Shown: positions 1 through 26,046 of the stretch, one piece after another
How positions within the stretch are numbered: position 1 is the first letter of the stretch
Layout of the letters: every line of letters begins with the position of its first letter
Source of the DNA: a virus
Lineage: Duplodnaviria; Caudoviricetes
DNA: 26,046 nucleotides
IMG/VR virus record: IMGVR_UViG_3300011335_000131
Coordinates: 1-26,046 of that record
Direction: 5' to 3' (one strand)
Translations under genes and position numbers: made by a program
The notes under the pieces: model-generated
Told to the model about the DNA's origin: nothing
Database searches by the model: none
Seen by the model: only the letters and a program-made list of their open reading frames with translations

Positions 1-1
1 G

Positions 2-874
2 ATACGTTATTATCGTGGTAAGACAGGAGAAACTAAAAGTGTAAAAGGAACTAACAAGCAATTTATAGAAGATTTTAAACGTACAAGTTCACAATTTGTG
101 CAGCCACCAACTTGGGTAGAGGAAAAGGTTGTTTATTGTTTACCGATAGGAATTAAGAAGATGGGTTTTATAAGTGATTTGCAAGTTCCTTTTCACGACC
201 CTAAAGCGATTGAGGTTTGCTTTAAATACTTAAATGACCAAAAGATTGATTCATTATTTATTAATGGCGATTTAGTTGACTTTTATCAATTAAGCGATTT
301 CCAAAAAGACCCAAGAGTAAGAAAGTTTGATGAAGAACACGAAGCGATAATTGAGATGCTTGGATTTATTAGGGGTACATTCCCTCAAATACCTATTTAT
401 TACAACTTAGATTCCAACCATGAATTCCGCTATGAAAGGTATATGCGAACCAAAGCACCTGAATTATTAGGGTTAAACGGCAAGTTTGACATTGAGGAAA
501 TCTTAATGCTAAATACTTTTAACATTATAGGTATAAAAAATATAGACCACGTTAAATTCGGCAAGTTACCTATCATTCACGGCGATACTACATTTAGAAG
601 GGGAAGCGGTGTAAACCCAGCCAAGACCTTATACGATAGAGTTAAGCAGTCGGCAATAGCTTCGCACGTTCATCAAGTACAATCTTATACAACCAAGAAT
701 CAGTTTGATGAAGAAGTTTTTACTTGCTGGACCACAGGACATTTGATGCATCCTAACGTGGAGTATTGTAAGCACGTTGATAATTACTCACAAGGCTTTG
801 CCATATTAGAAAAAGATGTTGAAGGTTACTACTCGGTTCAAAATAAAAGAATCTATAAAAATAAAATCTTCTAA
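2..874 (+). CDS. Calcineurin-like metallophosphoesterase (5' truncated by window)
   Basis: Frame is open from base 2 (IRYYRGKTG...). Motifs ISDLQVP, NGDLVD, SNHE, HGD and SHVH match the metallophosphoesterase pattern. Confidence 0.85.
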   Translation: MRYYRGKTGETKSVKGTNKQFIEDFKRTSSQFVQPPTWVEEKVVYCLPIGIKKMGFISDLQVPFHDPKAIEVCFKYLNDQKIDSLFINGDLVDFYQLSDFQKDPRVRKFDEEHEAIIEMLGFIRGTFPQIPIYYNLDSNHEFRYERYMRTKAPELLGLNGKFDIEEILMLNTFNIIGIKNIDHVKFGKLPIIHGDTTFRRGSGVNPAKTLYDRVKQSAIASHVHQVQSYTTKNQFDEEVFTCWTTGHLMHPNVEYCKHVDNYSQGFAILEKDVEGYYSVQNKRIYKNKIF

Positions 875-875
875 T

Positions 876-1067
876 ATGCGATATCCTAAAAACTTTGCAA
901 AATTGACATCACTACAACAAGAGCAATGGTTGGTTGCTAAACTAATTGAACTCCACAACTTAGAACAAGAAATTAAAAACACCTTAGGCAAAATAAGAGG
1001 TGGCGAGAAACTTATATTTAAAGAAATAGATAGACCAGATTTAGCTTTATTAAAAGATGAAGATTAA
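876..1067 (+). CDS. Hypothetical protein (MRYPKNF..., 63 aa)
   Basis: ATG at 876 directly follows the upstream stop, so it is preferred over the track start at 816. Confidence 0.7.
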   Translation: MRYPKNFAKLTSLQQEQWLVAKLIELHNLEQEIKNTLGKIRGGEKLIFKEIDRPDLALLKDED

Positions 1068-1326
1068 AATTATATATAAGAAATTAGGAAGGGAACAAGC
1101 GCACGGCATAGCTGAAAGCGATGGTATTATATATATTGACCCAAGATTAAAGGGGAAAAAAATGCTTGAGATACTCCTACACGAGTTGATGCACCTCCAA
1201 AATCCATTGGATGATGAAGAAACGATTATTGAGAAAAGTGTAACTTTATGTAAGATTCTCTGGAAAGAAGGTTATAGGAGGGTTGATAATTCTAATGATA
1301 CACCATTGCAAGATGGTTCTAAATAG
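1057..1326 (+). CDS. Small HExxH zinc metallopeptidase-like protein
   Basis: IYIDPRL...ILLHELMH motif, with a downstream Glu pair (DDEE). Confidence 0.7.
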   Translation: MKIKIIYKKLGREQAHGIAESDGIIYIDPRLKGKKMLEILLHELMHLQNPLDDEETIIEKSVTLCKILWKEGYRRVDNSNDTPLQDGSK

Positions 1327-1342
1327 TTGTTCGTTCATAGTT

Positions 1343-1370
1343 CCCCATCCCTAAAAAGGTGGGGTTTTTT
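1343..1370 (+). terminator. Intrinsic terminator 1
   Basis: CCCCATC/GGTGGGG stem followed by T6, 16 nt after the stop codon. Confidence 0.8.
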
Positions 1371-1373
1371 ATA

Positions 1374-1381
1374 TATCTTTG
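1374..1381 (+). promoter_or_regulatory. Bacteroidota-type -7 promoter element driving a candidate small RNA
   Basis: TATCTTTG fits TAnnTTTG; there is no ORF before the next terminator. Confidence 0.6.
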
Positions 1382-1384
1382 GCT

Positions 1385-1440
1385 TTCATATTGGTTTAAC
1401 TTAGGTTTAGCCCCCATTTAGTCTTATTTGGGGGTTTTTT
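1385..1440 (+). ncRNA. Candidate ~55-nt antisense small RNA
   Basis: Bounded by a promoter element and a terminator. Its 5' part is complementary to the start regions at 1548-1560 and 3303-3314. Confidence 0.55.
1411..1440 (+). terminator. Intrinsic terminator 2
   Basis: CCCCCA/TGGGGG stem followed by T6. Confidence 0.75.
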
Positions 1441-1497
1441 ATACCATTTATCATTATTATTTGCCGTTTATCACATTTATTTAAAATAATTGCCTTG

Positions 1498-1531
1498 TTT
1501 GATAAAGTTATAAGGTTTTACCCTATCTTTG
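1498..1531 (+). promoter_or_regulatory. Early promoter (-33 TTTG, -7 TATCTTTG)
   Basis: TTTG at 1498-1501 and TATCTTTG at 1524-1531 (22-nt spacing, slightly long), upstream of the first early ORF. Confidence 0.7.
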
Positions 1532-1555
1532 AATCCTAAACCAAAACAAACCAAT

Positions 1556-1777
1556 ATGAATCAGCAAGAAACTGCTCATTTTTTAATTAAGCAAATGAGC
1601 CAATACACAACAAGTGTAACAAAAAAAATGACCTTTGATAACGCAAAAGAATGTGCTTTAATTTGTGCCTGTGAAGTACGAGCGCAATACGAATTAGAAC
1701 ACGATGCAAAACTATTTTTATTTTGGGATGAAGTAGTTAGAATTATTAGATCAATGAAATTAGAAATTAAAAACTAA
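1556..1777 (+). CDS. Hypothetical early protein (MNQQETAH...)
   Basis: ATG at 1556 follows an A-rich leader; the track start at 1529 lies inside the promoter. Resembles ORF 7647-7853. Confidence 0.75.
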   Translation: MNQQETAHFLIKQMSQYTTSVTKKMTFDNAKECALICACEVRAQYELEHDAKLFLFWDEVVRIIRSMKLEIKN

Positions 1778-1780
1778 ACT

Positions 1781-1909
1781 ATGAACAAGTTAAAAACACC
1801 ACAACAAAAGGCAAACGAACGCTACCAAGCCGAATCAATCAAACCTATGTATGCATTTATCATTGTATGCATTGCATTTTTAATTACTGCAATCCTTCAA
1901 AACATTTAG
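1781..1909 (+). CDS. 42-aa protein with a C-terminal transmembrane helix
   Basis: Manual translation MNKLKTPQQKANERYQAESIKPMYAFIIVCIAFLITAILQNI; tightly packed between neighbours. Confidence 0.7.
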   Translation: MNKLKTPQQKANERYQAESIKPMYAFIIVCIAFLITAILQNI

Positions 1910-1910
1910 T

Positions 1911-2051
1911 ATGAAAAACATAAGAGAAAAACCTATTAGGATAAGAATACCAAGATTTTTTATACCAGAAGATATTGCAAGAAAAGCAAGAGGTATAGTT
2001 AAAAATGATAATGTTATTAAAAAATTAAATCAAATAGCTAAAAACAAATAA
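1911..2051 (+). CDS. 46-aa basic hypothetical protein
   Basis: Manual translation MKNIREKPIRIRIPRFF...IAKNK; fills the gap exactly. Confidence 0.55.
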   Translation: MKNIREKPIRIRIPRFFIPEDIARKARGIVKNDNVIKKLNQIAKNK

Positions 2052-2054
2052 CCC

Positions 2055-2285
2055 ATGAAAACACCAATGCAAGAACTATTAGAGTACATTAAAACTGCTC
2101 ACACCTTTACCTTCCTTCCTGAACAATTAGCTAAAACTATTGAGGAAAAATATTTGCCAATGGAAAAAGCTGATTTAAGAAATGCCTTTGATAATGGCGA
2201 AATAAACGTATGGAATAGCAAAAGAGATGAAGGATTTGAATTTGAAGGAGGCATTGATTATTACAACAAAACTTATAAAAACTAA
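2055..2285 (+). CDS. Hypothetical protein (MKTPMQEL...YYNKTY type)
   Basis: ORF track; resembles ORF 7423-7626. Confidence 0.75.
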   Translation: MKTPMQELLEYIKTAHTFTFLPEQLAKTIEEKYLPMEKADLRNAFDNGEINVWNSKRDEGFEFEGGIDYYNKTYKN

Positions 2286-2288
2286 CCT

Positions 2289-2456
2289 ATGAACGCAATT
2301 GAAACCCTTATTTACACATTAGAAACACAATTAAAGACAATGCCAAGTGGCTATGTAAAAGAAACTGTAACCGCCTGTAAGGAATTAGCTGAAGGCATAA
2401 AAGCAATTTATGAAAACCCTAATAACGACATTAGTAACCAACCAAATCAAGACTAA
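2289..2456 (+). CDS. 55-aa hypothetical protein
   Basis: Manual translation MNAIETLIYTLETQLKTMPSGYVKETVTACKELAEGIKAIYEN... Confidence 0.65.
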   Translation: MNAIETLIYTLETQLKTMPSGYVKETVTACKELAEGIKAIYENPNNDISNQPNQD

Positions 2457-2628
2457 CCTACAAACCGAAGCCGACTCCAAAGGCATAACCTTAAGTAAGT
2501 TGGTTTACAAAATCCTAAAACAATATGAGCAAACTAATCTACCAAGAGAAACAACTAAAGTTGCACAAAAGAGCAACAATACTACTCCAGCTACTAAAGG
2601 AAGCACAAGGAAGGCAAAATCTATTTGA
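2410..2628 (+). CDS. Probable ribbon-helix-helix DNA-binding protein
   Basis: Strand-helix-G-turn-helix pattern LITTLV..IKTNLQTEADSKGITLSKLVYKIL; the tail overlaps the next gene. Confidence 0.55.
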   Translation: MKTLITTLVTNQIKTNLQTEADSKGITLSKLVYKILKQYEQTNLPRETTKVAQKSNNTTPATKGSTRKAKSI

Positions 2629-2821
2629 GGCTGACCTTGCAGAATGGAGGCGAGGATTGGATGATACAAGAACAATGATTAGCGAAGAAGATTTACTAAT
2701 TAAGATTGCACGAATGAATGATGTGCAACGTAGAATCCTTAAAAGCTACCATTTTCTAATCCTTGACTTATATACATTAACGGAGGAGTTTATGCTCCCA
2801 ATTAACCTTTTACATTTCTAA
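2525..2821 (+). CDS. Hypothetical helical protein
   Basis: ORF track; TAATG coupling to the next gene. Confidence 0.7.
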   Translation: MSKLIYQEKQLKLHKRATILLQLLKEAQGRQNLFEADLAEWRRGLDDTRTMISEEDLLIKIARMNDVQRRILKSYHFLILDLYTLTEEFMLPINLLHF

Positions 2822-3258
2822 TGAGAGAAGTACATAAAACCTATATGGCAGAACTTGAAATAGAGGTTTTGCGAGATAAGAACAAAGAATTGAAAAAAGA
2901 AATAAACAGGCTTAAAGACCTATTAGACCAACATTTAAACATAAAAACAACAAGAATGAGCAAAGAAGAACAAAAAGAGTACGCAATTGAAATAGCTGAA
3001 AAAGTGTGCAATTACTACCAGATTAAGTACGGACAAATGATGTCCAAATATAGAGGCGAGGAAGTTACTTTAGCAAGACAAATGACAATGTATTTGACTA
3101 AGGAAAAAACGAATTTAAACGGCGAGGAAATAGCACAAATCTTCAATAGAGATAGGACAACAGTTTTACATTCAATCTCAAAGATTAGAGGACAATTGTC
3201 AAATAAGTTCGATGATACCATAAAAAAGGACGTTTTCAACTTAAATGTGCTTGTTTAA
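2821..3258 (+). CDS. Coiled-coil + DnaA C-terminal (domain IV) HTH protein
   Basis: ARQMTMYL...EIAQIFNRDRTTVLHSISKI resembles the DnaA domain IV signature (RQ.AMYL...IG..F.RDHTTV.H). Confidence 0.8.
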   Translation: MREVHKTYMAELEIEVLRDKNKELKKEINRLKDLLDQHLNIKTTRMSKEEQKEYAIEIAEKVCNYYQIKYGQMMSKYRGEEVTLARQMTMYLTKEKTNLNGEEIAQIFNRDRTTVLHSISKIRGQLSNKFDDTIKKDVFNLNVLV

Positions 3259-3309
3259 TTTGGTTATTAACACCAAAGTACTTAATTTTAAACTTTAAAA
3301 CCAACCAAT

Positions 3310-4026
3310 ATGAACGAACAACAACTGGCTAAAAAGCCACAACTTTCGTACACGAAAGACCAAGTAGAGTTAGTAAAATCGCAGATTGCTCCAGAGGCAA
3401 CAGTTGATGAACTAAAGCTATTTCTTTACCAAGCACAACGCACAGGATTAGATGCGTTATCAAGGCAGATTTATTGCATCCACAGGAACGTTAAAACGCA
3501 AAACGGATGGAGCAAAAAAATGACCATTCAAACAAGTATTGACGGCTTCCGAGTAATCGCTGAACGTAGCGGTAACTATGGTGGACAAAGCGAACCAATC
3601 TTTGTAGAACAAGATGGCAAGTTAGTTTCTTGCAAGGTTTCAGTATTTAGATTTCACGGCGATACAAGGTATGAAGCAGCCGTTGGAGTAGCTTATTGGG
3701 ATGAATATTGCCAAAGAACAAACGATGGCAAACCAATGGGTTTATGGGCAAAGATGCCACATACAATGTTAAGCAAGGTTGCAGAAGCATTAGCTTTAAG
3801 AAAGGCTTACCCACAAGATTTAAGCGGTCTTTACACTGGCGATGAAATGGCTCAAAGCGATGACAAACCAGCCTATATTAAAACGCACGATAATCTTGAT
3901 GACTTGGAATTAGCTATTGATTTATGTATAAGCACAAATGAATTGGCTGAACTTTACACATTGAATCAGGAACTTGCAACTAAAGATGTAACTAAATTAT
4001 TTACCAAGAAAAAAGAATCTTTATGA
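3310..4026 (+). CDS. bet: Single-strand annealing recombinase, Bet/RecT family
   Basis: GLDALSRQIY, IQTSIDGFRVIAERSG and WAKMPHTMLSKVAEALALRKAYP motifs. Confidence 0.9.
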   Translation: MNEQQLAKKPQLSYTKDQVELVKSQIAPEATVDELKLFLYQAQRTGLDALSRQIYCIHRNVKTQNGWSKKMTIQTSIDGFRVIAERSGNYGGQSEPIFVEQDGKLVSCKVSVFRFHGDTRYEAAVGVAYWDEYCQRTNDGKPMGLWAKMPHTMLSKVAEALALRKAYPQDLSGLYTGDEMAQSDDKPAYIKTHDNLDDLELAIDLCISTNELAELYTLNQELATKDVTKLFTKKKESL

Positions 4027-4268
4027 CACCATTAAGCAGATTATGGGATTTAAGAGAGGAAGTTAAGTTTTGGAATTACAAAGTAGAAACAAGCTATCCT
4101 CAAAATGCAGCAGAAATGATTTATAAATTAAATGCTGCCAAGTATAAACTTAAATTACATAAACAACTACACTTTCCAGAGTTATTAGACCAACCTAAAA
4201 GGGATTATGTTCCTTATCAAATGTTGGCTGATAAATTTGAAGTATTTGAAAACTATTTAAACGACTAA
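4023..4268 (+). CDS. Hypothetical protein
   Basis: ORF track; ATGA overlap with bet. Confidence 0.7.
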   Translation: MTPLSRLWDLREEVKFWNYKVETSYPQNAAEMIYKLNAAKYKLKLHKQLHFPELLDQPKRDYVPYQMLADKFEVFENYLND

Positions 4269-4270
4269 TT

Positions 4271-4441
4271 ATGCCTTATTCAACGTGCTGCGGAGCATAT
4301 ACCGATATGGATGAAATTGGAATTTGTCCTGATTGTTTAGAACATTGCGATTGGGAAGAAGAAGACGAAGAAGAATTAGAACAAGATGCACAAACGGAAA
4401 CACAAATAGAACAAGAACAAATTAATAAACACGAAAACTAA
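4271..4441 (+). CDS. 56-aa Cys-rich zinc-finger-like protein with an acidic tail
   Basis: Manual translation MPYSTCCGAYTDMDEIGICPDCLEHCDWEEEDEEELEQD... Confidence 0.7.
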   Translation: MPYSTCCGAYTDMDEIGICPDCLEHCDWEEEDEEELEQDAQTETQIEQEQINKHEN

Positions 4442-4446
4442 AAACA

Positions 4447-4929
4447 ATGATTCAAATTAATAATTGTGCTTTATACAAGCAGTATTTAGGTTATAGAGTT
4501 TATTCAGATGGAAAGATATTTAGTCTTACAAGAAATAAATTTCTACAACCATATGATGATGGAAATGGCTATCTTAATGTTAAATTAAGAATAGACAACA
4601 AGTCAAAAAATGTTAAAGTGCATAGAATTTTAGCTATGTTATTTATACCAAATATTGACAATAAAGAGCAAGTGAATCACATTGATGGCAATAAATATAA
4701 TAATAACATCAATAATTTAGAGTGGTGTAGCAGGTCATATAATATGAAACACGCTTATAAATTAGGACTTAAGAAAAAAGATATGTCTAAAATAGTAATT
4801 GATTTAGATACTGGAATATTTTATGATTCAGCAAAAGATGCTGCATTAGCAAAAAATATCAATCACAAGACATTAAGAGTTAAATTAGCAGGATTTTATA
4901 AAAATAACACAACAATAGTTTACATTTAA
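4447..4929 (+). CDS. Free-standing HNH homing endonuclease (HNH_3 type, NUMOD1-like C-terminus)
   Basis: VHRILA..F, VNHIDGNKYNN...NLEW...N..HA, and C-terminal TGIFYDSAKDAA. Confidence 0.9.
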   Translation: MIQINNCALYKQYLGYRVYSDGKIFSLTRNKFLQPYDDGNGYLNVKLRIDNKSKNVKVHRILAMLFIPNIDNKEQVNHIDGNKYNNNINNLEWCSRSYNMKHAYKLGLKKKDMSKIVIDLDTGIFYDSAKDAALAKNINHKTLRVKLAGFYKNNTTIVYI

Positions 4930-4939
4930 AACAACAATT

Positions 4940-5233
4940 ATGATAGTAATTAACATCGAACAAGAGAAAATTGAGTGGAAACCAGTACAAACAAAAAATG
5001 GCTTAAAGCATTATGCAACATTGGCACTTGACTTTTTGAAAGAGCCAGACGAAAGAGGTCAAACTCACGCAGTTTGGAATAATCAATCAGCTGAAGCCAG
5101 AGCCGAAAAATCAAAGAAAAACTATTGTGGCAGAGGTAAGCAAGTATCTTACAATGCACCAACTGCTAAAAAAGAATTTGCAGTAAACCAACAAGAAGCA
5201 GAACCACATTCAACTGATGACCTACCATTTTAG
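4940..5233 (+). CDS. Probable single-stranded DNA-binding protein
   Basis: Acidic C-terminal DDLPF tail typical of SSBs; located near bet. Confidence 0.6.
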   Translation: MIVINIEQEKIEWKPVQTKNGLKHYATLALDFLKEPDERGQTHAVWNNQSAEARAEKSKKNYCGRGKQVSYNAPTAKKEFAVNQQEAEPHSTDDLPF

Positions 5234-5287
5234 TAAACAACCCCTCGTTGGGCGATAACGTTAAGCGCAAATTTAAAACCTACAATT

Positions 5288-5521
5288 ATGAGCAAACCAA
5301 TATTTATAGTAAGATTTCCAGATACTGCAAAAGAAGAACATTTAAATTTTGCAGCAGAATCATTAGCAAGACAAGGTTTTTATGATGATTATCATTGTTT
5401 AGTTGTAAAAGACCAATTTACAGGAGGTGAAATAAAATTTGAATGTTTTAATGCACCACATACTGAAATAGAATTTAAAGAACTACAAGAAAGAGTTATA
5501 ACATTACTAAAAACAAAATAA
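5288..5521 (+). CDS. Hypothetical protein
   Basis: ORF track; A-rich leader. Confidence 0.7.
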   Translation: MSKPIFIVRFPDTAKEEHLNFAAESLARQGFYDDYHCLVVKDQFTGGEIKFECFNAPHTEIEFKELQERVITLLKTK

Positions 5522-5522
5522 T

Positions 5523-5717
5523 ATGAGCCAAAACCAACAAATCAAATCTTATTTAGAAAAAGGTAGAAAATTAACCCCTATTGATGCCTTAAACAAGTTC
5601 GGATGCTTTAGATTAGCAGCACGAATTGCTGACCTAAGAAACGATGGTATGAACATAAAAACCACTATTGTTAAGCTAAAGAATAAGAAACAAATAGCAC
5701 AATATTCGGTTAATTGA
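5523..5717 (+). CDS. Winged helix-turn-helix protein
   Basis: LTPIDALNKFGCFRLAARIADLRNDGMNI is a common phage wHTH motif. Confidence 0.8.
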   Translation: MSQNQQIKSYLEKGRKLTPIDALNKFGCFRLAARIADLRNDGMNIKTTIVKLKNKKQIAQYSVN

Positions 5718-5718
5718 T

Positions 5719-5726
5719 TATATTTG
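5719..5726 (+). promoter_or_regulatory. -7 promoter element for the replication genes
   Basis: TATATTTG immediately after the wHTH stop codon. Confidence 0.65.
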
Positions 5727-5729
5727 CAA

Positions 5730-5807
5730 TAGAATGTACGAGATTCTAATACAAAACTTTTTGCCCAAGGAGGCGTTGGTACTCGTACTACCAGCAAATC
5801 TGCGGGC
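5730..5807 (+). ncRNA. Structured 5' leader with complementary hairpin loops (candidate cis-regulatory RNA)
   Basis: Hairpins TAGAAT[GTACGAG]ATTCTA and GTTGGTA[CTCGTAC]TACCAGC; the two loops are reverse complements. Confidence 0.6.
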
Positions 5808-5817
5808 TATTTTATTT

Positions 5818-6552
5818 ATGAAAAGTAATAGTTACTATTTTAGCCACGATTACAACTCGGCTAATGATACCAAGATTCTATTTTTACGGCATCAACTTGG
5901 TATGGAAGGTTACGGCATTTATTGGTTTTTAATTGAGCAATTGGCTAATGCTGGAGGTAAATTGCCATTAGATTTAATACCTGTACTTGCTATGCAGATG
6001 CAAACTACCGATGTAAAGGTTAATGGGGTAGTACATAATTTCAATTTATTTTCTATTGAATCTGGCGAGTTTTACTCGGAAAGGTTGCAAAATCATTTAG
6101 CTTTAAGGCAAAATTTAAGTGAAAAGGGTAAATTAGGTGCTGCTAATAGATGGAAAAATGGGGGGGCTATTGGGGATGCCATTGGGGAGGGTAATGCAAA
6201 GGAAAGAAAAGGAAAGGAAAGTAAAGTAAAAGAAACTAAAGTAAAGGTTAGTAGGCAAACGCTATTTAGTGAAACGCAATTTTTAGATATAGAAATATTT
6301 AAAGCAGCTTTTATTGGAACTCAATATGAAGAAGCTAATTTTGCATACTACCACGAAGTAATTAAAAATTGGTCAGATTCTAAAGGCGAAAAGAAACTTG
6401 ATTGGATAGCCACCGCAAAAAATTGGATGGCACGAGATTTAAAAGAAGGAAAATTTGTTCACATAAACTATAAACCAAATGCAACAGGAATTAACAACAA
6501 TAGTAAACTCACTTACGCTGAACGAGAAGCAATCAAAAGAAATAATTTATAA
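5818..6552 (+). CDS. Replication initiator-like protein (DUF4373/Lin1244-type N-terminus)
   Basis: YFSHDYNSANDTKI..L...GMEGYGIYW.LIE motif, GKLGAANRW linker and C-terminal DWIATAKNW. The start is moved from 5734 to the ATG at 5818. Confidence 0.75.
   Translation: MKSNSYYFSHDYNSANDTKILFLRHQLGMEGYGIYWFLIEQLANAGGKLPLDLIPVLAMQMQTTDVKVNGVVHNFNLFSIESGEFYSERLQNHLALRQNLSEKGKLGAANRWKNGGAIGDAIGEGNAKERKGKESKVKETKVKVSRQTLFSETQFLDIEIFKAAFIGTQYEEANFAYYHEVIKNWSDSKGEKKLDWIATAKNWMARDLKEGKFVHINYKPNATGINNNSKLTYAEREAIKRNNL
6158..6247 (+). repeat. Iteron-like repeats plus purine-rich pentamer tract (candidate origin)
   Basis: GCTATTGGGGAT/GCCATTGGGGAG tandem, then AAAGG/AAAGT repeats, inside the initiator gene. 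Confidence 0.45.
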
Positions 6553-7204
6553 ACTATCTGACCCTTACGAATTAAAAGTTTATGAGGCTCAACAAACATT
6601 AATAATTGGTAGATGCTCAAGAATAGAAGTTAAAGAGCATTTAAAGACCTGTTTGCAACTTAGCGGTTTACAATCACCAATAAGTCAAGATTTTGAGTTT
6701 ATAGTTGATTTTGTAATTAATAATTATGGTAATTATAAGTTAAAAGAATTGGGTATAGCTTTCGAATTATATGCTTCAAATAGACTTGAGGTAAGTCAAC
6801 ATATAATTTTTAACCCACGATTCTTTGGTGAAGTAATGGCAGCTTATAAGCCAATTTCAATACAAGTAAGACAAAAGACTTATGTTGAGCCACAACCAGT
6901 AGAAATACCTAAATTACAAGATGATGAAGTTATTAAGGCTTTGTACGAAAATTGGGAGAAATCTGCTAAAAGAGGTTGGGAGTTGCTAAATACTATGGCT
7001 TTTGACATACTATGGAAGCGAAAGGAACTAAATAAGGAGAATCTAAGTCAAGACAAAGCAGACCAGATAAAGAACAAGATAATTGCTCATTACAAGGTAA
7101 CTGCTAAAACACCAAAAGACTTGGAGAAATTAAATAATGAATTATTTATCAAAAATGAGTGCAAAAGATATACTTTGTACCTATTTTTACAAAACAAATT
7201 ATAA
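6479..7204 (+). CDS. Hypothetical protein, positional candidate for helicase loader
   Basis: 241-aa ORF overlapping the initiator end. No P-loop seen; function is inferred from position only. Confidence 0.6.
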   Translation: MQQELTTIVNSLTLNEKQSKEIIYKLSDPYELKVYEAQQTLIIGRCSRIEVKEHLKTCLQLSGLQSPISQDFEFIVDFVINNYGNYKLKELGIAFELYASNRLEVSQHIIFNPRFFGEVMAAYKPISIQVRQKTYVEPQPVEIPKLQDDEVIKALYENWEKSAKRGWELLNTMAFDILWKRKELNKENLSQDKADQIKNKIIAHYKVTAKTPKDLEKLNNELFIKNECKRYTLYLFLQNKL

Positions 7205-7264
7205 CCACCTCAAGAAATTAATATTTAATAACAAGATAGTGATTTGGGGAACTTGGGGTGGTTT

Positions 7265-7345
7265 ATTAGAAATATAATTCTAATTAAGCAAAAAACAACA
7301 CTAAAAAAAACAATTATTTAACCAAATTGGAAATATAATTCTAAT
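7265..7345. repeat. Two 20-bp palindromic direct repeats
   Basis: ATTAGAAATATAATTCTAAT (7265-7284) and ATTGGAAATATAATTCTAAT (7326-7345). Confidence 0.8.
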
Positions 7346-7422
7346 ACAAAAATCAGTATTTATACTTAACATTTATTAATATAAATAAACCATTTTTACA
7401 TTCAAACCAAAACAAATAAATT

Positions 7423-7626
7423 ATGGAAACGCCATTACAAAATTTAAAGTATTATTTCAGAAATGATGATACTATTACCAAAGAAGAATTAAATAATGCA
7501 ATTAATGAATTGTATGATAACGAAAGGTCAGCAATAATGGATGCAGCTAAGAAATTTGCAAATACTCTTGGTGTTGAAGATGAAGATATTTTAGACTATT
7601 ACAATGACCTTTACAAAACCAATTAA
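7423..7626 (+). CDS. Hypothetical acidic protein
   Basis: ORF track. Confidence 0.75.
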   Translation: METPLQNLKYYFRNDDTITKEELNNAINELYDNERSAIMDAAKKFANTLGVEDEDILDYYNDLYKTN

Positions 7627-7646
7627 AAAACCAAAACAAATAAAAT

Positions 7647-7853
7647 ATGAAACCAAAAGAAAAAGCACAAGAATTAGTAGATAAGTATTCTAATTATACA
7701 ACTGATTGGGATTACCTAATAAAAGCTAAACTATGCACCTTAATAGCAGTAGATGAGATATTAAATGCTTTACCTCCATTTGATTATGGATTAGAATTTG
7801 TAGCTAAAATAGATTATTGGACAGAAGTTAAAACTGAAATAGAAAACTTATAA
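7647..7853 (+). CDS. Hypothetical protein (PKEKA.EL...AK.C.LIAVDEI...YW.EV type)
   Basis: ORF track. Confidence 0.8.
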   Translation: MKPKEKAQELVDKYSNYTTDWDYLIKAKLCTLIAVDEILNALPPFDYGLEFVAKIDYWTEVKTEIENL

Positions 7854-7869
7854 CCAAAACAAATAACCT

Positions 7870-8202
7870 ATGAAACTATATACAGAAGAACAAGTAAAAT
7901 TTATTTACAATTCTTATGGATTCAATCTTGATCAAAATGGTTGTCATGAAATTGATGAAGATAAGTACTTTGAGCAAAAACTTAAAGAATTAACACCAAT
8001 AGAACTACCAAGTAATGTAGAAGTAGGTAAAATAGTATTAGGAGATTCTCCAATTATGGAACATAGAGATTCAGGATATTTCGCCGCAGGTGCTATGAAA
8101 TATAACAAATGGATGAAAGAACAAATACTTAACCAAAATAGAATAACTATAAAAGAAACAAAAAGGTCAATAGAAGGTATTGGATTAAATAAAAACCTAT
8201 GA
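7870..8202 (+). CDS. Hypothetical protein (MKLYTEEQV...LTPIELPS type)
   Basis: ORF track; the C-terminus may be a read-through extension. Confidence 0.75.
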   Translation: MKLYTEEQVKFIYNSYGFNLDQNGCHEIDEDKYFEQKLKELTPIELPSNVEVGKIVLGDSPIMEHRDSGYFAAGAMKYNKWMKEQILNQNRITIKETKRSIEGIGLNKNL

Positions 8203-8333
8203 AACAACTAACATTTATTTACGAACTATTAAAGTTTATGCTGATTAGCGTTCCATTAGCTTGTTGCATTTATTTAACTGCACACTTATACTTTGAATTA
8301 AAACGATTCATTAATGACAGGAATAGACAATAA
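8199..8333 (+). CDS. 44-aa membrane protein
   Basis: Manual translation MKQLTFIYELLKFMLISVPLACCIYLTAHLYFELKRFINDRNRQ; ATGA overlap with the upstream ORF. Confidence 0.65.
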   Translation: MKQLTFIYELLKFMLISVPLACCIYLTAHLYFELKRFINDRNRQ

Positions 8334-8511
8334 CATTGAGGTTAGACTGATTTATTTAGATACAAAAGAAGAAGTAGAGTTTAGGTCAATAGCAAAAGCG
8401 ATAAGGTTTTTACACACGGATTATAAAACAATAATGACCTATATGAATCCAATAAACAAAAAACGATACAAGCATAATAACCGATTATGTGTTGTTAGAT
8501 TGAAAAAGTAA
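8314..8511 (+). CDS. Small NUMOD1-like HTH DNA-binding protein
   Basis: YLDTKEEVEFRSIAKAIRFL pattern. Confidence 0.55.
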   Translation: MTGIDNNIEVRLIYLDTKEEVEFRSIAKAIRFLHTDYKTIMTYMNPINKKRYKHNNRLCVVRLKK

Positions 8512-8514
8512 CCC

Positions 8515-8522
8515 TAATTTTG
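8515..8522 (+). promoter_or_regulatory. -7 promoter element, probably leaderless transcript
   Basis: TAATTTTG, 4 nt before the ATG at 8527. Confidence 0.55.
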
Positions 8523-8526
8523 CTTT

Positions 8527-8883
8527 ATGCCATTGATACCTTTACCAAAGTTGTTAGAGAAAACCCAAAAGGTTGTTAATGCTTATATTAGAAAACGAGA
8601 TGAAGGATTGCCTTGTATTAGTTGCGGTGGGGTTGGTAACCAAGCTGGACACTACTTTACAGTCAAAGGTTATTCAGCTTTAAGGTTTAATGAATGGAAT
8701 ATCCATTTACAATGTGCTGGATGCAATATGTTTAAGCACGGCAACCAAGCAATGTATAGAATAGGCTTAGTTGAAAGGATTGGCGAAAAGGCGGTCAAAG
8801 AGTTAGAGTTTGAAGCAGTTAACAATAGGGTCAAGAAATGGACAAGAACAGAATTAAACGATTTAATTGATAGATACAAGTAA
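8527..8883 (+). CDS. ninG: NinG/Rap-family endonuclease
   Basis: NAYIRKRD..PCISCG, AGHY, LRFNEWNIHLQCAGCN and GN...YRIGLVERIG motifs. Confidence 0.9.
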   Translation: MPLIPLPKLLEKTQKVVNAYIRKRDEGLPCISCGGVGNQAGHYFTVKGYSALRFNEWNIHLQCAGCNMFKHGNQAMYRIGLVERIGEKAVKELEFEAVNNRVKKWTRTELNDLIDRYK

Positions 8884-9043
8884 CATATTTGCAACGTGTA
8901 AACAAGAGGTAATCGCTGGTTATCCTTGTTTTTCATTTGTCATTGACGGATGTACTCACTATGTATTTGGCGAAACCCAAGAGGAAGCATTTGATTATTT
9001 AGCAGATTTAATAAATTTATATGGCAAAAGTAAGCAGCAATAA
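8867..9043 (+). CDS. 58-aa protein with a HicB-like motif (TTG start)
   Basis: Manual translation MIDTSNIFATCKQEVIAGYPCFSFVIDGCTHYVFGETQEEAFDYLADLINLYGKSKQQ. Confidence 0.5.
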   Translation: MIDTSNIFATCKQEVIAGYPCFSFVIDGCTHYVFGETQEEAFDYLADLINLYGKSKQQ

Positions 9044-9140
9044 CAAAGTTAGCTTTGGCAAAAGAAAGTGTGGCAAGTACAAAAAAACATCTGGTCCAAA
9101 GGACAAGGCAGTTAAACCTTACGCAAGGCAAGGAAGATAA
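9021..9140 (+). CDS. 39-aa very basic peptide ending YARQGR
   Basis: Manual translation MAKVSSNNKVSFGKRKCGKYKKTSGPKDKAVKPYARQGR. Confidence 0.65.
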   Translation: MAKVSSNNKVSFGKRKCGKYKKTSGPKDKAVKPYARQGR

Positions 9141-9192
9141 AATACTTGGTAAAGCCTCTTAGAAATAACGTAACCAAGTTAAAGAATAAACT

Positions 9193-9384
9193 ATGAAAGA
9201 CACATACGGAAAGAAGCTATATACTTGCAACTGCGGAACAGTTACAGAAGGATATGTATGGTTTGGCAAGATAAAAGAAACCCAATTTGAATGTACCAAA
9301 TGTGGCAAATGGGTTGGATATAGCAATTTAGAAAAAAAGCCAGATAGCATTATATCAATACGAACACCAACAAAAAACCGATAA
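9193..9384 (+). CDS. Zinc-ribbon protein
   Basis: CNCG...CTKCG. Confidence 0.7.
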   Translation: MKDTYGKKLYTCNCGTVTEGYVWFGKIKETQFECTKCGKWVGYSNLEKKPDSIISIRTPTKNR

Positions 9385-9385
9385 T

Positions 9386-9589
9386 ATGGATGAAAGAAAC
9401 GATTACAAATCTATTCCAGAGCAACTAAAAGAGGCTAAGGTTACAAGATTAGAAGTAATTAACCACGCTAAAAATGAAAAGCCAGTAGGTAGAATTTTAA
9501 CTATGTATAAAGAATTAGGCGATTTTGAACACATTGAATTAGCCTTTCAAGATGGTGGTAGAACATTAAAAATATTCCTAAATAGCTAA
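9386..9589 (+). CDS. Hypothetical protein
   Basis: ORF track; VTRLEVI...QDGGRTLKIF. Confidence 0.7.
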   Translation: MDERNDYKSIPEQLKEAKVTRLEVINHAKNEKPVGRILTMYKELGDFEHIELAFQDGGRTLKIFLNS

Positions 9590-9590
9590 T

Positions 9591-10025
9591 ATGAACATCA
9601 ACGAAATTAAACCTAACCCAAGCAATCCAAGAAAGATTGATGAAGATGACTTTGCTAAGTTGGTTAAATCTATAAAGGATGACCCAAAGCTATTAGAAGC
9701 AAAGCCATTAATCATAGATGAAAACAACGTAATCTTAGGAGGCAACCAAAGATATCGTGCTTGTTTAGAATTAGGCATACAAGATGTACCTACTATCAAG
9801 ATGGCTAACCTAACCGAGAAGGAAAAGCAAAAGCTACTTGTTATAGACAATACTCACTATGGTAAATGGGATATGGATATGTTAGCAAATGATGGTTGGG
9901 AGATAGGAGATTTAGATGAATGGGGTGTCAATGTTGACTTCCTCGTTCCAACAAATGAAGAACCAAAATCAATAGACAATACCAAAAAAGGAAAGGTTTG
10001 CCCTAATTGTGGCTTATCTTTGTAA
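9591..10025 (+). CDS. ParB/Srx N-terminal-domain protein with C-terminal CPxC
   Basis: IKPNPSNPRKI, LVKSI and IIDENNVILGGNQRYRA motifs; typical position before the terminase. Confidence 0.85.
   Translation: MNINEIKPNPSNPRKIDEDDFAKLVKSIKDDPKLLEAKPLIIDENNVILGGNQRYRACLELGIQDVPTIKMANLTEKEKQKLLVIDNTHYGKWDMDMLANDGWEIGDLDEWGVNVDFLVPTNEEPKSIDNTKKGKVCPNCGLSL
10015..10022 (+). promoter_or_regulatory. -7 promoter element upstream of terS
   Basis: TATCTTTG, 19 nt before the ATG at 10042. Confidence 0.5.
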
Positions 10026-10041
10026 AAACAATGGAAATACA

Positions 10042-10389
10042 ATGGCTGGAATAGATAACTTAGTACACTTTGAAAAAGGACAATCTGGTAACCCAAATGG
10101 TCGACCTAAAGGAGTTCAAAATAGTAAGACTCGTTTACTTAGGTTGCTTGAATTAGTACAAAAAAGAAAGAACCCAATTACAGGCGAAGATGAAGACTTT
10201 ACTGTGCTTGAACTAATGGATATGCAAATGATTAGTAAAGCGTTAAAAGGCGACCAAAGAGCATACGAGGCAGTAGTGGATAGATTAGAGGGTAAACCAA
10301 AGCAAACAACCGACATAACCGCAGACATAAAGGGTAATGTGCAAATCACAATAGAACCAGATGCAAATTGTCAACCAATTAAAGATTAA
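10042..10389 (+). CDS. terS: Probable terminase small subunit (DUF5681-type)
   Basis: FEKGQSGNPNGRPKG and DRLEGKP motifs; immediately upstream of terL. Confidence 0.7.
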   Translation: MAGIDNLVHFEKGQSGNPNGRPKGVQNSKTRLLRLLELVQKRKNPITGEDEDFTVLELMDMQMISKALKGDQRAYEAVVDRLEGKPKQTTDITADIKGNVQITIEPDANCQPIKD

Positions 10390-11527
10390 GGCTACACCTG
10401 TATTTTATGCTAATAAAAAGGCATACGAGGAAGGTTATCCTATAATATGCAATGAAGGAGGTTCAAGGTCAAGTAAAAGCTATTCCGTTGTTCAGTTACT
10501 AATCCACATTGCAATAAGCAATCCTAATACAAGGATATCAATGGTATCGCATTCCCTACCGCATATCAAGCGTGGAGTTTATAGGGATTTCAAAGGCATA
10601 ATGGAGCAATGGGGTATTTGGGATGAAAAAGACTTTAGGTATACCGATTTTATTTATACGTTTAAAAATGGCTCTTACATTGAGTTGTTTGGTCTTGAAG
10701 ACCCTGACAAAGCAAAAGGACCAGCAAGGGACATCCTATTTGTAAACGAGGCAAACCTTATTAGCAAGGCTTTATTTGACCAGTTATTGATAAGAACAAC
10801 TGGACAATCATTCTTAGATTGGAATCCAGCCGACTTTATTAGTTGGGTTTATGAGGTAGCCGATAACCCACAAAACAAGCGCATCCATTCTACCTACCTA
10901 AACAACATTTCAAATCTAAGCGATAGCCAAATAAGAAACATTGAGCAATACAAAGATTTGCCTGATGACTTTATGTGGAAGGTGTACGGATTAGGGGAAC
11001 GAGGCTCTGCAAAGGAAATTATATACACTCAATGGAAACAATACGATGAAGCACCTGATGGTGATGTATTCTATGGATTGGACTTTGGTTATGTCCATCC
11101 AGCTGCACTTGTTAAGGTTACGCACCACGAAGGACAAAACTACTTTGAGGAAATAGTTTATCAAAGCGGACTAACTCTTAGCGACCTATCAAGATTAATT
11201 AAAGAAAAGCTACCTGAACGTGCCACGATATATGCAGATGCAGCCGAACCTAAATCAATTGAAGAACTTTATAGACAAGGTTTTAACATTAAACCAGCGC
11301 AAAAGGATGTATGGGCTGGGATTGTAAAGATGAAATCTTATCCAATTAACTTGCACTACAATAGTAAAAACCTAAGAAGGGAGTTTATGTCTTACAAATG
11401 GAAAAAGGATAAAAACGATAACGTAATAGAAGAACCTGTAAAGGCAAACGATGACTTGATGGATGCTTGTAGGTATGCCGTATTTACGCATTTAACCAAG
11501 CCTAAGTTTGAAGTGTCGGTATTTTAG
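10361..11527 (+). CDS. terL: Terminase large subunit (PBSX XtmB/SPP1-like)
   Basis: Walker A GGSRSSKS, Walker B LFVNEA, LDWNP, and nuclease motifs GLDFG and DDLMDACRY. Confidence 0.95.
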   Translation: MQIVNQLKIKATPVFYANKKAYEEGYPIICNEGGSRSSKSYSVVQLLIHIAISNPNTRISMVSHSLPHIKRGVYRDFKGIMEQWGIWDEKDFRYTDFIYTFKNGSYIELFGLEDPDKAKGPARDILFVNEANLISKALFDQLLIRTTGQSFLDWNPADFISWVYEVADNPQNKRIHSTYLNNISNLSDSQIRNIEQYKDLPDDFMWKVYGLGERGSAKEIIYTQWKQYDEAPDGDVFYGLDFGYVHPAALVKVTHHEGQNYFEEIVYQSGLTLSDLSRLIKEKLPERATIYADAAEPKSIEELYRQGFNIKPAQKDVWAGIVKMKSYPINLHYNSKNLRREFMSYKWKKDKNDNVIEEPVKANDDLMDACRYAVFTHLTKPKFEVSVF

Positions 11528-11538
11528 GATAAATTGTC

Positions 11539-11546
11539 TAACTTTG
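11539..11546 (+). promoter_or_regulatory. -7 promoter element upstream of portal
   Basis: TAACTTTG in the intergenic gap. Confidence 0.6.
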
Positions 11547-11562
11547 TTTTAAATATAAATAT

Positions 11563-12942
11563 ATGGGTTTATTTGATTTCTTTAAGAAAGCACAGAAACT
11601 ATCTACTGTTTTACCACAAATTCCTTTTAACGGACAAGTAGCAATACAACAAGGAATAATAACTTGGCAAGGTGGCGATAACATTAGCTTTGTGCGTGAT
11701 GGTTATAGTGCAAACGATATTGTTTATTCTATCGTTAAATTAATTACCGATAAAGCAAAACTTGCACCATTCCACGTTTATAAAGTAGTTGACGAAAGAG
11801 CAGCTAAAAAGTATAAAGCGTTAATGAGCCAACCAGATAAGATTGAGAACTGGAAGGATGTAGAAAAGTTACATAAGAAAGCATTTGAATTATATACAGG
11901 CGATGCAAGATTAAACGAGTTATTAAAATATCCTAATGAAGAAGATACCTTTGGCGATTTCGTTGAAGCGTGGTGTGCGTTTAAGTTAATCACAGGTAAC
12001 TCTTTTGTTTACGCAAAGATGATTGAAGGTGGCAACAACAATGGTAAGCCATTTGAAATGTACGTTCTACCTTCTCAATATATGTACGTTTTAGCGGACA
12101 TACAAAACTTCCCACCAACAATTGCAGGTTACCAATTGAACTATGGTCCACTTTGGAACTTTACAAAACAAGAAATATTACAAGACAAATACTTTAATCC
12201 ACAATGGAATACAACTGGGAATCAACTATATGGTCAATCACCTTTGATGGCTGCTGCGAGAAACTTGACTCGTTCGAACGAAGCCAAGACTGCGGCGGTT
12301 GCATCATTCCAGAATGGTGGTCCAGCTGGAGTTCTTTTTATGAATGATGAACGCTTTGACCCTATTAGTGGACAACAACAAGCACAAGCACTTAAAAGAG
12401 CCGTGAGTGAAAAAGGTGGCTCTGCTAACTTTAATTCAATTGCGGTTAGTGGTTACAAAGTAGATTGGAAACAAATCGGATTAAGTCCTGTTGAATTAGA
12501 CATCATTGAAAGTGAGAAGTGGGATATGAAAGCACTTTGTAATATTTACGGAGTACCAGCGCAACTTTTAAACGATAGCGATAACAAGACTTACAATAAC
12601 CAAAGAGAAGGCGAGAAAGCATTGACATTACGTTGTGCTATTCCTTTGCTTACAGGTATTCGTGATAACTTGAATAGAAAGCTACATTCTGACTGGGGTT
12701 ATAGAGGTACGGATATTTATGTTGACTTCGATGCAAGTGTTTATGGCGAATTAGAAGCTAACAAAGCGGAGCAAGTAGAATGGTTAGATAAGGCTTGGTG
12801 GATTGCACCTAAGCAAAAAATGGATATTATGGGATTAGAGATTCCACCTTACATAGACGAATCAGAAATGGAGAAATTATACATCCCTTCAAGTTTACAA
12901 AGTCCAGATGAGTTTCAACCTTTAACATTACCAAATGAATAG
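11563..12942 (+). CDS. Portal protein, HK97 family
   Basis: LLKYPN, LITGNSF, YGQSPL, FQNGG.AG and IYGVP..LL motifs. Confidence 0.95.
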   Translation: MGLFDFFKKAQKLSTVLPQIPFNGQVAIQQGIITWQGGDNISFVRDGYSANDIVYSIVKLITDKAKLAPFHVYKVVDERAAKKYKALMSQPDKIENWKDVEKLHKKAFELYTGDARLNELLKYPNEEDTFGDFVEAWCAFKLITGNSFVYAKMIEGGNNNGKPFEMYVLPSQYMYVLADIQNFPPTIAGYQLNYGPLWNFTKQEILQDKYFNPQWNTTGNQLYGQSPLMAAARNLTRSNEAKTAAVASFQNGGPAGVLFMNDERFDPISGQQQAQALKRAVSEKGGSANFNSIAVSGYKVDWKQIGLSPVELDIIESEKWDMKALCNIYGVPAQLLNDSDNKTYNNQREGEKALTLRCAIPLLTGIRDNLNRKLHSDWGYRGTDIYVDFDASVYGELEANKAEQVEWLDKAWWIAPKQKMDIMGLEIPPYIDESEMEKLYIPSSLQSPDEFQPLTLPNE

Positions 12943-13309
12943 TCAAGACCTTATTGATTTGTTGTTTGACATTAAAGTTGAACTAAAGAAAGACTTAACT
13001 GAAATAGTAGACGAGGTTTACGCAAAGTACCACAATACTGTAAATATGTCTTTTAGCGAATTAGAGGCTTGGAGCAAGTCGGAGTGTTCAAAGTTGGCAT
13101 CATTAGACAGAAGTCCAATAAACCGAAATTTGAGGCTCTTAAAGACCAAGAAAGCGGATTGGGGTGCTAATGAGGTAAAGGCTGCTAACCGAACGATTAG
13201 CTTTGTTAGTAGAATGAAAAATATGGAGCAAGGGAAACCTGTAAATAAAACTTGTCCATCTAAGAGGGATATATCCTTAAAGAATTGGGCTTTCAATCCT
13301 AATAAATGA
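12935..13309 (+). CDS. DUF3140-like protein
   Basis: VNMSFSELEAW...LLKTKK.DW...ISFVSR...SLKNWAFNP resembles the DUF3140 pattern (VNM...EL..W; SL.NWG.DP). Confidence 0.6.
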   Translation: MNSQDLIDLLFDIKVELKKDLTEIVDEVYAKYHNTVNMSFSELEAWSKSECSKLASLDRSPINRNLRLLKTKKADWGANEVKAANRTISFVSRMKNMEQGKPVNKTCPSKRDISLKNWAFNPNK

Positions 13310-14187
13310 TTTGGCAAGATTATAAGAAACTTTATGCTAATGCATTAAAAACCTATTCGCCAAAGTTTAAGAAAGAACTACAAAGGCAAGTGGATACTTA
13401 TTGCGATACCCAAGATATGAATGCAATAAGCAATAAGAAGATAAAAAAGACCATCCAAAACCTACACATAGCTATGGGGGTTAAGATGGCACAAATTGCG
13501 GAGAAGAATGTGTCTAAGTCGGTCAAGGGTTACTATGGACCAGAGGAGTTTAAAAGTAAGCAGACGGATTTGTTTACTTATGTAATGCTCACTTACCTTG
13601 AACTAAAAGGCTTAGATAATATAGCTGCCGAGATAACACAAACAACAAAAAACCAAATTCAACAATACTTAATGAAGTCAGTTGAGGAAGGTTTAACTAT
13701 GCAAGAAACAATCAAACTATTGAGAACGGCTGGAATAACGGATTACCGAGCAGAGATGATAGCAAGAACGGAAACAGGTAGAGCAGCGAATATAGGCTCA
13801 ATGGTTGGCACGGCTGCAACTGGACTTGTAACTATGAAGGAATGGATTGCTGCAAGGGATAACCGAACAAGGCGAGTGCCAAGAGATATGTTTGACCATT
13901 TTCATATGGACGGAATAAAAGTAGCATACGATGAAAAATTTAATGTTAAAACTAAGAATGGCGGTTTTGAGCAAATGTTACATCCTTGCGACCCAAGTGG
14001 AAGTGCTGGGGATGTTATCAATTGCCGTTGTACGTTAGGTTACGAAGCGGTTAGAGGCGAAGATGGAAAGCCAAAAAGGTTACAAGATAATCCGCCAAGA
14101 GGCGATATGGGGTTAGTGTGGAATCTAATAAATAACGTGGCTTTGATGCAAATTTCAAACTTAATAAGAGATTTGTTAGCAGATTAA
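13306..14187 (+). CDS. MuF/SPP1 gp7-like head morphogenesis protein
   Basis: RAEMIARTET..A.N, KEWIA..D.RTR and HPCDP...INCRC motifs. Confidence 0.9.
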   Translation: MIWQDYKKLYANALKTYSPKFKKELQRQVDTYCDTQDMNAISNKKIKKTIQNLHIAMGVKMAQIAEKNVSKSVKGYYGPEEFKSKQTDLFTYVMLTYLELKGLDNIAAEITQTTKNQIQQYLMKSVEEGLTMQETIKLLRTAGITDYRAEMIARTETGRAANIGSMVGTAATGLVTMKEWIAARDNRTRRVPRDMFDHFHMDGIKVAYDEKFNVKTKNGGFEQMLHPCDPSGSAGDVINCRCTLGYEAVRGEDGKPKRLQDNPPRGDMGLVWNLINNVALMQISNLIRDLLAD

Positions 14188-14205
14188 AAAAAATTAATAA
14201 CTTTG
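14172..14205 (+). promoter_or_regulatory. Promoter for protease-capsid genes
   Basis: TTTG at 14172-14175 and TAACTTTG at 14198-14205, 4 nt before the ATG. Confidence 0.6.
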
Positions 14206-14209
14206 TTAT

Positions 14210-14953
14210 ATGAGTAAGATTGAAAACAAAAGCTACAATGATATGATTTTGGATATAGAGCCAGAATCAAGAACAGTAAAAGCGTGTTGGTCAAGAATTG
14301 GAAACGTGGATTTAGACAATGATATTATCGTTGCAGAAGCGTTTACCAAGACTATCAAAGAACGTGGACCAAAAGGCAAGAATATGATTTGGTCTTTAGT
14401 AGACCACAAAGCTGATATGGCACATACTTTGGGTAAGCCTAAAGAATTGTATATCGAAGGCGATATGCTTGTTGCGGTTACTGACTTAATAGAAACTGAA
14501 TGTGGCGAAGATGCAATCAAGTTATATGAAGCTGGTTTAATCAATCAACACTCAATCGGTTTTAGTACGTTAAAGTCGGATGTAAACCAAAAGACTGGTG
14601 TGCGTACAATCACAGAATTAAAACTATATGAAGGCTCTGCGGTTCTTTGGGGTGCTAATCCTGAAACTCCAACATTGGGTTTCAAGGGTGAGTTCAAAGA
14701 AACTAAAGAAAATTTATCAATAAGATTAGAAAACTTAATTAAGGCATTTAGAGGTGGTACATTTACGGACGATACCTTTGCTTTAATGGAGATTCAAATA
14801 AAACAAATACAAGCTGAATTATTGGCTTTGGAAATTACTGAAACAATCACTCAACCCGCAGAAGCAGTTGAGCCGACACCAGTGGTAGAAGAAAAGAATA
14901 ACGAGGAAGTATTAAAGGCAATTAAGCAATTTAACAATCTATTTAAAAAGTAA
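14210..14953 (+). CDS. HK97-family prohead protease
   Basis: DLDNDII..AF, DH, HSIGF and LYEGSAV..GAN motifs. Confidence 0.92.
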   Translation: MSKIENKSYNDMILDIEPESRTVKACWSRIGNVDLDNDIIVAEAFTKTIKERGPKGKNMIWSLVDHKADMAHTLGKPKELYIEGDMLVAVTDLIETECGEDAIKLYEAGLINQHSIGFSTLKSDVNQKTGVRTITELKLYEGSAVLWGANPETPTLGFKGEFKETKENLSIRLENLIKAFRGGTFTDDTFALMEIQIKQIQAELLALEITETITQPAEAVEPTPVVEEKNNEEVLKAIKQFNNLFKK

Positions 14954-14955
14954 AA

Positions 14956-16047
14956 ATGGAAAATTTAATCAACGAAATGGCGGAGAACCTTAAAGGTTTT
15001 CAAGCTAATGCAGAAGCTCAAATTAAAGAGGTATCTGCACAAGTAACTGTTGTAAAAGACGAGTTACAAAAACAAATCGACTCTCAATTAGCTACACAAA
15101 AGAAAGCAGCTAAGAAAGAAGTTAAGTTTATGGATGAAGTTATCTTAGAGAAATTAGATGGTAACTTTGACGCAATGGAAAAGTCTTTAAAGAATAGCGG
15201 TAAATTCCGTTTAGACTTATCTGATGTTAAGACAATGACTTTAAGTGGTAACTTAACTGGTGATTCTCAAGCATCTTATGCTCCGAACCCAGCTATCCAA
15301 CCAGCACAAACTATTAACTTTAGAGATTTAATCCCTACTGTTAGAAGCGAAACTGGATTGTATGTTTACTATCGTGAGAACGCTGGTTTAACTAACAACA
15401 TTGCTGCTCAAACTGAAGGTGCTGATAAAGGCGAGAACAACTACTCTTTAACAGAAGTTAAAGTTGTAAACGATTACCTTGCTGGTTTCTCTACATTCTC
15501 TAAGCAAATGTTAAAGTCATTACCTTTTATGACTCAAACTTTACCAAGAATGTTACAAAGAGATTTCTTCAAGGCTGAGAACGCTGCGTTTTTCTCTACT
15601 GTATCTGCTGCTGCAACTGGTTCAACTACAACTGCTGAAACTAACGATTTGTTACAATTAGTAGATTACATCGGTAACCAAAAGGCTGCAAACTTTGTAC
15701 CTTCTTATGCTTTAGTTTCTCAACAACAAATGGGTCGCTTATTGAAAGCAACTATTGCTGCTGGTTACTATGCTGGTGCTGGTTCAGTTATTGTAAACCC
15801 TAATGGTGGAATCACAATCTGGGGTGTACCTGTAATTTCTGCATCTTGGGTAACTGATGACAAAGTGTTAATCTTTGATAATAGCTACTTAGAAAGAGTT
15901 GAAGTTGAAGGTTTAGCAATCGAGTTCTCTTATGAGAATGGCGAAAACTTCCAAAAGAACTTGGTAACTGCGAGAATAGAATGTTATGAGGACATAAATT
16001 TAATGCTTACAACGTCAGCGATTTATGCGGATATGGGTAACGTATAG
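14956..16047 (+). CDS. Major capsid protein, HK97 fold with N-terminal scaffold (delta) domain
   Basis: Coiled-coil N-terminus; RDLIP, EGADK, TIWGVPVI and FQKNLVT.RIE motifs; followed by a terminator. Confidence 0.95.
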   Translation: MENLINEMAENLKGFQANAEAQIKEVSAQVTVVKDELQKQIDSQLATQKKAAKKEVKFMDEVILEKLDGNFDAMEKSLKNSGKFRLDLSDVKTMTLSGNLTGDSQASYAPNPAIQPAQTINFRDLIPTVRSETGLYVYYRENAGLTNNIAAQTEGADKGENNYSLTEVKVVNDYLAGFSTFSKQMLKSLPFMTQTLPRMLQRDFFKAENAAFFSTVSAAATGSTTTAETNDLLQLVDYIGNQKAANFVPSYALVSQQQMGRLLKATIAAGYYAGAGSVIVNPNGGITIWGVPVISASWVTDDKVLIFDNSYLERVEVEGLAIEFSYENGENFQKNLVTARIECYEDINLMLTTSAIYADMGNV

Positions 16048-16071
16048 TTCTAAAGGTTTAGTAAATAAATG

Positions 16072-16099
16072 ACCCCTACCAATTCGGTGGGGGTTTTTT
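16072..16099 (+). terminator. Intrinsic terminator after the capsid gene
   Basis: ACCCCTACC/GGTGGGGGT stem plus T tract. Confidence 0.85.
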
Positions 16100-16115
16100 A
16101 TTGGAATAAATTAAG

Positions 16116-16123
16116 TAATTTTG
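16116..16123 (+). promoter_or_regulatory. -7 promoter element for neck/tail genes
   Basis: TAATTTTG between the terminator and the ATG at 16136. Confidence 0.65.
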
Positions 16124-16135
16124 TAAAAAAAGGAT

Positions 16136-16678
16136 ATGTCTTATTCTAATTATATTAATGACTTTAGTGCCGTTCCTATCGCACCAATAGTAGAGCCAGT
16201 AACTTTATCGGAAGCAAAATTATATTGCCGTGTTACAACAACCGCTGAAGATACCTTGATTACGTTAATGATTACACAAGCAAGAGAAGCTATTGAGGTT
16301 GCAACAGGATTGAGTTTGATACCAAAGGACATTACTACTTATTTCAATAACGTGAGTGGTAATTTTGATATTCCATTTGGTCCAGTTGATTCTGCAACGT
16401 TTCAGTTGTTTGATATGGAGCAAGATGCTTTAGAAATAGAAGGAACAGACCTACAATTAATAGGCGATGAATTTCCTAAGTTATCATACCCAAGATACCC
16501 TAACTTAAAGGCTACTTATGAGGCAGGTTACACAACCATCCCTAAAGACCTTAAAATAGCGATATTAGACCAAATTAGCTACGACTACGAGAATAGAGGT
16601 TTAGATGGCGATTCAGGTATTTGTGAGAAATCTTGGAAAGCGTGTCAAAGATGGACAAGAATAAGCCCAATATTATAA
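16136..16678 (+). CDS. Head-tail connector (HK97 gp6-like)
   Basis: EPVTLSEAKLYCRV...ED.LI...AR..IE and P.DLKIAIL....YENR motifs. Confidence 0.9.
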   Translation: MSYSNYINDFSAVPIAPIVEPVTLSEAKLYCRVTTTAEDTLITLMITQAREAIEVATGLSLIPKDITTYFNNVSGNFDIPFGPVDSATFQLFDMEQDALEIEGTDLQLIGDEFPKLSYPRYPNLKATYEAGYTTIPKDLKIAILDQISYDYENRGLDGDSGICEKSWKACQRWTRISPIL

Positions 16679-16679
16679 T

Positions 16680-17021
16680 ATGAAATTAGGTAAAGCAAAA
16701 GCAAACTACGTTGACGCAAATACTATGACAAGACAAGTCGGTATTTGGGCATCTACAAGGGTAAGTGATGGTCAAGGTGGTTACACTACGACCTTTGCCC
16801 TACAAACGACAGTATGGGGCGATTTAAGACCAGATAATCAAGTGCGTGAGGTAGGCGAGTCGGAATTGCAATTTGACCAAAGGAATAGGCTTTATATTCG
16901 TTATGGGGTTACTATCAACGATTCGTATGAGGTAGAGATAGAAGGGGATAGATATACGATACATTCTATTAAAAACGTAGAGAACCAAAATAGGTTCTTG
17001 GAGTTAATAATTTACAAGTAA
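16680..17021 (+). CDS. Head closure/head-tail adaptor (SPP1 gp16-like)
   Basis: DGQGG...VW, IRY and G.RY.I.SI.N motifs; position after the connector. Confidence 0.85.
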   Translation: MKLGKAKANYVDANTMTRQVGIWASTRVSDGQGGYTTTFALQTTVWGDLRPDNQVREVGESELQFDQRNRLYIRYGVTINDSYEVEIEGDRYTIHSIKNVENQNRFLELIIYK

Positions 17022-17599
17022 TGGCATTTGGAATAGATATATCTGGAATACCTCGACTTGAAAAAAGATTGAAGGAAATAGAAGATAGTGTTTCAACTAA
17101 ATTAGCTGAAGAAATATCTGCATCTGCATTAAAGATTGAAAAACAAGCAAAAAGAAATGCGCCTGTAAATATGGGTACTTTAAGACAAAGTATTCACGCT
17201 ACATCTAAAGACAAATTAACGCATTATGTAGAGGTGGGTGCTTCTTATGGTGCATATGTGGAATTTGGAACAGGCGGAAAGGTTTCAATACCAGTTGGAT
17301 ATGAACAATATGCTGCAAGTTTTAAAGGAAAAAAAGGTGGAGGTTTAGAAGATATGATTCAAGCATTAACTTTGTGGGTAAAAAGAAAAGGATTAGCTGG
17401 AACTTATAGTGTCAAAAGTCAAAGAAGATTAGGTGGGAAAGGAGTACAACAAAGTCAAGATATGAAATTAGCAAGGTTTTTAGCTATAAAAATATTAAGA
17501 AATGGTATAAAGGCTCAACCATATTTAATTCCTGCTTTTGAATTAGAAAAGCCTAAATTAATAGAAAAACTAAAAAAGATACTAAATGCTAAATCCTAA
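17021..17599 (+). CDS. HK97 gp10-like tail completion protein
   Basis: AKRNAPVNMGTLRQSI, YVEFGT and AQPYLIPA motifs. Confidence 0.9.
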   Translation: MAFGIDISGIPRLEKRLKEIEDSVSTKLAEEISASALKIEKQAKRNAPVNMGTLRQSIHATSKDKLTHYVEVGASYGAYVEFGTGGKVSIPVGYEQYAASFKGKKGGGLEDMIQALTLWVKRKGLAGTYSVKSQRRLGGKGVQQSQDMKLARFLAIKILRNGIKAQPYLIPAFELEKPKLIEKLKKILNAKS

Positions 17600-17993
17600 T
17601 ATAGAAATTAAGAAATGGTTTTATACTAACTTGGCAAGTGCAAGTGGATTAGTTGTTTACGATGGATTTGCTCCAGAGGGTGCAGGTAATGAGTATATTG
17701 TTATGACAGGTAGAACATCAAGTCAAGAACAAGGAAAAGCTGGATATACAAATAGTATTAGCATCACAGTTGATATTATTACAAAAAATGCTAACTTTGG
17801 TTATAAACGTGCAGAGGAGATAAGCGATTTAGTGTTGGATGATATAAACTCGGACACAGTTATTACCCTATCAAATGGGTTTACTGCTTCAAGTTTAAGT
17901 GTAGAAAGCATAAGAAATTTAGATGGCTTAAACCCTTTAGATAACGTTTTTAGAGTATTAATAACATATAACATAACCATAACTCAAAATTAA
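17586..17993 (+). CDS. Tail terminator (DUF3168-like)
   Basis: VYD..P...YIV pattern; position before the tail tube gene. Confidence 0.7.
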   Translation: MLNPNIEIKKWFYTNLASASGLVVYDGFAPEGAGNEYIVMTGRTSSQEQGKAGYTNSISITVDIITKNANFGYKRAEEISDLVLDDINSDTVITLSNGFTASSLSVESIRNLDGLNPLDNVFRVLITYNITITQN

Positions 17994-18004
17994 AATTAAA
18001 TAAA

Positions 18005-18460
18005 ATGGCAGAAACAAAAGTAAGCGGTAGAGATTATATCCTCTTAGCTGACATTAACAATGATGGAACATACAAGCCAGTAGCTTGTTTGACTTCTAAC
18101 TCTTTGACATCAACTTTAGGTACAATTGATGCAACATCTAAATGTGGTGATGATTACACTCCAAGTCCTTCATTCAATCAATCTTTTGAGTGTGAAGGTT
18201 TTGCAATTGACGAAACAGGAACTCCAAGTAAAGATTCTTACCAACAATTGTATGCTGCTCACGCTGCTAAAACTTTATTCGCTATTAAAATGGGTAAAGC
18301 AAGTCCAGTAGCAGGAGATATATACTATGGTGGTACTGCTACAAGTTTAGTGTTTATTAGCAACTTTGGTGTTAATGCTGCTGATAAGGATGATGTTAAA
18401 TTTACTGCAACTTTCGTAGTAAGTGTACCTCCAATTGCTCAAACTGAAGTGCCTGTATAA
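18005..18460 (+). CDS. Major tail tube protein
   Basis: VSGRDYIL, VACLTSNSL...IDATSKC and F.ATF motifs; position before the chaperones. Confidence 0.8.
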   Translation: MAETKVSGRDYILLADINNDGTYKPVACLTSNSLTSTLGTIDATSKCGDDYTPSPSFNQSFECEGFAIDETGTPSKDSYQQLYAAHAAKTLFAIKMGKASPVAGDIYYGGTATSLVFISNFGVNAADKDDVKFTATFVVSVPPIAQTEVPV

Positions 18461-18475
18461 TAAATAAAAAAAACT

Positions 18476-18847
18476 ATGTTCCAATTAAAAACTAACAACA
18501 ACACAATCAATCTTAAATGGGGTACTTGGGCAATGAAGGAGTTTACGAAAGTAAACAACATAACCATTGAACAATACTTTAATGTTTTAGCATCTGCACA
18601 TATTAACTTGGATGTAATAGTTCAAGTAGTATATATAGGTTATAAATCTGCTTGTGTTAGCGCAAAGCAAGAGATAGAATTTACAGAAGTAGATGCTTGT
18701 GAATGGATTGATGAAGTAGGCTCAATATTTCAAGCTGAAGGGCAAATTGTAGATTATATGAAATATGTTGTAGAATCAACAATTCATTCAGTACAAGGTG
18801 CGCCAAAAGAAGAAAAAAAAAAGCCTAAAAAAGCTAACGTGGGATGA
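18476..18847 (+). CDS. Tail assembly chaperone (G-like)
   Basis: Lies between tail tube and tape measure; ends in an A10G slippery run (EEKKK). Confidence 0.75.
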   Translation: MFQLKTNNNTINLKWGTWAMKEFTKVNNITIEQYFNVLASAHINLDVIVQVVYIGYKSACVSAKQEIEFTEVDACEWIDEVGSIFQAEGQIVDYMKYVVESTIHSVQGAPKEEKKKPKKANVG

Positions 18848-19145
18848 TATTTTAGTTAAGGCTGCTGAATGTGGTATACGCCCAAATGAATTTTGGGAAA
18901 TGACGTGGAAAGACTTTTCTATTATTTTAATGGGAAAGGAAAGAAACGAAATAAACGAATGGGCAAGGACAAGAAACCTTGCCTATATTGTATACTTAAG
19001 TAACACTACTGAAAAAAGTCCAAAGTCAATTAGAAGTTTTTGGCATATACCAGAAATAGATGATATTGAGGTTGAAGGTGATGAAAAGGTAATGTTAACT
19101 GATGAACAATTGGCAAGAACATTAAAGTTGTATGGAGTAAATTAA
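18813..19145 (+). CDS. Tail assembly chaperone frameshift extension (T-like)
   Basis: GIRPNEFWEMTW motif typical of GT C-termini. No convincing start of its own; it lies in the +1/-2 frame. Confidence 0.65.
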   Translation, partial: KKKSLKKLTWDDILVKAAECGIRPNEFWEMTWKDFSIILMGKERNEINEWARTRNLAYIVYLSNTTEKSPKSIRSFWHIPEIDDIEVEGDEKVMLTDEQLARTLKLYGVN

Positions 19146-19149
19146 TAAA

Positions 19150-20955
19150 ATGGCACAAGAAACCTTAAAACTGGTCATAACCGCTGATACTCAAGAAGCG
19201 TTAGCAAATCTTCAAACTTTTATTGCAACTAATAAGGGTTTAAAAGAAGAAATGCAAAAGATAGGTCCAGTTAGTAATCAAGCGACTAATGCCTTATCTA
19301 ACTTATCAAGAGTTGCACAAGATGCTCCTTATGGATTTATAGGTATAGCGAATAACATTAACCCTTTATTAGAATCGTTTCAAAGATTAAGTGCTGGTGC
19401 TAAAGATGCTGGTACATCACTAACAAAAGAGTTAAAAAGTGCTTTAACTGGTCCAGCAGGTATTGGTTTAGCAGTAGGAATTGTATCTTCTTTAATTGTT
19501 GCATTTGGTGATGATATTAGCGATTTTATTGATAAAACATTAAATGGTAATAATGCAATAAGAGAAAATGCAAAAGCATTAGATGAAGCTAAAAAAGGCT
19601 ATCAAAATGCTTACATAGAGATGAACAAACTTGGTCAAGCATTTGAGCAATTTAATAATGGTTCTATTTCTAAAAAAGAAGTATTAGAGCAATACAATAC
19701 ATCTCTTGGTAAAGTTTATGGTAGCACAAAAGATGTAAACGAAGCAGAAAAAATATATAGAGATAATACTGATAAGTACATACAAGCTACATATTTAAGA
19801 GCAGCAGCAGATATAGAGTTAAAGAAAGCAGCAGAAGAAGCAGCAAAAGCAGCTGAAACATCAAAAATGCCAGATACTGAATTTCAAAATATGTTTGGAT
19901 TTAGTGGTGGTTTTGGTGCAGGTGCAACATCTACAAAAGGATTACAAGCTGCAAGTAAATCAATAAGAAAAGAAAGAATTACTCAAATTAATGAACGTAA
20001 AACATTCTTTGAAGAAGTTGCAAAACAATTAAGAGCAGAAGCAGATTTAATTGATAAAAGTGCTACAAAGACAAAAGATTTTGGTTTAGATACAGGAGAT
20101 GATACTAAGAAAAAAGACCCTTTTGCTGAATTAACAAAAGATTTCCAAAAGTCATTAAATGCTCAAGAAACATTAAGAATCAAGTCCTTAATAGACCAAC
20201 AAACGTATTTAGATAATACTTATAAAATATATAAAGATTATATTAATAAGTTAGCTGAATTAGATACTAAACAAGCTATTAGTAAAATTGAAAGTTTGCT
20301 ACCTAAGTTTGATAAAATGACATTTGATAGAAATGCTAAAGATATCAAAGATGGTATTGCTAAAACTTTAGCTGCATATAAAGAACCAGAAATGGATGTT
20401 CCAGTTGATACATATGCAATTAGTCAAAAGAAATTAGAAGAAGCAAGGAATAAATATGAAACTTTTTTTCTTGGTATTAAAGAAAAGAAAGTAGAAAATA
20501 ACTATAAAACAGAACAAAAAGATTTACAAGAGTTAACTGCACAATATGAACAATTTGCACAAACAATATCTGGAACTGTAACAAATGCTTTATTTTCAAT
20601 GTATGAAGCTATGCAACAAGGAGAAAATCCTTTACAAGCAATTGCAGATATGTTTAAACAAATAGCATTTAATATTGCAGCTATGGTTATACAAGCATTG
20701 ATATTTCAAGCAATTATAAAAGCATTTCCAGCATTAGAAGGAGCGTTTACTGCATTGGGTATTATTGGCAAAGCTACAAGCAGTATGCAATCAGCTGGAG
20801 CAATATCTGGTGGCATAAATGCAAATTCATCATTTAATGCAGGTTCAATAGGAAGTAATAATGTATCACAAGGTCAATTTGTATTAAAAGGTTCTGATTT
20901 GGTTTTGGCAACTCAAAGAGCAAACAATAACTTAAATATTAGACGAGGATACTAA
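19150..20955 (+). CDS. Tape measure protein
   Basis: 601 aa, Ala/Lys-rich and helical; RVAQDAPYGFIGIANNI, hydrophobic segments, C-terminal LKGSDLV. Confidence 0.88.
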   Translation: MAQETLKLVITADTQEALANLQTFIATNKGLKEEMQKIGPVSNQATNALSNLSRVAQDAPYGFIGIANNINPLLESFQRLSAGAKDAGTSLTKELKSALTGPAGIGLAVGIVSSLIVAFGDDISDFIDKTLNGNNAIRENAKALDEAKKGYQNAYIEMNKLGQAFEQFNNGSISKKEVLEQYNTSLGKVYGSTKDVNEAEKIYRDNTDKYIQATYLRAAADIELKKAAEEAAKAAETSKMPDTEFQNMFGFSGGFGAGATSTKGLQAASKSIRKERITQINERKTFFEEVAKQLRAEADLIDKSATKTKDFGLDTGDDTKKKDPFAELTKDFQKSLNAQETLRIKSLIDQQTYLDNTYKIYKDYINKLAELDTKQAISKIESLLPKFDKMTFDRNAKDIKDGIAKTLAAYKEPEMDVPVDTYAISQKKLEEARNKYETFFLGIKEKKVENNYKTEQKDLQELTAQYEQFAQTISGTVTNALFSMYEAMQQGENPLQAIADMFKQIAFNIAAMVIQALIFQAIIKAFPALEGAFTALGIIGKATSSMQSAGAISGGINANSSFNAGSIGSNNVSQGQFVLKGSDLVLATQRANNNLNIRRGY

Positions 20956-23165
20956 TGGCATACGAAATAAAATATAGAATCACGGCAGCAACAAAATCGG
21001 ATGTTACAAGTGTAGTAAATATTTATGAGGATGGTTACGATGGCGAAATAATAGAATATCCTTGTATAAGTTTACAATTACAATACATACCAAGAAGCGA
21101 TGATGCTTTTGAACCTATTTATGTTAGTCAATTAAGCGTTGCTATTGATGTAACGGATGATGTGGCTAATATGCCTGACTTTACAACATTGAACGATAGA
21201 AAATACTTTGTTAAAGTTCTTAGTGGTGCTAATGTAGATTTTATAGGATGGGTGTTAAGTGATAACGTTCAGTATGTTTTTTCAACAGGTCGTAAAGATT
21301 TATACTTTAACGCTATTGATGGATTAGGTATGTTAGAAACAATACCATTGCCATTGAGTGATGAAACCGAGTTAGTATATGTTGAAACCGCAAAAGATTT
21401 AATATCAATTTCTTTAGGTCAAATAGGCTATCCAATAGATTATAAAATAATTAGCGGTGTTAGTTTTTACGCAGATGGAATGGATAATAGAAATGATGAC
21501 CCAAGTGCGGATGGATTAGCACAATCTTATATTAACTATGCAACATTTATAAACGAAAATCAAGAAGCAACAAATTGTCTTGATGTATTGACAAGAATTA
21601 CTAAGTCATTTGGTTCAAGATTATTTCAAGCAAAAGGCAACTTTTATATAGTTCCTTTAACGCAATTTGCCCAAGATACATATTACGCAACTATTTATAA
21701 TAGCGATGGTACTATATTTGATGATTCAATTATAAGTGATAGTAATCAAATACAAGGTTTTTCAAGTAACACAAGCGGTTTATACTTTGTTGATAATAGC
21801 CAATTTAAGTTAATTAAAAAGGGATATAATAAGATTAGATTTAACAAGGTTGTAGAATACCCAAATAACTATATTACTAACTGGAATTTAAAAACATTTA
21901 CAGTAGTAAGTCCAACAGTAAGCAATGCTTTTTCTTGGTTAGCAAATAGAAATGGTGGAACTATATATGTTAAATCAGCACCAGAGAAAAAATACAATTC
22001 TTGGATTATTGATTATGCAACTACAAATCCACACTTTTCATCTGTAACTGCTAACAACTTACCATTTATAAACCCAAGTGAAGTAATAAAATTAGAATTT
22101 GATTTTGCAACATTAGGAACTGTATCTGGAACACCAGATGCTTTATTTCTTTTAAAGTTACAAGTACAACCTGTTGGCGGTAATGCTTATTTTTTAAATC
22201 AAGATAAAGGTTGGACTGTTGCAGTAAACCCAAATGACCATTATTATTATTATCCTTATTATGGTTCATCTCCAGTAGTTAATTTTAAATTAGAAGCTGC
22301 ACCTTGTCCTATTTTTGGTTCTTTATATATGGAGATTATAATGTGCAGTAATTCAGCTGGATTTTGGAAAAGCACAGTAAAACAAGGAGAAATAAGCAAC
22401 TTTAACTTAAAGTTAGAAAGTTTCTTTAAAGAGGTTACAACTGAAAGTTACATAAATGATGTAGAGGAATATGTTTTAGATATTGATTTACCAATGGGTT
22501 TTAATGACATTAACGATGCTAAATATAATTACACAGGTTATATAAGCGATGCAAATGGTGGTATGTTGATTGATTGGTATAGACAAGAATATCCAGATGA
22601 AAAATATAGAAGTTTAAGTGAGTTAGTAGTTAAGCAATATTCAAACTGCTTGAACAAGAACATTATTAACTTGGATGCTTCATTTATGGGTATGGAAACT
22701 GATGAAGGAAGGTTTAGTGCAGCTATGAGAATAACTGCAATTGATTTAGACCCAGCTCAAATAAGCGTAACTAATAAAAAATATATAATAGGTAATTCAA
22801 CAATAGATTTGCCTAATGATGTTATAACAGCTACTCTATTAGATATTAATCCTAATAACATAGTAACTACTTTAAATACTGTTTATGATAGTAATCCATT
22901 ATCAAGAGAATTAACTGGATTTGGTCATTATAGGTCTAATGGTTTTGTAACTAAAGAAGCTGCCCTTACTGCGCCTTTAACTGGTAGCTTGGTTTACTTA
23001 GAACAAGTAGGTGTTCCTACAATTGGAGATTTCTTCTATGCGAGTGAATACTTAACTGTTGGATTTAATGGTGCGAATATTTGGTGGAGGGTTTTGGTAA
23101 CAGATACTTACTCACAAGCATATAGAATAAGTGGAGCTGGGGAAATATTAGAAACATACGGATAA
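20955..23165 (+). CDS. Tail tip/hub structural protein
   Basis: 736 aa, beta-rich, TAATG-coupled to the tape measure gene; AIDGLGML and FGSRLFQ segments. Confidence 0.65.
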   Translation: MAYEIKYRITAATKSDVTSVVNIYEDGYDGEIIEYPCISLQLQYIPRSDDAFEPIYVSQLSVAIDVTDDVANMPDFTTLNDRKYFVKVLSGANVDFIGWVLSDNVQYVFSTGRKDLYFNAIDGLGMLETIPLPLSDETELVYVETAKDLISISLGQIGYPIDYKIISGVSFYADGMDNRNDDPSADGLAQSYINYATFINENQEATNCLDVLTRITKSFGSRLFQAKGNFYIVPLTQFAQDTYYATIYNSDGTIFDDSIISDSNQIQGFSSNTSGLYFVDNSQFKLIKKGYNKIRFNKVVEYPNNYITNWNLKTFTVVSPTVSNAFSWLANRNGGTIYVKSAPEKKYNSWIIDYATTNPHFSSVTANNLPFINPSEVIKLEFDFATLGTVSGTPDALFLLKLQVQPVGGNAYFLNQDKGWTVAVNPNDHYYYYPYYGSSPVVNFKLEAAPCPIFGSLYMEIIMCSNSAGFWKSTVKQGEISNFNLKLESFFKEVTTESYINDVEEYVLDIDLPMGFNDINDAKYNYTGYISDANGGMLIDWYRQEYPDEKYRSLSELVVKQYSNCLNKNIINLDASFMGMETDEGRFSAAMRITAIDLDPAQISVTNKKYIIGNSTIDLPNDVITATLLDINPNNIVTTLNTVYDSNPLSRELTGFGHYRSNGFVTKEAALTAPLTGSLVYLEQVGVPTIGDFFYASEYLTVGFNGANIWWRVLVTDTYSQAYRISGAGEILETYG

Positions 23166-23170
23166 TTGAT

Positions 23171-23178
23171 TAAATTTG
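23171..23178 (+). promoter_or_regulatory. -7 promoter element, probably leaderless transcript
   Basis: TAAATTTG, 4 nt before the ATG at 23183. Confidence 0.6.
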
Positions 23179-23182
23179 TAAT

Positions 23183-23875
23183 ATGGCAGCAGTAATAGGA
23201 CAGAATATAATTTTATATTGGCACAGAACAGATGTAGACCCTGAAGAAGATGTTGCATTTGCTTGTAGTACAAATTGTACGTTTAATGTAAGCGTAGACC
23301 AAAAAGAGGTAACAAGTCAAACGAGTGCTTGGTTTAGGGAATATAAAAACGATGTAGCTACTTGGAATGTAACCTGCGATGGGTTAATTACTTTAAGTGG
23401 CTTTTCTTATTTGTTTATGTTAGATAAGCAATTGACAAGAACACCAATAGAGATTAAGTTCGTAGTGGATAATGGAGTTGATGGTTTGACTATCATTAAC
23501 GGAACTTGTAATATATCAAGTTTAGCAATAAACGCACCTTATAAGGATGTGGCTACTTACAACGTGAGCCTACAAGGTACAGGAGCATACAATACAACAG
23601 GAACAGAGGTAAACCCAGATGGAGTGATTATCGTAGGTTCAAACCCTGTTAAGACTAAAGGTTACACGGCAAGTGGTGGCGAAACTTCAATTACATTTGC
23701 GGATACAATCGGTTATGCTTGTTTATACGTTTCAAGAGGTGGTGTGGATGCACAAAACATTTTAACAACAGGTACTCCAACAGGCGATGATGTTAGATTT
23801 GTAAGTTCAACTGGGGTTCTTACATTTGGTAGACCATTAGAAGCTGGGGAATATATTAGAGGATTATTTCAATAA
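23183..23875 (+). CDS. Second tail-tube-like protein with a C-terminal extra domain
   Basis: FACSTNCTF.V..DQKEVTS, WNVTCDGL and ATYNVSLQGTG are TP901-1-type tube motifs. Confidence 0.75.
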   Translation: MAAVIGQNIILYWHRTDVDPEEDVAFACSTNCTFNVSVDQKEVTSQTSAWFREYKNDVATWNVTCDGLITLSGFSYLFMLDKQLTRTPIEIKFVVDNGVDGLTIINGTCNISSLAINAPYKDVATYNVSLQGTGAYNTTGTEVNPDGVIIVGSNPVKTKGYTASGGETSITFADTIGYACLYVSRGGVDAQNILTTGTPTGDDVRFVSSTGVLTFGRPLEAGEYIRGLFQ

Positions 23876-23881
23876 AATATT

Positions 23882-26046
23882 ATGAGTCAATTACAAGTTA
23901 CAGGCGAAGCAAAGATTAGGGATATACAAGGTCCAGTAGTGGCTAATAGTGGTGTTATAACCGCTTTAGATGGTGCTGCTTCACAATATGTAAGAGGTGA
24001 TGGTACGTTAGCTGACTTCCCAACATCAACAGGTGGTGGTAGTTCAGTTAGTTACTATCTTAATTCAAGTGTTTCACAAGGCACTATCGGTGGGGTAGCT
24101 TATAGAGAACTAAGTAAAGACCCAATCATAGGTGCTGGAACTGACATTACTATTTCGGCTAACGGATATGTAGCGAATTACATAACTGATGCTAATGACC
24201 CTGATGTAACAATAGTTCCTGGCGGTAACTTTAATTGTGAGTTCTATTTTAGTGTAAATAACAACACAGGTAACCCTACAACTTACGCAGAACTTTACAA
24301 GTACGATGGCACAACTTTTACCTTATTAGGTACAAGTGCTGGAGTTCCTGAATCTATAAATCAAGGTACAACGATAGCTCCTTATTATTTTGCTATCCCA
24401 GTGGCTACTGCTTCTTTATCTGTAACGGATAGATTAGCAATTAGAATCTATGTAAACGTATCAGGTAGAACAGTTACTTTACATACCGAGAACGGACATT
24501 TATGTCAAGTGGTAACAACCTTGTCAAAGGGGATGGTTTCTTTGAATAACTTAACTGACCAATCACAATACTTAGCAACAGGAACAAGCGGAACTAACTT
24601 TAACATAGTTTCAAGTGGCGATACACATACTTTTAACCTTCCTGTGGCTTCGGCTACAAATACAGGTAAATTAAGTTCTACCGATTGGAGTACGTTTAAC
24701 AATAAACAAGCTGCTGGTAATTATGTTACTCTTGATACTACTCAAACAATAACGGCTGCAAAGACTTTTAGCGGTTTACTTACAGTTAATAATAAAATAT
24801 ATCTTCAAACTGATTTAGCTTCGACAGGTGTATATTTACAATCTTATAATTCAAATGAATTTTCAATAGGTGTAACAAGTGGAGCAACAACTTATTATTC
24901 AAACTTTATTTTACAAGGTGCTAATAGAAATTATAGTTTTCCAAATATTGATGGTACTTTAGCACTTTTAGAAGGAACGCAGACATTTACTGGAGCAAAG
25001 ACTTTTACTCAAAGTCCAATTTCCGAAAGTGGTTATTCTTTTAAAATATTAGCAAGTGGAACATCATTTCAAAATGGGTATTCTGTAATTTCATCTTTAG
25101 CAGGTAATATAAGTATTACACAAGCAATATCTGCTGGTAACTTAAAGGCATTTACTTTTGACTTTTCAGCTTGGGCAACAAATACAACAAGAACTTATAC
25201 TTTACCCAACGCAAGTGGTACAATAGCATTGACAAGCGATATTAATTATCCTGTAACAAGTGTATTTGGTAGAACAGGTGCAGTTGTTGCGGTTAGTGGC
25301 GATTATACAACAACACAAGTAACAGAGGGAACAAACCTTTACTTTACCGATGCAAGAGCAAGAGGTGCATTAAGTTTTACCGCAGGTAGCGGTGCTTACA
25401 ATAGTTCAACAGGTGTAATAACAATACCTACAAATAATAATCAAATCACTAATGGAGCAGGTTATATTACAAGTTCTGCTTTAAGTGGATACTTGCCATT
25501 AACAGGTGGAACTTTAACAGGAGGATTAAATGGAACAACTGCTACTTTTAGTGGCTTAGGTACATTTTACCAACTAACTATGACAGGTGCTACGGCAGGT
25601 AGAATATTTTATGCTCAAACAGGTGGTGTTATAAGTCAATCAGGTAATTTAAATTGGAATGAAACTAATGGAATGTTAGGAGTAGGAACACCTAATCCAA
25701 CTGCGGTTATAACTGCTTTTTCTAATAATGCTGCAACACAATTTAAGGCTTCTGGTAATGCTCCTGCATTTACCTTTAGTGAATCATTAACTACATCAAC
25801 TCGTGCTTGTGTATTTGGTTTAGCAACGGCAGCAAATCAATTTATTACAGGTACGGCTGCTGGAGATATGGCTATTGCCAATCAATCAACTACTGCTGGT
25901 GCTATTATTTTTGGTACAGGAACGGCAGAGAAAATGAGAATGAGTCCATCTGGTAGATTATTAGTAGGTACAAGTGTTGATAGTGGTGCTTTATTTCAAG
26001 TAAATGGTGCAGCTACACTTACTGGTGCATTGAGTGGAACAAGTGC
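23882..26046 (+). CDS. Tail fibre protein (3' truncated by window)
   Basis: Starts MSQLQVTGEAK... and is still in frame at the window end. G/T/S-rich, with QYVRGDG, TQTITAAKTF/TQTFTGAKTF, VTSVFGRTGAV, YLPLTGGTLTG and EKMRMSPSGRLLVGT motifs. Confidence 0.88.
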   Translation, partial: MSQLQVTGEAKIRDIQGPVVANSGVITALDGAASQYVRGDGTLADFPTSTGGGSSVSYYLNSSVSQGTIGGVAYRELSKDPIIGAGTDITISANGYVANYITDANDPDVTIVPGGNFNCEFYFSVNNNTGNPTTYAELYKYDGTTFTLLGTSAGVPESINQGTTIAPYYFAIPVATASLSVTDRLAIRIYVNVSGRTVTLHTENGHLCQVVTTLSKGMVSLNNLTDQSQYLATGTSGTNFNIVSSGDTHTFNLPVASATNTGKLSSTDWSTFNNKQAAGNYVTLDTTQTITAAKTFSGLLTVNNKIYLQTDLASTGVYLQSYNSNEFSIGVTSGATTYYSNFILQGANRNYSFPNIDGTLALLEGTQTFTGAKTFTQSPISESGYSFKILASGTSFQNGYSVISSLAGNISITQAISAGNLKAFTFDFSAWATNTTRTYTLPNASGTIALTSDINYPVTSVFGRTGAVVAVSGDYTTTQVTEGTNLYFTDARARGALSFTAGSGAYNSSTGVITIPTNNNQITNGAGYITSSALSGYLPLTGGTLTGGLNGTTATFSGLGTFYQLTMTGATAGRIFYAQTGGVISQSGNLNWNETNGMLGVGTPNPTAVITAFSNNAATQFKASGNAPAFTFSESLTTSTRACVFGLATAANQFITGTAAGDMAIANQSTTAGAIIFGTGTAEKMRMSPSGRLLVGTSVDSGALFQVNGAATLTGALSGTS

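Follow-up and report, generated by a model that had tools for sequence, protein, structure and literature searches.

A conserved, ORF-less promoter-seed-terminator unit in tailed phages and its predicted pairing with the start of the phage recombinase gene

At the junction between two gene blocks of a small tailed phage, a short stretch of DNA opens with a promoter-like box, closes with a terminator and encloses no open reading frame, which raises the question of what such a unit makes and on what its product would act. The window (the whole stretch analysed, 26,046 nucleotides of IMG/VR record IMGVR_UViG_3300011335_000131) amounts to 26 kb of the phage at a CheckV completeness of 90%, with all sizeable genes on one strand. 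It begins with a metallophosphoesterase gene and an 89-aa gene, followed by the junction and then by early genes that include those for a DnaA-C-domain protein, Bet/RecT (3310), an HTH_39 protein (5523), a replication initiator and NinG; the terminase, portal and capsid genes are placed after the early block. The DnaA-like protein (2821–3258) is a stand-alone C-terminal (Bac_DnaA_C) domain. The capsid finds cultured counterparts, at about 30%, only in Cellulophaga phi10:1 and Flavobacterium 11b, the terminase matches mostly phages of Bacteroides, Flavobacterium and Phocaeicola, and TAnnTTTG boxes precede many genes in the window, so a Bacteroidota host is likely. A pattern scan of bacterial genomes, covering about half of the collection, gave at least 120 matches; none of the 120 listed had a −7 box before the seed, and hence no prophage copy or host was found. 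Nor was an integrase found among the window ORFs scanned or among 66 of the 80 family representatives from array-bearing loci; a resident state is therefore not evident, and a role in the maintenance of lysogeny is not favoured.

The unit at 1374–1440 (unit B, Table 1) has a −7 box and a terminator exactly where the initial annotation had drawn them, and no ORF lies between the two. According to PMC9723704, the box occupies positions −12 to −5; if that holds here, the conservation seen among relatives begins at the predicted +1 region, after three variable bases, and transcription by host sigma-A would start at about 1385–1386. The TAnnTTTG box is found in 127 of 127 parsed copies of unit B, a count for which the parser demanded it. 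The RNA from 1385 to 1440 is predicted to fold into a 24-nt open arm, in which the U/G-rich seed is unpaired, followed by the terminator, and the unit likely yields an RNA of about 55 nt without a protein product. Of 24 sequencing runs retrieved in the search for such a transcript, the eight compared with the window all consisted of assembled contigs that may derive from DNA. Immediately upstream lies a second seed and terminator, unit A, whose seed falls in the 3′ UTR of the preceding gene in the window; in two lineages, G3 and G3b, this unit has a TAnnTTTG box of its own. The loop motifs of the two terminators recur across lineages while the stems vary, the loop of unit A (1343–1364) being A-rich and that of unit B (1411–1434) T-rich, and the latter is similar in Flavobacterium phage 11b. 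A generic unit detector run on the window returned only unit B and one other site, at 5719, where the leader of the gene for the replication initiator (5818) contains a −7 box and, after it, a strong hairpin with a T run (5719–5810), a possible attenuator.

Table 1. Coordinates of the junction array, its predicted targets and associated features (positions in the window unless a locus is given)
Feature	Position	Strand	Remarks
89-aa ORF, last gene 5′ of the array	1057..1326	+	weak phrog_87 metalloprotease match
Unit A seed	1327..1342	+	14/14 complement to 3309-3322 (bet start)
Terminator A	1343..1370	+	7-bp stem and T run; sequence, predicted fold
Unit B predicted sigma-A −7 box	1374..1381	+	TAnnTTTG
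Unit B seed 1	1385..1397	+	conserved core 1385-1394; antisense to leader and AUG
Unit B seed 2	1401..1409	+	antisense to AAACC-type 5′ part of target leaders
Terminator B	1411..1440	+	hairpin 1411-1434 and T run to 1440; sequence, predicted fold
Predicted −7 box of early operon	1524..1531	+	sequence
Predicted target 1 (first early ORF, 1556-1777): leader with its 5′ end, and AUG	1536..1560	+	13 bp + 7 bp duplex, −22 kcal/mol
Promoter-like TAATTTTA box before bet	3283..3290	+	19 nt before bet, TTTG 20 nt further upstream; function inferred
Predicted main target: start of bet/RecT (ORF 3310-4026)	3303..3322	+	unit B 3303-3314, unit A 3309-3322
HTH_39 gene	5523..5717	+	top predicted unit-A target in relatives; weak in window (−7.3)
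phrog_19042 slot proteins	L328:10878-11489, L385:7042-7656, L425:4057-4677, L355:5455-6075		replace RecT/ERF

The complementarities from which an antisense function was first proposed are real: bases 1385–1397 are the exact reverse complement of 1548–1560, bases 1404–1410 complement 1536–1542, and the seed pairs 12/12 with the bet start at 3303–3314. Match length by itself is nonetheless weak evidence: when the seed was shuffled with its dinucleotides preserved, 101 of 2000 versions still matched the window exactly over 13 nt, and 50 of 2000 gave two matches of 12 nt. The spacer that provides the full 13-nt match is present in 4 of 73 close-lineage junctions, the conserved core being 10 nt, and the length of the match is mostly this genome's luck. 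The feature that is not due to chance is the position of the matches at starts. With the first ATG of an ORF counted as its start, and with pairing energies that ignore target structure, the best two of 46 annotated starts for unit B are 1556 (−22.3 kcal/mol) and bet at 3310 (−18.5), both of which outscore all 528 non-start ATG windows; the best score was reached by none of 150 shuffled seeds and the second-best by one of 150, so that the proposed check on enrichment at start codons came out in favour of the unit. Two further targets had been named. Their matches are exact (9/9 at 7644–7652 for ORF 7647, 8/8 at 2521–2528 for ORF 2525), but both score −10.7, a chance-level energy equalled by 69 of the 528 non-start windows, and the 9-mer of the ORF 7647 match also occurs at one late-gene start and two non-start places; ORF 7647 is thus unsupported as a target, and ORF 2525 fares little better in relatives, as described below. 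The start of ORF 9591 scored −17.1 in the window and was rejected as a target on a family mean of −6.7 in relatives.

Relatives were gathered in four viral scans anchored on the 89-aa protein and proteins related to it. Counting the window, these gave 203 loci, with 171 distinct junctions of at least 150 nt. The tandem seed and terminator array described for this junction recurs, with two or more units in 128 of the 171, one unit in 4 and none in 39. Within the close lineage, a set of 73 junctions selected on seed 2 (which is accordingly present in 73/73), the 10-nt core is intact in 72, while the 3–5 bases between box and core take 11 forms and the spacer takes 5. The stem of terminator B occurs as 22 distinct sequences, 21 of which pair fully; changes in the stem are compensated and pairing is kept, and the seed is better conserved than the stem. 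The array is missing from the junction in at least seven relatives whose early operon carries ERF, and is thus dispensable; in these relatives the ERF gene lacks an upstream box, as judged by eye. Other elements turn up at the same place: one locus (L069:8315–8400) has an extra promoter and terminator unit of unrelated sequence between units A and B, and a group without the array (L344, L346–L350, L356) has a long-loop hairpin directly after the 89-aa gene and before a gene for a protein of about 408 aa, with a conserved G/U-rich loop and a T tail, which is possibly another structured RNA.

Could the array be no more than a double terminator that insulates early from late transcription, its seed being a decayed inverted leader or a by-product of AT-rich starts? 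The near-chance length of the exact match and the absence of the array from some relatives would fit, as would the prevalence of AAAC-type leaders, which occur at 17 of 23 early starts (early ORFs 1556–8314) against 5 of 23 late ones. The minus-strand frame that begins at the CAT, however, runs to six codons in the window, varies in sequence and length among copies, and has no CAT in 15 of 127 copies of unit B, which disfavours the inverted gene leader raised as an alternative in the initial annotation; a conserved minus-strand mini-ORF was rejected on the same ground, the frame not being conserved. The greater conservation of the seed relative to the stem also speaks against this explanation, and shared ancestry does not account for lineage-specific complementarity to one distant gene. 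We regard it as highly improbable, and it is largely refuted by the lineage matrix that follows.

For co-variation we used the loci at which both units are present and the sequence continues for at least 2.4 kb beyond them. Of these 99, 96 hold a gene in the recombinase slot, yielding 54 distinct seed/target pairs from seven lineages. Every unit-B seed was scored against each downstream ORF start from −25 to +15 (mean 20.5 starts per locus). The recombinase-slot start ranked first in 35 of the 54 pairs and first or second in 49, where chance predicts 2.8 and 5.6; the corresponding means were 2.0 and 4.0 in 20 plain shuffle sets, and 2.9 and 6.4 (maxima 7 and 13) in 20 sets in which the CAT was kept fixed. 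Seeds from foreign lineages placed the slot start first in 14%, and first or second in 23%, of 2080 comparisons. In a 7 × 7 lineage matrix, own pairing amounted to −5.1 kcal/mol after double-centring and the true lineage assignment was the best of 5040 permutations (p = 1/5040), three of the seven lineages being single loci and two lineage labels having drawn on unit-B features. Among the 17 other gene families that could be tested, one (the 98-aa family of ORF 2525) reached 57/5040 and the rest were not significant. The longest exact complement averaged 9.1 nt for own targets versus 6.5 nt for foreign ones. The seed follows its target base by base on both sides of the AUG, at CCAAT-ATGAA in G1, AGTCT-ATG or CATTAGTT-ATG in G2, ACT-ATGCAA in G3, TAGT-ATGATT with a G.U pair in G4 and CGTT-ATGAAC in G5, so that the changed second codons of G3 (ATG CAA) and G4 (ATG ATT) are mirrored in the seed, while the loop between the two paired halves ranges from 0 to about 10 nt.

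At the level of predicted pairing, the unit-B seed co-varies with the recombinase-slot start of its own phage, and this slot gene is the one predicted target that tracks the seed in all lineages; both conservation and seed/target co-variation, for which an alignment of related junctions had been suggested, were found. The signal is uneven. The recombinase start comes no higher than third in G3 (ranks 3, 5, 6 and 8), certain seeds from other lineages equal the pairing of own seeds (those of G3b and G5 on G2), and a strand-asymmetry test on the 54 pairs did not favour the predicted strands, with 18 better and 33 worse. A promoter-like TAnnTTTA box lies 18–33 nt upstream of the slot gene in 45 of 54 pairs (45 nt were searched), and the gene therefore probably has a separate short-leader mRNA, with which pairing would occur in trans.

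The same data bear on whether the matches might be DNA sites for a phage protein, that is, copies of an operator in inverted orientation that co-evolve with the protein. The seed and its two main targets do sit just after promoter-like boxes, and small HTH/RHH-like genes are present. Such an operator would be a strange one: the sites are non-palindromic, their halves are separated by distances that differ by as much as about 10 nt, the match tracks start codons and altered second codons and includes a G.U position in G4, and one copy is enclosed, without an ORF, by a terminator whose changes are compensated. We find this explanation most improbable.

The gene that fills the recombinase slot is itself exchanged. 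The slot holds RecT, ERF or phrog_19042, which have three unrelated N-terminal domains and share a C-terminal region of about 60 aa, and the tracking of the slot by the seed holds across all three. The phrog_19042 protein (about 205 aa) has no Pfam match and no cultured-phage match, and is probably a third ssDNA-annealing family, to which, if the pairing is as predicted, the seed itself points. Complementarity that is kept across unrelated target genes would constitute rare natural compensatory evidence.

The first early gene, which had been the leading proposed target, is better described as a predicted secondary one. Its pairing over leader and AUG is strong in the window, but it is among the top two in only 27 of the 50 pairs from the close lineage, and in 6 of 10 pairs in G4 and 4 of 8 in G2; its leader stays similar whichever gene family follows. 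Unit A may carry a second, less well resolved seed, aimed at HTH_39 and in this lineage also at bet. The HTH_39 start ranked first for unit A in 27 of 57 pairs and in the top two in 41, compared with 1–5 and 5–10 in eight shuffle sets, and the test of own against foreign lineages was not significant for this unit (424 and 443 of 5040). Unit A has two alleles in the close lineage: at 37 of 40 loci with the first, the bet start matches, and at 19 of 20 with the second, it does not, an association that can be explained by linkage.

No Rfam family accounts for unit B. The search gave nothing above the gathering score in the window or in nine relative loci, and the weak matches on 1250–1650 (the best being rdlD, 20.9 of 50 bits) were discarded as reflecting the terminator. 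The FopS model RF04319 (gathering score 56) found at best 10.5 and 6.9 bits in the window, neither at unit B, with no gathering-level match in the nine relative loci, and the C4 model had no match to E 10 on 1250–1650 or to E 1 on the window. We found no description of this RNA in the literature, where supplementary motif tables (e.g. PMC8040213) and subscription papers could contain one. The earlier statement that no described family exists agrees with these searches, though the design is that of FopS and GibS of Bacteroides thetaiotaomicron, for which PMC11697453 and PMC7366714 describe a sigma-A TAnnTTTG promoter, a single-stranded 5′ seed and an intrinsic terminator. As reported for those RNAs, pairing here is predicted at or beside start codons with two adjacent seeds (R1/R2 in GibS), and intergenic and 3′-UTR-derived forms both occur. 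One FopS copy in a phage is also described. Unlike FopS and GibS, whose described targets are host PUL/susC mRNAs, unit B has as its predicted targets the phage's own recombinase and first early gene, and its seed is lineage-specific where FopS is described with one conserved R1. Unit B is, on its sequence, a FopS/GibS-like design that Rfam does not class as FopS, and its lack of an ORF, predicted accessible seed and co-varying target pairing are those of a trans-encoded base-pairing sRNA.

There are phage precedents as well. P22 sar is made from the strand opposite its target and is fully complementary to it. Both sar and lambda OOP are described as short phage RNAs that lower an early regulator by pairing (PMC12197685; bioRxiv 2024.10.31.621285), which is the kind of effect suggested here; unlike OOP, which is likewise reported to lie opposite its target with full complementarity, unit B is on the same strand as its two predicted targets, 0.15 and 1.9 kb away, and pairs partially. 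The c4 RNA of P1 and P7 is presented in PMC12197685 as a trans-acting antisense RNA over the ribosome-binding region of a phage mRNA whose specificity varies among related phages, much as proposed for unit B, though its seeds lie in loops instead of an open 5′ arm and its target is an antirepressor instead of the recombinase slot, and we see no sign of a prophage system here. PreS of lambda and VpdS of VP882 (PMC12197685; bioRxiv 2024.10.31.621285) resemble it as trans-acting phage sRNAs with a short seed, and differ in being described as Hfq-dependent and mainly host-directed.

Our preferred reading, which we hold with fair confidence, is that the conserved unit makes a trans-acting sRNA of about 55 nt that pairs over the recombinase and first early starts and blocks ribosome loading. 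Host sigma-A would transcribe the RNA, whose open arm would, on both the recombinase mRNA and the first early mRNA, pair with the AUG and with the A-rich positions that serve initiation. A block of translation is suggested by analogy with FopS and GibS and by the extent of the duplex, which would cover the A-rich positions −3, −6 and −11 to −15 that PMC7366714 reports for initiation; the same source describes pairing of GibS at start codons, and PMC11697453 reports that FopS (FopS-10) blocks translation in vitro with compensatory rescue. Since host-type promoters appear to serve the RNA as well as its targets, the RNA would most likely act as a delayed brake, building up until the output of early recombination protein is capped. 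The idea of a multi-target sRNA that shuts off early genes thus survives for bet and the first early start, and is too wide for early genes in general.

In P4, pairing of the CI RNA with a nascent leader leads to premature termination. A similar action on nascent leaders, with termination or decay in place of a ribosome block, would agree with the position of seed 2 over the predicted first bases of the early mRNA, and an untranslated mRNA could itself terminate or decay. We consider it very unlikely, given that the co-varying bases centre on the AUG and that no terminator-like site was found just downstream of either target on the plus strand. It is also conceivable, if unlikely, that the main job of the RNA is directed outward, against the recombinase or first early mRNAs of co-infecting relatives or against A-rich host starts, giving RNA-based exclusion in a carrier-like state. 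Two AUG registers, suited to different recombinase cassettes, are present in several seeds, one G2 seed occurs with both RecT and phrog_19042 cassettes, the rate at which foreign seeds rank the slot gene first exceeds that of shuffles (about 4–5%), and the heteroimmunity attributed to c4 of P1 and P7 in PMC12197685 offers a precedent. Own-lineage pairing is clearly stronger than foreign pairing, however, and the scans for integrase leave no resident state evident. A translational brake on the phage's own recombinase is the reading we carry forward.

If it is correct, a phage sRNA would control the recombinase of its own genome in a phylum without Shine-Dalgarno initiation or obvious Hfq (the latter as stated for Bacteroides in PMC7366714), at a time when described phage sRNAs come almost all from phages of Proteobacteria and the string 'Bacteroid' is absent from the 2025 review searched. 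We offer more tentatively, as possible rather than probable, the generalisation that many Bacteroidota phages time or gate their early programme by arrays of tiny anti-start-codon RNAs that replace a protein repressor, the recombinase-slot RNA being re-tuned with each swap of RecT, ERF or the third family. The compatibility of seed and leader would then constrain module exchange, and there might be RNA-coded exclusion between related phages.

How far the design extends can be gauged from other phages. Viral sequences were scanned for an anti-AUG 10-mer directly after a −7 box, which gave at least 120 matches, with about 190 estimated. A terminator lay within about 65 nt in 24 of the 120 matches listed, compared with 3 of 217 control boxes; two of these 24 face real opposite-strand starts, and the remainder comprises at least 22 loci, among which 11 different seeds occur, in phages that bear hardly any similarity to the window. 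The unrelated carriers are L436, L438, L466, L471, L496, L498, L520, L530, L541 and L555, plus duplicates, and their units lie in some cases directly before early operons and in others before structural genes. At the 13 unrelated loci of at least 4 kb, some top matches fell at nearby same-strand starts and others were not convincing; the picture is mixed, in that these units appear to have anti-AUG seeds whose targets are only candidates. A blastn search of 1000–1700 against cultured phages returned only three matches, at E 0.7, and in Cellulophaga phi10:1 no such unit was seen by eye at one junction (first 30 kb). The generic detector did find a unit of the same design in a cultured phage, Flavobacterium phage 11b (L434), at 30326–30398, at the same phosphoesterase/early junction and before the early promoter. 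The erf start is not a top match of this unit (−13.6); of 700 ATG windows, the one that scores best contains a promoter-proximal AUG (28738) that opens only five codons as deposited. With a unit of this design in a cultured phage and short, defined duplexes, the proposal would be directly testable. Phage 11b has, in addition, a second apparently ORF-less stretch from box to terminator, at 28595–28699, after the lysis genes.

What the first reader, a model, noticed from the sequence alone, without database searches (positions are those of the whole stretch)
5730..5817. Kissing-loop RNA leader in front of the replication initiator
Seen: right after promoter element 5719-5726, hairpin 1 (TAGAAT 5730-5735 / ATTCTA 5743-5748) displays loop GTACGAG (5736-5742). 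Hairpin 2 (GTTGGTA 5775-5781 / TACCAGC 5789-5795, one G-U) displays loop CTCGTAC (5782-5788). The loops are exact 7-nt complements. Hairpin 2 sits on an outer GCCC/GGGC stem (5763-5766 / 5804-5807) followed by TATTTTATTT and the ATG at 5818. Known: IncI/IncB plasmid rep translation is controlled by loop-mediated pseudoknots. Inference: a cis-regulatory switch (attenuator or translational control, possibly initiator autoregulation) for phage replication.
Basis: partly seen in the sequence, partly recalled or inferred. Interest (0 to 1): 0.72.

Follow-up and report, generated by a model that had tools for sequence, protein, structure and literature searches.

The report
Kissing-loop leader RNA gating phage replication
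A predicted ~85-base RNA at the start of this phage's DNA-replication genes has two hairpins whose tips are exact complements, a match kept through paired mutations in about a hundred related phage sequences, and it likely works as a portable gate that lets only part of transcription run on into the next gene.

Summary
77 of 77 initiator-anchored relatives carry the element. 97 of 103 distinct leaders have perfectly complementary 7-nt loops, in 17 alleles. It runs from a Bacteroidota TAnnTTTG promoter to a GC stem plus U-tract 9-13 nt before an ATG. It precedes several different initiator types and HNH genes, so it is a portable cassette and initiator autoregulation is unlikely. Not found: a conserved 5734 extension, antisense promoter, third target site, strand-exchange antiterminator, or integrase/repressor. 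Best reading (0.45, inferred): the kiss forms during transcription and opposes zipping of the lower terminator stem, setting read-through. Sign and input are untested; no usable RNA reads exist. Loops do not change faster than stems, which weakens a trans-specificity role. No Rfam match. One hairpin is probably the anonymous candidate DNAVirus_187 (Fremin 2023 supplement; alignment not visible). This scan noted what appears to be the same family on other DNA (e1-3286599, e1-6081233).

The parts
5523..5717 (+). Upstream winged-HTH gene (HTH_39); its stop lies 1 nt before the promoter box. Context only: replaced by other genes in many relatives
5719..5726 (+). Bacteroidota sigma-A -7 box TAnnTTTG; predicted transcription start about 5731
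   Evidence: 6/6 match in 92 of 96 leaders, 5/6 in 4 (that set was filtered for the box, but it is also plain in the protein-anchored set); box at -12..-5 per PMC9723704 passage; start site inferred
5730..5748 (+). Hairpin 1 (P1); the strictly kept core is 4 bp (5732-5735/5743-5746), fading where the RNA is predicted to begin
   Evidence: pairs 1-4 Watson-Crick in 95-97 of 97, pair 5 in 77, pair 6 in 36
5736..5742 (+). Loop 1, GTACGAG (family pattern R-U-N-N-N-A-N)
5749..5762 (+). Single-stranded A/U linker, 13-17 nt in the family, core AACUUAUU
5763..5807 (+). Hairpin 2: lower GC stem P2 (5763-5766/5804-5807), short P3 (5769-5771/5799-5801), upper stem P4 (5775-5781/5789-5795), separated by internal loops
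   Evidence: MFE; covariation; median -18.2 kcal/mol in 96 leaders
5782..5788 (+). Loop 2, CTCGTAC, exact complement of loop 1
5808..5817 (+). U-tract directly after the stem (terminator-like) that doubles as the translation-initiation region
   Evidence: 6-7 U of the first 8 nt in 96 of 96 leaders (6 of 8 was my parsing threshold, 1 of 97 failed it); stem base 9-13 nt from ATG
5818..6552 (+). Replication-initiator-like gene (Lin1244_N / DUF4373, PF14297; phrog_2562 'replication initiation protein')
6479..7204 (+). Overlapping next gene of the operon, function unknown (helicase loader inferred by position only; other members have DnaB here)

Best explanation
The element is a conserved, portable RNA leader whose two hairpin loops are complementary, and it likely acts as a cis attenuator in which the loop-loop kiss, predicted to form during transcription, would hinder closing of the lower terminator stem and so set how much transcription reads through into the replication genes. 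Shown: the structure, the loop-loop covariation, the + strand RNA polarity, the promoter-leader-U-tract-ATG layout and the portability. Inferred steps: (1) host RNA polymerase starts at about 5731 and hairpin 1 folds first, displaying loop 1. (2) About 45 nt later the upper stem P4 folds and loop 2 pairs with loop 1 while the tether is slack (about 26 nt). (3) Closing P3 and P2 then leaves only a 13-17 nt linker to span about 70-90 A, close to full stretch, so the kissed form resists the terminator and keeps the start region open. (4) Transcripts that fail to kiss in time zip the stem and stop at the U-tract as an ~85-nt RNA, or mask the start region. The input is most likely kinetic (elongation rate, pausing), with capture of loop 1 by same-allele leader RNA as a possible second input.
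For: Loop-loop pairing is kept by compensatory change. Spacing from loop 1 to loop 2 is 44-49 nt in 97 of 97 leaders, as expected of a cis geometry. G-U pairs are common in P4 (24, 10 and 25 of 97 at three positions) and A-C is absent at pairs 1-6, so the + strand RNA is what folds. A U-tract follows the stem base, 9-13 nt from the ATG. Read-through must occur, since the initiator, and ninG in 4 of 4 HNH insertions at that site, have no -7 box of their own; portal keeps its own box after the HNH gene in 10 of 10 insertions, which fits a limiting element. No conserved strand-exchange antiterminator exists (best fixed 4-bp register in 28% of 64; local hairpin in 16 of 45), which leaves the kiss as the only conserved alternative contact. 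Rough geometry: 71-90 A needed against 88-100 A of reach. The loop duplex (median -8.7) and lower stem (median -10.3 kcal/mol) are of similar size. Precedent for steric antitermination by an upstream structure: tug-of-war riboswitches, bioRxiv 10.64898/2026.06.17.733018 (abstract and passages).
Against: No expression, probing or termination data. The terminator is atypical (4-5 bp base, then internal loops): the terminator scan found none here, and RNIE called the probable published counterpart 'no'. The geometry is borderline, not prohibitive; the internal loops could bend the hairpin so that the kiss stabilises the zipped form, giving the opposite sign. Linker length does not rise with arm length (Spearman -0.27). 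Natural tug-of-war spacers are under 5 nt, versus 13-17 nt here. No signal or ligand was identified. In 37 of 96 leaders a nested fold that opens both stems scores best at the intermediate length, so the pairing might not always be a true kiss.
Confidence: 0.45

Rival explanations
1. Opposite sign, with a trans role: the kiss locks a compact terminated ~85-nt RNA (OFF), or the released or processed hairpin 2 binds loop 1 of new transcripts, as P4 CI RNA does, giving dose-dependent shut-off and allele-specific exclusion.
For: 17 loop alleles; 4 letter-identical hairpin-2 scaffolds carry 2-3 different alleles. In 8 contigs with two leaders the HNH copy always has GTGAGAT and the initiator copy one of 5 other alleles. 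Conserved A/U linker could be a cleavage site (RNase E-like motif recalled, not tested). Loop changes define ColE1 compatibility (bioRxiv 10.1101/2021.11.25.470029, passages).
Against: Central kiss pairs change 7-12 times by parsimony, the same range as variable stem pairs (7-13), so there is no sign of faster loop evolution. No third co-varying site in 269 kb of flanks (10 and 6 own matches versus 11.7 and 6.8 for other alleles). No integrase, resolvase or HTH_3 protein in 5 of 5 near-complete genomes, so no prophage immunity to maintain. The HNH allele may be shared ancestry and differs by one base from GTCAGAT.
Confidence: 0.22
2. A put-like nascent RNA that binds RNA polymerase and suppresses pausing or termination, the kiss holding the binding shape.
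For: Two stem-loops just downstream of a promoter followed by a U-rich tract, like putL (PMC9378689 passages); conserved linker, closing pairs and internal-loop bases could be polymerase contacts.
Against: These phages have host-type -7 boxes before many downstream genes and portal keeps its own box after the cassette in 10 of 10 cases, so processive antitermination seems unneeded. The U-tract abuts a GC stem base, the layout of a terminator. No Rfam match.
Confidence: 0.12
3. Purely translational switch, as in IncI/IncB rep mRNAs, or initiator autoregulation: the lower stem masks the start region and the kiss or a protein opens it.
For: Stem base only 9-13 nt from the ATG, within a ribosome footprint; U rather than A at -3 in 87 of 96 (the A preference in Bacteroidota is recalled).
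Against: The U-tract is kept directly at the stem base. No leader peptide or antisense RNA is conserved. The downstream protein is freely swapped among different types, which argues against autoregulation by the initiator.
Confidence: 0.12
4. A counter-transcript from a mirror-image promoter in the linker starts with the complement of hairpin 1 and competes for loop 1.
For: The linker read on the - strand resembles TAAGTTT(G), placed 8-10 nt from the loop like the sense box; perfect in 7 of 96, 5/6 in 46.
Against: The free 'nn' positions are more conserved (83 and 77 of 96) than the last T and G (54 and 23 of 96), the reverse of a promoter; no conserved box in the first 150 nt of the gene (8 of 97 anywhere).
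Confidence: 0.05
5. A DNA-level element: palindromic operator over the start site, or hairpins of a replication origin.
For: P1 is almost strictly Watson-Crick and overlaps the predicted start.
Against: G-U but not A-C in P4; stems vary without a matching protein; the same cassette sits before HNH genes between terminase and portal; an operator would not explain loop-loop covariation.
Confidence: 0.04

Closest known systems
Satellite phage P4 immunity leader: CI RNA with seqA and seqC (PMC4825925, one passage)
   Same: Untranslated leader before replication genes, premature termination, a downstream RNA segment complementary to a sequence at the 5' end of the same transcript.
   Different: No downstream seqC-like target, only 7 bp of complement, both partners in hairpin loops, about 85 nt in all, and no lysogeny genes found.
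pT181/pIP501 antisense-driven rep attenuators (PMC8383071 and PMC3753616, passages)
   Same: Terminator-like hairpin before a rep gene; loop-loop recognition as the likely decision step.
   Different: No conserved counter-transcript promoter and no conserved strand-exchange antiterminator; both loops lie on one strand.
IncI-alpha ColIb-P9 repZ / IncB pseudoknot with Inc RNA (PMC8383071, passage)
   Same: A loop-mediated tertiary pairing in the leader of a replication initiator.
   Different: The partner is a second hairpin loop about 30 nt before the ATG, not the RBS region; no Shine-Dalgarno system, no conserved leader peptide, no antisense gene; found in phages, and also before HNH genes.
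Tug-of-war riboswitches (bioRxiv 10.64898/2026.06.17.733018, abstract and passages)
   Same: An upstream structure opposing a terminator without overlapping its stem strands.
   Different: No aptamer or ligand; spacer 13-17 nt rather than under 5; the upstream hairpin grips the terminator's own loop. 'Kissing' and 'phage' do not occur in that text.
HK022 putL RNA (PMC9378689, passages)
   Same: Two stem-loops of similar total size right after a phage promoter.
   Different: put has no loop-loop covariation described in the passages read; here a long linker separates the stems and a U-tract abuts the second.
DNAVirus_187 (Fremin et al. 2023, PMC10690425, supplementary table rows)
   Same: 49-nt candidate, 122 sequences, mostly freshwater Caudovirales, Bacteroidetes host in 2, within 25 nt upstream of DUF1376 (54) and DUF4373 (36) genes: fits hairpin 2 (45-47 nt) of this element.
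   Different: An anonymous table entry, too short to hold both hairpins; 'kissing' and 'DUF4373' are absent from the main text. Its alignment could not be seen, so identity is likely, not shown.

Membership tests
IncI/IncB rep pseudoknot leaders | Pseudoknot between a hairpin loop and sequence next to the ribosome-binding site | tested here: not met
   Partner is loop 2; 6-mers of either loop near the start codon are at chance level (10 versus 9.4)
IncI/IncB rep pseudoknot leaders | Cis-encoded antisense RNA with its own promoter | tested here: not met
   TAnnTTTG on the - strand in 8 of 97; mirror box not conserved like a promoter; sequence test only
IncI/IncB rep pseudoknot leaders | Translated leader peptide coupled to rep (recalled feature) | tested here: not met
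   Start codon and frame at the 5734 position vary; in frame and open in 5 of 97
pT181/pIP501 attenuators | Intrinsic terminator before rep | tested here: inconclusive
   GC stem base plus U-tract in 96 of 97 but interrupted stem; simple scan negative; no 3'-end data
pT181/pIP501 attenuators | Mutually exclusive antiterminator helix | tested here: not met
   No conserved register; some pairing excess in 26 of 96 leaders, in varying places
P4 CI / c4 antisense immunity RNAs | Upstream complementary target in the same transcript | tested here: met
   Loop 1 complements loop 2
P4 CI / c4 antisense immunity RNAs | Second, downstream target | tested here: not met
   No co-varying third site in flanks or in 5 whole records
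P4 CI / c4 antisense immunity RNAs | Match to the Rfam models of the group | tested here: not met
   No Rfam hit on the leader in the window (E up to 5) or in 10 relatives (E up to 10)
P4 CI / c4 antisense immunity RNAs | Processed stable RNA acting in trans in a lysogen | not testable with these tools
   Only assembled contigs were available; no integrase, resolvase or HTH_3 in 5 of 5 genomes
HK022 put RNAs | Binding to the RNA polymerase beta' zinc-binding domain and processive antitermination | not testable with these tools
   Needs transcription assays
Tug-of-war riboswitches | Ligand-binding aptamer less than 5 nt before the terminator | tested here: not met
   Linker 13-17 nt; no known aptamer
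DNAVirus_187 (Fremin 2023) | Match to its alignment or covariance model | not testable with these tools
   The files with alignments were too large or gave no text; length, habitat and downstream genes fit

The most novel reading that the evidence does not exclude
A self-contained RNA copy-number sensor for lytic phages: one 85-nt leader is both target and regulator. Kissing in cis lets transcription through; terminated or processed leader RNA of the same loop allele captures loop 1 in trans and shuts replication genes down as genome dose rises or when a same-allele phage co-infects. It needs no antisense gene and no repressor, the loop triplet acts as an address, and homing-endonuclease cassettes carry their own channel.
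Probability: 0.2. Interest if true: 0.85.

Novelty: new variant of a known kind. Interest (0 to 1): 0.62.

Why it matters
It is a strongly supported RNA tertiary motif absent from Rfam, shared by many uncultured Bacteroidota phages (about 630 stored stretches matched a loose pattern, roughly half of those inspected being real). These phages lack recognisable integrases and CI-type repressors and appear to use host promoters throughout, so how they time or limit replication genes is open; this leader is the obvious candidate. Natural alleles give ready-made compensatory mutants and cross-talk pairs, so the sign of the kiss and any trans action are directly testable in one reporter. If it works as proposed it adds a ligand-free attenuator architecture and a set of portable regulators for Bacteroidota.

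Tried and rejected
N-terminal extension from ATG 5734: rejected. Third site GTACGAG at 1676-1682: inside an ORF, one extra match where 0.69 are expected; no co-varying third site in relatives. Antisense promoter: not conserved as one. Faster evolution of the loops: not seen (short alignment, recombination ignored). Conserved strand-exchange antiterminator: not seen. Host-genome copies: a pattern scan of genome contigs gave 22 matches, none a real member; the model found 0 of 151 genomes of the family of one Chitinophagaceae bin (no positive control in that set, so 'not found in those searched'). Cultured phages: no meaningful blastn match; the DUF4373 initiator of a Porphyromonas phage has a plain terminator-like hairpin upstream and no model hit. 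RNA evidence: 9 runs listed, all assembled contigs with small shares; 7 were laid and none shows starts, ends or strand. PDB sequence search of the initiator: nothing significant. Kink-turn and anticodon-loop mimicry were considered by eye only: the K-turn pattern is not kept across families, and the U2/A6 loop pattern is noted without a test. Literature searches for a description of this element returned none; subscription papers are not covered, the supplement of Weinberg 2017 (PMC5737381) could not be read, and two files each of PMC10690425 and PMC8040213 were not searched, so a prior description there cannot be excluded.

Full report
Setting. The window is a 26-kb virus record, about 90% complete, with its genes on one strand: RecT, HNH, a winged-HTH gene, the initiator, ninG, terminase, portal, capsid and tail. 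Two homologues of the initiator are named from Sediminibacterium and Chitinophagaceae bins, and TAnnTTTG boxes precede many genes, so the host is likely a Bacteroidota bacterium. No tyrosine integrase, resolvase or HTH_3 protein was found in 5 of 5 near-complete genomes, with controls ringing in 12-14 of 14; these look like lytic phages.

The observation. The nested fold has both hairpins with open loops. Among 375 nearby pairs of 7-nt-loop hairpins in the window only this one has complementary loops.

Relatives. A search with the initiator protein alone kept 80 of 279 loci; 77 had upstream DNA. 76 of these have two hairpins with at least 7 complementary loop bases within 105 nt of the ATG; the 77th, L049, has the leader 425 nt upstream, before an inserted HNH gene. 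A pattern with no loop information gave 121 loci, 61 of which scored a 7-nt complement. A covariance model built from 16 hand-picked leaders gave 238 hits over four searches, some being the same contig fetched twice; 221 begin with a -7 box and 215 of those have at least 6 complementary loop bases. The six exceptions are three reverse-strand echoes of the palindromic 5' part, two long-loop variants that by eye still pair over 8 bases, and L273 with one mismatch. The 215 collapse to 103 distinct leaders; 97 have exact 7/7 loops, in 17 alleles, the rest have 6- to 9-nt loops. The patterns fixed part of loop 2, so the constant U2 and A6 are partly built in for those loci, but they also hold in the protein-anchored set.

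Structure. In the 16-sequence alignment the loop-loop helix is fully paired, with double changes at 5 of 7 pairs; no shuffle or slide approaches it. The stems covary too. P4 holds many G-U and no A-C pairs at positions 1-6, so the + strand RNA folds. P1 is strict for 4 pairs and fades at pairs 5-6, where the transcript should start if the box lies at -12..-5 (PMC9723704, passages). The loops are closed by U-A and mostly A-U, which blocks extension beyond 7 bp in most families. Loop spacing is 44-49 nt, the linker 13-17 nt, and the RNA from predicted start to U-tract is 84-88 nt in 91 of 96. The stem base is 9-13 nt from the ATG.

Portability. The first gene after the leader belongs to Lin1244_N/DUF4373, DUF1376-like, HTH_36, DnaD-like, O-like and other initiator types, or is a short HNH gene before the initiator, a methylase-like gene or a NUMOD4-HNH gene. 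The window's own allele precedes three of these types. A GTGAGAT allele precedes NUMOD4-HNH-type genes in 14 of 14 matches, inserted between terminase and portal (10) or before ninG (4). Eight contigs hold two leaders, always with different loops. Portal keeps its own -7 box behind the cassette in 10 of 10 cases, ninG in 0 of 4. So the leader must allow read-through, probably limits it, and is unlikely to be read by the initiator protein.

What is missing. The frame from 5734 is in frame and open in 5 of 97 leaders. A - strand promoter box occurs in 8 of 97; the linker resembles a mirror-image box but is conserved in the wrong positions. No third copy of the loop sequence co-varies, near the start codon or in 269 kb of flanks. 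No alternative helix is kept in a fixed register, although 26 of 96 leaders show some excess pairing and 37 of 96 prefer an open nested loop-loop helix at an intermediate length. The central kiss pairs change no more often than variable stem pairs, against my first expectation of diversifying selection, even though four identical scaffolds carry several alleles.

Mechanism. The kiss is the only conserved contact that could compete with the terminator-like hairpin. The order of synthesis lets it form before the lower stem closes. A rough calculation gives 71-90 A to be spanned by a linker reaching at most 88-100 A once the stem is closed, against 53 A and about 160 A before; the two helices have similar predicted energies. 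I therefore favour a kinetic attenuator in which kissing promotes read-through (0.45). This step is inference: bending at the internal loops could reverse the sign, the terminator is atypical, and the available RNA runs were contigs only. Rivals are an OFF-locking or trans-acting form as in P4 (0.22), a put-like polymerase modifier (0.12), translational control (0.12), a counter-transcript (0.05) and a DNA element (0.04).

Comparison with what is known. It works most like the RNA-controlled gates on replication genes of P4 and pT181, and perhaps like tug-of-war riboswitches, but fails a defining feature of each (papers read as passages; ColE1 passages). Rfam has no match. Four literature searches found no description. 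The supplement of Fremin et al. 2023 lists DNAVirus_187, 49 nt, mostly freshwater, upstream of DUF1376 and DUF4373 genes; this is probably hairpin 2 alone, but its alignment could not be read, nor could the supplement of Weinberg 2017. Earlier notes of this scan describe what appears to be the same family in other genomes and similar designs in gut phages; they are unchecked and were used as leads only.

Verdict. A real, well-supported kissing-loop leader RNA, a new variant of RNA-gated replication control, with mechanism inferred and directly testable. Interest 0.62.

Noticed in passing
window 1345-1440: A terminator-like hairpin, then a TAnnTTTG box at 1374, then about 60 nt ending in a second terminator-like hairpin: a possible small RNA. 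The same layout with compensatory stem changes is in G001 near 11439.
   Followed up: partly
window 6160-6250: G-rich short repeats followed by a purine-rich A tract inside the initiator gene, the layout of a lambdoid origin (recalled, not tested).
   Followed up: no
window 8515, 10015, 11539, 14198, 16116, 23171: Host-type -7 boxes directly before late genes (ninG, small terminase, portal, protease and others), suggesting no dedicated late transcription system.
   Followed up: partly
L356-L369 (for example L088:1197-1764): Mobile cassettes of promoter, kissing leader and NUMOD4-HNH gene at two insertion sites, all with loop GTGAGAT; in L357 the promoter box is degenerate.
   Followed up: yes
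L273:1257-1357: The only leader with mismatched loops, possibly a recent recombinant between two alleles or a chimeric assembly.
   Followed up: no
L132:257-364, L089:1199-1298, L138:1197-1295, L108:1197-1306: Variants with a long loop 1, with 6-nt or 8-nt loops, or before a ParB-like gene.
   Followed up: partly
window 5736-5742 and 5782-5788: Both loops fit N-U-N-N-N-A-N, like a tRNA anticodon loop, and U2-A6 can pair within a free loop; meaning unknown.
   Followed up: no
window 2410-2628: A 72-aa ORF that by eye resembles a ribbon-helix-helix DNA-binding protein; only a weak unknown-function PHROG hit.
   Followed up: no
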